Below, piece by piece: positions 1 through 64,000 of a stretch of 64,000 bases of DNA. A program made the position numbers and the translations under genes. Numbering within the stretch: the first letter of the stretch is position 1; each line of letters starts with the position of its first letter. The notes under the pieces were generated by a model. The model made no database searches and was not told where the DNA came from. It worked only from the letters and a program-made list of their open reading frames with translations. Source of the DNA: Nocardioidaceae bacterium. GTDB lineage: Bacteria; Actinomycetota; Actinomycetes; Propionibacteriales; Nocardioidaceae. The stretch covers positions 3-64,002 of the forward strand of contig JBDHZT010000005.1 in assembly GCA_039811985.1 (NCBI GenBank), written 5' to 3'.

Positions 1-1
1 C

Positions 2-130
2 GACCTGGTGGACAACCCGTTGATCTTCCCCGACGGCTCGATCAACGAAGTGAGCTACCTCTTCCCGAATCTGCCGATCGAGATGTTCGACCGGGTCTCG
101 CAGAGCTTCGCAGAGATCGCCGGGACCTAG
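2..130 (+). CDS. 3' end of a gene truncated by the window edge, possibly a polyamine-type ABC substrate-binding protein
   Basis: Open frame DLVDNPLIFPDGSINEVSYLFPNLPIEMFDRVSQSFAEIAGT* ending TAG at 128-130; NPLIFP resembles PotD-family C-termini. Confidence 0.4.
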   Translation, partial: DLVDNPLIFPDGSINEVSYLFPNLPIEMFDRVSQSFAEIAGT

Positions 131-217
131 CGACCACATCGAGCGAGTCCGCTCGCGGAAAGGACCTGCGGGCCACTACGTTGAGGACATCTCGTTTCTC
201 GACCACAGGAGTCTGCG

Positions 218-991
218 ATGTCGATGAACCCGCCTCCCCCCCCCCCCCCCCCCCCACCTCCTCCGCCGCCATCTTCGGCTGGAGCCAGTCCGACCGGCTA
301 CAGCGCGGGCCAGGCCTGGAGCTACGGCTGGAACAAGTTCACCAAGCACCTAGGCCAGATCATGGTCGCCGTGATCGTGCTGGTGGCCGTGATGCTGGTT
401 CTGCAGGGCATCGGCTTCTTCATCGCGAGAGCGGTGTCTTGCGACCCGACCGCGACCTTGACGGACAACGGCATCCGGGTCGAGACCTGCAACCGGGGCT
501 TCTTCAGCGCCGGCAACATCGTGCAGTGGCTGTTCAGTCTGCTGTCGTGGATCGTCTCGTTCGTCATCAGCGCCGGCCTGGTCCGCGGTGCGCTCACCAT
601 CGTGGACGGTCGTGACCTCGACCCGAAGACACTGCTGACCCCACACCGGCTGCCCGAGGTGATCGTCGCCTCGATCCTGACCAGCATCGCCACTTTCATC
701 GGGTTGGCGCTGTGCGTCATCCCGGGTCTGATCATCTCGTTCTTGTTGTCCTACACGCTCTACTTCTTGATGGACCGTGACGACATGAGCGTCGGCGACG
801 CGATCAGGGCCAGCTTCGAGTTCACCACGAAGAATCTCGGCAACGTGGTGCTCTGGTTCCTGCTCAGTCTCGTGACCGCCATCGTCGGTGCACTGTTGTG
901 CGGCATCGGCCTGCTCGCGGCGATTCCGGTCATCCTGATCGGCACGGCGTACACCTACCGCAGCCTCAGCGGGCGGCCCGTCGCCCCCTGA
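218..991 (+). CDS. Proline-rich integral membrane protein (DUF975-like)
   Basis: RBS-like AGGAG upstream; N-terminal poly-Pro, then several hydrophobic helices and an internal repeated 'YGW/FEF..K.LG' pattern. Confidence 0.8.
   Translation: MSMNPPPPPPPPPPPPPPSSAGASPTGYSAGQAWSYGWNKFTKHLGQIMVAVIVLVAVMLVLQGIGFFIARAVSCDPTATLTDNGIRVETCNRGFFSAGNIVQWLFSLLSWIVSFVISAGLVRGALTIVDGRDLDPKTLLTPHRLPEVIVASILTSIATFIGLALCVIPGLIISFLLSYTLYFLMDRDDMSVGDAIRASFEFTTKNLGNVVLWFLLSLVTAIVGALLCGIGLLAAIPVILIGTAYTYRSLSGRPVAP
236..255 (+). repeat. Poly-C homopolymer (20 C) inside the CDS
   Basis: C236-C255 uninterrupted; encodes part of the poly-Pro stretch. Confidence 0.95.
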
Positions 992-1013
992 TCGGTGAGC
1001 CGAAGCATCACTC

Positions 1014-1050
1014 ACAGCCACCCCCCGCCCTAGGGTTGGGGGGTGGCTGT
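1014..1050. terminator. 13-bp perfect inverted repeat (terminator-like) that overlaps the next gene's -10 element and start codon
   Basis: ACAGCCACCCCCC (1014-1026) / GGGGGGTGGCTGT (1038-1050). Confidence 0.6.
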
Positions 1051-1537
1051 TGTTCCAACCCTGCGACCCGCCGGACCCGAGGACGTCGAGGTGGTCGCAG
1101 CGGTGTTCCACCGCGGCTGGCACGATGCGCACCCCGGTCTGGTCCCCGACGGCCTCACCGAGCGGCGTACTCCTGAGTCGTTCCTCGAGCGGGTCACGCG
1201 CCGCATCGTCGAGACCGAGGAGACGACGGTCGCCGAGGTCGACGGCCGGATCGCCGGGTTCATCATGGTGCACGACGACGAGGCCGAGCAGGTCTACGTC
1301 GACCGGGACTTCCGGGGCACCGGGGTCGCCGCGCTCCTCCTGACCGAGGCCGAACGGCAGGTCGCCGAGGCGGGGCACGAGGTTGCCTGGCTCGCGGTCG
1401 TGCGCGGGAACGAGCGCGCGCAGGCGTTCTACGCCAAGCAGGGCTGGGTGGACGACGGTGACGTGGACTATCAGGTCACGGCGCTCGGCGAGCAGTTCGT
1501 CTCCCCGTGCCGGCGCTACGTCAAACGGGTCCGGTGA
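1043..1537 (+). CDS. GNAT family N-acetyltransferase
   Basis: Motif A YVDRDFRGTGVA; C-terminal N.RA..FY.K.GW; GTG start 6 nt after TAGGGT. Confidence 0.85.
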   Translation: MAVVPTLRPAGPEDVEVVAAVFHRGWHDAHPGLVPDGLTERRTPESFLERVTRRIVETEETTVAEVDGRIAGFIMVHDDEAEQVYVDRDFRGTGVAALLLTEAERQVAEAGHEVAWLAVVRGNERAQAFYAKQGWVDDGDVDYQVTALGEQFVSPCRRYVKRVR

Positions 1538-1540
1538 CGC

Positions 1541-2692
1541 GTGCGGGTCATCGTCGTGGGCGCGGGCGCCTGGGGACTGTCCGCCGCAGCCGAGCTCGCC
1601 CGACGGGGCCACCGAGTGACCCTGGTCGACCGCTACGGCCCCGGCAACTCGTTGTCGTCATCGAGCGGCCCGACGCGGCTGTGGCGGATCGCCGACCCCC
1701 TCCCTGCTGCGGTGCGTCTTGGCCGGCGCAGTGTCGCGGCAATGGACCGGCTCTCGCGTGAGGGCAGTGCGGAGCTGCGGGTGCAGCAGGGGATGCTCTG
1801 GCGAGACACCGAGGCAGCGCTCACCGAGCTCAAGGTGGTGCTCGACACCGAGCGGGTCGAGCTCACCGAGGTGGACGCCGATGATGTGGGGCGCTTCCTG
1901 CCGATCCTGCGACCCGACCACCGGCCGGCGCTGTGGCTCCCGGAGGCAGGCTCGCTGCTGTCGGGCGCCCTCTTGGCGACCTACCAGCGGATTCTCGCCC
2001 AGCACGGGGCAGAAACGATGTACGGCGGTGAGGTCGCCTCGGTCGACCCCGACGCCGTTCCCGTCAGGGTGAGCCTCACCGACGGTCGCAGGCTTACGGC
2101 CGATCGGGTGGTGCTGTGCCCCGGACCGGGCGCCCCCGCGTTGCTGGGGTGCCTCGGCTTGGAGGTGCCGTTGCAGCCGTTTGCCGAGCAGGTCGTCCAC
2201 CTCGGCGACGGGGGCGCCTCAGATCGGTACGACGACCTGCCCTGCCTGATCGACGGCCCGACCGAGACGGACCCGGCGGTGTATGCCATGCCCACGCCGG
2301 GTGTCGGCTACAAGATCGGTCTGGACGATCCACTTCGTGCGCTCACCACCGCTGACGTCGACCGGACCCCCCATCCCGGGCTCACAGTGCGAATCAGCGA
2401 CTATGCCCGGCGGGCCATGCCGAGGCTGGGCACCTCCCTGGTGGACGAGCTCGTCTGCTCGTGGACCGACTCCCCCGACGGATGGTTCGTCGTCGACCGC
2501 GTCGGCGGCGCCGTGCTGGCATGCGGCGACTCGGGCAAGGGTTTCAAGTACTCCGCCGCTATGGGCGAGGTCCTGTCGGACCTGGCCGAGGACGCCGAGC
2601 CCCACCCCGACGTGGCAGCGATGTCGGCGACCCGGTTCGCCGAGACCTCACGGCCCGACGCATGGACACCCACGGCGCTCGGGGCGGGCTGA
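1541..2692 (+). CDS. FAD-dependent oxidoreductase, monomeric sarcosine oxidase / SolA-like
   Basis: GAGAWG Rossmann motif, SSSGPTRLWR, C.WT.SPDG (MSOX covalent-FAD Cys position) and SGKGFKY. Confidence 0.85.
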   Translation: MRVIVVGAGAWGLSAAAELARRGHRVTLVDRYGPGNSLSSSSGPTRLWRIADPLPAAVRLGRRSVAAMDRLSREGSAELRVQQGMLWRDTEAALTELKVVLDTERVELTEVDADDVGRFLPILRPDHRPALWLPEAGSLLSGALLATYQRILAQHGAETMYGGEVASVDPDAVPVRVSLTDGRRLTADRVVLCPGPGAPALLGCLGLEVPLQPFAEQVVHLGDGGASDRYDDLPCLIDGPTETDPAVYAMPTPGVGYKIGLDDPLRALTTADVDRTPHPGLTVRISDYARRAMPRLGTSLVDELVCSWTDSPDGWFVVDRVGGAVLACGDSGKGFKYSAAMGEVLSDLAEDAEPHPDVAAMSATRFAETSRPDAWTPTALGAG

Positions 2693-2762
2693 CCCCCTGA
2701 GCAGTCCGGGATCTGAGACCGGCGGTTGACCGACCCGACTGGGGAAGGTCGACTAGAGCAAT

Positions 2763-2790
2763 TCATCAGATGACTCAGAGGACTCAGATG
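2763..2790 (+). promoter_or_regulatory. Candidate FadR autoregulatory operator
   Basis: Palindrome TCATC-A-GATGA (2763-2773) plus 9-bp direct repeats TCAGATGAC/TCAGAGGAC/TCAGATGTT over the start codon. Confidence 0.4.
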
Positions 2791-3570
2791 TTTGAGCCGG
2801 GACAGTCGCGTGCGGACGCGGTGGCGCAGGAGATGCTCGCCCGTCTTCTCGACGGTGGGCTGGCTGCCGAACGGCGGCTACCGCCCGAGCCCACCCTGGC
2901 CGAGATGTTCGGCGTCAGCCGGCTCACCGTGCGCGAGGCGGTCAAGCTGATGGCGGCTCGGGGCGTGCTCGAGGTCCGCCAGGGCTCAGGCACCACGGTG
3001 CGACCGATCGAGGACTGGACCTTACTCGACCCCTACGTCTTACTAGCCCGCGCCCGCTACGACGAGGATGCTGCACTCGAACTGGCCCGCAACTTCCTGG
3101 AGGCGCGACGGACCATCGAGTCCAGCGTCGCTCGCCTTGCCACGCCCAGGATCGACGAGGCCACCCTGGCTGCACTCGCCGACGACCTGGACCAGATGCG
3201 CGAGGCGAGCGACGGAACTCCGGACGTCTCCTCCTTCGTGGATGCCGACATCGAGTTCCACCACCGGATCATGCAGTCTGCCCGCAACGCCTTCCTCGGA
3301 GTGATGTTCGATCCATTCGCCGACATCTTGCACCTGACCCGGACCCAGACCTCCGTGCATGCTCCGATTCGGGCTCACGCCATCCGCGACCACCAGAAGA
3401 TTCTGGATGCGCTGCGGTCCGGCGACCCGCGTCTGGCCGAAGAGGCCATGAACGAACACCTGCTGCAGACCGAGCGGGACGTCGACACCTACGTAGGTGG
3501 TCCCCTTGCGCTTCTCCTGACCGCCGATCCCGTCGGCGGACGCACCCAACGCCGGCGAAGGAGCCGATGA
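2770..3570 (+). CDS. GntR family, FadR subfamily transcriptional regulator
   Basis: wHTH LPPE..LAEMFGVSR.TVREA..L...G; FCD domain with D..FH..I...A.N and H..I..A. Confidence 0.92.
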   Translation: MTQRTQMFEPGQSRADAVAQEMLARLLDGGLAAERRLPPEPTLAEMFGVSRLTVREAVKLMAARGVLEVRQGSGTTVRPIEDWTLLDPYVLLARARYDEDAALELARNFLEARRTIESSVARLATPRIDEATLAALADDLDQMREASDGTPDVSSFVDADIEFHHRIMQSARNAFLGVMFDPFADILHLTRTQTSVHAPIRAHAIRDHQKILDALRSGDPRLAEEAMNEHLLQTERDVDTYVGGPLALLLTADPVGGRTQRRRRSR

Positions 3571-5022
3571 ATGACCCTGGACCACGAGGAGATCGCCTAC
3601 CTGCCCGCCACTGAGGTGCTGGCTGCGTTCCGACGGGAGGACCTGACACCGGTGGACTATCTCGGCGTCCTGCTCGAGCGCATCCAAGACGCTGCCGACA
3701 TCAACGCATTCGCTGCGGTCTACACCGACGACGCCATGGCCGAAGCGGAGCGGGCGACCGAGGTCTACCGCGCGCGTCCCGAACAGGCTCGGCGACTGGA
3801 GGGGCTGCCGGTCGCGATCAAGGACGAGACGCCGGTCGCTGGTCGGGTGACCACCGAGGGCACCCTGCTCCATGACGGTCACCTCGACGATGAGGACGCG
3901 GTGGTCGTGGCTCGAATGCGGCAGGCGGGGGCGATCGTCTTCGCACGCACGACGACACCGGAGTTCTGCGTGGCCCCGTTCACCCACTCCCGGGTCTGGG
4001 GTGTGACCCGCAACCCTTGGAGCCGAGAGTTCAGCCCCGGTGGCTCTTCCGGTGGCGCTGGCGCAGCGCTATCGGCCGGGCTCACTCCGATCGCAGACGG
4101 CTCCGACATCGGCGGCAGCATCCGGATCCCAGCCAGCTTCTGCGGCGTCGTCGGCTACAAGCCCCCATACGGCCGCGTCCCGGGTGTGCCGCCGTACAAC
4201 CTCGACCACTACTGCCACCAAGGACCCATGGCCCGTACGGTCGCCGATTGCGCGCTGCTGGCCGACGTGATGGCCGGGCCGGACCCTCTCGACCCGGCCA
4301 CGGTGCCGGGGACGGTCACCGTCAGCGGCGCGACTGCCGATCTGTCGAGCCTCCGGATCGCGGTCAGCGAGGACCTCGGAGGGTTCGATGTCGACGACGA
4401 GATCCGCGCAGCCGTCCAGACTGCAGCGCACCGGTTCGCCGACCTCGGCGCGACCGTGACCCCGGTCGATGTCGGCTGGACCTTCGACCAGGTGCAACAG
4501 GCCGCGCGGGCGCACTTCGGTGGCATCTTCGGCGCCCAGGTCCGCGAGTACGCAACCCAGCACGGCGACCGCCTGACGGCCTACGCCAAGGATTTCCCTC
4601 GTGTGCTGCCCGACGAACCCAGTGCCTACCTGCACGGCCTGGAGATCGAGTCCGAGATCCACGCGGGCCTGGCAGAGATCTACGCCGACCACGACCTGCT
4701 CATCGCGCCGGCCCTGGCCACCACCGGGTTCATTGCCGGTGAGGACTACGTGGACACCCGCCCTGGGGCCAACGGCCGGGAGGTGGACCACTTCATGGAC
4801 ACCTTGCCCACCCTCGTCTTCAACATCGCCTCACGCTGCCCCGTGCTGGTAGTCCCGGTGGCGCGCGCCAGCAACGGCGTGCCGATCGGCATCCAGATCG
4901 CCGGTCGGCCGTACGACGACCCGACTGTCTTCGCTGCGGCCGCCGCCTTCGAGCGACAGCAGCCCTGGTACGCCTCCCCCGCGCACCGCCCGACGCTTCC
5001 ACACGACAGGACCGCCCGATGA
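3571..5022 (+). CDS. Amidase (amidase-signature family)
   Basis: AIKD catalytic Lys, PGGSSGG, GSDIGGSIRIPASFCG. Confidence 0.93.
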   Translation: MTLDHEEIAYLPATEVLAAFRREDLTPVDYLGVLLERIQDAADINAFAAVYTDDAMAEAERATEVYRARPEQARRLEGLPVAIKDETPVAGRVTTEGTLLHDGHLDDEDAVVVARMRQAGAIVFARTTTPEFCVAPFTHSRVWGVTRNPWSREFSPGGSSGGAGAALSAGLTPIADGSDIGGSIRIPASFCGVVGYKPPYGRVPGVPPYNLDHYCHQGPMARTVADCALLADVMAGPDPLDPATVPGTVTVSGATADLSSLRIAVSEDLGGFDVDDEIRAAVQTAAHRFADLGATVTPVDVGWTFDQVQQAARAHFGGIFGAQVREYATQHGDRLTAYAKDFPRVLPDEPSAYLHGLEIESEIHAGLAEIYADHDLLIAPALATTGFIAGEDYVDTRPGANGREVDHFMDTLPTLVFNIASRCPVLVVPVARASNGVPIGIQIAGRPYDDPTVFAAAAAFERQQPWYASPAHRPTLPHDRTAR

Positions 5023-6243
5023 CCTTCACCGCTGACGACCTCGCTGGCTTCGTGCTCGCCGAGAAGGCACGGGAGCGGGAGAAGCCCTTCGAGCTGCCGT
5101 TCACCCGAGAGGAGTACGCCGCCCGCCAGGCGCGGACCCGGACGATGGCGGCGGAGGCGGGCATCGACCTGCTGCTGGTCACCTCGCCGGAAGGCATCGC
5201 CTGGTTGACCGGGCATGCGCTGCGCTGGAACAAGGCCCAGTCGACCACCTCCTGGCCGGGTGTGCAGGCCGTGGCCCTACATGTGGACCATGACCAGCCG
5301 ATCCTGTTCGAAACGGCCGAGCACGAGTTGATGATCGCCACCCGCTCCGCGGTGGAGGACTACCGCCTCTCTGCGGACGAGTCGCTGGCAGGCATGCTCG
5401 GCCTGGTCTTCGGCGAGCTCGGCAAGAGCGGCTGGCTGGGTGGGACGGTCGGAGTGGAGCGATGGAGCTACATCCCCAACCGAGCGGTCGGAGTCGCCGT
5501 CGAGCAACGCCTGATCGACGCCGGTTGCACCGTGGTCGACGCGAGCCTGATGGTGCGCGCCGCCCGCCGACGCAAGTCCGCTCAGGAACTCGTCTACATC
5601 GAGCAGGCGGCCCGGGTCTGCGACGCCGGCCTCGCCGCACTCGAGCAGGCCATCGGACCGGGCGTCACCGAGATCGAGCTCTGGTCGGAGATGATGCGCG
5701 GCATGGTGGCCGCCGGCGGTGAACCCGCCGCGCTGCATGAGACGGTCGCCATTGGACCGGTCGACCTCGGACACGCCTTCTCCGGGCACCGGGCCCTGCG
5801 ACCGGGCGACTACGTCTGGGCCGACCCGTGCGGAGTGGTCAACCACTACCACGCCAACGTCGCGACGACCTGGTACCTCGGCGAGGCCCCACCCGAAGCA
5901 TTGCGCATCAGCGAGATCCAAGCGGGTGGCTTCGATGCCCTCGCGGCGTGCGCCCGCGCGGGCGTCACCGTCCAAGAGGTCAACCACACGCTGCTCGACT
6001 ACTACCAGCAGGCCGGAGTCTGGTCCGTCCACAACTGGACCGGCGGCTATGAGCTGGGTATCGCCTTCCCGCCCGACTGGGTCGGCGAGTTCCTATTCAG
6101 CCTCGACGACCCCGATGCGCCGGGAGTCTTCGAGGACGGTTTGGTCACCAACTTCGAGAGCGTCGTCAACTTTGCCATGATCGACACCGTCGTCTTTGAG
6201 ACCGACGGCATCCGTTTCCTCTCGGGACGGCCCCACCAGGTCA

Positions 6244-6257
<14 letters not shown>
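5019..6257 (+). CDS. M24 / creatinase fold hydrolase, DoeA (ectoine hydrolase)-like
   Basis: PFTREEYAAR...GIDLLLVT, RRRKS..EL, GYELG..FPPDW; several prolidase metal ligands are not recognisable. Confidence 0.8.
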
Positions 6258-7364
<1,107 letters not shown>

Positions 7365-7368
<4 letters not shown>

Positions 7369-8528
7369 CCCCTGCGAACCCCGGCGCACGCCGGCTCGTG
7401 CGACCGACAACCACAGTCCTGACCCGGCGAGGTCTGCTCGGAGGTGCTGCCGGTCTGCTCGCGCTCAGCGCGTGCGGCAACGAGGCGACCAAGCCGAGCA
7501 CCAAGACGGCGAGCAGCCTCAAGCCCGACGGCGATCTCAACCTGTTCACCTACGCCGACTACGTGCCCAAGAAGGTGCTCTCCGGCTTCGAGGAGACCTA
7601 TGGAGTCAAGGTCAACCAGACCTACTTCTCCACCGGGGAGGAGATGATCGCGAAGCTGGTCGCCAAGCAGCCCTTCGACATCGCGTTCGCGCCCTCGGAG
7701 CGGATCCATCGGATGGTCCAAGCAGGGCTGCTCCAGCGCGTCGACCACGACGCGATGAAGAACTACGACGAAGTGCTCCCAGCCTTCCACACCCCGCCCT
7801 ACAACCCCGGCGACGATGCTGCCAACAAGGAGATCGCGCCCTACGTCGGAGCGCCGTACGCCACCGGAGGCGTCGGTCTTGCCTGGCGCAAGGACCGGGT
7901 CACCAAGATGACCGGCAGCTTCAACGACCTCTGGGATGCCACCGAGGCCGACGGTCACATCTATCTGTGGGACGACCTGGTCATCACCATGCAGATGACG
8001 CTGGTGCACCTCGGCATCAAACCGTCGGAGGCGACCCAAGACGACCTCGACCAGGCCGCGGAGAGCATCCGAGGGATCCGGGCCAAGCTCGGCGGCTTCT
8101 CCGGAGTCGACACCCAGATGATCCAGAACGGTCAAGCCTGGCTGACACCCGCCTATGCCGGCGACATGTTCCTCGTGCTCAGCTCCGTCTCCGATCCCGA
8201 CAACTGGGGCTTCCAGATGAACAAGGAGAGCGCTCTCTTCAACGCCGACAACATGGTGGTTCCCGCGACCTCTGAGCATCCGGGCACGGCGTTGACCTTC
8301 ATCGACTACATCCTCCGGCCCGACGTGATGAAGAAGGTCGTCAACTACATCGGGTATCCCATCCCCACCACGACCGGCATGGCGACCTACCAGAAGCTGA
8401 CCCAGGCCTACCCCTGGCTGGCCTTCGACGACGCTCTGTTCGAGCAGCCCGACCAGTGGATCACACCGATCCCCGACGACGAGTTCGCGATGTGGCAGAA
8501 GGCCTGGGCCAAGGCCAAGCTCGACTGA
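7365..8528 (+). CDS. Polyamine-type ABC substrate-binding lipoprotein, PotD-like
   Basis: Tat-like RRGLL and lipobox LSAC; Y.DY.P, YATG..G, W.D. Confidence 0.88.
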
Positions 8529-8531
8529 CCG

Positions 8532-9389
8532 ATGAGTGCTCGCACGCTGCCCTGGCGCCTGGCTGCCCTCCCCGGGACAGCCTGGTTGGTGCTGCTCTAT
8601 GTCGTGCCGCTCGGGCTGTTGGTCGCCGCGGCCTTCTCGCAGCCCGACATCGTCGGCCACCCCGTCTTCGGCGCGTGGACCCGCTCCAACTTCGATGCTG
8701 TCTTCTCGTCGATGTACGGCCGAGTGCTGTGGCGGACCTTGTGGGTCTCGGCGCTCACCTCGGTGGCCTGCCTGATCGTCGGCTACTGCGTTGCCTACAC
8801 GATCAGCACGTACGGCGGCCGTTTCAAGACACTGCTCGTCGCCGCCGTGCTCTTGCCGTGGCTGGTGGACTATCTGATCCGGATCTATGCCTGGCTCCAG
8901 CTGCTTTCCGACGACGGCCCGTTCGTGCGGTTGGCGCATCAGCTCAACGTCCTGCCCGAACACACCTCACTGCTCGGGACGCAGACGGCGGTGATCATCG
9001 GGCTGGTCTACAACTTCCTGCCCTTCGCGGTGCTCCCGATCTTCACCGCGCTGGAAGGAATCGACCGTAGCCAGATCGAGGCGGCTCGGGACCTGTTCGC
9101 CACTCCGTCCGGCGCGTTCCGTTTCGTGGTCCTCCCGGCCACCCTGGCAGGCTGCGTGTCCGCGTTCATGATCGTCTTCCTCCTGACCTTCGGGGACTTC
9201 GCGACCGCGCAGGTGCTCGGCGGACCCGGCCAGATCATGCTCGGGCAGGTGATCCAAGACGAGTTCACCGGCGTCGGCCTCCTGCCCGCCGGCGCCGCCA
9301 CCACCTGCCAAGTCCTGGTGGTGGTGATCCTCCTGCTGGGTGGGCTCAGCTGGGCATCTTCACGGTTGGAGAGGAGGTTCGGCTCATGA
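8532..9389 (+). CDS. ABC permease, PotB-like
   Basis: Six TM helices; LPF.VLPIF..LE.ID...IEAARDL.A (EAA motif). Confidence 0.9.
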   Translation: MSARTLPWRLAALPGTAWLVLLYVVPLGLLVAAAFSQPDIVGHPVFGAWTRSNFDAVFSSMYGRVLWRTLWVSALTSVACLIVGYCVAYTISTYGGRFKTLLVAAVLLPWLVDYLIRIYAWLQLLSDDGPFVRLAHQLNVLPEHTSLLGTQTAVIIGLVYNFLPFAVLPIFTALEGIDRSQIEAARDLFATPSGAFRFVVLPATLAGCVSAFMIVFLLTFGDFATAQVLGGPGQIMLGQVIQDEFTGVGLLPAGAATTCQVLVVVILLLGGLSWASSRLERRFGS

Positions 9390-10216
9390 CTCGTCGGTTC
9401 CCCTGGCTTCTGGTCATCATTACGGGCCTGGTCTTCGCCTTTCTCTATGTGCCGATCGTCAACGTGGTGGTCTTCTCCTTCAACTCCACCCGTTCGATCG
9501 CGAGCTTCTCCGCGCCCAGCCTGCATTGGTATCGGACCGTCCTGGACAACCAGGACCTCCTCGCCTCGATCTGGCTGAGTATCAGGATCGCAACGGTCTG
9601 CGGCCTGGTCTCGGTCCTCATCGGCACCCTGCTAGCGCTCGGGCTCGCCAGAATGGGTCGACGTGAGGCAGCCGCACCCCAACTGATCCTGGGGTTGACC
9701 TTCACCACCCCGGAGATCGCGATGGGCGTCTCGATGCTGATGCTGTTCACGGCGCTCGGCACGGCGACCTCCGGCATCACCGTCACCATCGCCCACATCA
9801 CCTTCTCCCTCGCCTACGTCGTCTTCGTGGTGAGGGCGCGGTTGAGCGGTCTGCGCACCGATATCGAGGAGGCCGCCCGTGACCTCGGGGCGACGCAGTT
9901 CGGTGTGCTGCGACTGGTCATCCTGCCTCAGTTGTGGCCAGCGATGGCGGTCTCGTTCATCGTGGTCTTCCTCCTGTCCTTCGACGACTTCGTCGTCTCC
10001 TTCTTCACCACCGGGGTCGGCACTCCCCCGTTGCCGGTGCACATCTACGGGATGCTCAAGCGAGGCATCACGCCAGAGGTGAACGCCATCGGCACGCTCA
10101 TGCTGGTCGCTGCCCTCGTGCTGGCCGGCGTCGGCTACTACTTCTCCGCCCGCTCGGGCCGCCCGGCGGCCATCCTGTCCGCCGCCACCCGCAATGCCGA
10201 GGCGCTGGACGACTGA
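9386..10216 (+). CDS. ABC permease, PotC-like
   Basis: FLY.PI..VV.FSFN, IEEAARDLGA, SFDDF, TPEVNA. Confidence 0.92.
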   Translation: MTRRFPWLLVIITGLVFAFLYVPIVNVVVFSFNSTRSIASFSAPSLHWYRTVLDNQDLLASIWLSIRIATVCGLVSVLIGTLLALGLARMGRREAAAPQLILGLTFTTPEIAMGVSMLMLFTALGTATSGITVTIAHITFSLAYVVFVVRARLSGLRTDIEEAARDLGATQFGVLRLVILPQLWPAMAVSFIVVFLLSFDDFVVSFFTTGVGTPPLPVHIYGMLKRGITPEVNAIGTLMLVAALVLAGVGYYFSARSGRPAAILSAATRNAEALDD

Positions 10217-10231
10217 CAGCTCCGCACGCTC

Positions 10232-10289
10232 GCATCAGCAGGCATCAGCTGGCATCAGCTGGCATCAGCTGGCATCAGCTGGCATCAGC
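10232..10289 (+). repeat. Tandem 10-bp repeat (GGCATCAGCT) x6
   Basis: Four perfect units at 10241-10280 with imperfect first and last units. Confidence 0.95.
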
Positions 10290-11154
10290 GTGATCGTCTC
10301 TTAGCATCAGACTGACGCAGCGCCCTGCGCACCGCATCAAGGGCGTCTTCGTCAGGCGGGAGCCAGTCGACGGTGTCTAGTTCAGCGGGGTGAAGCCAAC
10401 GCAGCTGGTCGTGGTCTACGCTGGCGCACGGTTCACCGCTGACGAGGGAGGCGAGGTAGAGACGGAGCTCCAGACCCGGCGAGATGGGCCAGACCGGCTC
10501 GTCACCACCGATCTCGTCGACGATCGTGATCTCGACACCCAGCTCCTCGTGCACCTCACGAACAAGCGCGGCACGCAGCTCCTCACCAGGCTCGACCTTC
10601 CCACCGGGGAACTCCCACTGTCCCGCCAGCTCCCGCGGTCTGATTCGCCGCGCCGCTAGCACGTGCCCGTCGGCAACGATCACCGCGCCGACCACCGTCT
10701 GCGGGTGCGGAGCGGCCACCGCTCCTCGGCGGGTCAGCTGCAGATCACCCCATTCGTTCACTCCTGCGTCGACGAATCCCGCACGCCGAGCAAGGGCCAG
10801 GCTCGGGGCGTTGGCGGCGCCGATCGCAACCGAGAAGGTCATGCCTGGGCGGCTGGTCGTGAGCTTCTCGAGCGCGGCCAAGGCATGACCGCGACGTCGT
10901 ACCTCGGGTGCCACGAAGTAGGCGAGCCCGACGGTGCTGTCCTCGGGATTGTGGTCGGCGTCGACGAAACCGACGCGGTGCTCACCGGAGCAGATCATCA
11001 ACACCTCACGCTGCTCACCGAGCAGCGGCGGCAGCACCGTAGTGGCACGGCCGTAGAAGCCCCCGAACTCCGCCATCGCCACCGGACAGGACCGCACCGC
11101 CGACTCGATCCACAGCAGATCCTCCGTGGTCGCGGGCCGGAGCTCGACATCCAT
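10285..11154 (-). CDS. GNAT + NUDIX (MutT-like) fusion protein
   Basis: N-terminal Y.VAPE.RRRG.A...N..SL.LA.RAGF; C-terminal Nudix box GGKVEPGEELRAALVREVHEELG. Confidence 0.85.
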   Translation of the reverse strand: MDVELRPATTEDLLWIESAVRSCPVAMAEFGGFYGRATTVLPPLLGEQREVLMICSGEHRVGFVDADHNPEDSTVGLAYFVAPEVRRRGHALAALEKLTTSRPGMTFSVAIGAANAPSLALARRAGFVDAGVNEWGDLQLTRRGAVAAPHPQTVVGAVIVADGHVLAARRIRPRELAGQWEFPGGKVEPGEELRAALVREVHEELGVEITIVDEIGGDEPVWPISPGLELRLYLASLVSGEPCASVDHDQLRWLHPAELDTVDWLPPDEDALDAVRRALRQSDAKRRSR

Positions 11155-11181
11155 CCCGCCACAGTAGGGCCGCCCGACAGG

Positions 11182-11481
11182 TCAGGAGCCTTGCGCCTCC
11201 CGCCATGAGCGGAACAGCCGCCACACCCCTAGAAGGGCGATGGCGGCGCCGCAGCCGCCGACGACGACGCCGATGAAGAGGCCGAGCTGGATCGGACTGA
11301 GTGCGTCCGGATCGTCGCCCGGGCCCATCGCGGTGCCGACCAGGAAGCCGAAGAGCGGCGCCAGGACGGCGAGGACCGCACCGAGCACGGTGAGCCAGAA
11401 GCCGGGAACGGTGGGCTCGAGGACGACCCGTCGACCGGGCTGGGGCGACGTGGTGGTCTCGTTGGTCTCGCTGGCGTTCAC
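11182..11481 (-). CDS. Small 2-TM membrane protein, last gene of the qNor operon
   Basis: Two hydrophobic helices; 4-nt overlap with the SPFH gene. Confidence 0.7.
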   Translation of the reverse strand: MNASETNETTTSPQPGRRVVLEPTVPGFWLTVLGAVLAVLAPLFGFLVGTAMGPGDDPDALSPIQLGLFIGVVVGGCGAAIALLGVWRLFRSWREAQGS

Positions 11482-12266
11482 CGGTCTGTCCCTTCGTCGG
11501 AGGATGGGTGCTGGTCGATGGCGGCCAGGAACGGTCGCACGATGTCCATCGGCAGCGGGAACACGACCGTCGAGTTCTGATCCGCCCCGAGCTCGAGCAG
11601 CGTCTGCAGATAGCGAAGCTGCAGCGACGCCGGGCTCTCGCTCAACGTGATTGCGGCGTCGCGCAGCTCCTCTGAGGCCTGCAGCTCACCGCGGGCGCTG
11701 ATCACCTTCGCCCGGCGCTCCCGCTCCGCCTCGGCCTCTCGCGCCATCGCCCGCTGCATCATCTCGGGAATCTCGACGTCCTTGATCTCGACGACCTGGG
11801 CCTCGACGCCCCACGGCTTCGTCTGCTGCGCGATCGAGCTGGTCAGGTCCTCGTTCAGATCCGCGCGGTGCGCCAGCAGCGTGTCCAGGTCGGCACGACC
11901 CACGACTGAGCGAAGCGTCGTCTGCGCGATCTGGGAGGTCGCGACCGCGTGGTTCTCGACCGCCATCACCGACAGCACCGGATCGGTCACCCGGAACAGC
12001 ACCACCGCGTTCACACGGGCGGTGACGTTGTCCCGGGTGATCACCTCCTGCGGCGGGATGGTCAGGGTGATCACCCGCAGGTCGGCGCGGACCAGAGTGT
12101 CCAGCCCCGGGATCACGAAGATCGGGCCGGGACCCAGCGGTCCTCGCAACCGGCCGAGCCGGAAGACCACGGCACGCTCGTACTCCCTGATGAACCGCAG
12201 GCCGGCCACCAAGACCCCCACCACGGCCAACAGCACGACGACGACGAGCACCACGATCGGGATCAT
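11478..12266 (-). CDS. SPFH / band-7 (slipin/stomatin) protein
   Basis: EYERAVVFRLG, QEVITRDNV, WGV..VEIKDV, AEAERERRAK, ALQLRYLQTL pattern; start ATG at 12266. Confidence 0.92.
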   Translation of the reverse strand: MIPIVVLVVVVLLAVVGVLVAGLRFIREYERAVVFRLGRLRGPLGPGPIFVIPGLDTLVRADLRVITLTIPPQEVITRDNVTARVNAVVLFRVTDPVLSVMAVENHAVATSQIAQTTLRSVVGRADLDTLLAHRADLNEDLTSSIAQQTKPWGVEAQVVEIKDVEIPEMMQRAMAREAEAERERRAKVISARGELQASEELRDAAITLSESPASLQLRYLQTLLELGADQNSTVVFPLPMDIVRPFLAAIDQHPSSDEGTDR

Positions 12267-12919
12267 CGGGGTCTCCTCGGTCCGGTGCTCGACTCTGCTG
12301 CTGACAGCCGGTCGGAGCGGTACGTCGTCCGCCGGGCGGCGTGCCGTCTGGCCACCTCCTGACGGTCGGCGACGTTCTCGTCGGGGCTGCGGGTGAGGAT
12401 CCCGGTCGGGTCGGCAGGGGTCCGGCGCAGATGGGACCAGAGCGGCAGCGAGGCCAGCGCGATCATGCAGGTCGCCGCGACCAGCATCCCGGTCTCGACC
12501 GCCCCCCGGCCGGTCAGCACGGTGGCGGCCGGCCACGCCAACGCCATCAGCGAGACCGCGCAGGCGATCCCCCGATGGAAGCGGGCGGACTCTGAGGCCG
12601 GCCACGGATCGACATGGCGCTGGATCTCCCGGCCGCTGTCGGAGGTGGTGCACTGGTCGCGGACCGGGCAGGAGTTGCACACCGTCGGGCTGCCCCGATA
12701 GCGCATCACCCGGTTGTCGGGGTCGAAGGACTGCGGCCACAGCCACTGGTCCTCCGGGCAGATCCAGGCGTCATGGTCGGGGTGGTAGACGAAGCCGCCA
12801 CTGCGCTGGCGCGTCACGGCGGTGGCGGCCCTCCGAGCCAGTAGGTCGATGGCATAGGCCACGGCCAGCAGCACGACCGCGTAGCCGAGCGCGAAGCCGG
12901 TGGCCGGGCTGATCACCAC
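12263..12919 (-). CDS. Membrane protein with a transposase-like Cys-rich domain
   Basis: TM + YHPDHDAWICPEDQWL...YRGSPTVCNSCPVRDQCTT...GREIQR + 2 TM; start inferred (GTG). Confidence 0.7.
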   Translation of the reverse strand: MVISPATGFALGYAVVLLAVAYAIDLLARRAATAVTRQRSGGFVYHPDHDAWICPEDQWLWPQSFDPDNRVMRYRGSPTVCNSCPVRDQCTTSDSGREIQRHVDPWPASESARFHRGIACAVSLMALAWPAATVLTGRGAVETGMLVAATCMIALASLPLWSHLRRTPADPTGILTRSPDENVADRQEVARRHAARRTTYRSDRLSAAESSTGPRRPR

Positions 12920-12933
12920 GGTGACATCACCGA

Positions 12934-15297
12934 TCAGTCCTCCACGGTGCCGGCGCGGGCCAGACCGGTCCGGTCGGTGTGGGCCAACTCGTGCTCGACG
13001 ACGAACAACGTCTCGGGCTCCATCTCGTGGGTGGTCGCCTTGATCGCGTAGCGCACGCCGAGCCAGGTGATCCACAAGAAGGGCAGGATCCCGCCGACGA
13101 TGAACACCACGTCGCCGGGCAGTCGGAGCCACTCGAGGATCGCGTTGCCCGGCTGGGCGATGTAGCCCAGCGTCCGTGCCTCGAAGTAGCCGTCGTTCAC
13201 CGAGTGCCACAACTGCAAGACACCCAACGGCAGCAGCGTCGCGAACACCATCCACGCCAACCCGATGTTGAGGGACCAGAACGACAGCTTCGCGAGCTTG
13301 TCGGGCCAGCGCTCGGGTGGGATCAGGTAGCGCACCGCGAACAGGGCGAGGCCCACCGCGAGCATGCCGTAGACGCCCATCATCGCGGCGTGCGCATGGT
13401 TGGCGGTCAACGCGGTGCCGATCTGGTAGTAGGACACGATCGGCAGGTTGATCAAGAAGCCGAAGACGCCGGCGCCAACGAAGTTCCAGAAGCCCACGGC
13501 GACCAGGAACATCACCGCCCAGCGGTGCGGGAATGGCGCACTGCTACGCGACTCCTGTCGTGCCCCGAGCTGCAGGAACGTCCACGCCTCAACGGTGAGG
13601 AAGGTCAACGGGATGACCTCCAGCGCCGAGAAGAACGCGCCCAACGCCATGTGCTCGACCGGAGTGCCGGAGAAGTAGAGGTGGTGCATGGTGCCGAGCA
13701 CGCCGCCGGCGGAGTACAAGATCACGTCGAGGAAGATGATCTGGATCGCGATCTTGCGGCGTACGACGCCCAGCATCACGAAGATGTAGGCCACCATCAC
13801 GGTCGTGAACAGCTCGAGGAAGTCCTCGACCCACAGGTGCACCACCCAGAACCGCCAGAACTCCGCGACGGTGATGTGCGTCTCGGTGCCTGCCAGCAGG
13901 CCGACGGCATAGAACCCGGGGATCGCCAGCCCGGAGTAGAAGAACAGCCAGGGCATGTTGAACTTGCTCTCGGTCCGCAGTCGGGAGCGGATGGCGCGAT
14001 AGATGATCCCGATCCACAAGAACAGCCCGATGACCAGGAGGATCTGCCACAGCCGAGGCAGGTCGAGATACTCCCACTGCTGGTCGGTCAGGATGGGCAT
14101 CTTCGTCCAGCGGACGCCGTACGTGCTCAGCGCCGTACCGGTGAGCGTGCCCGCCACCACGAGGGCCAGTGCCGCCAGCAGACCGGTGGCCAACCAGGAC
14201 TGTCGCTTGGGCTCGCGCCCCGAGATGATCGGGGCCAGGAAGATCCCGGCGGCGAGGAAGGAGGCGGCGGTCCAGAACAACGAGAGCTGGACGTGCCAGG
14301 TGCGCGCGAGGTTGAACGGCAGCACCCTGGCCAGGTCGAGGCCGAAGAAGCTGGCCAGGTCCGCCCGATAGTGCTCGATCGCGGCGCCCACGGTCGCCTG
14401 GATGAGGAACAGCAGCGCCACCACCAGGAAGAACCAGCCGGTGACCCGCTGCGATGGCGTGATAGCGACCTGTCCCGGCTGGAGGAAGGCGAGCGTGGGG
14501 GTGTCGGTGCTGTGCCAGCCGATCTGGCGGCTCCAGCGTCCGTAGAGGGCGAACAGCCCACCCAGGCCGGCCAGCAGGGCAACCAGGGAGAGCCCCGACC
14601 AGACGAGTACGTCGGCGGACGGCGTGTTCGCGACCCGGCTCTCCGAAGGCCAGTTGTTGGTGTAGGAGTAGTCGTGGCCGGGACGCTCGGCCGCGGCCGC
14701 CCACGCGGTCCAGGCGAAGAACGCGGTCAGCTCGTGGATCTCCTGGGGATCCGTGATCAGCTTCGGCAGCAGGCCGTACTTCGTGGAGTCCTCGCCGAAG
14801 AACTCCGCGTAGTGCTCGGTCAGGTGCTCGAACGCGGTCACCTGCTCGGGGGTCAGGGTTAGCGTGCCGGTCGACTCGTCGAACCGGTTGGTGCGCAGCA
14901 ACTCGACCGCTGCGACCGAAGGATCGGACACACCCTGCTCACGGAGCTGGTCGATGACGTCTTCGCTAGACAGCCGCAGGTACTCCGCGGTGTAGTCCGG
15001 ACCGAGGTAGCCGCCGTGACCGAGCACCGAGCCGTACTGCTGCAGGCCGCGACGCAGGAAGATGGCCTGCCCCTCGGTGATGTCGTCGCTGGTGAAGACG
15101 ACGGTGCCGTCCTCCGCGACCGCCCGCTTGGGCTCGGGCATCCCGTCGCTGTAGGTCCGATAGGCCAAAATGCCCATCACCAAGAATCCGAAGAGGAGCA
15201 CCAGGGCGACGCCTTGCACCCAACCCTTCGAGATCGCGATGCTGCCGCCCTGCTCGGCAACCTGCGTGTCGGTTCCGTCTTCGCCGATCTGTGCCAT
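12934..15297 (-). CDS. norB: Quinol-dependent nitric oxide reductase (qNor, NorZ type)
   Basis: HGGYLGPDYTA, VVHLWVEDFLE, MHHLYF, NHAHAAMMG heme/Fe ligand motifs; 787 aa. Confidence 0.95.
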   Translation of the reverse strand: MAQIGEDGTDTQVAEQGGSIAISKGWVQGVALVLLFGFLVMGILAYRTYSDGMPEPKRAVAEDGTVVFTSDDITEGQAIFLRRGLQQYGSVLGHGGYLGPDYTAEYLRLSSEDVIDQLREQGVSDPSVAAVELLRTNRFDESTGTLTLTPEQVTAFEHLTEHYAEFFGEDSTKYGLLPKLITDPQEIHELTAFFAWTAWAAAAERPGHDYSYTNNWPSESRVANTPSADVLVWSGLSLVALLAGLGGLFALYGRWSRQIGWHSTDTPTLAFLQPGQVAITPSQRVTGWFFLVVALLFLIQATVGAAIEHYRADLASFFGLDLARVLPFNLARTWHVQLSLFWTAASFLAAGIFLAPIISGREPKRQSWLATGLLAALALVVAGTLTGTALSTYGVRWTKMPILTDQQWEYLDLPRLWQILLVIGLFLWIGIIYRAIRSRLRTESKFNMPWLFFYSGLAIPGFYAVGLLAGTETHITVAEFWRFWVVHLWVEDFLELFTTVMVAYIFVMLGVVRRKIAIQIIFLDVILYSAGGVLGTMHHLYFSGTPVEHMALGAFFSALEVIPLTFLTVEAWTFLQLGARQESRSSAPFPHRWAVMFLVAVGFWNFVGAGVFGFLINLPIVSYYQIGTALTANHAHAAMMGVYGMLAVGLALFAVRYLIPPERWPDKLAKLSFWSLNIGLAWMVFATLLPLGVLQLWHSVNDGYFEARTLGYIAQPGNAILEWLRLPGDVVFIVGGILPFLWITWLGVRYAIKATTHEMEPETLFVVEHELAHTDRTGLARAGTVED

Positions 15298-15333
15298 CGT
15301 CTGTCCTCGAGTCCGAACCGTCGGGATCGAGTC

Positions 15334-15389
15334 AGGCTAGGGAAAGCCCCGCTGGCGGGGAAACGCCTTCGGCCGTGTTTATTCGGCCG
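15334..15389 (-). promoter_or_regulatory. norB promoter region with two inverted repeats
   Basis: -10 TAGCCT (15339-15334); palindrome CCCCGC-TG-GCGGGG (15347-15360); GGCCG-N8-CGGCC (15371-15388). Confidence 0.4.
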
Positions 15390-15393
15390 GGTT

Positions 15394-16080
15394 CTATCGG
15401 CCGGTGTCTAGTCGAGCGGATTCACTCGAGCGGTCCCGCCGACTCGGCTCATCATCCGCCGCGCCCCTCGTCAACCGCACCAGGCACGCCTGCGGGCTGA
15501 CAAAAGGCTTCAGCTCCTCGAGCTGGAGCGGGCCGGGCACCTGGGCGAGAGTGTCGCGCAGGAGCTGCGCGTGGGCGGCGCAGGCAAGCTCTCGGTCCTG
15601 GTCGACGATCCGGTGGTAGGGGCACGGGGCGAGGCGGATATGGAGGTCCTGTTCGTCGACGACGGGGTCCAGGCCGGCGTCGTCGAGGTGCTCGTAGAGC
15701 AGGTCCAGCTGATGGGTCGCGAGGTTGCCCAACGCGGAGGATGGCCGTCGCGATGGGAAGAGTCGACGCAGGAGGTCGCCGTTCTCGCGGGCCTGCTCGA
15801 TCCGCCGGCGGGCCGCTGGGTTGAGGTTCGAGTCGTTGACCGGCGTGTAGACGATCGGCGGGCGACCGCGGCGACCCACCTGGGCGCTCTCGGCGCTGAC
15901 CAGGCCCTCCTGCTCCAGCGTGCGGAGATGCTCACGCGCCGTGTTGACGTGGAGGCCCGCCCGCGTCGCCAGCACCTTCAAGGTGCTGCCGGGAGCAGCC
16001 TGGACCTCGCGCAGGAGACGCACGCGGCTGGGCTCAGCGAGCCCCCGGAAGTCCGTCGTACGCCGCGGCATACCCACCAT
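15394..16080 (-). CDS. wHTH transcriptional regulator, COG2345/SufR-like, with Cys/His ligands
   Basis: HVNT.REHL..LE..GLV...GRGRP..Y; C-terminal CPY...CAAH...C. Confidence 0.85.
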   Translation of the reverse strand: MVGMPRRTTDFRGLAEPSRVRLLREVQAAPGSTLKVLATRAGLHVNTAREHLRTLEQEGLVSAESAQVGRRGRPPIVYTPVNDSNLNPAARRRIEQARENGDLLRRLFPSRRPSSALGNLATHQLDLLYEHLDDAGLDPVVDEQDLHIRLAPCPYHRIVDQDRELACAAHAQLLRDTLAQVPGPLQLEELKPFVSPQACLVRLTRGAADDEPSRRDRSSESARLDTGR

Positions 16081-16131
16081 CTTGCCCACATCGACCCCAG
16101 CAGTCACCCCCGGTCGTCACCGCTGGCGAGG

Positions 16132-16914
16132 TCAGCCTGGATCGACCCGGTGCTGGTCGATCAGCTCGTCGGCACGCGTTCGCGTGGCCAGGTCTGACCG
16201 GGCCTCCTGCTCGAGCCCGCGGAACAGGCTCCTGAGCGTGTCGGCAACGGTGCCCACACCCAGGCCGGGGACCTCGCTGGCGAGCCCTCCGACAGAGGAC
16301 TCCTCGAAGGGCACCTCCAAGGCTCGGTAGACCTCACCGAGCACCGGTCGAAGCACCTCCTCACCGTCGACGACGACCAGCGAGCTGAACAGCCACGACG
16401 CGCGCAGCACCCGCTGAGCGGTGCCGACCAGCTTCGTGTGGCCGCCGGCATTCACGCTGTAGGCGCCGGGACAGTACTCGCCGGGCACCGGCCCCAGCCG
16501 GGCGTCGGCGCCGAGCGCCCGCAGCGCGTCGACGAACATCCGCCCAAAGGTCACGAACCGGTGCTCCTGACCGAGCACCGCCTGCGTCTCGGCCGCCACG
16601 TGGTCCACCACGACGGTGTCGGCGGTGTAGGCGACCGCGCGGCCACCCACTGCTCGTACGGCGGTCTGGAAGCCGGCCTCCCGCGCTGCCCGCACCGCTC
16701 GGGCGAAGCCGGACGACCGGGTGTCGCGGCGGCTGAAGACGACGGCGTTGCGCGTGGGCCGATAGATCCGGACCGTCTCCTGCGCCAGCCCTGCATCGGT
16801 GCGCCGCAACATCGCCTGGGCGAAGGCGAGTTCGGTCGCCTGGTCGTCGGCGATGGAGCCGATCAACACCCGCTCGACCGGCCATGGAGTCGCCGGGCCG
16901 ACGGGATCGGACAC
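16132..16914 (-). CDS. Lipoate-protein ligase / octanoyltransferase (BPL_LplA_LipB family)
   Basis: R..GGRAVAY, GEYCPG.YSV, KLVGTAQR. Confidence 0.85.
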   Translation of the reverse strand: MSDPVGPATPWPVERVLIGSIADDQATELAFAQAMLRRTDAGLAQETVRIYRPTRNAVVFSRRDTRSSGFARAVRAAREAGFQTAVRAVGGRAVAYTADTVVVDHVAAETQAVLGQEHRFVTFGRMFVDALRALGADARLGPVPGEYCPGAYSVNAGGHTKLVGTAQRVLRASWLFSSLVVVDGEEVLRPVLGEVYRALEVPFEESSVGGLASEVPGLGVGTVADTLRSLFRGLEQEARSDLATRTRADELIDQHRVDPG

Positions 16915-16918
16915 AGGC

Positions 16919-18022
16919 TCAACCCTCGTCGACCGAGGAGTCCTCGTCGTGGGTGCCGGGGCGAGGCGCCCACGGCAGCTCGCGAGCGGGTCGCACCACG
17001 ATCAGCCGGTCACCCCGGGCGAGCTGGGAGACGACGGGGTCGAAGTAGCGGTAGACGGTCTCGTCCCGGATCACGGCGATCACCTGGTCCGGGAGTGACT
17101 GTGGCTGCTTGCCGACCTCGGTCAGGAGCAGATCTCGCTCGGCGACCTCCAGTCCTTCGCCATAGGTCAACAAGTCCTCCATCACCGACCCCAGCATCGG
17201 CGAGAGCGTCGAGAGCCCCAGCAGACGGCCGACCGCGTCGGAGGAGGTGATCACCGAGTCCGCGCCGGACTGCCGCATCAGCGGAACGTTCTCGTGCTCG
17301 GCGACAGCGACCACGATCCGCACCTCCGGGTTGAGCTGGCGCACGGTGAGGGTGGCCAGCACACTCGAGTCGTCCCGCCCGGTGCAGATGATCACCTGAC
17401 TGGAGCGGGTCACGCCGGCGCGCATGAGCACCTCGCGCCGGGTCGCATCACCGGTGACCACCGCGACGCCGTCCGAGCGCGCGTCCGCCAACGCGACGGC
17501 GCTCGGGTCGACCACCACGATGTCCTCGCGGATGTAGCCGTTGTTGAGCAGCGTGTCGACCGCGCTGCGCCCCCGGGTGCCGTAGCCGATGATCACGACG
17601 TGATCGGACATCTTGTTCCTCCAGCGGGCTATTCGGAACTGGTTTCGGCCCTGGGACGCGAGCACCTCCAAGCTGGTGCCGATCAGCAGGACCAGGAAGC
17701 CGATGCGGGCCGGGGTGATGATGAACGCGTTGACCAGCCGTGCCCGCTGGGAGACCGGCGCGATGTCGCCGTACCCGGTCGTGCTCAGCGTCACCGTGCT
17801 GTAGTACAGCGCGTCGACGAGGTCGACCTGGTAGTCGTGTTCAGGGTCGTTGCCGTCCCGGTATCCGGCGCGCTCGACATAGACCAGTAGCACAGTGCCC
17901 AGGAGGATCGCCAGTGCCGCCATCAGCCGCATCCCGAGCTGCCACCACGGCGAGTGCTCCCGCTCGGGCAGGGTGACCTTGCCAAGCGCCGGACCGAGTT
18001 GGTCGCGCGAGTCGTCGGGCAC
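16919..18022 (-). CDS. TrkA-domain potassium channel
   Basis: Pore TLSTTGYGDI; RCK domain IIGYGTRG and GDAT. Confidence 0.92.
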   Translation of the reverse strand: MPDDSRDQLGPALGKVTLPEREHSPWWQLGMRLMAALAILLGTVLLVYVERAGYRDGNDPEHDYQVDLVDALYYSTVTLSTTGYGDIAPVSQRARLVNAFIITPARIGFLVLLIGTSLEVLASQGRNQFRIARWRNKMSDHVVIIGYGTRGRSAVDTLLNNGYIREDIVVVDPSAVALADARSDGVAVVTGDATRREVLMRAGVTRSSQVIICTGRDDSSVLATLTVRQLNPEVRIVVAVAEHENVPLMRQSGADSVITSSDAVGRLLGLSTLSPMLGSVMEDLLTYGEGLEVAERDLLLTEVGKQPQSLPDQVIAVIRDETVYRYFDPVVSQLARGDRLIVVRPARELPWAPRPGTHDEDSSVDEG

Positions 18023-18045
18023 GGACCGAATCTAGTCGAACCGGA

Positions 18046-19005
18046 TCACGGCCCGGGTGGCACCACGCTGCTGTCTTCCTCCGGATCCGGTGGCAGCCGT
18101 CTCGCGCGCTCGGTGTCGATCTGAGGGAAGACCGTGTCGAAGGCAGCGTTGACAGCGGCCCCGATCAGCACGGCGATCGCGACGAGATAGAGCCAGAGCA
18201 GGACCGCGATGGGGGCGGCCAACGGTCCGTAGATCGACTTGGAGTCCGCCGCGGTCCCGGTGAGCACCAACCGAAGCAGATAGGAGCCGAGAATCCACGC
18301 CACCAGCGAGAACGTCGCGCCAGGAAGGTTGAAGCGCCACTTGGTCCGCACCGGGACCGAGACGTGGTAGAGCATGGCCAGGAAGCAGATGCAGGCGACC
18401 ACCACTGTCGGCCAGTAGAAGTCCATCACGAACTGCAACCGATCCGGGAGCCACGCGCTGACCAGCCGCGGACCGGCCAGCACCAGCGGAATCGCCACCG
18501 CGCCGGTGATCATGGCCAGCACGTAGAGCCCGAAGGAGAGCAGCCTGGTCCGCACGATGCCTCGATGCCCGCCGAGCCCGTGCATGATCGTGATGGTGTC
18601 CACGAAGACGTTGAGCGCGCGGGAGCCCGACCAGAGGGCGAGCAGGAAGCCGAGTGAGATCACGTCGTACCGCGGCTGACCCAGCACGTCGTTCAGCGTC
18701 GGCTCGATGATCCGGTCGACCGCCTGGTCGGTCAGCGCACGGTTGGCCAGGTCGATGACCGCGTTGCGGAAGTCGGAGATCTGCGCCTCGCTGAAGCGCT
18801 CAGAGACGAAACCGACCGCTCCGGCGAGAGCAAACAGCAGCGGAGGAATGGACAGGATCGCGAAGAAGGCGGCCTCCGCCGCCAGGCCAGTGACCCGATT
18901 CCGCATGCAGGAGCCGACGGTGCTGACCAGCAGGCGCCAGCAGACGTCCCCGGCCCTGCGCAGCCAACCAGCGGCCGCGGCCGGCTGCTTGTCACCACCG
19001 GGCAT
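18046..19005 (-). CDS. YihY / virulence factor BrkB family membrane protein
   Basis: GLAAEAAFF..LS.PP, LPGA, YG.LA.PIA.LLWLY. Confidence 0.9.
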   Translation of the reverse strand: MPGGDKQPAAAAGWLRRAGDVCWRLLVSTVGSCMRNRVTGLAAEAAFFAILSIPPLLFALAGAVGFVSERFSEAQISDFRNAVIDLANRALTDQAVDRIIEPTLNDVLGQPRYDVISLGFLLALWSGSRALNVFVDTITIMHGLGGHRGIVRTRLLSFGLYVLAMITGAVAIPLVLAGPRLVSAWLPDRLQFVMDFYWPTVVVACICFLAMLYHVSVPVRTKWRFNLPGATFSLVAWILGSYLLRLVLTGTAADSKSIYGPLAAPIAVLLWLYLVAIAVLIGAAVNAAFDTVFPQIDTERARRLPPDPEEDSSVVPPGP

Positions 19006-19022
19006 GGGCCTACCGTAGCGGC
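19006..19022. promoter_or_regulatory. Bidirectional overlapping -10 elements for two divergent leaderless genes
   Basis: + strand TACCGT (19011-16) lies 6 nt before ATG 19023; - strand TACGGT (19017-12) lies 6 nt before ATG 19005. Confidence 0.65.
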
Positions 19023-20669
19023 ATGGATCAGGTCATCCGCGAAGCCACCAACCAGGCTCCCCCGCTGGTCGGTCACCACGTCGTCAACAGCGACGCGGCG
19101 CTCTCCGAGGCCGTGCTGCGCCATGGCTCGCCGGAGGTGTTGAAGTCCCTGGACGAGCTCGGCGCCCTGGCGGGCACCGAGGAGGCCCGCAACCACGGGA
19201 TGTTGGCCAATCGGTTCGAGCCGGAGCTCCACTCCTACGACCGCTACGGCAACCGTGTCGACGAGGTCGCCTTCCACCCGTCGTGGCACTGGCTGATGGA
19301 GCACGCCGTCGGCTTCGGTCTCCAGGCGGCGCCGTGGGTGTCGGATGAGCCCCACTCGCACCTACGGCGGGCCGCCGGCTTCCTGGCCTGGTCGCAGGTC
19401 GAGTCCGGCCACGGCTGCCCGATCTCGATGACCTATGCCGCCATCCCGGCGTTGCAGGCCGACGAGGTGCTGGCCGCACGCTGGACGCCTCCGTTGGCCG
19501 CGCCCCACTATGACCCCGGCACTCGGCCGCTGGCAGCCAAACGCGGTGCTCTGGCGGGGATGGGGATGACCGAGAAGCAGGGCGGCTCCGACGTGCGCGC
19601 CAATCGGACCGAGGCGCGACCCACCGGGGTCGAGGGCGACTACACCCTGCACGGGCACAAGTGGTTCACCTCCGCGCCGATGAACGACGTGTTCTTGGTG
19701 CTGGCCCAGGCACCCGGTGGGTTGACCTGCTTCCTGGTGCCCCGCTGCTTGCCGAGCGGCGAGCGCAACGTCTTCGACATCGCCCGCCTGAAGGACAAGC
19801 TCGGCAACCGCTCCAACGCCTCCTCGGAGCTGGAGTTCGACGGCACCCTCGCCCAGCGCCTCGGGGACGAGGGCCGTGGGGTGCGCACCATCATCGAGAT
19901 GGTCGCGGCGACCCGGCTGGACTGCGTGATCGGCTCGGCGGCGCTGATGCGGCGAGCCGTCGCCGAGGCGTCCTGGCACGTCGCCCACCGCTCGGCCTTC
20001 GGCCGGGTGCTGGCCGACCAGCCGCTGATGGCCAACGTGATCGCGGACCTGGCCGTCGAGTCGGAGGCCGCCGCCGCGTTGGCGATGCGGCTGGCGGCCG
20101 CCGTCGACGACCGAGACCACGCCCATGAGGCGGCGCTACGCCGGATCGCGCTGCCGCTGGCGAAGTTCTGGGTCTGCAAGCGCACCCCCGCTCAAGTGGC
20201 GGAGGCGCTGGAGTGCCTCGGCGGCAACGGCTACACCGAGGAGTCCGGGATGCCGCTGCTCTTCCGCGAGTCTCCGCTGAACTCGATCTGGGAGGGCTCG
20301 GGCAACGTCAACGCCCTCGACGTGCTGCGCGCCCTGTCCCGCGAGCCGGAGGTGCTGGAGGCCTGGATCACCGAGGTCGGCGCAGCGCACGGCGCCGATC
20401 CACGCCTGGACCGGGCGGTCGAGCAGACCCTGGCGCTGCTCGGCGATGCCGGAGCGTTGGAGGTCTCCGCTCGCCGGCTGGCCGGCAGCATGGCCGCCTG
20501 CCTGCAGGGCTCGCTCCTAGTCCGCTTCGCCCCGCCTGAGGTGGCCGACGCCTTCTGCGCCACCCGACTGGACAGTCGCTACCACGGCACCTTCGGCACC
20601 CTGCCCGCCTCACTCGGCGAGTCCGCGATGCGCGCGATCGTCGAGCGCACCACGCCCACCGTCGACTGA
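19023..20669 (+). CDS. Acyl-CoA dehydrogenase, AidB-like
   Basis: NQAPPL, GMGMTEKQGGSDVRAN, GHKWFTSAP, IWEGSGNV. Confidence 0.92.
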   Translation: MDQVIREATNQAPPLVGHHVVNSDAALSEAVLRHGSPEVLKSLDELGALAGTEEARNHGMLANRFEPELHSYDRYGNRVDEVAFHPSWHWLMEHAVGFGLQAAPWVSDEPHSHLRRAAGFLAWSQVESGHGCPISMTYAAIPALQADEVLAARWTPPLAAPHYDPGTRPLAAKRGALAGMGMTEKQGGSDVRANRTEARPTGVEGDYTLHGHKWFTSAPMNDVFLVLAQAPGGLTCFLVPRCLPSGERNVFDIARLKDKLGNRSNASSELEFDGTLAQRLGDEGRGVRTIIEMVAATRLDCVIGSAALMRRAVAEASWHVAHRSAFGRVLADQPLMANVIADLAVESEAAAALAMRLAAAVDDRDHAHEAALRRIALPLAKFWVCKRTPAQVAEALECLGGNGYTEESGMPLLFRESPLNSIWEGSGNVNALDVLRALSREPEVLEAWITEVGAAHGADPRLDRAVEQTLALLGDAGALEVSARRLAGSMAACLQGSLLVRFAPPEVADAFCATRLDSRYHGTFGTLPASLGESAMRAIVERTTPTVD

Positions 20670-20681
20670 GCGCAGCCCGGC

Positions 20682-20729
20682 GGACGTCATGCCTTCTGGT
20701 CGCCAGGACGACCGCAGAGGATGACGTCC
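20682..20729 (+). repeat. REP-like hairpin element, copy 1
   Basis: GGACGTCAT-gccttct-GGTCG-ccagga-CGACC-gcaga-GGATGACGTCC between convergent genes. Confidence 0.75.
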
Positions 20730-20745
20730 CGCGGAACCTGCGGGT

Positions 20746-22182
20746 TCAGCCGAGGTCGATCTCGGGGTAGAGCGGGTGCTTGTCGAGCAGCTCGGCCGAG
20801 GCCGCCCGGACCCGGTCGGCCACGCCGTCGGCCAGGACGTACGACGCCTTCGACGGCGCGCCCGCACTGGTCCGGCCCGGTGTGGTGCTCGACAGCACCT
20901 CCACCATCAACTCGGCCACCCGGTCGAACTCGTCGTGCCCGAAGCCGCGGGTGGTCAGCGCCGGGGTGCCGAGACGGACGCCGGAGGTGTACCACGCACC
21001 GTTGGGATCGGCCGGCACGGAGTTGCGGTTCGTGACGACACCGGCCTCCAGCAGCGCCGACTCGGCCTGACGGCCGGTGAGGCCGAACGAGGTGACGTCG
21101 AGCAGCACCAGGTGGTTGTCGGTGCCGCCGCTGACCAGGGTGCAGCCGCGCTTGAGGAAGCCCTCGGCCAGGGACTGGGCGTTGTCGGCGATGCGCTGGG
21201 CATACTCCTTGAAGGCGGGCTGCCGGGCCTCGGCGAGCGCTACCGCCTTGGCCGCCATCACGTGACCCAGTGGTCCGCCGAGGACGAGCGGGCAGCCGCG
21301 GTCCACCGCGTCGGCGTACTCCTCCTGGGCCAGCACCAGGCCACCGCGCGGGCCGCGCAGCGACTTGTGGGTCGTGGTCGTGGTCAGGTGTGCGTGCGGG
21401 ACGGGATTCTCGTCGCCGGTGAACACCTGACCCGCGACCAGGCCGGCGAAGTGAGCCATGTCCACCATCAGCGTGGCGCCGACCTCGTCGGCGATCTCAC
21501 GCATCTTGGCGAAGTTGATCCGGCGCGGGTAGGCGGAGTAGCCAGCAACGAGGATCAGCGGGCGGAACTCGCGAACCTTGGCGGCCACGACGTCGTAGTC
21601 GAGCAGCCCGGTGACGGGGTCGGTGCCGTACTGCTGCTGGTGGAACATCTTGCCGCTGATGTTGGGCCGGAAACCGTGGGTCAGGTGCCCGCCAGCGTCC
21701 AGGGACATACCGAGCAGCCGCTGGTTGCCCAGCTCCCGACGCAGCGACTCCCAGTCCTCCTCGGTCAGGTCGTTGACGCTCTTCACGCCTCGCTCGGCCA
21801 GGCCGGGCGCCTCGATGCGGTGGGCGAGGATGGCCCAGTAGGCAACCAGGTTGGCGTCGATGCCGGAGTGCGGCTGGGCATAGGCGTACGGCGCGCCGAA
21901 CAGCTCGCGGGCGTGCTCGGCGGCGAGCGCCTCGACGGTGTCGACGTTCTGGCAGCCCGCATAGAAGCGGTGGCCGACGGTGCCCTCGGCGTACTTGTCG
22001 CTGAACCAGGTGCCCATCGTCATCAGGACCGCTGGCGAGGCGTAGTTCTCCGAGGCGATCAGCTTGAGCGAACCTCGCTGGTCGATCAGCTCCTGGCGGG
22101 TCGCCTCGGCGACGCGCGGCTCGACCGAGGCGATCACCTCGAGTGCTTGACGGTAGACGCTGGAGATGCGGGCATCGGTCAT
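20746..22182 (-). CDS. glyA: Serine hydroxymethyltransferase
   Basis: [41 protein letters not shown]. Confidence 0.97.
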
Positions 22183-22193
22183 GGGCACACAGT

Positions 22194-22372
22194 AGTGGAG
22201 GGTCGCGGGTCAAGACTTGGCACCTTGGCGGCGTCCAGGTGCGTGCCTGGGCGACGCCAAGACCAAGGGTTGGCCGCGACCCTCCACTGGGTGACCGGAG
22301 GCTCTGGCGTGCAGGTGGGTGTTCGTCGGCACGCCAGTGGGCGACCGTCGACCGGTGTCTCGACGCCGGTCG
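22194..22372. other. Highly structured intergenic element (three stem-loops) upstream of glyA
   Basis: 15-bp perfect IR 22194-22208/22274-22288 enclosing a near-perfect inner stem; CTGGCGTGC/GCACGCCAG IR; CGACCGG/CCGGTCG IR. Confidence 0.6.
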
Positions 22373-22561
22373 GGACTAGTGATAGCCGTCTCACATAGTG
22401 TTTGGAACGTTCACATCATGAGATAGCGATTTGTGGACTCGGTGTCCGATCCGTGAGACTGGCGGAGCCGGTCGCCCGTCGGGGCGGCTGGGACTCGTCT
22501 TCGGACGGTCCTCGACAGCGTCGTCGAACTCCCCTACCCGACTCGCTCGAAGGAACCCACC

Positions 22562-23305
22562 ATGGCCGCTCCCCCGCTGATCGCACTGGCGCGCGCCGGG
22601 CACGATGCCCGCACCACCCAGACCGTCGCCGACCTCGTGGACGAGGTCCGCAGCAGCCGCTCGGACCTGCGCATCGAGAAGGCCTTCTTGGAGGGCAGCC
22701 GGCCCAGCTTCACTACGGTGGTCGACAAGCTCGTCCGCGCCCACCACGAGGAGATCGTCGTGGTGCCGCTCCACCTGACCGACTCCGAGCCGCTCCAGGC
22801 CCAGGTGGGTGCCGCGGTGGCCGAAGCCGAGGCCAAGCACGAGCAGCTCCGCATCCGGGTCTCTCGCCCGCTGGGGCTGGAGGCGTGCTTCCTCGAGGTC
22901 CTCGACGTCCGACTGCGCAGCGCCCTGCGCGAGGCCCGGGTCCGTGAGCTGGACGCCCTGGTGCTGGCAGCCGAGGGGTCGACCGACCCCCTGGCCAACC
23001 AGGCGGTCGCGCGGCTCGCTCGGGTCTGGGGCACCCACCACCGGCTTCCAGTCACCGCCGCCTTCTCCTCGGCCGCCCCGCCCGCGACCGGCGAGGCCGT
23101 TCGCGCGTTCCGCGCCGAGGGGCGCCGCCACATCGCCGTCGCCTCGCTCTTCTTGGCCCCCGGCCCGATGGCCGACCGCGCCGCTGAGCTCGCCTTGGAG
23201 GCCGGCGCGATCACCGTCGCCGAGCCGCTCGGCGCCCACGCCGAGGTGGCCCGCACCGTGCTGGCGCGGTACGCCGTCGGCGCGGTCGAGCTGGTCCCCG
23301 TCTAG
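22562..23305 (+). CDS. CbiX/SirB chelatase-like protein (degenerate active site)
   Basis: Two-domain CbiX pattern (AFLE...P, VVPL, LG, LAA.GS.DP.AN, VASLFLAPG, AEPLG.H); RBS GAAGGA. Confidence 0.8.
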   Translation: MAAPPLIALARAGHDARTTQTVADLVDEVRSSRSDLRIEKAFLEGSRPSFTTVVDKLVRAHHEEIVVVPLHLTDSEPLQAQVGAAVAEAEAKHEQLRIRVSRPLGLEACFLEVLDVRLRSALREARVRELDALVLAAEGSTDPLANQAVARLARVWGTHHRLPVTAAFSSAAPPATGEAVRAFRAEGRRHIAVASLFLAPGPMADRAAELALEAGAITVAEPLGAHAEVARTVLARYAVGAVELVPV

Positions 23306-23308
23306 GCG

Positions 23309-23356
23309 GGACGTCATAGCGAGCGGTCGTTATGGCGACCGCAGTGGATGACGTCC
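23309..23356 (+). repeat. REP-like hairpin element, copy 2
   Basis: GGACGTCAT-agcgagc-GGTCG-ttatgg-CGACC-gcagt-GGATGACGTCC between convergent genes. Confidence 0.75.
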
Positions 23357-23360
23357 GGCG

Positions 23361-23759
23361 TCAGGCGACCAGACGCTCCAGGAGCCACTCGAGCTCACGC
23401 TCCGGATCGGCGGTGACACCACCGTGCACCGGGCCCGGCCGGATGACCGTGCTCCGCGGCGCCATCAAGAAGCCGAACCGCTGACCCGCGGGACGCTGTG
23501 CGGCGACGCCACCTCGGGCATCGCCCGCACAGACCCCGTCGATGAAGTCCAGCGCCGCCCTGACCTGGGCGAGATCCAACGCCGGGTCCAGTGCCCGCAG
23601 CCGCTCCTCGACGACCACGTGGCCCAGCCGCAGCAACCCGGTGGACTCGCAGTAGAGCACCACGCCGACATTGACGAACTCCTCGCGATCGGCTCGCGGC
23701 ACGCACCGGAGGACGACGTACTGATAAGGGTGCTGGTCGGCACCGGTGAGAGCGGTCAT
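23361..23759 (-). CDS. DUF3037 family protein
   Basis: YQYVVLRCVPRADREEFVNVGVVLYC; RF.FL.APRST.I.PGPVH.G. Confidence 0.88.
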   Translation of the reverse strand: MTALTGADQHPYQYVVLRCVPRADREEFVNVGVVLYCESTGLLRLGHVVVEERLRALDPALDLAQVRAALDFIDGVCAGDARGGVAAQRPAGQRFGFLMAPRSTVIRPGPVHGGVTADPERELEWLLERLVA

Positions 23760-24520
23760 GTCAGCACCCCCTGCAGCCACTGCCGCGTCCCGAGCCGGGC
23801 GGCCAGGAACTCCACATAGGCGGCCCGCTGCTGGGCCGGCGTCTCCGCGCCGGGCACCGGCTCCAGCCAAACGTCTGGGACCTCGCCGACTGCGGCCTCG
23901 AGCGCAGCCCGGTCCAGTGCGGTGGTCGCTACGGCGTCTGCCGCGGGCAGGTGATCCGCTGCCGAGAGCAGCACGTGGTTGTCCGGGTCCCATGGCTGGG
24001 CGGCGAACCGCGCCGGATCACCGAGGCCACCCTGCCAGCCATGGTGGAAGTACAGGCAGGCGCCGTGGTCGATCACCCACAGGTCGCCGTGCCAGACCAG
24101 CAGGTTCGGGTTGCGCCAGGAGCGGTCGACGTTGGCGACGAAGGCGTCCAGCCAGAGCACCCGGGCCGCCTCCTCTGCGTCCGCGTCCGCGACGGTGTCG
24201 AAGCCGAACGCCCCTGGCAGGAAGTCGACACCGAGGTTGGCTCCCAGGCTCGCGTTGAGCAGGTCTTGAACCTCCTCGTCGGCCTCGTAGCGGGCGATCT
24301 CTGGATCCAGGTCGAGCTCGACCAGGCGTGGCGTGCGCAGACCCAGCCGACGAGCGAGCTCGGCCACGATCACCTCGGCGACCAACACTCGAGCGCCCTG
24401 GCCGGCGCCACGAAACTTGCACACATAGGTGCCGAGGTCGTCGGCCTCGACCAGTCCCGGCAGCGAGCCTCCTTCGCGCAGGGGCGTCACGTAGCGGGTG
24501 ACGGTGGCGGTGGGAATCAC
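23756..24520 (-). CDS. HipA-like kinase (HipA_2 family)
   Basis: RYVTPLREGGSLP, VCKFRGAGQG, WLDA...N.DRS.RNPN, IDHG. Confidence 0.88.
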   Translation of the reverse strand: MIPTATVTRYVTPLREGGSLPGLVEADDLGTYVCKFRGAGQGARVLVAEVIVAELARRLGLRTPRLVELDLDPEIARYEADEEVQDLLNASLGANLGVDFLPGAFGFDTVADADAEEAARVLWLDAFVANVDRSWRNPNLLVWHGDLWVIDHGACLYFHHGWQGGLGDPARFAAQPWDPDNHVLLSAADHLPAADAVATTALDRAALEAAVGEVPDVWLEPVPGAETPAQQRAAYVEFLAARLGTRQWLQGVLT

Positions 24521-25359
24521 GTGATCGGCGCCTCGTCGGCCAACCGCTGCTTCTCGACCTCCACGTCGAAGTCCGCAGCCGGCCAGCCCAGGCCCAGCTC
24601 GGCGAGCGCCTCGTGCAGCAGCAGGCCGATGGCCAGGTTGCGGAACCACTTGCGATCGCTGGGGATCACGTGCCACGGCGCCACCTCGGTGTTGGTGCGC
24701 TCCAAGGCGATCTGGTACGCCTCGCGGTATGCCGGCCACAGCGCCCGCTCGTCGAGGTCGCCGGGGTTGTACTTCCAGTGCTTGGTGGGGTCGTCGAGCC
24801 GCGCCAGCAGCCGCTCCTTCTGCGTCTCGGCAGAGATGTGCAGCATGCACTTGATGAGCACGGTGCCTTGGCCGACCAGATCTGCCTCGAAGGCGTTGAT
24901 GGCGTCGTACCGCCGCTCGATCTCCTCCGGGGCGGCGAGCTGTCGCACCCGAGCGATCAGCACGTCCTCGTAGTGCGAGCGATCGAAGACCCCGACATAG
25001 CCCCGTGCCGGCAACGCCTTCTCGATGCGCCACAAGAAGTCGTGAGCGAGCTCCTCCTTCGTCGGCGCCTTGAAGGAGGTGATCCGCACACCCTGCGGGT
25101 CGATCAGCCCGACCGTGTGTCGCAGCACGCCGCCCTTGCCGGAGGTGTCCATCCCTTGCAGCACCAGCAGCACCGAGCGAGCCTGGTCGGTGCCGCGCGC
25201 CGCGAACAGCCGCTCCTGAAGGTCAGCCAACCCCGGACCGAGCTTGGCGAGCGCCTTCTCGCCCTGCGTCTTGTCGCCGTCGAAGCCGGGGGTGGCGTCG
25301 GTCGGAATCGTGCGCAGGTCCACCGGACCCGCCGGCAGGGTGAGCTCCGCAGTCGTCAT
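24517..25359 (-). CDS. ppk2: Polyphosphate kinase 2 family (polyP:nucleotide phosphotransferase)
   Basis: QGMDTSGKGG Walker A, FKAPT.EE..HDFLWR, FDRSHYEDV, KHWKY. Confidence 0.93.
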   Translation of the reverse strand: MTTAELTLPAGPVDLRTIPTDATPGFDGDKTQGEKALAKLGPGLADLQERLFAARGTDQARSVLLVLQGMDTSGKGGVLRHTVGLIDPQGVRITSFKAPTKEELAHDFLWRIEKALPARGYVGVFDRSHYEDVLIARVRQLAAPEEIERRYDAINAFEADLVGQGTVLIKCMLHISAETQKERLLARLDDPTKHWKYNPGDLDERALWPAYREAYQIALERTNTEVAPWHVIPSDRKWFRNLAIGLLLHEALAELGLGWPAADFDVEVEKQRLADEAPIT

Positions 25360-25419
25360 GGGTCCACACCCTAGAAGATGTGGTGCCGTCAGAACGGCCG
25401 CCCCTACTGGCGCCCGTTC

Positions 25420-26124
25420 TTAGCCGAGGACGGTCGCGACATCGAGGGTGCAGCCGACGACCGTGTCGACGCCGTCGTCGCTGCGGGGCTCGTCGAACCA
25501 GGTGCCGCGCACGAATCCGGCCTTGTCGAGCATCCGCAGCGATGCCTCGTTGCGGTGGTCCGGAGCCGCGAAGTACGACGTCACCTCGGGGAAGCGGGAT
25601 CGGGCCCGGAGCATCCAGGCCCATAGCACCCGGGCACCGATCCCTCGACCCACCCAGGCCAGCTCTCCGATGGCGTAGTCCACCCCGACCGCCTGGGGAT
25701 CGGGACACAGCACCGCATAGTCGGGATAGTCGCTGAGCCGATAGTCCTGCAAGAAGCCGACCGATCGCCCGTTGACCTCGGCGACCCACATCGTGGTCGG
25801 GGTCTCGCCCTCGATCCGGGGGGCGTACTTCTCCGTCACCGCCGCCAGCGTGGGCTCGCCGTCCTCTGCCCACCAGCGGTGCACATGTGGCTCGGTGCGC
25901 CACCTGGCCATCACTGGCAGATCCCCGCGGGTCATCGGTCGGACCGCGACCACGGTCAGCGGGTCGACCACGAACACCTTCGGGTCGCCAGCGAGATCGA
26001 TCGGCATCGGGTCGCCCAGCCACCCGCTCGCCAGCCGCCGTGCCGCAGCCGCCCAGGACTCCTCCGTCTTGACAAGTCCAGTGCGTTCCTCGCCGCGGTG
26101 TCGAACCGCCAGGCGCACGCTCAT
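25420..26124 (-). CDS. GNAT acetyltransferase, AAC(6')-Ib/IucB-like, with an N-terminal extension
   Basis: RW...PHV.RWW, GVDYAIGE...GRG.G, PD.RN.AS.R.L.KAGF. Confidence 0.82.
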   Translation of the reverse strand: MSVRLAVRHRGEERTGLVKTEESWAAAARRLASGWLGDPMPIDLAGDPKVFVVDPLTVVAVRPMTRGDLPVMARWRTEPHVHRWWAEDGEPTLAAVTEKYAPRIEGETPTTMWVAEVNGRSVGFLQDYRLSDYPDYAVLCPDPQAVGVDYAIGELAWVGRGIGARVLWAWMLRARSRFPEVTSYFAAPDHRNEASLRMLDKAGFVRGTWFDEPRSDDGVDTVVGCTLDVATVLG

Positions 26125-26128
26125 CTGC

Positions 26129-26792
26129 CTAGGTTAGAAGGTCGTCCTCGTCCTCTGAGTGAGCCAGCTCCGAACGCACGACGGCCAGCGCCAGTCCGGA
26201 GGAGTAGCCCTTGCGGGCGAGCATGCCGACCAACCGACGGGTGGCGGTCGTGGTGTCGACCCGTTGGAGGCTGCGAAGCCGCCGCCTGACCAGCGCCCGG
26301 GCGGCGACCTCCTGGGCCTCTTGGTCGACCTCGGCCACGGCCTCGCGCACGACCTCGTCGCTGACGCCTTTGCGGCGCAGCTCCTGCGCCAGCGCTCGTG
26401 GAGCGAGCCCGCGGCTGGCCTGTCGACTCTCCACCCAAGCTCGGGCGAACGCCTCGTCGTCGATCAGGCCCACCTCGGTGAACCGGTCCAGCAGTTGCTC
26501 CGAGATCTCCTCGGGCACTCCACGTCGATCCAGCTTGGTGCGCAGCTCGGCCCGGCTCCGGGCCTGGCCGGTGAGTTGGTCGAGCAGGATCTTGCGGGCC
26601 ACCGCCTCTGAGTCGGCGTCGGGGCCGTCGGCGACCGGATCGGCAGGGGCCGCGGACGACCTTCCCCTTTCCGGAGCAGCCCGGCCCTCAGCAGCCAGGT
26701 CGTGGCCAGCCCACGCGGCGACACCAGCAGCGACGTCACCGTGCCAGGGCCGGCCAGCGACCGGCTGAGCAGGCTTAGCCTCGAATCGAGGC

Positions 26793-26803
<11 letters not shown>
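26129..26803 (-). CDS. recX: Regulatory protein RecX
   Basis: L....RSRAEL..KL, GLIDD.AFA..WV, L.RKGY; overlaps the recA stop; start uncertain. Confidence 0.9.
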
Positions 26804-27851
<1,048 letters not shown>

Positions 27852-27878
27852 CTCCGTCCGATCTGGGTGTCACGTGGG

Positions 27879-27900
27879 ACGCTAGACCGGGCCACCGACA
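27879..27900 (-). promoter_or_regulatory. recA proximal promoter of the RecA-NDp / PafBC type
   Basis: TGTCGGTG-gcccggtc-TAGCGT matches TGTCRgtg-N8-TAnnnT. Confidence 0.85.
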
Positions 27901-27961
27901 GTTCCGATCCCCTCGAGCAGGACCTGTGGAGTACGCCGACCACCCGCGTCGTCTGCGCACT

Positions 27962-27985
27962 AACCTAGTGCGAACGTCTGTTCGA
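27962..27985 (-). promoter_or_regulatory. LexA SOS box with adjacent -10 (recA distal promoter)
   Basis: TCGAAC-AGAC-GTTCGC (27985-27970) followed 2 nt later by TAGGTT. Confidence 0.85.
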
Positions 27986-28176
27986 ACCAGTCACCGCGCG
28001 GCGGCGTGTCGCCCTCGGATGGCTGGCTCCGCCTGGAGGCGGCTCCGATCGACAGGGCGCTTGCCGAGAGAGCAGGCCTGGGGTTCCGGCTGCTGGTCGA
28101 GTCAGCGCTCTTTCGTCCGGTGGAGGCCGTCGATTGCGCCGAAGCTGCATGCCGCCCCGTCTGCCGCGGTGCTGTA

Positions 28177-28206
28177 GTGGCTGAGAACCCGATATACCGG
28201 CCACTT
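28177..28206 (+). repeat. Short dispersed imperfect palindrome, similar to 33648-33676 (opposite orientation)
   Basis: GTGGCTGAGAACCCGATATACCGGCCACTT vs reverse complement GTGGCCGAGAGCCTACTCATCAGCCACTT. Confidence 0.4.
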
Positions 28207-28319
28207 TGCCACCACAAGACCGCAGGAGACGCAAGAAGACCGCAGCAGCGCTCACCCGGCCAGCAACCCGCCAACGCGCGCCCACTCCGTGGTGCGCGAT
28301 CCACGGATCCAGGCTAGGC

Positions 28320-29573
28320 CTACCCCACGCCACCGGAGATCAGCCGGCGCGACCGGAAGGCGGCGGCGAGGGTCAGCGCAGCGATGAGTGCGGAGAAGAG
28401 GTTGAGGGTGGCGTAACCCTGCCAGCCCACGACCACACCGGCGAGCGCGCCGGCGCCGGCAGCGGCCAGGTTCATCACCAGGTCTGCTGCGCCTTGGATG
28501 TCGGTGCGCGCCTCGAGCGGGGTGTGCTCGACGACCAGGCTCGAGGAGGCGACCGTGCCGAAGGACCACCCGAGTCCGAGCAGGAAGAGTCCGGCGAAGA
28601 TCAGCCAGGAGCTCCCCTCTGGCGAGAGCCCGCTCAGCAGGAGCGAGACCAGCAGGACCGCCCCACCCACGGTCAACGTGACCGGGGCACCCCACCGGTC
28701 GGTCGCCCACCCCGACAGCGGCGAGAAGGCGAACATGCCGAGCACGTGGACCGAGATGACGAAGCCGATCACGCGCAGGTCGGAGCCGCCGTGGTGCATG
28801 TGCAGCGGCGTCATCACCATGACCCCGACCATCACGGCGTGCGACGAGGCCAACCCGACGATGGCTGCGACGAGGACGGGACGCTCCTGCAAGAGGGCCC
28901 GCACGTCGGACCACGAGAGGTTCCGCACGACGGCCGTGCGCACCCCCGCATGCTCACGCGCGACCAGCAGCGGGTCCGGCCGGAGGAAGAGCCACAAGAT
29001 CACCGTCGCGAGCAGCATTCCGAAGCTGCCAAGCAGGAACGGACCGGTGAGGGCGGGGATGCCCAGCTCATCCGCGAGCCGACCCGCCGGGCCGGTCAGA
29101 TTGGGGCCGAGGACGGCGCCGATGGTGGCCGCCCACACCACGATGCCCAGGGAGCGACCGCGGGACTCTTCCGGGGCGAGGTCGGTGGCGGCGTACCGCG
29201 CCGCGTTGTTGGCCGCCGACGTCGAGCCCAGCAGCACCGCACCGGCGAGGAGCAACAGCATCGATCCCGCCGCACCCGCCACCACGACCACGACCGCACC
29301 GACCGCACCGAGCAGATAGCCCAGCGCCAGGCCCGCGCGTCGCCCGCGGCGCGACATCAGCCGCGCGAGGAGGTACGACGCCACGGCCGTACCGAGCACC
29401 TGACTGGTCTGAGCCAGTCCGGCGAGCTTCTCCGAGCCGGACAGGTCCTCGGCCAACAGGGACGCCGTCGCGATGCCGATGGTGATGCCGGTCGCGCCGA
29501 CGATCTGGCCGGCGACCAGCGTCGCCATCGTGCGCCGCTGCACGTCGGCAGCGGCCGGGATCGATGACGTCAC
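28320..29573 (-). CDS. MFS transporter
   Basis: About 12 TM helices; R.GRR loop motifs; ARYAATDLA. Confidence 0.9.
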   Translation of the reverse strand: MTSSIPAAADVQRRTMATLVAGQIVGATGITIGIATASLLAEDLSGSEKLAGLAQTSQVLGTAVASYLLARLMSRRGRRAGLALGYLLGAVGAVVVVVAGAAGSMLLLLAGAVLLGSTSAANNAARYAATDLAPEESRGRSLGIVVWAATIGAVLGPNLTGPAGRLADELGIPALTGPFLLGSFGMLLATVILWLFLRPDPLLVAREHAGVRTAVVRNLSWSDVRALLQERPVLVAAIVGLASSHAVMVGVMVMTPLHMHHGGSDLRVIGFVISVHVLGMFAFSPLSGWATDRWGAPVTLTVGGAVLLVSLLLSGLSPEGSSWLIFAGLFLLGLGWSFGTVASSSLVVEHTPLEARTDIQGAADLVMNLAAAGAGALAGVVVGWQGYATLNLFSALIAALTLAAAFRSRRLISGGVG

Positions 29574-29764
29574 CGCTCGGACTCCGAGAGCTCCAGCACC
29601 CGCCAGACCGCCGCCCAGACCCGCTTCGGCGGCACCCCTTCATCGAGGGCCTGGACCACGGTCCGGCCGTCCAGGTCGGTGATCACGATCCGCTCCGCCC
29701 ACGAGCGGGCGTACGACGACCCGAGCGCCGCCTCGAGTCGCTCCCAGAGCTCGGTGTGCCTCAT
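29570..29764 (-). CDS. DUF3046 family protein
   Basis: MRHTELWERL...GSSYA..WA.......L.GRT..QAL..G..PK.VW.AVW. Confidence 0.88.
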   Translation of the reverse strand: MRHTELWERLEAALGSSYARSWAERIVITDLDGRTVVQALDEGVPPKRVWAAVWRVLELSESER

Positions 29765-30900
29765 CGGCGCCTCGCGAGGGCGTCCAGCCATGGCTCGCCC
29801 GCGGGATCGGCGGTGTGCTCGACCTGGATCGGCTGCCAACCGGCCCGTGAGAGCACCGTGGTCAGCGGCTCCTCCCGCCAGTAGGTGAACCGACGGGGCG
29901 CGTCGACGCGACCGTGCTGAGGCTCAGACCAGTTGTCGCCGTCGCCCTCCTTGAGGGCCAGATGGAGGACGGCGTCCGGGCCCGAGACCTCAGCCAGCCG
30001 GCCAAGGACCTTCGCAAGCGCGAACCGCTCCACATGGAGAAGGCTCGCGTTGGCCCAGATGCCGTCGTAGGGTCGGCCCGGATCGGCGGGATCACGCAGG
30101 TCGTCGCTCAGCGGGTCTATCAGGTCGGCCTCCAGCCCCCTGCCACGGAGCATCTCGACGAAGCCCGGCGTCACATCGGTGCACCGCACCGAACAGCCGG
30201 CCCCCTCCAGCGCGAGGGCGTCCCACCCAGGCCCGCTCCCGATCTCGAGCACTCGCGGTTGGGGTGGAAGCAGTCCGACGAATCGGGTGATCGCCGCAAC
30301 GACGGCTTCCACCGAGCTGGCGGTGCGCTCGGCGTACGGCTCGGCGTAGGCGTCGTACGCCGCGATGGTCCGCGCGACGGCGTCGAAGCCGACATCGTGC
30401 AGATGGTGGACGACGTCGTGCAGGTGATAGCGACCGAGCGAGTCGACGGTGAAGGTCGAGCCGTCGCTACGACGTCCGGTGCGGGACCAGTCCTCCGCAC
30501 CCACCGAGGAGTACAGCTCAGCAACGCGAGTCGCGGCCTCGACGAGCTCGACAGAGACGGCAGCCGGGTGCTGCTCCCCGTAGCGCGCCTCGATCGCAGT
30601 GACGTCCTGGTCCCAGCTGGCGAAGGCGGGGTCGTCGTGGCTCAGCATCTGCTCCACCCGCTCGGCGAAGATGCGATGCACGTCGCGGACATGGCAGGCA
30701 TACTCCAACGGCGACCACACCGTGGTGGTGGGTCGCGTCGCGACATCAGTCCCGTCGAGGACGTGCGTCCAGGACAACGCGTTGGTGGTGATCGAGCCAG
30801 CCAGGTCCGCGGTCGTGACCAGGCTGGCATCGAAGCCGCACGCCGGACACGGTCGGTCGAGGACCCAGGTCCAGTCCTTGGTGTCCGGCTCGATGCTCAC
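29761..30900 (-). CDS. DinB-family domain fused to a class I SAM methyltransferase
   Basis: WSPLEYACHVRDV and HDVVHHLHD (DinB His ligands); LEIGSGPG, DGIWANASLLH. Confidence 0.85.
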   Translation of the reverse strand: MSIEPDTKDWTWVLDRPCPACGFDASLVTTADLAGSITTNALSWTHVLDGTDVATRPTTTVWSPLEYACHVRDVHRIFAERVEQMLSHDDPAFASWDQDVTAIEARYGEQHPAAVSVELVEAATRVAELYSSVGAEDWSRTGRRSDGSTFTVDSLGRYHLHDVVHHLHDVGFDAVARTIAAYDAYAEPYAERTASSVEAVVAAITRFVGLLPPQPRVLEIGSGPGWDALALEGAGCSVRCTDVTPGFVEMLRGRGLEADLIDPLSDDLRDPADPGRPYDGIWANASLLHVERFALAKVLGRLAEVSGPDAVLHLALKEGDGDNWSEPQHGRVDAPRRFTYWREEPLTTVLSRAGWQPIQVEHTADPAGEPWLDALARRR

Positions 30901-30972
30901 CGCGGCATCCTCTCGCACGCGGCCACCCACCCTGGCGACCGACCATCGATCGAGTTCACATGAGCAACAGGT

Positions 30973-31785
30973 TCACTTGAGCAGCAGGGTGCTCAGCCGG
31001 CGGCGTACGACGAACAGCCCGAGCAGACCCATCAGCACCAGATAGACCACCGACGCCAGCGAGCTCCAGGTCAAGGCTCCGGTGGTCAGCTCGCGACAGA
31101 GCACCACACCGCGATAGAGCGGCGTGACCTCGACGAGCCAGCGGACGATCGGGTGGAGAGTGTCGATCGGGAAGAAGGTGCCCGAGAACAAGAACAGCGG
31201 CAGCTGGACCAGGGTGATCTTGTCGAAGTCCTGCCAGCTCGTCATGAAGGTGGTCAGCGCCATCCCGACCGCCGCGAACGCGAACGCGATGAGCAGGGCC
31301 GCGGGGAAGGCGAGCACCGCCCACCACGAACTGATCAGCCCGAGCATCCCCATGAAGACCACGAAGGCCGCGGAGTAGGCGCCACCGCGCAGCAGGGACC
31401 AGGTGATCTCGCCGCGCGCGATGTCGCCGGTCGACAACGGGGTGGCCAACTGCTGGTCGTACAGCTTGTCGAACCTGAGCTTGAAGAAGACGTTGTAGGT
31501 GGCGTCCATGACCGCGCCGTTCATCGCCGAGGCAGCGAGCATCCCCGGCGCGACAAAGGCCGCATAAGGGATCTCGCGACCGTTGAACTCGAAGGTGTCG
31601 ATCAGCTGTCCGACGCCCACCCCGATCGAGAGCAGATAGAAGACCGGCTCGAAGAATCCGCTCGCGAAGAGCTTCCAGGCCTTGCGATAGACCAGGTAGT
31701 TGCGCAGCACCAGGAGTTGAACGGCCCCGAGGAGCGAGGGTGGCGCCGGGATGGTCCTGGCCGGAGTCGTCGGAGTCGTGGTCAT
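30973..31785 (-). CDS. ABC-2 exporter permease (NodJ-like), second
   Basis: EPVFYLL.IG.G.G, Y..FVAPG, PLFLFSGTFFP. Confidence 0.9.
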   Translation of the reverse strand: MTTTPTTPARTIPAPPSLLGAVQLLVLRNYLVYRKAWKLFASGFFEPVFYLLSIGVGVGQLIDTFEFNGREIPYAAFVAPGMLAASAMNGAVMDATYNVFFKLRFDKLYDQQLATPLSTGDIARGEITWSLLRGGAYSAAFVVFMGMLGLISSWWAVLAFPAALLIAFAFAAVGMALTTFMTSWQDFDKITLVQLPLFLFSGTFFPIDTLHPIVRWLVEVTPLYRGVVLCRELTTGALTWSSLASVVYLVLMGLLGLFVVRRRLSTLLLK

Positions 31786-32609
31786 CAGCTGGCCAGCCTC
31801 TTGGCGAGTCCGGTCACCGACCAGTGCCACCCGAGCGCGAGCAACGCCACCAGGACCGCGGTGTTCACGGCGGCGACCGGCCAGTCGATGGTGTCGAGGG
31901 TGAACATCCGCGACAGATTGACTCCGTGCCACAGCGGCGTCAGCCGCGCCACCCAGCTGAGCACCGCGCCGAGGTTGGCGATGGGGAAGAACGCGCCGGA
32001 GAACAAGAACAGCGGGAAGACGCCGAGCCGGAAGATCAGCCCGAAGCCCTCCTCGGAGGTCAGTCGCGCGGTGAACCCGAAGACCAGGGTCGCGAAGACC
32101 ATGCCGACCAGGACCTGCGCCGCGAGCGCCAGGATCGGGCCCCACCAGGTCGCATAGATCCCGAACGGCAGCAGGATCAGGGTGTAGACACCGCACGTGG
32201 TCACCAGCCGGAACAACACGAACAGCAGGTTCCCCGCCACCAGGTGGCGCACCTCCAGCGGCGTGGCCAGCATCGAGTAGTAGACCTTCTGCCACTTGAT
32301 CATGCTCATCACCGGGTAGGTCGTCTCCCCCACCGCGGTCTGCATGGCGTGCGCGGCGACCAGGCCGGGCACGACGAAGGCGAGGTACGACGTCGCGCCC
32401 TCGAGCTGGCCGGGATCGCCCTTGATGAAACCGCCGAGAAGGATGCCCATCGCGACGACGTAGAACAGCGGGGTGACGAAGGAGGAGATCACCGAGCCGC
32501 GCCAGGTCCGCTTGTAGACCGTGGCCCAGTAGTCGAGCTGCCTGACGGCACCCTCGCCCAGACTGAGCGTGTGGGGCGTCGGAGTGCTGGATGCGAGGTC
32601 GACCATCAC
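31785..32609 (-). CDS. ABC-2 exporter permease (NodJ-like), first
   Basis: YLAFVVPG, LFLFSGAFFP, TPLWHGV. Confidence 0.9.
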   Translation of the reverse strand: MMVDLASSTPTPHTLSLGEGAVRQLDYWATVYKRTWRGSVISSFVTPLFYVVAMGILLGGFIKGDPGQLEGATSYLAFVVPGLVAAHAMQTAVGETTYPVMSMIKWQKVYYSMLATPLEVRHLVAGNLLFVLFRLVTTCGVYTLILLPFGIYATWWGPILALAAQVLVGMVFATLVFGFTARLTSEEGFGLIFRLGVFPLFLFSGAFFPIANLGAVLSWVARLTPLWHGVNLSRMFTLDTIDWPVAAVNTAVLVALLALGWHWSVTGLAKRLAS

Positions 32610-33532
32610 TCCACCAGCGTCCGACCGGTCAGATGCAAGAAGACGTCCTCCAGGGTGGAGCGCCGCACCAGCACCGCCACCGGATGCAGCCCCCGCTCGT
32701 TGGCATGGGCGATGACGGCCTCTCCGTCGTCGCTGTAGACCAGCAGCCGGTCGGGCAGCACCTCGACGCGCTCGCCCAGGTCGGCGACCTTCTCGGCAGC
32801 GGCCTCGTGCTCACCGACGCCGAAGCGCAGCTCGGCCACCTCGCGCGTGGAGTGCTCGCGGATCAGGTCGAGTGGAGCACCCTCGGCCACGATCAGGCCT
32901 TGGTCCATCACCACCAGCCGGTCGCACAGCTGCTCGGCCTCGTCCATGTAGTGCGTGGTGAGGACCAGCGTGACGCCCTGCTGCTTGAGTCGGAACAGCC
33001 GATCCCAGAGCAGGTGCCGTGCCTGCGGATCGAGCCCCGTGGTCGGCTCGTCGAGCAGGATCAGGTCGGGCGCGTTGATCAGGGAGCGGGCGATGGTGAG
33101 CCGCCTCTTCATGCCGCCGGAGAGGCTGTCCACCTTGGCGTCCGCTTTGTCTCTGAGCTGGACGAAGTCCAACAACTCATGGGCCCGGGTGCGCACTTCC
33201 CCGCGCGGGAGGCCGAAGTAGCGGCCATAGATGTAGAGGTTGTCGAAGACGTTGAGCTCGGTGTCCAAGGTGTCGTCTTGCGGGCAGACCCCCAGCCGCG
33301 CGCGGATCGCCGGCCCGTCGGTGTGTGGGTCCATGCCGAGGATGGACAGCTCTCCCCCGGTGCTCGGCGACACCGCGGCGATCATCCGCATCGTCGATGA
33401 CTTCCCCGCCCCGTTCGGGCCGAGGAAGCCGAACGCCTCGCCACGGCGTACGTCGATGTCGACCCCCCGCACCGCCTCGAAGTCACCGAACGACTTGCGC
33501 AGCCCCCGGGCGTGAATCATCGAGTCGGACAC
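32606..33532 (-). CDS. ABC exporter ATP-binding protein (NodI/DrrA-like)
   Basis: GPNGAGKS, LSGGMKRR, LDEPTTGLDP, TTHYMDEA. Confidence 0.93.
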   Translation of the reverse strand: MSDSMIHARGLRKSFGDFEAVRGVDIDVRRGEAFGFLGPNGAGKSSTMRMIAAVSPSTGGELSILGMDPHTDGPAIRARLGVCPQDDTLDTELNVFDNLYIYGRYFGLPRGEVRTRAHELLDFVQLRDKADAKVDSLSGGMKRRLTIARSLINAPDLILLDEPTTGLDPQARHLLWDRLFRLKQQGVTLVLTTHYMDEAEQLCDRLVVMDQGLIVAEGAPLDLIREHSTREVAELRFGVGEHEAAAEKVADLGERVEVLPDRLLVYSDDGEAVIAHANERGLHPVAVLVRRSTLEDVFLHLTGRTLVE

Positions 33533-33540
33533 GAGTAGCG

Positions 33541-33563
33541 AGGTTAGACGACACCTCCGACAA
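33541..33563 (-). promoter_or_regulatory. PafBC / RecA-NDp-type promoter of the ABC exporter operon
   Basis: TTGTCGGAG-gtgtcgtc-TAACCT, 8 nt before the GTG at 33532. Confidence 0.7.
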
Positions 33564-33712
33564 CAGCACGCATCCCGGCTGCCGAGTGGTTGAGAACGAC
33601 GCCGACATCACGGTTTGGACATGAAGCGCGGGGAAGAACCCGTGCAGAAGTGGCTGATGAGTAGGCTCTCGGCCACGAACCCGTCGAGCGGCGGGCCAGA
33701 CATCCGGGGGTA

Positions 33713-34006
33713 GTGCCGATGACGGTGCGTACGGTGTCGCCCGTGGCGCGAAGCAGGGCCACGCAGCGCGTCATGCTGGGTGCGTTGGCGGCCTTCTTCG
33801 GCAGCGTGGCTGTGCAGCGCGTGGTCTTCTACGCCATCTACGACAACACAAACCCTGATGGGGACCCCGACGGAGGGGTAGCAGAGAACTATGTGGCCTT
33901 TCTGATCGCTGCGGTCGTGTTCGTGGTCATCGTGACAGCGGTGCTGGTCACGGTGCTGCGACGCCTACGACGCGGGGTCTACGAGGACCTCCCGACGACG
34001 TCATAG
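33713..34006 (+). CDS. Small 2-TM hypothetical membrane protein
   Basis: Two hydrophobic segments; start uncertain (33713 or later). Confidence 0.5.
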   Translation: MPMTVRTVSPVARSRATQRVMLGALAAFFGSVAVQRVVFYAIYDNTNPDGDPDGGVAENYVAFLIAAVVFVVIVTAVLVTVLRRLRRGVYEDLPTTS

Positions 34007-34042
34007 CTCCGGTCGCTCGAGCGACCAATCTGGATGACGTCC
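33997..34042 (+). repeat. REP-like hairpin element, copy 3
   Basis: GACGTCAT-agctcc-GGTCG-ctcgag-CGACC-aatct-GGATGACGTCC. Confidence 0.75.
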
Positions 34043-34093
34043 CGCCGTCCGGCCCGCTGCCTTCCCGCTGCCTTCCCGCCGTCCGAGCGCGAG

Positions 34094-34115
34094 TGTCGGC
34101 GCGGTGCGGGAGGAT
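34094..34115 (+). promoter_or_regulatory. PafBC-type promoter of lhr (variant -10)
   Basis: TGTCGG-N10-GAGGAT, 6 nt before GTG 34122. Confidence 0.6.
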
Positions 34116-34121
34116 AGGCAG

Positions 34122-37100
34122 GTGGACGGCGTGTGGGACTCCTTCTCAGCCCCGACGGGCGAGTGGTTCCGCGCCGCGTTCGCCGAGCCCACGGCCGCCC
34201 AGGTCGGCGCGTGGCGAGCGATCTCTGCCGGCCGACACGCACTGGTGGTGGCGCCCACCGGGTCGGGCAAGACCCTGTCGGCGTTTCTGTGGTCGCTGGA
34301 CCGGCTGCTGAGCACGCCGCGCCCGGAGGACAAGAGTCGACGCACGCGGGTGCTCTACGTCTCCCCGCTCAAGGCGCTGGCGGTCGATGTCGAGCGCAAC
34401 CTGCGCGCCCCGCTGACCGGGATCCGGGCGACGGCCGAGCGGCTCGGTGAGCCGCTCCCCGAGATCTCGGTCGGGTTGCGCACGGGCGACACCTCGGCGG
34501 CGGACCGTCGACGCCAGCTGAGTCAGCCCGCCGACATCATGATCACCACGCCCGAGTCGCTGTTCTTGATGCTCACCTCGCAGGCCCGGGAGACGCTGCG
34601 CGGTGTCGAGACGGTGATCATCGACGAGGTCCATGCGGTCGCTGGCACCAAGCGCGGCGCGCACCTGGCCGTCACCTTGGAGCGCCTTGACGAGTTGTTG
34701 GACCGACCGGCCCAGCGGATCGGACTGTCGGCCACAGTCCGCCCGCACGAGGAGGTGGCGAGGTTCCTCGGCGGTGTGGCGCCGGTCGAGATCGTGGCGC
34801 CGCCTGCGGAGAAGTCCTGGGACCTGCGCGTGGTCGTCCCGGTCGACGACATGACCGCTCCCGACGACGGAGCAGAGGATCCGGAGGGGCGTTCGTCGAT
34901 CTGGCCGCACGTCGAGGAGCAGATCGCGGAGCTGATCGGCCAGCACCGCTCGACGATCGTCTTCGCCAACTCTCGTCGGCTCGCCGAGCGACTCACCGCC
35001 AGGCTCAACGAGATCGCAGCTGAGCGCGACAGCGACAGCAACGACGCATCTGACCCCGCCAGCGCCTCGCCGGCCCAGGTGATGGCCCAGTCCGGGCACA
35101 CTCACGGCGCGGCGCCGGTCATCGCGAAGGCGCACCACGGCTCGGTGTCGAAGGAGCAGCGCGCGATCATCGAGGACGACCTCAAGCGCGGCCGGCTGCC
35201 GGCGGTGGTGGCGACCAGCAGCCTCGAGCTCGGCATCGACATGGGCGCGGTCGACCTGGTCATCCAGGTCGAGTCGCCGCCGAGCGTGGCCAGCGCCCTG
35301 CAGCGAGTCGGTCGGGCCGGCCACCAGGTGGGTGAGACCTCCCGCGGGGTGCTCTTCCCCAAGCACCGTGGCGATCTCGCGCCGACCGCCGTCGCGGTCG
35401 AGCGGATGCGCAGCGGGACGATCGAGTCGCTTCGGGTGCCGGCCAACCCGCTCGACGTGTTGGCCCAGCAGGTGGTCGCCGCGACCGCGCTGGACGAGTG
35501 GGGCGTGGACGACTTGTTCGCCCTGATCCGCCGCAGCGCTCCCTTCACCAGTCTGCCGCGCAGTGCCTACGACGCGACCCTGGACCTGCTGGCCGGCCGC
35601 TATCCGTCGGAGGAGTTCGCCGAGTTGCGCCCCCGGATCGTGTGGGACCGGGTCGCCGGCACGCTGACCGGTCGACCGGGTGCGCAGCGGCTCGCGGTCA
35701 CCAGCGGCGGCACCATCCCCGACCGCGGTCTCTTCGGCGTCTTCCTGGTCGGCGCGACCGGGCCGGGCGCCCGGGTGGGCGAGCTCGACGAGGAGATGGT
35801 CTACGAGTCCCGCGTCGGCGACGTCTTCGCGCTGGGAGCGACCAGCTGGCGGATCGAGGACATCACCCACGACCGGGTGCTGGTGACCCCAGCCCCCGGC
35901 GTGCCCGGTCGACTGCCGTTCTGGAAGGGCGACAGCCTCGGCCGTCCGGCCGAGCTGGGCGCAGCGGTGGGCGCGCTGCGCCACGAGCTGGGCAGCCTGC
36001 CCGAGCCGAAGGCGCTCGCCCGCGCCCATGAGGCCGGGCTGGACGACCGAGCCGCGGCCAACCTGGTCGCCTACCTGCGCGAGCAGCGGGAGGCCACCCA
36101 GCTCTTGCCCAGCGACCAGACTCTCGTCGTCGAGCGGGTCCGTGACGAGCTCGGCGACTGGCGGCTGGTGGTGCACTCGCCCTACGGCACTCCCGTGCAC
36201 GCACCCTGGGCGCTGGCGATCAACGCCCGACTCCGGCAGCGGTACGGCGTCGACGGCCAGGCCGTCGCCAGCGACGACGGCATCGTCATCCGCATTCCAG
36301 ATGGAGAGGCCGAGCCACCGGGCGGCGACCTGATCGTCTTCGACGCCGAAGAGATCGCCGAGATCGTGACCACCGAGGTGGGCGGCTCCGCCCTGTTCGC
36401 CTCCCGGTTCCGCGAGTGCGCAGCGCGCGCGCTGCTCCTGCCTCGACGCGACCCCGGCCGCCGCTCGCCACTGTGGCAACAGCGCCAACGCTCGGCCCAG
36501 CTGCTTGAGGTGGCGGCACAGTATCCCTCCTTCCCGATCGTCCTCGAGGCGGTCCGCGAGTGCCTCCAAGACGTCTACGACCTGCCGTCGCTGACCAACC
36601 TGATGGACCGCATCGAGCGACGAGAGGTCGCGGTCAGCGACGTGGCCACCACTCAGCCGTCGCCGTTCGCACGGACGTTGCTGTTCGGCTACGTCGCCCA
36701 GTTCATGTACGAAGGCGACTCCCCCGTCGCCGAGCGTCGCGCCGCCGCGCTCTCGCTGGATCAAGGCCTGCTCGCCGAGCTGCTCGGCCGAGCGGAGCTG
36801 CGTGAGCTGCTCGACCCCGAGGTGCTCGCGCAGCTCGAGGCGGAGCTCCAACGACTCGCGCCCGACCGTCGGATCGGCACGGTGGAGCAACTCGCCGACC
36901 TGCTCCGGATCCTCGGGCCGTTGACCATCGACGAGGTCGCCGAGCGCAGCGTCGAGGGCGCGACGGTCGCAGACTGGGTCGCTGAGCTCGCCGGCAAACG
37001 CCGCATCGTCAACCTGCGCGTCGCCGGACGGGACTGCTGGGCCGCGGTCGAGGACGTCGGTCGCCTGCGTGACGGGCTCGGCGTGCCGGTGCCTCCCGGC

Positions 37101-38711
37101 ACTCCTGACGCGTTCACCGACCCGGTCGAGGATCCGCTGGCCGACCTGATCGGCCGCTATGCCCGCAGTCACGGCCCCTTCACCGCCGACGACGTCGCCT
37201 CTCGACTCGGCCTCGGCATCGCCGTGGTCCGGCACACCCTGGAGCGGCTGACCGCACGGGGTCGCCTGTTGGAAGGCGAGTTCCGGCCGGCCGGCACCAG
37301 CCAGGAGTGGTGCGATGCCGACGTCCTGCGCAGGTTGCGCCGGCGGTCCTTGGCCAACCTCCGACACGAGGTCGAGCCAGTCGAGCCCGATGTGCTCGGC
37401 AGGTTCCTGCTCGCCTGGCAGCGGGTGGGTGCCGGCCGAGGTGCCCTGCGTGGGATCGACGGCGTCTATGCCGCGGTCGAGCAGCTCGCGGGGGCGCCGG
37501 TGCCGGCATCGGCACTGGAGCCACTCGTGCTGGCCGGCCGCGTCGTCGACTACGAGCCCGCCATGCTCGACCAGCTCACCACCTCCGGCGAGGTGCTCTG
37601 GACCGGTCACGGCGCGCTCCCCGGCAACGACGGCTGGGTCTCCCTCCACCTGGCCGATCAGGCACCGCTCACACTGGCCCTTCCCGATCTGGCCCTTCCC
37701 GATCTGGCCCTTCCCGATCCCACCCCCTCCGACCCACCAGAGCGGAGCGATCTGCACCGCGCCATCCTCGACGCACTGGCACCGGGCGGCGCGTGGTTCT
37801 TCCGCCAACTCGCCGAGGTGGTCGCCGTCGACGACGAGGCCGCGTTGACCTCCGCGCTGTGGGATCTGGTCTGGGCCGGCCTGATCGGCAACGACTCCCT
37901 CGCGCCGCTGCGGGCGCTCACCGGCTCCGGACGGCCCACGCACCGCACTCGCAGACCGGCGCCGCGCAGCCGCCCGGTGCTCAGCGGTCGACCCCGGCTG
38001 CCGTCACGACAGGGTCCCCCGGAGACCGCGGGCCGGTGGACCCTGCTGCCCGAGCGGGACGACGACCCGACCCGCCGTGCCCACGCCACGGCCGAGCGGC
38101 TCCTCGACCGACACGGCGTGGTGACCAGGGGCGCGGTCGTCGGTGAGCGGGTGCCCGGCGGCTTCGCCGGCGTCTACCGCGTGCTCTCCGCCTTCGAGGA
38201 GTCCGGCCGTTGCCGGCGGGGATACTTCGTGGCCGGTCTGGGCGCTGCCCAGTTCGGCACCGCTGGCGCGATCGACCGACTGCGGACCTTCATCCACCGC
38301 GACGAGCTCGCCGATCCAGGGGCGGTCGCGCTCGCAGCGACCGACCCGGCCAACCCCTACGGCGCGGCCCTGCCCTGGCCCGAGCGTGCTGCTCAGACTC
38401 AGGGAGAGGAAGGCCCCGGCCATCGGCCGGGGCGCAAGGCCGGTGCCCTGGTCGTGCTCGTTGATGGGAGTCTCACCCTCTACGTCGAGCGCGGCGGGCG
38501 GACCCTGCTCACCTGGTCCGACGACGAGGAGCGACTCACCGCCGCGACTCGTGCGCTGGCCGATGCCGCCCGAGCAGGACTGCTGGGCAAGCTCATCGTC
38601 GAGCGCGCGGATGGCGAGCAGCTGCTCGGCGCCGGGGCCACACCGCTGCGGCTCGCGCTCCAGTCGGCGGGCTTCGTCACGACTCCTCGAGGGTTGCGGT
38701 TCCGTGCCTGA
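34122..38711 (+). CDS. lhr: ATP-dependent helicase Lhr (full length)
   Basis: APTGSGKT, TTPESL, DEVH, LSATV, QRVGRAGH, long C-terminal wHTH region; 1529 aa. Confidence 0.96.
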   Translation: MDGVWDSFSAPTGEWFRAAFAEPTAAQVGAWRAISAGRHALVVAPTGSGKTLSAFLWSLDRLLSTPRPEDKSRRTRVLYVSPLKALAVDVERNLRAPLTGIRATAERLGEPLPEISVGLRTGDTSAADRRRQLSQPADIMITTPESLFLMLTSQARETLRGVETVIIDEVHAVAGTKRGAHLAVTLERLDELLDRPAQRIGLSATVRPHEEVARFLGGVAPVEIVAPPAEKSWDLRVVVPVDDMTAPDDGAEDPEGRSSIWPHVEEQIAELIGQHRSTIVFANSRRLAERLTARLNEIAAERDSDSNDASDPASASPAQVMAQSGHTHGAAPVIAKAHHGSVSKEQRAIIEDDLKRGRLPAVVATSSLELGIDMGAVDLVIQVESPPSVASALQRVGRAGHQVGETSRGVLFPKHRGDLAPTAVAVERMRSGTIESLRVPANPLDVLAQQVVAATALDEWGVDDLFALIRRSAPFTSLPRSAYDATLDLLAGRYPSEEFAELRPRIVWDRVAGTLTGRPGAQRLAVTSGGTIPDRGLFGVFLVGATGPGARVGELDEEMVYESRVGDVFALGATSWRIEDITHDRVLVTPAPGVPGRLPFWKGDSLGRPAELGAAVGALRHELGSLPEPKALARAHEAGLDDRAAANLVAYLREQREATQLLPSDQTLVVERVRDELGDWRLVVHSPYGTPVHAPWALAINARLRQRYGVDGQAVASDDGIVIRIPDGEAEPPGGDLIVFDAEEIAEIVTTEVGGSALFASRFRECAARALLLPRRDPGRRSPLWQQRQRSAQLLEVAAQYPSFPIVLEAVRECLQDVYDLPSLTNLMDRIERREVAVSDVATTQPSPFARTLLFGYVAQFMYEGDSPVAERRAAALSLDQGLLAELLGRAELRELLDPEVLAQLEAELQRLAPDRRIGTVEQLADLLRILGPLTIDEVAERSVEGATVADWVAELAGKRRIVNLRVAGRDCWAAVEDVGRLRDGLGVPVPPGTPDAFTDPVEDPLADLIGRYARSHGPFTADDVASRLGLGIAVVRHTLERLTARGRLLEGEFRPAGTSQEWCDADVLRRLRRRSLANLRHEVEPVEPDVLGRFLLAWQRVGAGRGALRGIDGVYAAVEQLAGAPVPASALEPLVLAGRVVDYEPAMLDQLTTSGEVLWTGHGALPGNDGWVSLHLADQAPLTLALPDLALPDLALPDPTPSDPPERSDLHRAILDALAPGGAWFFRQLAEVVAVDDEAALTSALWDLVWAGLIGNDSLAPLRALTGSGRPTHRTRRPAPRSRPVLSGRPRLPSRQGPPETAGRWTLLPERDDDPTRRAHATAERLLDRHGVVTRGAVVGERVPGGFAGVYRVLSAFEESGRCRRGYFVAGLGAAQFGTAGAIDRLRTFIHRDELADPGAVALAATDPANPYGAALPWPERAAQTQGEEGPGHRPGRKAGALVVLVDGSLTLYVERGGRTLLTWSDDEERLTAATRALADAARAGLLGKLIVERADGEQLLGAGATPLRLALQSAGFVTTPRGLRFRA
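37674..37718 (+). repeat. In-frame 15-bp tandem repeat x3 (LALPD) in Lhr
   Basis: CTGGCCCTTCCCGAT x3. Confidence 0.95.
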
Positions 38712-38866
38712 GCATGGATCCACCGGTCGTCGCCGTCGCGAGCGGCATCAGACGGGTGTCCCGGCAAGGCGGAGTGCCGAAGGCGGGCCGGAGGCCCGTC
38801 GAGGTGCGAGAACGCAGCCGGGGTGCCCGGATGGTGACGCGCAGCAGGCGAAAGATCGGTGGTTCC

Positions 38867-39658
38867 ATGCCTGAGGGAGACACCGTCTGGCGGACGGCGC
38901 GCACCCTCGATCGGGCGCTCGCCGGCCATCGACTCACCGCCACCGACTTCCGCGTCCCGGCCCTGGCCACCGCTGACCTGGCCGGAGCGGTCGTGCGACA
39001 GACGGTGTCGCGCGGGAAGCATCTGCTCACCCACCTCGACCACGGGTCGCACACCTGGACCCTGCACACGCATCTGATGATGGAGGGCGCCTGGCACACC
39101 TACCAGCAGGGCCAGCGCTGGCGTCGGCCCGACCATCAGGCGCGCGTCGTGCTGACCGCCCACGACCGGCTGGCGGTCGGCTTCTCCCTCGGCATCGTCG
39201 AGCTGCTGCCGCGCAGCGAGGAGCACCAGGTCGTCGGCCACCTCGGGCCGGACCTGCTCGGCGCCGACTGGGACGAGCAGGAGGCGCTTCGACGCCTGCT
39301 GCGGGCGCCCGAGCGACCGATCCACGAGGCACTGCTCGACCAGACCAACCTGGCCGGCATCGGCAACCTCTACGCCGCCGAGCTCTGCTTCACCAGTGGG
39401 ATCCACCCGACCACTCCGGTCGGCGAGGTCGCCGATCTGCCTCGGCTGATCCGGCGGGCGCAGGCCATGCTCGAGCAGAACAAGCTGCGTGCTGTCCAGA
39501 CCACCACCGGCGACCTGCGCCAGGGCGAGCGGGTCTGGGTCTATCGCCGCGACCGGCAGCCCTGCCGTCGATGCGACTCGACCATCGAGGTCTCCTCGAT
39601 CGGAGAGCCCGGCCGGGAGCGGGCGGCGTACTGGTGCCCGACCTGCCAGCCGACCTGA
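38867..39658 (+). CDS. nei: Fpg/Nei DNA glycosylase (Nei2-like)
   Basis: MPEGDTV, RGKHLL, LLDQ..LAGIGNLY, C..C...YWCP.CQ zinc finger. Confidence 0.93.
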   Translation: MPEGDTVWRTARTLDRALAGHRLTATDFRVPALATADLAGAVVRQTVSRGKHLLTHLDHGSHTWTLHTHLMMEGAWHTYQQGQRWRRPDHQARVVLTAHDRLAVGFSLGIVELLPRSEEHQVVGHLGPDLLGADWDEQEALRRLLRAPERPIHEALLDQTNLAGIGNLYAAELCFTSGIHPTTPVGEVADLPRLIRRAQAMLEQNKLRAVQTTTGDLRQGERVWVYRRDRQPCRRCDSTIEVSSIGEPGRERAAYWCPTCQPT

Positions 39659-39668
39659 ACCCGATCCT

Positions 39669-39995
39669 TCAGGCAGCCGAGGCGACCACGTCGCCGGTGG
39701 GACGGGTCGGCACCTGGAGTGGAGTGGCCTCCACCGGCAGCGACTCGAGCGAGAGCAGTGCCTCCTGCTCCGCCACGGCGTCGCTGACCTCGCGCAACAC
39801 ATCGGAGAGCGGCACCTCGAGCGCCCCGCACAACGAGGCGAGCAGCTCGGAGGATGCTTCCTTCTGACCGCGCTCGATCTCGGAGATGTAGCCCAGGCTG
39901 ACCCGGGCCTCGGCGGACACCTCGCGCAGCGTCAGGCCCCGCTGCATCCGCCGACCGCGGAGCACATCGCCGAGCAACCGACGAAACAGCACCAT
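39669..39995 (-). CDS. clgR: XRE-family regulator, ClgR-like
   Basis: LGDVLR..R..RG.TLREVS..A.VSLGY.SE.ERGQKE.SSELL; position downstream of pgsA-cinA. Confidence 0.8.
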   Translation of the reverse strand: MVLFRRLLGDVLRGRRMQRGLTLREVSAEARVSLGYISEIERGQKEASSELLASLCGALEVPLSDVLREVSDAVAEQEALLSLESLPVEATPLQVPTRPTGDVVASAA

Positions 39996-40053
39996 CCGCT
40001 CATCCCTCCGAGTCCCTCAGCGGTCCGGAACGGACCACCTGACGGCCCCAACG

Positions 40054-40542
40054 CTACCCGAGACCCGAGTGTTCCCGGCGCAGGACGTCGGCAAGCGCCG
40101 CCAGCGCCGCCTCGCAGGTGGCCGCCTGGACGGCCGGCCGATCGCCGTCCAGCCGCAGCGGCAACGTTCTGACACCCTCGGACGAGGCGACGCCCACGAA
40201 CACGGTGCCCGCCGGATGTCCCTCCTGCAGGTCCGGCCCTGCGACCCCGGTTGTGCTGAGGGCGTACGACGCTCCGACCACGCGGCGCGCGCCGTCGGCC
40301 ATCGCCTCGGCGCACGCCGGGGAGATCACCCCGTCCTTCTCGACGACCGTCGTGGGCACGCCGAGCAGGTCGACCTTGACCGCGGTGGCATAGGACACCA
40401 CGCCACCGAGATAGACCCGCGAGGCGCCTGGCACCGAGGTGATCCGGGCCGCCAGCTGCCCGCCGGTCAACGACTCCGCGGTCGCCAGCGTCCCGCCGCA
40501 CGCCACCATCAGCTCGAGCAGCTCGGCCGCTCGGGCGTCCAC
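40054..40542 (-). CDS. cinA: CinA C-terminal / PncC NMN deamidase
   Basis: ATAESLTGG, GAS..Y.GGVVSYA..VK, STTGVAGP. Confidence 0.9.
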   Translation of the reverse strand: MDARAAELLELMVACGGTLATAESLTGGQLAARITSVPGASRVYLGGVVSYATAVKVDLLGVPTTVVEKDGVISPACAEAMADGARRVVGASYALSTTGVAGPDLQEGHPAGTVFVGVASSEGVRTLPLRLDGDRPAVQAATCEAALAALADVLRREHSGLG

Positions 40543-40550
40543 TCCGGCCC

Positions 40551-43151
40551 CTACTTCTTCACGACCTTGAGGGTGATCTTCTTGCTGACCGACTTGTTGT
40601 GGTCGTCGCCGAGATACTTCACCGTCACTGCCTTCTTGCCGACGGTGGTGAACTTCGGCAGCGTCACCGTGGCCTTGCCGCCCTTGAGGTCGGCGAGATA
40701 AGTCTGCGTGCCGACGGTGACCGCGATGGTGCCGGTCGGTGTCTGCCCGGTCGCCGCCAACGTGGCGGTCACCTTCGCCTTGGTCTTCTTCACCACGACC
40801 TTGGCCGGTTTGCTGCTCACGGTGAGTGAGGGCGTCGCCTTGGCGACCGTCAGGCCAACCGCGGTCGAGGAGGCGGCGAGGTCGGCATTGCCGGCGTAGG
40901 TGACGATCAGCGAATGCGCACCGGGCTCGAGCGCCTTGCCGCCGATGGTCACCGTGGCCTGGCCTCCCGTGAGAGTGGCGGAGCCGAGCAGCGTGCCGCC
41001 GTCGCGCACCTGCACCTCACCGGTGGCGCTGGCCGGATCGACCGAGACCTGGACCGAGCCCGCGGAGCCATAGGTCATCGACGCTGCTGTCGCGGTCACC
41101 GTCGAGGCGTCCCGCCCCTTGCCGACCGTGGTCATCGACGGCACCGCCACCACGGCGAGCGTCGAGCCGGCCGGAACCCGGTTGGGCACGGTCAGACTCA
41201 CACTCGCCCCGCCGTTGGTCACCGGGAAGGTGCCGAGTGAGATCTGACCACCAGTGCTGGTCCGGGCATAGACGCGTACCGAGGTGTTCTCCGGACTACC
41301 GAGCGAGGTGAGGTTGAGCTTGTCGAGGGTGAACGAGACCTGGTCACCGGGCGACACACTGCGCGGCATCCCCGACTCGGCCACCTGCTGGCGGGCGAAG
41401 TCCGGGCCGATCGCGGGGTTGTCCTGCAGGTAGGCGATCCACAGGTCCCGATCGATCAGACCGGTGTCGCGATGGGTGCCGTCGGTGAACGCGCGGAAGT
41501 TGTCGCCGCCGGTGCCGAGGAAGGAGAACGTCGAGACTGTGTAGGTCTTCGACGCGGACACCGGCGCGCCATCGATGGTGATCGAGGTGATCCGGTCGCC
41601 CTCGGGGCGGGTCGGGTCATAGGTCACGTTGAGGTTGTCGGAGAGCCCGAGCGCGAGGAAGGACCTGGTGGGAACGTTGCCGTTCTCGTCGCGCTGCCAC
41701 TGCTGCTCCAGCACCTGCTTGAGCTGGGCGCCGGTGAGGTCGACCAGCCAGATGTTGTTGAGGAAGGGCAGCACGGAGTTGGCCTCGGCATAGGTCACCA
41801 CGCCATCGGTGTTGGCGGGATTCTCGCTGGTGTCGCCGGCGTAGTAGAGCTCGTTGCGCAGCCCGCCCGGATTGACGATGCCGATATCGGCGGTGCCGAT
41901 CGCGCTGGACAGGCCGTCGCGCAGCGCGTTGGCGACCAGATCGCCGAGCGCGGACTCGTTGGCCCGGTCGTCACGGGCGCCACCTGCGTAGACACCGTCC
42001 ACGAACCCACCACCCGAGAAGGCCGTGGTGACGTCCGCCGTGACCGATCCGATCGGCAGGTTGCCGATCCCGGCAGCGTGGTCGAGCGCGGCGGTGACCG
42101 TGTCGTCGATCGGCCCGAGGACATCGGGGTACTGCGCCACGAGTGGCGGGTTGTCCTCGACCGGTCCACTCGGCACCGGGTTGTTGGCCACGGTGTAGGA
42201 AGCGACCTTGTCCGAGATGGTGTTGTAGGTCAACACGACCTGGCCGATGTTGGAGCCGTAGGACCCCGTCTGCAGGAACGGCCGCGTGGCCAGGTCACCG
42301 CCGGGGTTCGGTGCGTCCCACGCGTAGACCTGGTGGGTGTGGCCGTTGAAGACGACGTCGACAGCCGGGTTGAGGTTGGCCATCTCGGCGAACTCGCCGC
42401 CCTTGGCGATCTCGTCGTCGTACGTCGATCCGGCGCCGACCTCTGCGCCCTGGTGGAAGGCAGCGACGATGACGTCGGCCTCACCGTTGCCAGGGTTGCC
42501 GTCGCTGAGCTCGCCCGCCACTCGGTTGACCGCGTCGATCGGGTCTCCGAAGTCCAGGTCGGCGACACCCGCCGGGCTCACCAGGGTCGGTGTCTCGGCA
42601 GTGACTGCGCCGATCACCGCGACGGTGACGCCATCTTCGTCGTAGGTGGCGTATTCCGGTAGCACCGGATCCTCGGTGCCCTTGGCGTAGACGTTCGCGC
42701 CGAGGTAGTCCCAGGTGGCGTTGGCGCCGCCGTCGATCACTCGGTTCTCGAGGTCATTCCACCCCTGGTCGAACTCGTGGTTGCCCACTGCCGAGGCGTC
42801 CAGACCGATCTCGTTCATCACGTCGATGGTCGGCTGATCCTGCTGGATCGCCGAGGCGAACTCCGAGGCGCCGATCAGGTCGCCGGCTCCGACCAGCAGG
42901 CCGGCGTCCGCTGGTGTGTTGGCCCGCAGGTCCTCGATCTTCCAGGCCCACTTCACGGTGTTGTTGTTGATGCGACCGTGGAAGTCGTTGGTCAGCAGGA
43001 GGTTCAAGGTGACATCGCCATCGGCCGCCTGTGCGGACGTGGCGGGGATGAGCACCGCGAGGGGGGCGAGAGCGAGCGCTGCGGCGGCAGCCAGGGCGGC
43101 GCCGCGCCGACGCGAGCGGGGGCCACGTCGTGACGGGGATGTGGGGAACAC
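40551..43151 (-). CDS. Secreted 5'-nucleotidase/UshA-like metallophosphoesterase with C-terminal Ig-like domains
   Basis: Signal peptide; NDFHG, GD, GNHEFD, GHTH; NPGGLR C-domain; Big-3-like C-terminus. Confidence 0.92.
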   Translation of the reverse strand: MFPTSPSRRGPRSRRRGAALAAAAALALAPLAVLIPATSAQAADGDVTLNLLLTNDFHGRINNNTVKWAWKIEDLRANTPADAGLLVGAGDLIGASEFASAIQQDQPTIDVMNEIGLDASAVGNHEFDQGWNDLENRVIDGGANATWDYLGANVYAKGTEDPVLPEYATYDEDGVTVAVIGAVTAETPTLVSPAGVADLDFGDPIDAVNRVAGELSDGNPGNGEADVIVAAFHQGAEVGAGSTYDDEIAKGGEFAEMANLNPAVDVVFNGHTHQVYAWDAPNPGGDLATRPFLQTGSYGSNIGQVVLTYNTISDKVASYTVANNPVPSGPVEDNPPLVAQYPDVLGPIDDTVTAALDHAAGIGNLPIGSVTADVTTAFSGGGFVDGVYAGGARDDRANESALGDLVANALRDGLSSAIGTADIGIVNPGGLRNELYYAGDTSENPANTDGVVTYAEANSVLPFLNNIWLVDLTGAQLKQVLEQQWQRDENGNVPTRSFLALGLSDNLNVTYDPTRPEGDRITSITIDGAPVSASKTYTVSTFSFLGTGGDNFRAFTDGTHRDTGLIDRDLWIAYLQDNPAIGPDFARQQVAESGMPRSVSPGDQVSFTLDKLNLTSLGSPENTSVRVYARTSTGGQISLGTFPVTNGGASVSLTVPNRVPAGSTLAVVAVPSMTTVGKGRDASTVTATAASMTYGSAGSVQVSVDPASATGEVQVRDGGTLLGSATLTGGQATVTIGGKALEPGAHSLIVTYAGNADLAASSTAVGLTVAKATPSLTVSSKPAKVVVKKTKAKVTATLAATGQTPTGTIAVTVGTQTYLADLKGGKATVTLPKFTTVGKKAVTVKYLGDDHNKSVSKKITLKVVKK

Positions 43152-43284
43152 GAGCTACCTTCCGAGCGGCGAACCGTTGCACGAGCCAAATCACCATATC
43201 GCTGGGAGCGTTGATTTGTTTACCTTCGCCCCATCGAACCGTTCTGCCAGCCAACCGTGACGCCAGCTCGGGATTCAGGCTGGA

Positions 43285-43902
43285 TCAAGCGCTCCGCATC
43301 GAGCCGCGCTGACGCCAGACGTCGCGGAAGAACTCGTAGCCCGACCAGAGCGTCATCGCCACGGCGCCGGCGAGTGCCACCTGGGCGAGGTAGAACACCA
43401 CGGTCCCTGGCGTCCCGAATGCATCGAAGGCTCCACCGTGTGCGTCTCCGTGCGGCAGGGGTAGGCACAACCCGGCCAGGGCGATTGCTTGGAGGGTGGT
43501 CTTGATCTTGCCGCTCATCGCGGCCGGGATGACCACGTGCTTGAGCACCGACAGCCGGAGCAGGGTGACGCTCCACTCCCGGACGAGCACCACGATGGTG
43601 ACCCACCACCAGATCTCGCCGATGATCGAGAGCCCGATGAAGGCCATCCCGGTGATCGCCTTGTCGGCGATCGGGTCGGCGATCTTGCCGAAGTTGGTTA
43701 CCAGGTTGCGGGCCCGCGCGATGTCGCCGTCGATCTTGTCGGTGATCATCGCGGCCACGAAGATCGCGAAGGCCACCAGCCGCCAGGTGATCGAGTCGCC
43801 TCCGTCGGCCAGCAGCGCCCACCCGAAGAACGGCACCATCACGATGCGCAGCGTGGTCAGCGCGTTGGGCAGGTTGAGGTTGCTCACCTGGGGTTCGCTC
43901 AC
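43285..43902 (-). CDS. pgsA: CDP-diacylglycerol--glycerol-3-phosphate 3-phosphatidyltransferase
   Basis: NLPNALT.LR, D..DG..AR...VT.FG...DP.ADK. Confidence 0.95.
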
Positions 43903-45338
43903 TGGTCGACTCCGATCGGTCGTGCCTCCAGGTCGGCCCCGTCGGCGGCGACCACGACTGCCTCGACCAGGTCACCTACCTGGTGTCCGTTCACCGGGAG
44001 GCTGGTGCACCCGTCGACCTCGGGACCCTGGTGGTCACCGCGGCCCTCGGCCGAGGCTCCGTCGACGGCCTCGACCAGCACCCGGACCGGCTCGCCGACC
44101 CGGTCCTGGGCTCGCTCGGTGGTGACGGAGTCGACCAGGTCGGCCACCCGCTCCACTCGCGCGCGGATCTCCTCGGCGTCGAGCTTGTCGTCGTACGTCG
44201 CTGCTTCGGTGCCGTCCTCGTCGGAGTAGCCGAACACCCCCGTCACGTCGAGCCGGGCATCGGCCAGGAAGTCGCACAACAAGTCGAGCTCCTGCTCGGT
44301 CTCGCCGGGGAAGCCGACGATCACGTTGGACCGGATGCCCGCGGTCGGCGCCAGCTGCCGGATCTGGTCGAGGAGCCCCAAGAAGGTGTCGGGGTCGCCG
44401 AACCGCCGCATCCGGCGCAGCACGGCCGGGCTGGCGTGCTGGAAGGAGAGGTCGAAGTAGGCCGTGACGCCTGGGGTGCCGGCAATGGTCTCCAGCAGTC
44501 CGGGGCGCAGCTCGGCCGGCTGCAGGTAGGACACCCGGACCCGCTCGATCCCGTCCACGTCGGCCAGCTCCGGCAGCAGGGCCTCCAGGAGGCGCAGGTC
44601 GCCGAGGTCCTTGCCGTAGGACGTGGTGTTCTCCGAGACCAGGAACAGCTCCTTGACACCCGTCTCGGCCAGCCAGCGCGCCTCGGTCAGCACCTCGGCG
44701 GGTCGCCGGCTCACGAACGAGCCCCGGAAACTCGGGATCGCGCAGAACGTGCAGCGCCGGTCGCAGCCGCTGGCCAGCTTCAGCGCGGCCGTGGGTCCGG
44801 GGTCGAGTCGGCGGCGTAACCTCGCAGCGGCGGCATGGCCGGGCACCGGCAGCTCGGTGGCGGCGCGGTCGATCGGAGTGATCGGCAGCAGGCGCCGCCG
44901 GTCCTGCGGCTGGTGCGCCGTGGGCACATCCCCGGCCACGATGCCTCGCAGGCGGGCCGCGATGTCGGGGTAGTCGTCGAACCCCAGCACCGCGTCGGCC
45001 TCGGGGAGCGCGGCGGCCAGCTCGGCGCCGTACCTCTCCGCGAGGCAGCCCACCGCGACGACACTGCGCGGGCGACCCGACTCCTTGAGATCGGCCGCGG
45101 CCAGCAGGGTGTCGACAGAGTCCTTCTTGGCGGCCTCGACGAAGCCGCAGGTGTTGACCAGCACGGTGTCGGCATCGACCGGATCCGCGACCAACCGGAA
45201 CCCATCGGCCGCCAGCCGACCCGCCAGCTCCTCGGAGTCGACCTCGTTGCGGGCACAGCCGAGCGTCACCAGCGCGACCGCGAGCGACTCGCTCGCAGCC
45301 TCACTCGCCTGAGCTCCAGGCTGGGGGGTGGCCGACAC
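43899..45338 (-). CDS. rimO: Ribosomal protein S12 methylthiotransferase
   Basis: LGC.RN.VDSE, NTCGF...[16 protein letters not shown] radical-SAM motif, TRAM domain with PEVDG. Confidence 0.95.
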
Positions 45339-45403
45339 GATGATCGAGTATCCCAGCCGCCGCTCACCCCCCGCGAATCCACCCCGCGCGGGACATCTCC
45401 AAC

Positions 45404-47074
45404 TCAGTCGCCGACGTAGGTGCGAGTGGCGGGTTGGCCGGTGTGGCCGAGAGCGCCCTGCTCTTGACCGTCGACGACGACCTTGACGCTGCCGTCGGAG
45501 GACTCGACCCGGACCGGAGGCGCGACCTCGAGGGAGCGGGAGGCGCCGTAGGCGAGGTCGCCGGTGAAGATGATGCGGCCGTTGCCGTCGCGGACCACGA
45601 CGTGGGCGCCGCCGCCAGCAGCGCGTACGACGACGGGTACGGCGTCGGCGGTGGTCGAGGTGGTGGCGCGGCCTACGCCGCCGGAGCCGTCCAGCCGCGG
45701 GGCTACCGGCACGTCGACTGGGCCGTCCATGACCAGGCGCGCGAGTGACCAGGCGAGCACGACGGCCATCAGGGCGGCCACCAGCACCGACCAGTTCGGG
45801 CCGCCGCGGGTGTTGCGCAACGACGCCGTGGCGCCGGTGGCCAGCTCGGCCTCGAACACTTGGCGAGGGGTCACCGGTGCGTGGGCGTAGCGCTGGTCGT
45901 ACTGCTCGATCAGCGGAGCCGCCTCCAGTCCGAGCACACGCGCGAGGGTGCGCAGGTGGCCGCGGGCGTAGAAGTCGCCGCCGCACGGCCCGAAGTCGTC
46001 GATCTCGATGCCGGCGATCACGTGCTGGCGGATGCGGGTCCGCTCGGCCAGCGCCTCGACGGTCAGGTCGAGGCGTCGCCGGGCGGCCGCGAGCTGAGGG
46101 CCGATGACCGGCTCCGGGGGCTCCTCGGCAACCGGCTCGTTCTCGACCTCCAGGCCGGGGAACTCCGGACGGCGCAGCTCCTCCATCTCCGGCAGCGCCA
46201 CCGTCACCTGGTCAGGTGAGCTGGCGAGCGCGAGCGACCCCAGCACCAGGTCCGAGCGCAGACCAGGCGTGAGCTGGCGGTCAGGCGTCGGTGCCGGCTC
46301 GGTGAGGCTCGCTGCCGGCGCGACCGGCAGACCCGGACCAGGCAGACCCGGACCAGGCAGATCTTGACCAGGAGGGCCCTGCTCAGGAGACGGCTCTTCG
46401 GCGGTGGCCGAGGCAGGCTCGCCACCGCGACCGGCGATCCGCAGCCGCTCGGCGATCGCACCGATCCCGGCCGCCATCGCCGGACGGGGGTCGCGCCAGC
46501 GGGAGACACCGGGCGCATCGGCCTTGTCGGGCTCAACCGACAGATCGGGCTCGACCGACAGATCGGGCTCGATCGGCTCGACCAGGGCAGCGCCGGGGAC
46601 GATCTCGGCCAGGACGGCATCGAGGCCGTCAGCAGCCCCGTTCACCCGGGTCGACAGTCCGAGCGGGACGGCGTACGCCTCGGCATCAGCTGCCGCAGGC
46701 TCGACGACCAGCCGACCGTCGCGGACCAGGCCGGACCGGGGCTGGTGCTCGACCGCCTCGACCTCGTCCCAGGGCAGGCCCCGCCAGGTGTGGCCGCGCC
46801 GCACCCGGACGCCCCGGGCATCGGCGACCAGCAGCGGGGAGCGGGCGTCCACGACGACAGCCAGGTAGCCGAGCGCGACCAGGCCGAGCACCACGCCCAG
46901 GATCCAGTCGAGCGCCGAGCCGGACCCGGAGGCCCGGTGCAAGTAGGCAGCGGCAACCAGGGCCGAGGCGGCTCCGACACCGGCGAGCAGCCAGACGTTG
47001 CGGCGGATCTCCAGTCGAGGCTCCGAGTGACCCTCGGCCGCGGGCGTCTCCGGGTGGTCGATCTCGGTCATCAC
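45404..47074 (-). CDS. RodZ-like protein (HTH-TM-DUF4115) with an extra N-terminal 2-TM + PH-like domain
   Basis: IG..L..AR....L....LA.RTRIR...[15 protein letters not shown]; position between ftsK and rimO. Confidence 0.8.
46326..46370 (-). repeat. In-frame 15-bp repeat x3 (PGLPG-like)
   Basis: GGCAGACCCGGACCA x2 plus GGCAGATCTTGACCA. Confidence 0.85.
46528..46573 (-). repeat. In-frame 18-bp repeat x2.5 (EPDLSV)
   Basis: CGGGCTC(A/G)ACCGACAGAT x2 plus a partial unit. Confidence 0.85.
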
Positions 47075-49614
47075 TGCTCCCCCTGCAAGGTGATGAGCAC
47101 GGCATCCAGCTCGTCGGGCTTGATCAACACGTCGCGGGCCTTGGAGCCCTCGCTGGGCCCGACCACCCCGCGGCTCTCCAAGATGTCCATCAGCCGGCCG
47201 GCCTTGGCGAAGCCGACCCGCAGCTTGCGCTGCAGCATCGAGGTCGAGCCGAACTGGGTCGACACGACCAGCTCGACGGCCTGCACGACCAGATCGAGGT
47301 CGTCACCGATGTCGTCGTCGAGCTCACGCTTGCTCGACGCCGCCGCGGTGACGTCCTCGCGGTAGCTCGGCGACAGCTGCTCCTTGACGTGCCGCACCAC
47401 CTGGTGGATCTCGGTCTCGGTGACCCAGGAGCCCTGGACCCGGACCGGCTTGGAGGCGCCCATCGGCAAGAACAAGCCGTCACCCTGACCGACCAGCTTC
47501 TCCGCACCCGGCTGGTCGAGGATGACCCGGCTGTCGGCTAGCGAGGAGGTCGCGAAGGCGAGCCGCGACGGCACGTTGGCCTTGATCAGGCCGGTGACGA
47601 CGTCGACCGACGGCCGCTGGGTCGCGAGCACCAGGTGGATCCCCGCCGCACGAGCCAGCTGGGTGATCCGGACGACGGCGTCCTCGACGTCACGGGGCGC
47701 AACCATCATCAGGTCGGCCAGCTCGTCCACGACGACCAGCAGGTAGGGGTAGGGCTCGAGCTTGCGCTCGCTACCGACCGGCACCTGCACCTTCCCGGCG
47801 CGCACCGCCCGGTTGAAGTCGTCGATGTGCCGGAAGCCGAAGTTGGCCAGGTCGTCATAGCGCATGTCCATCTCGCGCACGACCCACTGCAGCGCCTCAG
47901 CGGCCTTCTTGGGGTTGGTGATGATCGGCGTGATCAGGTGCGGGATGCCTTCGTACGCCGTCAGCTCGACCCGCTTGGGGTCGACCATGATCAGCCGCAC
48001 CTCATCCGGCGTGGCACGCATCAGGATCGAGACGACCATCGAGTTGATGAAGCTCGACTTGCCGGAACCGGTGGCGCCGGCGACGAGCAGGTGCGGCATC
48101 TTGGCGAGGTTCGCCACCACGAAGCCGCCCTCGACGTCCTTGCCGAGCCCGGCCAGCATGGGATGCGGATCGGAGCGTGCGGTCGAGGAGCGCAGCACGT
48201 CTCCCAGCGAGACGATCTCCTTGTCCACGTTGGGGATCTCGATGCCGATCGCCGACTTGCCGGGGATCGGGCTGAGGATGCGCACGTCTGCGGACGCGAC
48301 GGCATAGGCGATGTTCTTCGACAGCGCGGTGACCTTCTCCACCTTCACCGCCGGGCCGAGCTCGACCTCGTAGCGGGTCACCGTCGGGCCGCGGGTGTAG
48401 CCAGTCACCTGCGCGTCGATGCCGAACTCCTCCAGCACCTGGGTGAGCCGCTCGACCACGCCGTCGGAGGCTCGTGAACGTGGCTTGTGCGGGGACCCCA
48501 TCTTGAGCACGTCGCTGGCCGGCAAAGTGTAGGTGATGTCGCCGGACAGGGCCAGCTGCTCGACGCGCTGCGGCAACGGCGTGTGCGGCGGCGCCTGGAG
48601 CTCCACCGGCTCGGGCGTCTCGGCGGGCGCCTCCGCCTCCGGCGGGGCCGCGCCCTTGCGCCGCTTGTTCACCTCGCGGTCCTCCAGGACCGGGGTGTCA
48701 TAGGCCGGGCTGCCCAGCTCGGGGTCGACCTCGTCGCCCGCGCCGCGACGTCGCCTGCGAGTGCGGATCGGGGCGGTCTGCTCAGCATCGGTCTCGTCGG
48801 CGGACGGCTCGCTGGTCCGGCCGAGCAGCCGGTCGCGCGCGGCGCCGAGTCGCTCCGGCACCCGGTGGACCGGCGTCGCGGTGATCACCAGCAGTCCGAA
48901 GATCGCGAGCAGGAGGAGCAGCGGCACCACGATGTACGACGTGCGCAGCAGGTCCATCAGCAGGCTGGAGACGACGTAGCCCACCGCTCCCCCGGCCTGC
49001 TGCAGGTCACTGCTGTCACCGGCCTGCGGCGTCGGCGAGCCGTTCGCGATGTGCACGATGCCGAGGACGCCGAAGGCGAGCGCCGTCCAGCCGACGATCT
49101 GTCTGCCGGCCGGGCCGTTGCTCTCGGGGCGGCGCAGGGTGCGCCAGCCGACCAGGATCAGCAGCAGCGGGACCAGCCAGCCGACCTTGCCGACGGAGCC
49201 GGCCACGATCGTGCGGACGAGCTCCATCACCGATCCGGGCAGCTGCCACCACACGGCACCGGCGCTGACGACCGCCAGCCCGAGGAACAGCAGGCCGACA
49301 CCGTCGCGGCGGTGCTCGGGCTCGAGATCGCGCGCGGCGCCGCCGATGTGGCGGGCCACACCACCCACGCCATGCGCGATCGCCAGCCAGACACCGACCA
49401 CGGCGCGGCCGACGGCGCCGAAGAACCGCGAGACGGGGCCAGGGCCGGAGCGCACTGCGCGCGGTGCGGTGCGCGCAGTCAGCCCACGAGACTTCTTCTT
49501 GCTCGTGGACCGCCTGCTGCGGCTGGTACTCCGGGATCGGGTGCTCGAGCCTCGGCCTTTGGAGGACGTGCTCTTGCTCCGCGACCCCGGCGGGGAAGAC
49601 GTACGGGTCGCCAT
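47071..49614 (-). CDS. ftsK: DNA translocase FtsK
   Basis: PHLLVAGATGSGKS, VDELADLM, ATQRPSVDV, gamma domain LQRKLRVGF. Confidence 0.98.
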   Translation of the reverse strand: MATRTSSPPGSRSKSTSSKGRGSSTRSRSTSRSRRSTSKKKSRGLTARTAPRAVRSGPGPVSRFFGAVGRAVVGVWLAIAHGVGGVARHIGGAARDLEPEHRRDGVGLLFLGLAVVSAGAVWWQLPGSVMELVRTIVAGSVGKVGWLVPLLLILVGWRTLRRPESNGPAGRQIVGWTALAFGVLGIVHIANGSPTPQAGDSSDLQQAGGAVGYVVSSLLMDLLRTSYIVVPLLLLLAIFGLLVITATPVHRVPERLGAARDRLLGRTSEPSADETDAEQTAPIRTRRRRRGAGDEVDPELGSPAYDTPVLEDREVNKRRKGAAPPEAEAPAETPEPVELQAPPHTPLPQRVEQLALSGDITYTLPASDVLKMGSPHKPRSRASDGVVERLTQVLEEFGIDAQVTGYTRGPTVTRYEVELGPAVKVEKVTALSKNIAYAVASADVRILSPIPGKSAIGIEIPNVDKEIVSLGDVLRSSTARSDPHPMLAGLGKDVEGGFVVANLAKMPHLLVAGATGSGKSSFINSMVVSILMRATPDEVRLIMVDPKRVELTAYEGIPHLITPIITNPKKAAEALQWVVREMDMRYDDLANFGFRHIDDFNRAVRAGKVQVPVGSERKLEPYPYLLVVVDELADLMMVAPRDVEDAVVRITQLARAAGIHLVLATQRPSVDVVTGLIKANVPSRLAFATSSLADSRVILDQPGAEKLVGQGDGLFLPMGASKPVRVQGSWVTETEIHQVVRHVKEQLSPSYREDVTAAASSKRELDDDIGDDLDLVVQAVELVVSTQFGSTSMLQRKLRVGFAKAGRLMDILESRGVVGPSEGSKARDVLIKPDELDAVLITLQGEQ

Positions 49615-49880
49615 GCTGCGACCTTAGGCGATCGTCACACCAGCATCACGCTTCACAGCGCGTGTCGTGCCCGACCGGCCGGACGCGGTGACCCTCCTGG
49701 GAATCGTTCGGATCCAAACGGTCGAATAACGAAACGCCAGTATTGCGGAATTCGAGTAAGGCCAACCTGTGTTAGTGATGCCACATTCAAATGTCGTCTC
49801 CCCGATTGCTTTTTAGTGCGGCAGCGGGTCGATACTCGAAGGCAGGAGCCTCATCCTCCGCACCAGAAGGGGCCACGCCC

Positions 49881-51323
49881 GTGGATGTTCTCGACATCGC
49901 CCGGTGGCAGTTCGGCATCGTCACCGTCTATCACTTCTTGTTCGTGCCGCTGACCATCGGCCTGACCGCCCTCATCGCCATCCTCGAGACGATGTGGGTG
50001 CGCACCAACAAGCCGGAGTACCTCCGGCTCACCAAGTTCTTCGGCCGGCTGTTCCTCATCAACTTCGCCATCGGCGTCGCCACCGGCATCGTGCAGGAGT
50101 TCCAGTTTGGCATGAACTGGTCGGACTACTCCCGCTTCGTCGGCGACATCTTCGGCGCCCCGCTGGCCGTCGAGGGACTGCTCGCGTTCTTCCTCGAGTC
50201 GACCTTCCTCGGCCTGTGGATCTTCGGGTGGGACAAGCTCCCCCGCGCCCTGCACGCCACCACGATCTGGCTGGTGCACTTGGGCACCCTCGCCTCCTCC
50301 TGGTTCATCCTCGCGGCGAACTCCTGGATGCAGCACCCGGTCGGCTACACCTACAACCCCGACAGCGGACGCGCCGAGCTGACCGACTTCTGGGCAGTCA
50401 TGTTCAACAAGGTCCAGCTGGTGACGTTCCCGCACGTGGTGATGGCGGCGTACATGACCGCGGGCGCGTTCGTGCTCGGCATCGGTGCCTACCTCTACGT
50501 GCGCAAGGACAAGGAGCACGACCGGCCGCTCTACCTCAAGGCGATCCGGTTCGGCGCTGCGGTCTCGCTGATCGGCGGGCTGGGCGTGGCCATCACCGGC
50601 GACGTCCAGGGCAAGATCATGACCGAGGTGCAGCCGATGAAGATGGCGGCGGCCGAAGCGCTCTACGACACCGAGCAGCCCGCGTCGTTCTCGATCTTCA
50701 CCATCGGCACACCGGACGGTCAGACCGAGAAGTTCGCGATCAAGGTGCCGCGGCTGCTGTCCTTCCTGGCGACCGGCGACTGGAACGGCAAGGTCGAGGG
50801 CATCAACCAGCTCCGCGAGAAGTACATCGAGAAGTACGGCCAGGACCCGGGCGCCACCTACTACAGCGCCGGGGACTACGTGCCGGTGATCCCGGTGACC
50901 TACTGGTCCTTCCGGTTCATGATCGGGCTCGGCGTCCTAGTGGCCGCCGGCGCGGCGCTGATCTTGTGGCTGACCCGACGCGGTCGCGCGCCGACCAGCC
51001 CCTGGTTCGGCCGGTTCGGGATCCTGATGCCGATCGCCGCGGTGTTCGCCAGCTCCTGGGGTTGGCTGTTCACCGAGATGGGTCGCCAGCCCTGGGTCGT
51101 CTTCGGACTGATGACGACCGAGCACGGCGTCTCCCCCCGCGTCCCTGCCTACGAGGTGTGGACCTCGGTGACGGTCTTCACGCTGCTGTACGGCGTCCTC
51201 GCGGTCGTCGAGGTCGGCCTGCTCGCGAAGTACGTCAAGCGCGGCGCCGACCCGTTCGAAGAGCCGCCGGACGTGCCGCTCGGCGGTTCGGACGACGACG
51301 CCCCGCTGTCGTTCGCCTACTGA
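49881..51323 (+). CDS. cydA: Cytochrome bd ubiquinol oxidase subunit I
   Basis: ARWQF......H..F, QEFQFG.NW, QPMKMAAAE, E.GRQPW.V. Confidence 0.97.
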   Translation: MDVLDIARWQFGIVTVYHFLFVPLTIGLTALIAILETMWVRTNKPEYLRLTKFFGRLFLINFAIGVATGIVQEFQFGMNWSDYSRFVGDIFGAPLAVEGLLAFFLESTFLGLWIFGWDKLPRALHATTIWLVHLGTLASSWFILAANSWMQHPVGYTYNPDSGRAELTDFWAVMFNKVQLVTFPHVVMAAYMTAGAFVLGIGAYLYVRKDKEHDRPLYLKAIRFGAAVSLIGGLGVAITGDVQGKIMTEVQPMKMAAAEALYDTEQPASFSIFTIGTPDGQTEKFAIKVPRLLSFLATGDWNGKVEGINQLREKYIEKYGQDPGATYYSAGDYVPVIPVTYWSFRFMIGLGVLVAAGAALILWLTRRGRAPTSPWFGRFGILMPIAAVFASSWGWLFTEMGRQPWVVFGLMTTEHGVSPRVPAYEVWTSVTVFTLLYGVLAVVEVGLLAKYVKRGADPFEEPPDVPLGGSDDDAPLSFAY

Positions 51324-51339
51324 GAGGAACGAGACGACC

Positions 51340-52383
51340 ATGGAACTCACCACTGTCTGGTTCGCCCTCATTGCGATCTTGTGGATCGGCTACTTCGTCT
51401 TGGAGGGCTTCGACTTCGGGGTCGGCATGCTGCTGCCGATCCTGCCGAAGGACGAGAAGGAGCGCCGCGTCCTCTACAACACCATCGGCCCGACCTGGGA
51501 CGGCAACGAGGTGTGGGTGCTGGTCGCCGGCGGCGCGACCTTCGCGGCCTTCCCGGAGTGGTATGCCACCTTGTTCAGCGGCTTCTACCTCGCACTGCTG
51601 CTCATCCTGGTCGCGCTGATCGTGCGCAACCTGGCCTTCGACTACCGCGGCAAGCGAGACGACCCCACCTGGCGGAGCCGGTGGGACATGGCCGCGATCT
51701 TCGGGTCCTACGTGCCCGCGCTGCTGTGGGGTGTCGCGTTCGCCAACATCGTGGCGGGCGTGCCGATCGACGAGCACAAGGAGTTCACGGGCAACCTGTT
51801 CACCCTGCTGAACCCCTACGGCCTGCTCGGCGGACTGGTCACCCTGTCCCTCTTCCTCACCCATGGCGCGATGTTCTTGGCCCTCAAGACCGACGGCGAC
51901 ATCCGGCACCGTGCCCGGTCCCTCGCGGTCAGGCTCGGCCTGGTCGCCGCGGTGATTGCGGTGGTGTTCATCGTGTGGACGCTCGCGAAGTACGACTGGG
52001 AGATCATGCCGCTGCTGTTCTTCGCGGTGGCCGCCGTCGCCCTGCTCGCCGCGATCGGGATGGCCGCTCGGGGAAGCGAGGGCTGGGCCTTCATCGGCAC
52101 GGCGGTGACCATCGCCTGCGCAGTGGCCGGCTTGTTCTGGGCCCTGTTCCCAGCGGTGATGCCGTCGAGCACGGATCCGGCCTTCTCGCTGATGGCCTCC
52201 CACGACCCGGCCGTGGGGGTCTCCGCGGCCGCGACGCAGTACACCTTGAAGGTGATGACCTGGGTCGCCGTGGTCTTCACGCCGATCGTGCTCATCTATC
52301 AGGCCTGGACCTACTGGATCTTCCGCAAGCGGATCTCCACGCACCACATCCCCGACCCCGTCGGGGATACCGTGCAGGCCTGA
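51340..52383 (+). CDS. cydB: Cytochrome bd ubiquinol oxidase subunit II
   Basis: LEGFDFGVG, WDGNEVW, AFPEWYAT.FSGFY. Confidence 0.97.
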   Translation: MELTTVWFALIAILWIGYFVLEGFDFGVGMLLPILPKDEKERRVLYNTIGPTWDGNEVWVLVAGGATFAAFPEWYATLFSGFYLALLLILVALIVRNLAFDYRGKRDDPTWRSRWDMAAIFGSYVPALLWGVAFANIVAGVPIDEHKEFTGNLFTLLNPYGLLGGLVTLSLFLTHGAMFLALKTDGDIRHRARSLAVRLGLVAAVIAVVFIVWTLAKYDWEIMPLLFFAVAAVALLAAIGMAARGSEGWAFIGTAVTIACAVAGLFWALFPAVMPSSTDPAFSLMASHDPAVGVSAAATQYTLKVMTWVAVVFTPIVLIYQAWTYWIFRKRISTHHIPDPVGDTVQA

Positions 52384-55300
52384 TGCGGCCACTGGATCCA
52401 CGAGTCCTGATCCACCTCCGGCCAGCACGCCGAGCTCTCCTCGGGGTGCTGGCCGGAGGCACGCTGGGCGGTCTGCTCACCGTCGCCCAGGGCTTCGCCA
52501 TCGGCACGCTGGTGGTCCGGGTCGTCGATGGTGGGCACTGGCAGGGCGCCGCATGGTGCGTGCTGGCGATCACGGCGGCGCGGCTCGCGGCGTCGTACGT
52601 CGTCGACGTCGCCTCGGCCACCGCCGCCACCCAGGTGTCCTCGGCCCTGCGCCGACGGCTGCTGCGCGCGACCTTGGACCTCGACGCGCTCGCGCTCTCC
52701 CGCCGCCGGGCCGGCGAGCTGACCCTGCTGGCGACCCGCGGGATGGCGGCGGTGGAGCCCTACCTGACCCGCTATCTGCCGGCGATGGTGATGGCGGGCG
52801 TGCTGCCCGCGATCACGGTGCTGGCCCTGCTCCTGCTCGACTGGCAGGCCGGCCTGATCGTCCTGCTCACGCTGCCGCTGGTGCCGGTGTTCGCGATCCT
52901 GATCGGCCACGCCACCCAGGAGCGCGCCGACCGGCAGTGGCGACTGCTCGCTGTCCTCTCCGGGCACTTCCTCGACGTGGTGCGCGGCCTACCGACCCTG
53001 GTCGCCTTCCGGCGAGCCGAGGCGCAGGCCGCCTCGATCCGGGCCATCACCGACCGCTATCGGCGCGCCACCTTGGACACGCTTCGCATCGCGTTCGTCT
53101 CCTCCGGGGCGCTGGAACTGATCGCGACCCTCTCCGTCGCCCTGGTCGCCGTCGACGTCGGGCTCCGGCTCGCGGCCGGTCGGCTCGACTTCTGGACCGC
53201 GATGGTGGTGCTGCTGTTGGCTCCCGAGGCCTACTGGCCGCTGCGGCGGGTGGGTGCCGAGTTCCATGCCGCCGCCGAGGGCACGGCCGCCTTCGAGCAG
53301 GCCGATGCGCTGCTGGCGACCGAGCCGGCTCCGCAGGGTGACCCGATCACTCCTGGAGCGCCTATCACGCTCGACGGCCTCATCGTCCGCTATCCCGATC
53401 GCGCCACGGCGGCGCTCGACGACCTCACCGCGGTGCTCCCCTCCCCCGGGCTGACGGCCGTCGTCGGACCGTCTGGAAGCGGCAAGTCCACCCTGCTCGC
53501 CGCCCTGCTGGGCGAGCTCTCTCCCGACGCTGGTGAGGTGCGGATCGGCTCCACCTCGCTGGCCGGCGCCGACCTGGCCGGCTGGCGCACGCAGGTGGCC
53601 TGGTCGCCGCAGCGGCCGTGGCTCTTCTCCGGCTCGGTGGCGGACAACCTGCGAGTCGCCCGACCCGAAGCGACGGACGACGAGCTCCGTGCCGTGCTCG
53701 ACCGGGTCGCTCTGGGCGAGGTGGTCGCCGCCCTGCCGGCCGGACTCGGCACCGAGCTCGGCGAGGACGGCGCCGGACTCTCCGCCGGACAGCGGGCACG
53801 GCTGGCCCTCGCCCGAGTGCTGTTGGCCGAGCGCCCCTATGTCTTCTTGGACGAGCCCACCGCGCACCTGGACGAGGCCACCGAGGCGATCCTGCTCGAC
53901 GCGCTGCGGGACCTGAGCCGCCGCTCCTGTGTCGTCGTGGTCGCGCACCGACCGGCCGTGACGGAGGCCGCCACCCACGTGGTCACGCTCCCCTCTCAAG
54001 TCAGCCGGCGGTCCCCAGACCTGGCCGAGCCGGCGGCGACACCGGCCGCGCTCGACCTCTCGGGTTCCGACCGGGCTCCTGCTCAGACCGTTGCGAACGA
54101 AGCACCCCGCCGCAGCCGCTTCCGCGCGGGCGCCCGGACCGGCACCCTCCTGGGCACCCTGTCCGTCGTCTGTGGCGTCGCGCTGACGGCCACCGCGAGC
54201 TGGCTGATCACCCGCGCCTCGGAGCAGCCACCGGTGCTGGACCTGATGGTCGCGATCGTGGCGGTGCGCGCCTTCGGCCTGGGTCGCCCCGTGCTGCGCT
54301 ACGCCGAGCGGTTGGTCTCCCACGACGCGGCCCTGCGGTTGCTCGCCGAGCGACGCGCGGAGGTGTACGACGCGCTGGTCCCGCTGGTGCCCGGTCGACT
54401 GGGCACACGCCGGGGTGATCTGCTCAGCTCGGTCGTGGACGACGTCGACTCCCTTGTCGACCGTCAGCTCCGCGTCCGGCAGCCGGTGTGGACCGCGGTG
54501 TGGGTGGGTCTGTTGGCCGTCGTCCTGGCGGCCGCGCTCGATCCGCGGGCGGGCGCGACGGTGCTGATGGTCTGCCTCGTGGCCGCCCTCGGCTTCCCTG
54601 TCGCCCACCGTGGCGTCGCCGCTGCCGAGCCTGCCTTCGTGGCCGCGCGGGCCGGTCTGTCCGCCCGCGTCGAGCAGATCGTCAGCTCGGCCCGCGACCT
54701 GGTGCTCTGGGGCGCCGACAGCCGGGCCCTGGTCGACCTGGATGCCGCGAGCGCAGGGTTGGGGGCGGCGGCACGTCGATCCGCACGCGCGACGGCACTC
54801 GGTCGACTCCTGCCGATCGTCGCGGGCGGGTGCGGGGTGGCCGCCATCGCTGTCGTCGTGCCTCGTGGTGCGACGTCGGACGCGATGCTCGCCCTCCTGG
54901 TGCTGCTTCCACTCGCGTTGGTCGACGCCTTCGCCCCGCTCCCCGACGCCGGCGCCCTCGCCGTCCGCACCGCCGCGGCCCAGCGCCGCCTCGACGCACT
55001 CACCTCTCAGAGCCCGCTGGTGACCGGGCCGGTGGCTCCGGTGGCGGCCGACCTGACCCGTCCCGACGCCCGTGCCCGCGCCATCTCGGTGGGCTGGGGT
55101 GAGCAGGACGCCCTCACCGGCTTCTCCCTCGACCTTCCCGCGGGGGCGAGGGTCGGGCTGGTGGGCGCGTCGGGCACCGGGAAGTCGACCTATGCCGCGG
55201 TGATGATGCGCTTCCTCGACCCGCGCTCGGGCAGCCAGACGCTCGCCGAGGTCGACCTGCGCGAGCTCGCCTTCGGCGACCTCCGCGGTGCCACCGGGCT

Positions 55301-55694
55301 GGTCGACGACGACCCCCACGTCTTCGGCTCCACCGTGGTGGAGAACGTGCGGCTGGCCCGGCCGGACGCGAGCAACGAGGAGGTCCGCAAGGCCCTGGAC
55401 GCCGCCCACCTGGGCTCCTGGGTCGACTCGCTGCCTCGTGGCCTGGACACCCCGATCGGCGAGGGCAGCGCCCACGTGTCGGGAGGCGAGCGGGCCAGGA
55501 TCGCACTTGCGCGGGCCTGGCTGGCCGACCAGCCCGTGCTGGTCCTCGACGAGCCGACCGCCCACCTGGACTCCGACACCGCTCGCCGGGTCAGCGAGGA
55601 GATCCTCGGTGAGGAGCGCGGTCGCTCGATCGTCTGGATCACCCACGGCACCATCGGCCTGGACGCGATGGACCAGGTTGTGACGCTGCGTTGA
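52383..55694 (+). CDS. cydD: Fused CydD-CydC thiol/heme ABC exporter
   Basis: Two TMD+NBD halves in one frame (GPSGSGKS..LSAGQR; GASGTGKS..VSGGER); ATG overlaps the cydB stop. Confidence 0.93.
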   Translation: MRPLDPRVLIHLRPARRALLGVLAGGTLGGLLTVAQGFAIGTLVVRVVDGGHWQGAAWCVLAITAARLAASYVVDVASATAATQVSSALRRRLLRATLDLDALALSRRRAGELTLLATRGMAAVEPYLTRYLPAMVMAGVLPAITVLALLLLDWQAGLIVLLTLPLVPVFAILIGHATQERADRQWRLLAVLSGHFLDVVRGLPTLVAFRRAEAQAASIRAITDRYRRATLDTLRIAFVSSGALELIATLSVALVAVDVGLRLAAGRLDFWTAMVVLLLAPEAYWPLRRVGAEFHAAAEGTAAFEQADALLATEPAPQGDPITPGAPITLDGLIVRYPDRATAALDDLTAVLPSPGLTAVVGPSGSGKSTLLAALLGELSPDAGEVRIGSTSLAGADLAGWRTQVAWSPQRPWLFSGSVADNLRVARPEATDDELRAVLDRVALGEVVAALPAGLGTELGEDGAGLSAGQRARLALARVLLAERPYVFLDEPTAHLDEATEAILLDALRDLSRRSCVVVVAHRPAVTEAATHVVTLPSQVSRRSPDLAEPAATPAALDLSGSDRAPAQTVANEAPRRSRFRAGARTGTLLGTLSVVCGVALTATASWLITRASEQPPVLDLMVAIVAVRAFGLGRPVLRYAERLVSHDAALRLLAERRAEVYDALVPLVPGRLGTRRGDLLSSVVDDVDSLVDRQLRVRQPVWTAVWVGLLAVVLAAALDPRAGATVLMVCLVAALGFPVAHRGVAAAEPAFVAARAGLSARVEQIVSSARDLVLWGADSRALVDLDAASAGLGAAARRSARATALGRLLPIVAGGCGVAAIAVVVPRGATSDAMLALLVLLPLALVDAFAPLPDAGALAVRTAAAQRRLDALTSQSPLVTGPVAPVAADLTRPDARARAISVGWGEQDALTGFSLDLPAGARVGLVGASGTGKSTYAAVMMRFLDPRSGSQTLAEVDLRELAFGDLRGATGLVDDDPHVFGSTVVENVRLARPDASNEEVRKALDAAHLGSWVDSLPRGLDTPIGEGSAHVSGGERARIALARAWLADQPVLVLDEPTAHLDSDTARRVSEEILGEERGRSIVWITHGTIGLDAMDQVVTLR

Positions 55695-55734
55695 CCAGAC
55701 GGCTCTCGAGAGGAACGCCGCGGCCAGCAGTGGC

Positions 55735-56385
55735 ATGCTGCTGTCGGTGATCTGGGCGCTAGCGGGTGTGACGGGGGTGCTGGCCGTCGTCGACTGGGTG
55801 GCGGTGGCGCGTGACGATCGGCGCACCGAACAATGGGCCAAGCCGGCCACGCTGATCGCGCTCATTGCGGTCGCCCTCGCGGGCGGGGCGCTCGAGGCGG
55901 GCGCCGGCACGTGGCTCGTGGTCGCGCTCGTCTTCGGCCTCCTCGGTGACGTGATGCTGCTGGGCGACTCGGCGGCCAGGTTCCAGGCCGGCCTGGCGGC
56001 GTTCTTGGTCGGACACCTGGCCTACGTCGTCTGCTTCGTGGTCCTCGGGCTGCCGTCGCCCGCCTTGGCGGTGGCCGGAGTCGCGTTCGTCGTGCTGGCG
56101 CTCGGCGCCGGGCGGCAGGTGCTCCCGTCGGCCTACCGAAGCGAGGGCTGGGGCCTCGCGGTGCCGGTAGCGGCGTACATGCTGGTGATCTCGGCGATGG
56201 CGATCACGGCCTGGATGACCGGCGATCCGCGAGTGGCGCTGGGCGCGTCGGTCTTCGTCGCCAGCGACACCATCCTCGCCATGGACCGCTTCGTGCGCCC
56301 CCGGTCCTGGGCCCGGCCGGCGATCATGGTCACCTACCACTTGGGCCAGGCCCTGATCGTGTGGGGCGTGCTCGCGGCGAGCTGA
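55735..56385 (+). CDS. Lysoplasmalogenase (YhhN/TMEM86)
   Basis: KP, GD..LL, F..GL.AFL.GHLAY, F.ASD..LA, TY..GQ. Confidence 0.92.
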   Translation: MLLSVIWALAGVTGVLAVVDWVAVARDDRRTEQWAKPATLIALIAVALAGGALEAGAGTWLVVALVFGLLGDVMLLGDSAARFQAGLAAFLVGHLAYVVCFVVLGLPSPALAVAGVAFVVLALGAGRQVLPSAYRSEGWGLAVPVAAYMLVISAMAITAWMTGDPRVALGASVFVASDTILAMDRFVRPRSWARPAIMVTYHLGQALIVWGVLAAS

Positions 56386-56396
56386 CCCAGAGGCGC

Positions 56397-58088
56397 TCAG
56401 GCCTCGATGACGATCGGGATGATCATCGGCCGACGCCGATGGGCGTTGTTGACCCAGCGGCCGACCACACGGCGTACGTTCTGCTGAAGCTGGTGGGCGT
56501 CACTGACCCCATCCCGCAGGGCCGCGTCGAGGGTGTCGATGATGGGCTGCTTGATCTCGTCGAAAGCCGAGTCGTCCTCGGCGAACCCGCGGGCGTGGAT
56601 CTCCGGGCCGGCCGCGACCTTGCCGCTCACCGAGTCGACCACGACGATCACCGAGATGAAGCCCTCCTCGCCGAGGATCCGGCGGTCCTTCAGCGACATC
56701 TCCGCGACGTCGCCCACCGACGACCCGTCGACGAAGACGTAGCCGCAGTCGACCTTGCCGGCTATCTGCGCCCGGCCGTCGACCAGATCGACGACCACAC
56801 CGTCCTCGGCGACCACCACGTTCTCCGCGGGCACCCCGGTCGCCCGGGCCAGCTCGGCGTTGGCGCGCAGGTGGCGCGCCTCCCCGTGCACCGGCATCAC
56901 GTTGCGGGGGCGGACCACGTTGTAGCAGTAGAGCAGCTCGCCGGCGCTCGCATGGCCGCTGACGTGCACCAGCGCGTTGCCCTTGTGGACGACGTTCGCG
57001 CCGAGCCGGGACAGGCCGTTGATCACCCGATAGACGGCGCTCTCGTTGCCGGGGATCAGCGAGGAGGCCAGCACCACGGTGTCGCCCTCTTCGATGTTGA
57101 CGAAGCCGTGGTTGCGCTGCGCGATGCGAGCCAGCGCCGACAAGGGCTCGCCCTGGGACCCGGTCGAGACGAGCACCTGCTGGTCGGCCGGCAGATCGGC
57201 GAGCTGCTTGGCGTCGACCATCACGCCGGGCGGCACGGTGAGATAGCCCAGGTCTTGGGCGATGGCCATGTTGCGGACCATCGAGCGACCGACGTAGCCC
57301 ACCTTGCGGCCGTGCGCGACCGCGGCGTCGAGCACCTGCTGGACCCGGTGCACGTGGGAGGCGAAGCAGGCCACGATGATCCGCTGCTTGCTCTGGTGGA
57401 ACACCCGGTCGAGCACGGGTGCGATGTCGCGCTCGGGGGTGGTGAAGCCGGGCACCTCGGCGTTGGTGGAGTCGGTCAGGAAGAGGTCGACGCCCTCCTC
57501 GCCCAACCGGGCGAAGCCCCGGAGGTCGGTGATCCGGCCGTCCAGGGGCAGCTGGTCCATCTTGAAGTCGCCGGTGTGCAGCACCGTGCCCGCCGGAGTG
57601 CGGATGGCCACGGCCAGCGCGTCGGGGATCGAGTGGTTGACGGCGACGAACTCCAGGTCGAACGGGCCGAACTGCAGCCGGTCCCCCGCCTCGACCACGT
57701 GGCGCACCGTCTCCTTGAGCCGGTGCTCGCGCAGCTTGGAGGACAGCAGCGCGAGGGTGAGCTCGGAGCCCACCAGCGGGATGTCGTCGCGCTCGCGGAG
57801 GAGGTACGGCGCCGCGCCGATGTGGTCTTCGTGCCCGTGGGTGAGCACGAGGGCCTCGATGGCGTCGAGCCGGTCCCGGATCGACTCGAAGTCGGGCAGG
57901 ATCAGGTCGACTCCGGGGTGGTGCTCCTCGGGGAAGAGCACCCCGCAGTCGACGACGAGCAGCCGGCCGGCGTGCTCGAAGACCGTCATGTTGCGGCCGA
58001 TCTCGCCTAGGCCGCCCAAGGGGATGACCCGCAGACCCCCTTCCGCCAGTGGTGGTGCTTCGGGCAGCTCCGGGTGCGGGTGGCTCAA
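56397..58088 (-). CDS. rnj: Ribonuclease J
   Basis: GGLGEIGRNM, LTHGHEDHIG, HTGDFK, HVSGHA, PVHGE. Confidence 0.96.
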   Translation of the reverse strand: MSHPHPELPEAPPLAEGGLRVIPLGGLGEIGRNMTVFEHAGRLLVVDCGVLFPEEHHPGVDLILPDFESIRDRLDAIEALVLTHGHEDHIGAAPYLLRERDDIPLVGSELTLALLSSKLREHRLKETVRHVVEAGDRLQFGPFDLEFVAVNHSIPDALAVAIRTPAGTVLHTGDFKMDQLPLDGRITDLRGFARLGEEGVDLFLTDSTNAEVPGFTTPERDIAPVLDRVFHQSKQRIIVACFASHVHRVQQVLDAAVAHGRKVGYVGRSMVRNMAIAQDLGYLTVPPGVMVDAKQLADLPADQQVLVSTGSQGEPLSALARIAQRNHGFVNIEEGDTVVLASSLIPGNESAVYRVINGLSRLGANVVHKGNALVHVSGHASAGELLYCYNVVRPRNVMPVHGEARHLRANAELARATGVPAENVVVAEDGVVVDLVDGRAQIAGKVDCGYVFVDGSSVGDVAEMSLKDRRILGEEGFISVIVVVDSVSGKVAAGPEIHARGFAEDDSAFDEIKQPIIDTLDAALRDGVSDAHQLQQNVRRVVGRWVNNAHRRRPMIIPIVIEA

Positions 58089-58114
58089 ATGCTTCTCTTC
58101 TCTCGGATCAGGGC

Positions 58115-59014
58115 TCAGATGAGGTGGGCGGCGGCAAGGGCGGCCCCGAGGGCGGCGTACTCCTCGTCGTCGAGCGGCACCAGCGGGCCGCGCACGACGC
58201 GGTTGTCGAGCACGCCTAGGAGTTGCAGGGCGCCCTTCGCGGTGGTGGCGCCGTAGTTGGGCACGCCCATGATCGCGTCGATCACCGGCAGGCTCGCTCG
58301 GAAGGTCTCCAGCGCAGCCGCATGGTCACCCGCGGTGAACTGGTCGTGCATCGCACGCAGGGCAGGGCCACAGGCGTGGCCGGCGACCGACACGAAGCCC
58401 GAGGCGCCGTGGGCGAGCCAGCCAAGGTTGTTCGCGTCGTCACCGGAGTAGATCGCCAGGCCGGTGTCCCGCATGATCCGGACACCACGCGCGAAGTCAC
58501 CGACCGCGTCCTTGATCGCCACGACCTGGTCCCACTCCGCGGCACGGGCGTAGGTGTCCGGCGCGATGGTGGTGCCGGTGCGGCCCGGGACGTCGTACAG
58601 CATCACCGGCAGGTCGGATGCTGCGACGACGGTCCGGAAGTGCTCGAGCACGCCGGCCTGGGAGGGCTTGTTGTAGTACGGCGTCACGAGCAGCACGCCG
58701 TGTGCCCCGGTCTTCTCCGCCTGGCGGGCCAGCTCGACCGAGTGAGCGGTGGCGTTGGTGCCGACGCCCGCGACGACGGTGGCTCGGTCGCCGATCGCGT
58801 CCATCACCGCCCGCAGGATGAGGCCGTCCTCCTCCACGGTGGTCGTCGGCGACTCCCCGGTGGTGCCGGAGACGACGACGCCGTCGTGGCCGTGCGCGAC
58901 CAGATGCTCCGCGATCCGGGCAGTCCCCTCGGCGTCGACCGAGCCGTCCTCGTGGAACGCCGTCGCCATCGCGGTCAGCACGCGGCCGAAGGGAGCGCTG
59001 GGTGCGGACGTCAT
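58115..59014 (-). CDS. dapA: 4-hydroxy-tetrahydrodipicolinate synthase
   Basis: GTTGESPT, TPYYNKP, YDVPGRT, IKDA, SGDD. Confidence 0.96.
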   Translation of the reverse strand: MTSAPSAPFGRVLTAMATAFHEDGSVDAEGTARIAEHLVAHGHDGVVVSGTTGESPTTTVEEDGLILRAVMDAIGDRATVVAGVGTNATAHSVELARQAEKTGAHGVLLVTPYYNKPSQAGVLEHFRTVVAASDLPVMLYDVPGRTGTTIAPDTYARAAEWDQVVAIKDAVGDFARGVRIMRDTGLAIYSGDDANNLGWLAHGASGFVSVAGHACGPALRAMHDQFTAGDHAAALETFRASLPVIDAIMGVPNYGATTAKGALQLLGVLDNRVVRGPLVPLDDEEYAALGAALAAAHLI

Positions 59015-59113
59015 GGCCCCAGGCTAGCGGCTGCCAGGGGCTGGCTCGGACAACCCGGTCGCGATCTTCTGCGTCTTTCACTACGTGGGGATCGGATGCG
59101 GTTGGGTAGTCCC

Positions 59114-60250
59114 GTGACCAGGACGACTCGGCGCCTCGCTCTGAGCGTGCTCGCCTGCCTGCCGCTCCTGGTCCTCACGCCCGGCACCCCGGGCGCGGAC
59201 GCGCCCGAGCAGCAGCCGGGCATCACCCTCGCGGCCGAGACCGAGCCGAGCGCAGCGCCTTCGTCGGAGTCTTCCTCGGAACCTTCTTCTGAGCCTTCTT
59301 CTGGGCCGAGCACGCAGCCGGAGCGCCCGCGCACCCGGACGGTGACGGTCGCGATCAGCGGCGACATCCTCATCCACGACAACGTGTGGATGTCGGCGCA
59401 GCGCTTGGCCGCCCGCGAGGGCCACTCGGGCTTCGACTTCCGGCCGATGCTGGCCGACCTGAGACCGCTGGTCTCGGGCGCCGACCTGGCGCTGTGCCAT
59501 CTCGAGACTCCGCTGGCGCCACGCGGTGGGCCCTACTCGAGCTATCCGCTCTTCTCAGCGCCACCGCAGATCGCCGACGCCCTCGCCTGGGTGGGGTACG
59601 ACGGCTGCTCGACGGCTTCCAACCACACCGTCGACCAGGGCTTCGCCGGGATCGTGCGCACCCTGGACACGTTGGACCGGGTCGGGTTGCAGCACACCGG
59701 GTCGGCGCGCACCCCTGCCGAGGCGGCCAGGCAGGTGGTCTTCGACGTGCACGGCATGCGGATCGCCTGGCTCAGCTACACCTACGGCACCAACGGGATG
59801 CCCGTCGACGCCGACAAGCCGTGGTCGGTGAACCTGATCGACCCGGCTCGGATCGAGCGGGACGCCCACCGAGCCCGGGCCGCGGGCGCCGACGTCGTGC
59901 TGGTCGCGCTGCACTGGGGTGATGAGTACTCCACCACGCCCAGCGCCTATCAACGCGACCTGGCCGAGCGGCTGACCCGGGACAAGGACATCACCGCGAT
60001 CTACGGCCACCACGCCCACGTGGTCCAGCCGATCGAGCGCCTCCACGGCACCTGGGTGGTGTTCGGGCTCGGCAACCTGCTCGCCGGGCAACGGACCACG
60101 GCCCCCGGCGTCGACCGCGGCGAGGTCGTCGTACTCACCCTCCGGCAGCGCGGCGACGGACCCGTCCGCGTGCTCCGCCCCACCAGGCACCCGACCCAGA
60201 TCCTCGAGCACGGGCCGGACGGCGAGTTCTCCGTCCAGCTCCTCCGCTAG
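59114..60250 (+). CDS. CapA / PGA_cap family secreted metallophosphoesterase
   Basis: Signal peptide, Ser/Glu/Pro linker, GD..IH, HLETP, ASNH..D, LHWG.E, GHHAHV. Confidence 0.9.
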   Translation: MTRTTRRLALSVLACLPLLVLTPGTPGADAPEQQPGITLAAETEPSAAPSSESSSEPSSEPSSGPSTQPERPRTRTVTVAISGDILIHDNVWMSAQRLAAREGHSGFDFRPMLADLRPLVSGADLALCHLETPLAPRGGPYSSYPLFSAPPQIADALAWVGYDGCSTASNHTVDQGFAGIVRTLDTLDRVGLQHTGSARTPAEAARQVVFDVHGMRIAWLSYTYGTNGMPVDADKPWSVNLIDPARIERDAHRARAAGADVVLVALHWGDEYSTTPSAYQRDLAERLTRDKDITAIYGHHAHVVQPIERLHGTWVVFGLGNLLAGQRTTAPGVDRGEVVVLTLRQRGDGPVRVLRPTRHPTQILEHGPDGEFSVQLLR

Positions 60251-60723
60251 CGGCGCTCCAGCCAGCGCCAGGTGAAGTCGGCGTGCTCTTCACGGGCGGT
60301 CTCGTGCCACTCGGCGGGATCCCAGACCGGATAGAAGGTGTCGCCGTCGGGAACGTCGAGATCCACCTCGGTGAGCACCTGATGCGTGGCGACCGGCTGG
60401 GCCAGCGCATAGATCTGCGCACCGCCGGCCACCATCACATCGCCGGGTTGCTCGCGGGCCAGCGCCAGAGCCTCGTCGAAGGTGTGCGCCACCAGCACGC
60501 CGTCCGCCGACCAGTCCGGGTCGCGGGTGAGGACCACGGTGGTTCGGCCCGGGAGCGGTCGCCCGATGGAGTCGAAGGTGGCCCGGCCCATCAGCAGGGT
60601 GTGGCCCACCGTGGTGGCCTTGAAGTGCGCGAAGTCCTCGGGGATCCGCCACGGGATGTCGCCGTCCCGCCCGATCACGCCGTTGCGGGCGTACGCCGCG
60701 ATCAGGACTACCCGATCGGTCAT
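60247..60723 (-). CDS. folA: Dihydrofolate reductase
   Basis: NGVIG..G.IPW..PED..HFK..T.G...MGR.T..SIGRPLP.R. Confidence 0.95.
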
Positions 60724-61514
60724 ACCGCGATCGGCGCCTTGATCCCGGGATGCGGGTCGTAGCCCTCCACCTCGATGTCCTCGAGCTCGAAGGCGTCCAG
60801 GTCGGTGACGGCCGGGTTGAGCCGCAGCGTCGGAAGCGGCCGGGGCTCGCGGGTCAGCTGCAGCCGGGCCTGGTCGAGGTGGTTGCGGTAGAGGTGGGCG
60901 TCGCCGAGCGTGTGCACGAAGTCCCCGAGTCCGAGGCCGGTCACCTGGGCGATCATGTGGGTCAGCAGGGCGTAGGAGGCGATGTTGAACGGCACGCCCA
61001 GAAACACATCGGCCGACCGTTGGTAGAGCTGGCAGGAGAGTCGCCCGTCGGCGACGTAGAACTGGAAGAACGCGTGGCACGGCGCCAGCGCCATCTGCGG
61101 GATGTCGGCGACGTTCCACGCGGAGACGATGTGGCGGCGCGAGTCGGGGTCGCTCCGAAGCTGCTTCACGACCTGGGCGACCTGGTCGATGTGCCGGCCG
61201 TCGGGTGTCGGCCAGGAGCGCCACTGGTAGCCGTAGACGGGGCCGAGGTCGCCGTTGTCGTCGGCCCACTCGTCCCAGATGGTGATGCCGTGGTCCTGCA
61301 GCCACTTGATGTTGGTGTCGCCGCGGAGGAACCACAGCAGCTCGCCGAACACGGAACGAGTGTGGATCCGCTTCGTCGTCACCAGGGGGAAGCCGTCGCT
61401 CAGGTCGAAGCGCATCTGATGGCCGAAGACGCTCAACGTCCCCGTCCCGGTCCGGTCGCCCTTCTCCGCGCCCTCGTCGAGGACTCGGTGGACCAGATCG
61501 AGATATTGCCGCAT
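60720..61514 (-). CDS. thyA: Thymidylate synthase
   Basis: DRTGTGT, ELLWFL.G, PCH..FQF, YQRSAD..LG.PFNIASY. Confidence 0.98.
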
Positions 61515-61523
61515 GGGCCGACC

Positions 61524-62375
61524 CTACGCCCGGGCACCGGCCTCGACCGTGCCGGACACGACGGTCACGGTGTCTCCGCCGACCCAGATTTCGCTGCCGT
61601 CCTGGTCGATGAAGACTCGCCCGTTGCGGCCGAGTGCGGTGCCCTGCGAGGCGACGTACGACGACGGCAGGCGGCCGCTGCCGATCAGCCACTGGGCCAG
61701 GCTCGCGTTGAGGCTGCCGGTGACGGGGTCCTCGACCGCGCCTATCGACGGACAGAAGGCGCGCACCTCGACGGCGGCACCCACCCGCGCGGCAGCTTCG
61801 TCGGAGTAGGGCCCGACCACGCCGACCTCGAAGTCGGCCAGGTCGGACCAACTGGGCTGGAGGGCCAGCACGGCATCGGCGTCGGCCAACAGCACGCCCA
61901 CCCAACGGGGGCCGTTGTCGGCCCAGGCGATGTCGACGACCTCGTCGCGACCGATCTGCAAGCCGCGGCAGATCTGCTCGATGTCGGCGGGCGCGACCAA
62001 CCCCTCGCGGACCAGCGGCGGGGCTGCGAAGGCGAGCCGCTCGCCGCGCCGCAGCCGGACCAGCCCGGCTCCGCACTCCTGGACCACCGCTCCCTCCTCA
62101 CGCGGGACCCCGCCGGCGGCGAGCCAGGCGTGTGCGCTGCCGAGCGTGGGGTGGCCGGCGAAGGGCAGCTCCTCGGCCGGGGTGAAGATGCGCAGCCTGT
62201 AGTCCGCCCGCGGATCGGTCGGCGGCAGCAGGAAGGTCGTCTCGGAGAGGTTGGTCCAGTGCGCGAAGCGCTGCATCTCCTGGTCGGTCATGCCCTCGGC
62301 GTCGTGCACGACGGCGACCGGGTTGCCGCCCAGCGGGTCGGTGGAGAAGACGTTGACCTGGGTGAACGACCGCAT
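61524..62375 (-). CDS. PhzF family isomerase
   Basis: VF....GGNP.AVV, NLSETTF, ELPFAGHPTLG, EDPVTGS. Confidence 0.92.
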   Translation of the reverse strand: MRSFTQVNVFSTDPLGGNPVAVVHDAEGMTDQEMQRFAHWTNLSETTFLLPPTDPRADYRLRIFTPAEELPFAGHPTLGSAHAWLAAGGVPREEGAVVQECGAGLVRLRRGERLAFAAPPLVREGLVAPADIEQICRGLQIGRDEVVDIAWADNGPRWVGVLLADADAVLALQPSWSDLADFEVGVVGPYSDEAAARVGAAVEVRAFCPSIGAVEDPVTGSLNASLAQWLIGSGRLPSSYVASQGTALGRNGRVFIDQDGSEIWVGGDTVTVVSGTVEAGARA

Positions 62376-62383
62376 CGCCGACT

Positions 62384-62644
62384 TCAGCCCGCCGAGAGCG
62401 GCATCGGGCCGTAGACCATCCGCTCACCGTCGAAGAGACTGACCGCCTCGACGCCGGCCTCGGCGAGGTCGGCCCAGATCTCGCCGACCCAGGACTCGGC
62501 GTCGGACTGGCTGGGGAAGCGCTGGTCAGCGAGCCCGCGCTCGACCTCGACCACGTCGCCGCCTGCCGACTCCAGCCGCCACCACCAGCTCCGCTCGGGC
62601 TGGTTGCCGGACCGGATCAGCGGCGGTTGCTCGGGGAGGTTCAC
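62384..62644 (-). CDS. Small hypothetical protein coupled to gcvT
   Basis: 4-nt overlap with the gcvT stop; W.WRLE...F.SQSDAESW.GE.W..L...GV..V.L...VYGPM. Confidence 0.65.
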   Translation of the reverse strand: MNLPEQPPLIRSGNQPERSWWWRLESAGGDVVEVERGLADQRFPSQSDAESWVGEIWADLAEAGVEAVSLFDGERMVYGPMPLSAG

Positions 62645-63753
62645 GACTCACGCACCGAGGTGTCGACGAACGGGAGCTTCACACACTGGAAGATCTCGCG
62701 ACGACCGCGCACGTCGACGCCGAGCTCGGCCTCGGGGTCGACGAAGGTCGGCACCAGGGCGAGCCCGATCCCCTTCTTCAGCGTTGGTGAGAACGTGCCC
62801 GACGTGATCTCGCACAGTGGCACGTCCCGGGCCAACGAGACCGACATGCCTGGCCGTGGGATGCCTCGGCCGACGGCGAGCAGGCCGCGCAGCGTCCGCT
62901 GGGGCCCTTCCTCCTTCTCGGCCAGGATCACGTCGCGGCCCCAGAACGCCTCCTTCTTCCAACCGACCGCCCAGCCGAGCCGGGCCTGGTTGGGAGTGAC
63001 GTCCAAGGAGATGTCCTGGCCGTGCAGTGGATAGCCCATCTCGGTGCGCAGGGTGTCCCGTGAGCCGAGGCCGCACGGCAGGATGCCGAACTCCTCCCCC
63101 GCCTCGAGGATGGCGTCCCAGAGCTCACCGGCGGCCTCGTTGCGGACGATCAGCTCGTAGCCGCGCTCTCCGGTGTAGCCGGTCCGGCACACGACGACGC
63201 CGGTGTCCCCGAAGTTCGCCTCGACGAAGGACATGTACTCGTGGCCGACCGGCAGCCCGACCTTCGCGAGCACCTCGTCGGACTTGGTGCCTTGAACGGC
63301 GAAGACGGCGAACTCGGTGTGGTGGTTGCGGATGGTGAGGCCCTCGGGCGCCTTCTCGACCAGTCGGCGCACCACCTCGGCGGTGTTGGCGGCGTTCGGC
63401 ACCAGCAGGACGTGGGAGTCGTTGTGGAAGTAGGCGATCAGGTCGTCGACGACGCCGCCGGTCTCCTCGTCGCAGCACAGGGTGTACTGCGCCTTGCCGT
63501 GCCGGATCTTGCCGAGGTCGTTGGTCAGCGTCGCATTGATGTAGTCCGCAGCGCCCGGACCGGACACCATCGCCTTGCCGAGGTGGCTGACGTCGAAGAT
63601 CCCGACGGACTCCCGGACAGCGGTGTGCTCCTTGACGATGCCGGTGGGGTACTCCAACGGCATCGACCAGCCACCGAACTCCGCGAACTTCGCACCCAGC
63701 GCCTCGTGCCGGTCGTGGATCGGTGAGCGCAGCAGGTCCTCAGTGTTGGCCAT
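62641..63753 (-). CDS. gcvT: Glycine cleavage system aminomethyltransferase T
   Basis: F.GW.MP..Y, FDVSHLG, RTGYTGE.GYE, GL..RDTLR.E.G.PL.G. Confidence 0.97.
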   Translation of the reverse strand: MANTEDLLRSPIHDRHEALGAKFAEFGGWSMPLEYPTGIVKEHTAVRESVGIFDVSHLGKAMVSGPGAADYINATLTNDLGKIRHGKAQYTLCCDEETGGVVDDLIAYFHNDSHVLLVPNAANTAEVVRRLVEKAPEGLTIRNHHTEFAVFAVQGTKSDEVLAKVGLPVGHEYMSFVEANFGDTGVVVCRTGYTGERGYELIVRNEAAGELWDAILEAGEEFGILPCGLGSRDTLRTEMGYPLHGQDISLDVTPNQARLGWAVGWKKEAFWGRDVILAEKEEGPQRTLRGLLAVGRGIPRPGMSVSLARDVPLCEITSGTFSPTLKKGIGLALVPTFVDPEAELGVDVRGRREIFQCVKLPFVDTSVRES

Positions 63754-63823
63754 GGTCGCAACGTATCGCAGCGGGCCGACGCCGGACCGCTCCGGGAGCG
63801 GGGCCGCCACCCACGGGCAGCGT

Positions 63824-63985
63824 TGCTCGGCTTCCCGCTGGTGGCCGGGTTGCTGGGCTCTGGGGTGCTCGCCGAGCGCAGCAGCTATCGGGGAAGCAGT
63901 GCTCGGCTTGCGGCTGGTGGCCGGGTTGCTGGTCGGCTGGGGTGCTCGCCGATAGAGCAGCTACCGGGGAAGCAGTGCTCGGCTT
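63824..63985 (+). repeat. 76-bp imperfect tandem repeat (just over two units, at the window edge)
   Basis: TGCTCGGCTT starts at 63824, 63900 and 63976; shared CTGGTGGCCGGGTTGCTGG, TGGGGTGCTCGCCGA and GCAGCTA(T/C)CGGGGAAGCAG. Confidence 0.9.
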
Positions 63986-64000
63986 CTGACTGCTCGCCGG

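Follow-up and report, generated by a model that had tools for sequence, protein, structure and literature searches.

Organisation of the exporter locus

The window (the whole stretch of DNA analysed, 64,000 nucleotides) contains an ABC exporter operon located between recA and a divergent lhr-nei pair. The following features were annotated in this region.

26793..27851, minus strand: recA, with recX next to it (26863-26129)
27879..27900, minus strand: PafBC-type box of recA, TGTCGGTG-N8-TAGCGT (spacer part gcccggtc), an exact pattern match
27970-27985: LexA SOS box of recA, promoter-located, with one mismatch
28320..29573, minus strand: MFS_1 transporter, 417 aa, GTGA overlap with the DUF3046 stop
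29570..29764, minus strand: DUF3046 protein, 64 aa, ATGA overlap with the DinB-MTase stop
29761..30900, minus strand: fusion of DinB_2 and a class-I SAM methyltransferase (DinB-MTase), 379 aa, Pfam/NCBIfam
30907..30912, minus strand: GAGGAT, a -10-like hexamer conserved in the genus, probable internal leaderless promoter of DinB-MTase
30973..31785, minus strand: ABC-2 permease 2, 270 aa, ATG 31785, ABC2_membrane, overlapping the permease 1 stop (TGATG)
31785..32609, minus strand: ABC-2 permease 1, 274 aa, ABC2_membrane, start overlapping the ATPase stop (GTGA)
32606..33532, minus strand: ABC ATPase, 308 aa, leaderless GTG 33532, Pfam/NCBIfam ABC_tran
33541..33562, minus strand: predicted PafBC/RecA-NDp-type promoter of the exporter (motif match, PWM and orthologue conservation)
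34094..34115, plus strand: PafBC-type box of lhr, TGTCGGCG-N8-GAGGAT, a variant form also conserved 5' of lhr elsewhere
34122..38711, plus strand: lhr helicase, probable leaderless GTG 34122, divergent from the exporter
38714-39658, plus strand: nei2-like glycosylase, together with lhr divergent from the exporter

The ATPase scored 109 bits with PF00005, and the permeases scored 57.9 and 67.7 bits with PF01061 (cut-off 26.9). Composed of an ATPase and two ABC2_membrane permeases, with the substrate-binding protein absent, the exporter qualifies as an ABC-2 (type V) transporter. The first-pass annotation had described two permeases following the ATPase with overlapping starts and stops, and both junctions were seen as listed above. 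The same annotation called the exporter NodIJ-like. The best NCBIfam matches are indeed of the DrrAB (daunorubicin self-resistance) and NodIJ types, which, like it, combine the ABC-2 membrane domain with an ATPase extended at its C-terminus, but the term can be kept for a likeness only, because the NodI and DrrA scores are below the NCBIfam cut-offs. Membership of NodI/NodJ was rejected (307.6 against a cut-off of 521 for NodI, 76-102 against 206.65 for NodJ), as was that of DrrA/DrrB (273.5 against 312.45 for DrrA, TIGR01188; 56.6-64.6 against 223.05 for DrrB, TIGR01247). Besides, the exporter uses two different permeases where those systems have a homodimer, and there is no antibiotic or nod cluster nearby. 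The best PDB sequence matches of the ATPase were the nucleotide-binding domains of ABCA1/3/4/7, a generic ABCA-type similarity; a PDB sequence search with the permease gave no match.

The gap between permease 2 and DinB-MTase is 72 nt, as first annotated, provided that the latter starts at GTG 30900, the start favoured by orthologue comparison. The 4-nt overlaps claimed for the DinB-MTase/DUF3046 and DUF3046/MFS junctions were both seen, and the suspected -10 element of DinB-MTase, GAGGAT, was found at 30912-30907, 6 nt upstream of its GTG. In Actinobacteria, DUF3046 is commonly found next to recA, on its upstream side; it has reportedly been predicted in recent work to bind GyrA.

The promoter box and its distribution in the genome

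The sequence TGTCGGAG-N8-TAACCT is located at 33562-33541 on the minus strand, upstream of the ABC ATPase GTG, and the exporter upstream sequence 5'-tTGTCGGAGgtgtcgtcTAACCTcgctactcGTG-3' was confirmed in the window. The -26 element TGTCGG occupies 33562-33557 and the -10 element TAACCT spans 33546..33541, with the GTG start at 33532 lying 8 nt downstream; the sequence, the coordinates and the distance to the start are thus those first annotated. The arrangement TGTCGG-aggtgtcgtc-TAACCT is an exact fit to the published PafBC consensus tGTCgg(N10)tA(N3)T (PMC8635444), with both the GTC triplet and the 10-nt spacer present. In the 64 kb of the window the pattern TGTCRG-N10-TANNNT has only two exact matches, at the exporter and at recA, against an expectation of 0.14 from shuffled sequences, and none of 100 shuffles of the window gave two. 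The geometry proposed earlier to be common to the exporter and recA promoters is borne out by this pair of sites.

No sigma-70-type -35/-10 pair was found in the region 26000-34300, and hence none at the exporter promoter, where the hexamer 17 nt 5' of the -10 element, GTGCTG, agrees with TTGACA in two of six positions. An A-rich block specific to the exporter lies upstream of the box. The SOS box TCGAAC-N4-GTTCGA, searched for with up to two mismatches, is missing from 33533-33712, the sole promoter-located copy being that of recA; control of the exporter by LexA/SOS was rejected on this ground.

The genome (4.27 Mb) contains 23 exact boxes, the majority of them 1-8 nt 5' of long ORFs. These ORFs, many of them repair genes, include uvrB, sbcD, recA, dnaX, radA, nth, dnaB, smc, a recC-like gene and genes for a PD-(D/E)XK nuclease, a DEDDh-GIY-YIG protein, an SNF2 helicase, an SprT/YgjP-like peptidase and an MDMPI/DinB protein. 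With a PWM trained on 14 genomic box sites, the exporter site being left out, the exporter box scored 21.2, which is rank 16 of 8.5 M positions and the first place among non-training sites; it is about as good a match as the repair-gene sites, which scored 21.9-29.2.

The genome carries the gene order pafA-x-pafB-pafC-tatC, with pafA at C10:24856-26217 and the tandem WYL genes pafB-pafC at C10:27452-29415, downstream of pafA and upstream of tatC. Seven WYL-domain matches were found in the genome, including a second tandem pair, which could itself be the actual regulator of the box.

RecA-NDp promoters and the PafBC regulon of mycobacteria were reportedly described in work by Gamulin (2004) and Mueller (2018). 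The present system resembles the mycobacterial regulon in the bipartite motif without a -35 element, found here on recA, lhr, uvrB and radA, in the often leaderless starts and in the position of pafBC next to pafA. It differs in that the target is a membrane exporter and not a repair or redox gene. In the PafBC and RecA-NDp texts searched, no ABC exporter is described as being under PafBC control.

Conservation of the box and the neighbourhood

Orthologous exporters were found in 109 of 301 genomes, representing 62 of the 140 genera sampled in the class. The first-pass annotation had named a motif not conserved in orthologues as a result that would refute it, but the box was detected (PWM >=12) upstream of 48 of 105 orthologous exporters across the phylum, compared with 18 of 7062 control windows. 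Of the 48 boxed orthologues, 47 have an in-frame start codon, GTG in 46 of them, 6-8 nt past the -10 element, and the geometry is therefore leaderless. The -26 hexamer and its fixed 10-nt spacing have been retained in at least ten families, while the flanking bases have diverged. Kribbella, Salinispora, Streptomyces and Micromonospora-type relatives are among those that carry the motif.

The clustering of the exporter with recA and lhr-nei, which the first-pass annotation had pointed out, is a widely conserved arrangement: in 11 of the 16 long loci recA lies no more than 20 kb from the exporter, and in 11 of the 16 the same is true of lhr. In these 20-kb loci recA and lhr bear boxes of their own. 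Other families have kept the lhr box too, its -10 hexamer there being, for example, CAGGAT, GATGAT, GACAAT or GAGGAT. MFS orthologues (47-62% identity) adjoin the exporter or recA in other families. To judge from this distribution, the promoter wiring and the neighbourhood (lhr divergent from the exporter, MFS, DUF3046, recA-recX) are ancient and common among Actinomycetes.

Roughly half of the orthologues lack the box or have it in degenerate form, among them six of the seven loci of family f39, which probably includes relatives of the mycobacteria; the box and the exporter are therefore separable. This is another point of difference from the mycobacterial regulon, the exporter being mostly without the -26 element in that family. 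In Acidimicrobiia and Micrococcaceae-like loci the -26 element is gone, and only the -10 element and the leaderless start are left.

That half of the orthologues do without the -26 element, and that the genome has seven WYL-domain matches with a second tandem pair among them, might mean that the box is an ordinary constitutive SigA promoter or the site of another WYL regulator, and that the exporter stands outside the DNA-damage response. Such an explanation is highly improbable: the hexamer persists at its fixed spacing in at least ten families despite diverged neighbours, and the identical hexamer and spacing occur on classical repair genes of the genome. The exporter promoter has no -35 element, and SigA alone should therefore not use it (PMC8635444).

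The comparative evidence for a PafBC/RecA-NDp-type promoter, namely the box itself, its retention in at least ten families, the 6-8 nt distance to the start and the synteny, is strong, and this part of the earlier reading stands; PafBC binding, induction and the function of the exporter are what we infer from it. It is likely that 33562-33541 is a working PafBC-dependent promoter and that the exporter belongs to the LexA-independent DNA-damage regulon, co-induced with recA and lhr-nei. Since the exporter shares the PafBC-type promoter and the arrangement recurs in many actinobacterial families, it is probably a so far overlooked component of the DNA-damage response.

In the proposed mechanism, DNA damage would lead to PafBC activated by ssDNA, which would recruit RNAP-SigA to the exporter promoter. 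PafB would read the -26 element TGTCGG, and the -10 element TAACCT would be of the SigA type and operate without a -35 element ("sigma adaptation"). Transcription would start at or adjacent to the G of GTG 33532 and give a leaderless mRNA, from which one ATPase and two different permeases of an ABC-2 (type V) exporter would be made by coupled translation. A PafBC promoter at this position would place the pump in the LexA-independent regulon and have it induced together with recA and lhr-nei.

Transcription unit and predicted function of the exporter

Read-through from the exporter into DinB-MTase-DUF3046-MFS may occur in the window genome, and all six genes might form one PafBC-driven operon. 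They lie on a single strand, four of the five junctions overlap, a convincing terminator was not found in the 72-nt gap, and a strongly folding region appears only past MFS (z = -2.9). In a second locus of the same genus (L195) the six genes are co-stranded, with gaps of about 15-30 nt by match coordinates, and in family f14 (L187) the exporter, DUF3046 and MFS are directly adjacent and co-stranded. In that f14 locus the DUF3046 match and the end of permease 2 overlap, and MFS comes next on the same strand, which suggests a single transcription unit there. However, DinB-MTase adjoins the exporter only in the genus of the window, as an insertion between the exporter and DUF3046, and has no counterpart at this place in other genera; families also vary in how DUF3046 and MFS are ordered with respect to the exporter. 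The GAGGAT-6 nt-GTG arrangement of DinB-MTase is repeated in L195, and its conservation points to a separate leaderless start. Since DinB-MTase is confined to the genus and is preceded by a conserved -10-like hexamer of its own, the existence of a six-gene operon in the window is uncertain, and we consider it possible but rather doubtful. A second, internal promoter probably serves DinB-MTase-DUF3046-MFS.

A PafBC box for DinB-MTase of the window was rejected, the -26 position being GGGTGG, which lacks the GTC triplet that PafB reads. In a Nocardioides MAG (L109) the sequence CGTCGG-N10-CACCAT was found upstream of DinB-MTase. The first-pass annotation had extended damage-inducible control to detoxification and methylation, and this part of it has held up poorly, given the genus-limited occurrence of DinB-MTase, its own conserved hexamer and leaderless GTG, and the -26 position without GTC.

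As for the function of the exporter, the most likely one would be to expel, in response to damage, a small molecule that harms DNA or a conjugate of it; natural gyrase poisons, quinones, alkylators and anthracyclines would be candidate substrates. Alternatively, the promoter could be PafBC-type and damage-inducible while the pump moves an endogenous compound required in the damage response, and not genotoxins. Candidates would be lipids or components of the envelope, conjugated thiols or mercapturic acids, and products of nucleobase damage. Identity of the ATPase across the class is 63-77%, an unusual level for drug pumps; it comes closest to lipid exporters of the ABCA type, and lipo-oligosaccharides are the cargo of NodIJ. 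DinB-superfamily and MDMPI-type genes are boxed or located nearby, and the PafBC regulon has redox and thiol genes, e.g. those of ergothioneine synthesis (PMC8223512). Against this, genes of lipid or thiol pathways do not recur as neighbours of the exporter across families, the permeases are only 35-58% identical, far below the conservation of the ATPase and as expected for drifting substrate sites, and an MFS drug-type transporter is a recurrent partner of the exporter. An endogenous substrate is unlikely, with genotoxin export being the preferred reading. The degree of ATPase conservation is nevertheless more readily explained by a housekeeping substrate than by a changing range of drugs.

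DinF, a MATE efflux protein, is encoded in the lexA-dinF SOS operon of E. coli. It is likewise an efflux-type transporter under a DNA-damage regulon, but it belongs to another transporter class and another phylum and is subject to LexA repression instead of PafBC activation. In M. tuberculosis, Rv2686c-Rv2687c-Rv2688c (MSMEG_1502-1504) is an ABC fluoroquinolone efflux pump for which ciprofloxacin export has been reported (PMC8829022). The likeness to the present exporter is one of architecture, with one nucleotide-binding protein and two different ABC-2-type membrane proteins in one operon; unlike the exporter, that pump has not been described as damage-inducible or recA-linked. The PafBC arm is preferentially triggered by quinolones (PMC8682763).

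More tentatively, the pump might represent an ancient, conserved export arm of the LexA-independent response of Actinomycetes, an ABC-2 pump switched on by PafBC from a leaderless promoter and tied to recA/lhr, often accompanied by MFS and the GyrA-linked DUF3046. Sensing of damage would in that case lead straight to expulsion of the compound responsible, e.g. natural gyrase poisons or quinolones. Such an arm would have been missed by mycobacteria-centred studies because the pump has apparently lost the -26 element in f39, the family that probably includes mycobacterial relatives. The PafBC response has so far been described as a repair and redox programme, to which a recA-linked exporter would add drug or toxin export. 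If so, antibiotics that damage DNA could switch on their own export in soil actinomycetes, and perhaps also in relatives of clinical relevance, and an inducible tolerance mechanism would be built into the cell. An ABC-2 transporter that is very widespread and uncharacterised would also acquire an expression condition, and DUF3046 would gain context.

A point against the proposed PafBC promoter is that in Streptomyces venezuelae the PafBC motif of M. smegmatis was reported to be "not conserved" (PMC9380542). Mitomycin RNA-seq data for this species include induced DrrA-type genes, namely vnz_06535 (939 bp, log2FC 1.78), vnz_09510 (log2FC 1.83) and vnz_09515 (log2FC 1.44). The Streptomyces-like exporter orthologues are 921-936 bp long, and a match between them and the vnz genes is a lead only.

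The exporter promoter and the predicted PafBC regulon

All genes of the six-gene string from the ABC ATPase to the MFS transporter lie on the minus strand. The recA-recX pair is located downstream of the MFS gene, and lhr-nei lies upstream of the exporter in the divergent orientation.

Features of the exporter locus
33532 (GTG start), minus strand: ABC ATPase, 308 aa (PF00005, 109 bits)
32609-31785, minus strand: permease 1 (PF01061, ABC2_membrane), start overlapping the ATPase stop (GTGA)
31785-30973, minus strand: permease 2 (PF01061, ABC2_membrane), TGATG junction with permease 1
30900-29761, minus strand: fusion of DinB_2 and a class-I methyltransferase
29764-29570, minus strand: DUF3046 protein, ATGA overlap with the DinB-methyltransferase
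29573-28320, minus strand: MFS_1 transporter, GTGA overlap with DUF3046
27970-27985: recA SOS box
27900-27879, minus strand: recA promoter box, TGTCGGTG-N8-TAGCGT

The first-pass annotation, which had placed a PafBC-type promoter ahead of the exporter, proved accurate in each detail checked, including the motif, genes, junctions and recA promoter. The upstream sequence, read 5' to 3' on the minus strand, is ...gctgtTGTCGGAGgtgtcgtcTAACCTcgctactcGTGtccgactcgATGatt..., and its box fits the published in vivo PafBC consensus tGTCgg(N10)tA(N3)T, in which the GTC triplet is read by PafB, the 3' half is the SigA -10 and there is no -35 (PMC8635444). Neither an SOS box nor a -35/-10 pair was found upstream of the exporter. 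The pattern TGTCRG-N10-TANNNT occurs twice in the window versus 0.14 occurrences expected, and no shuffle reached two.

The 4.27-Mb genome of the same organism contains 23 exact matches, the majority of them 1-8 nt ahead of long ORFs. As identified by sequence and Pfam, the genes include those of repair and nuclease proteins (uvrB, sbcD, recA, radA, nth, a recC-like gene, a PD-(D/E)XK nuclease and a Cho-like DEDDh-GIY-YIG protein) along with dnaX, a SprT/YgjP-like peptidase, an MDMPI/DinB protein, an SNF2 helicase, dnaB and smc. Judged from sequence, this is the set that a PafBC regulon would be expected to contain. The genome carries pafA followed by pafB-pafC (tandem WYL genes) and tatC. With a weight matrix trained on 14 repair and replication sites, the exporter site being excluded, that site ranked 16th of 8.5 million positions and first among non-training sites.

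Besides pafBC, a second tandem pair of WYL genes (contig C66, 1429-3482), which could be a paralogous PafBC-like regulator, and three single WYL genes are present.

Promoters of this type, how they work and most of the regulon are already known. For the predicted place of the exporter in the regulon, the retention of exporter and box in many families and the synteny with recA and lhr, no description was found in the searchable literature, which does not include the primary M. smegmatis regulon table.

Conservation of the exporter and its box

With permease 1 as the query, 16 of 24 genomes of the same genus proved to have an orthologue, and others were found in further families of the order. 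Across the class, exporter orthologues were found in 109 of 301 genomes (62 of 140 genera), with ATPase identity of 63-77% across lineages; the matches listed include Nocardioides, Kribbella, Salinispora, Paractinoplanes, Pseudonocardia, Geodermatophilus, Ornithinibacter, Arthrobacter, Sinomonas, Acidimicrobiia and Gaiella. When loci were anchored on the ATPase by tblastn, 48 of the 105 upstream regions (140 nt each) reached a matrix score of at least 12; of 7062 control windows taken from these loci, 18 did. Lineages that carry the box include the window's own genus (18 of 25 loci), Kribbella and the family labelled f3, families f2, f7, f14, f20, f25, f43 and f45, part of f18, and Salinispora, Paractinoplanes and Pseudonocardia. 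In the motif-stacked sequences TGTCGG and TAGnGT are constant and the surroundings vary. An in-frame start codon (46 GTG, 1 ATG) lies exactly 6, 7 or 8 nt past the -10 in 47 of the 48 box loci, which is the geometry predicted for a leaderless mRNA; such mRNAs are common in mycobacteria (references in PMC8635444).

The box is absent or degenerate in six of seven f39 loci and in Acidimicrobiia and Micrococcaceae-like loci, which retain only TAnnnT and the leaderless start. If family f39 holds mycobacterial relatives, as it probably does, the missing box would explain why work on PafBC in mycobacteria does not mention the pump.

Exporter promoters of many families (e.g. loci L057, L084 and L002) also carry an A-rich block (gAAAC/gATAAC...ggatg) about 5-20 nt upstream of TGTCGG, located at about 33590-33565 (minus strand) in the window. 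It may be UP-element-like or a second regulator's site. The other PafBC-type promoters of the genome lack it, as do recA promoters, which instead have 'tccacag' in common.

Gene neighbourhood and operon extent

Sixteen loci of 20 kb, drawn from eleven families, were compared: the exporter accompanies recA-recX in 11 and lhr in 11, usually lying between the two. It is flanked by DUF3046 and often by an MFS transporter, 47-62% identical to that of the window. In locus L187 (family f14) permease 2 is overlapped at its end by the match to DUF3046, and the MFS gene comes next on the same strand, suggesting a single transcription unit there. The recA promoters of these loci have exact boxes. The lhr genes of other families have a conserved variant with a -10 starting with G or C, not T (CAGGAT, GATGAT, GACAAT, GAGGAT), and a start codon a few nucleotides past it. 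For the window, this arrangement puts the likely lhr start at the leaderless GTG 34122 instead of the longest-ORF start (34104), which falls within the gene's own PafBC-type box (34094-34115, plus strand). Three PafBC-type promoters thus lie inside 6.3 kb.

A 97-aa small membrane protein (33713-34006, plus strand) is encoded between the exporter and lhr promoters; it matches actinobacterial Holin-X below the threshold (22.9 bits vs a cut-off of 28.4). In two genomes of other families, recA matches are interrupted by about 1 kb (L187, 4758-6869; L192, 5075-7171), suggesting an intein in RecA; the dnaB candidate on contig C22 also looks like an intein-interrupted gene.

Among the orthologue loci compared, the DinB-methyltransferase adjoins the exporter only in the window's genus. 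The gene starts at GTG 30900, from which the N-terminal residues VSIEPDTKDWTW are conserved, and GAGGAT lies 6 nt ahead. An identical GAGGAT-N6-GTG recurs in a second genome of the genus, so the earlier caveat that the operon may stop after the permeases was well placed, and an internal leaderless promoter is likely. In the window a PafBC box for this gene was ruled out, the -26 position reading GGGTGG. Unlike in the window, the gene may be a direct PafBC target in a Nocardioides MAG (L109, about 4500-4540), where CGTCGG-N10-CACCAT-N6-ATG precedes it. Transcripts of the exporter may read through, given that no convincing terminator was seen in the 72-nt gap after permease 2 and a strongly folding region appears only after the MFS gene.

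The MFS-recA spacer (28090-28335, minus strand) has an unusually strong fold (-128 kcal/mol, z = -2.9) with long hairpins lacking a U-tract, and may act as a terminator or insulator.

Exporter class and possible function

By its sequence, the predicted exporter is of the ABC-2/type V class. It is similar to NodI/NodJ and DrrA/DrrB but scores below every curated cut-off for both, and therefore should be assigned to neither. For the ATPase, the closest solved structures are ABCA-type; a PDB sequence search found no solved relative of the permease. The nearest characterised system by architecture, with one ATPase and two different permeases, is M. tuberculosis Rv2686c-2688c, which reduces ciprofloxacin accumulation (PMC8829022). 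The PafBC arm is preferentially activated by quinolones and replication-fork stress (PMC8682763), and DUF3046 is a predicted GyrA binder, depletion of whose M. tuberculosis homologue Rv2738c alters levofloxacin susceptibility (bioRxiv 10.64898/2026.07.15.738315). The quinolone trigger and the GyrA prediction make a module responding to gyrase poisons or genotoxins a coherent but unproven picture. A rival view, that the exporter moves an endogenous lipid or thiol conjugate, is based on how unusually well conserved the ATPase is.

Other transporters of the genome also have boxes. An EamA-family gene (contig C21, 3015-3959, plus strand) has an exact one 7 nt before its GTG (matrix score 22.9), scoring at least 17 in seven of the nine closest same-genus orthologues; it therefore seems to be a second transporter in the predicted regulon of the genus. 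A weaker box lies 54 nt ahead of a fused type-I ABC exporter (contig C17, minus strand).
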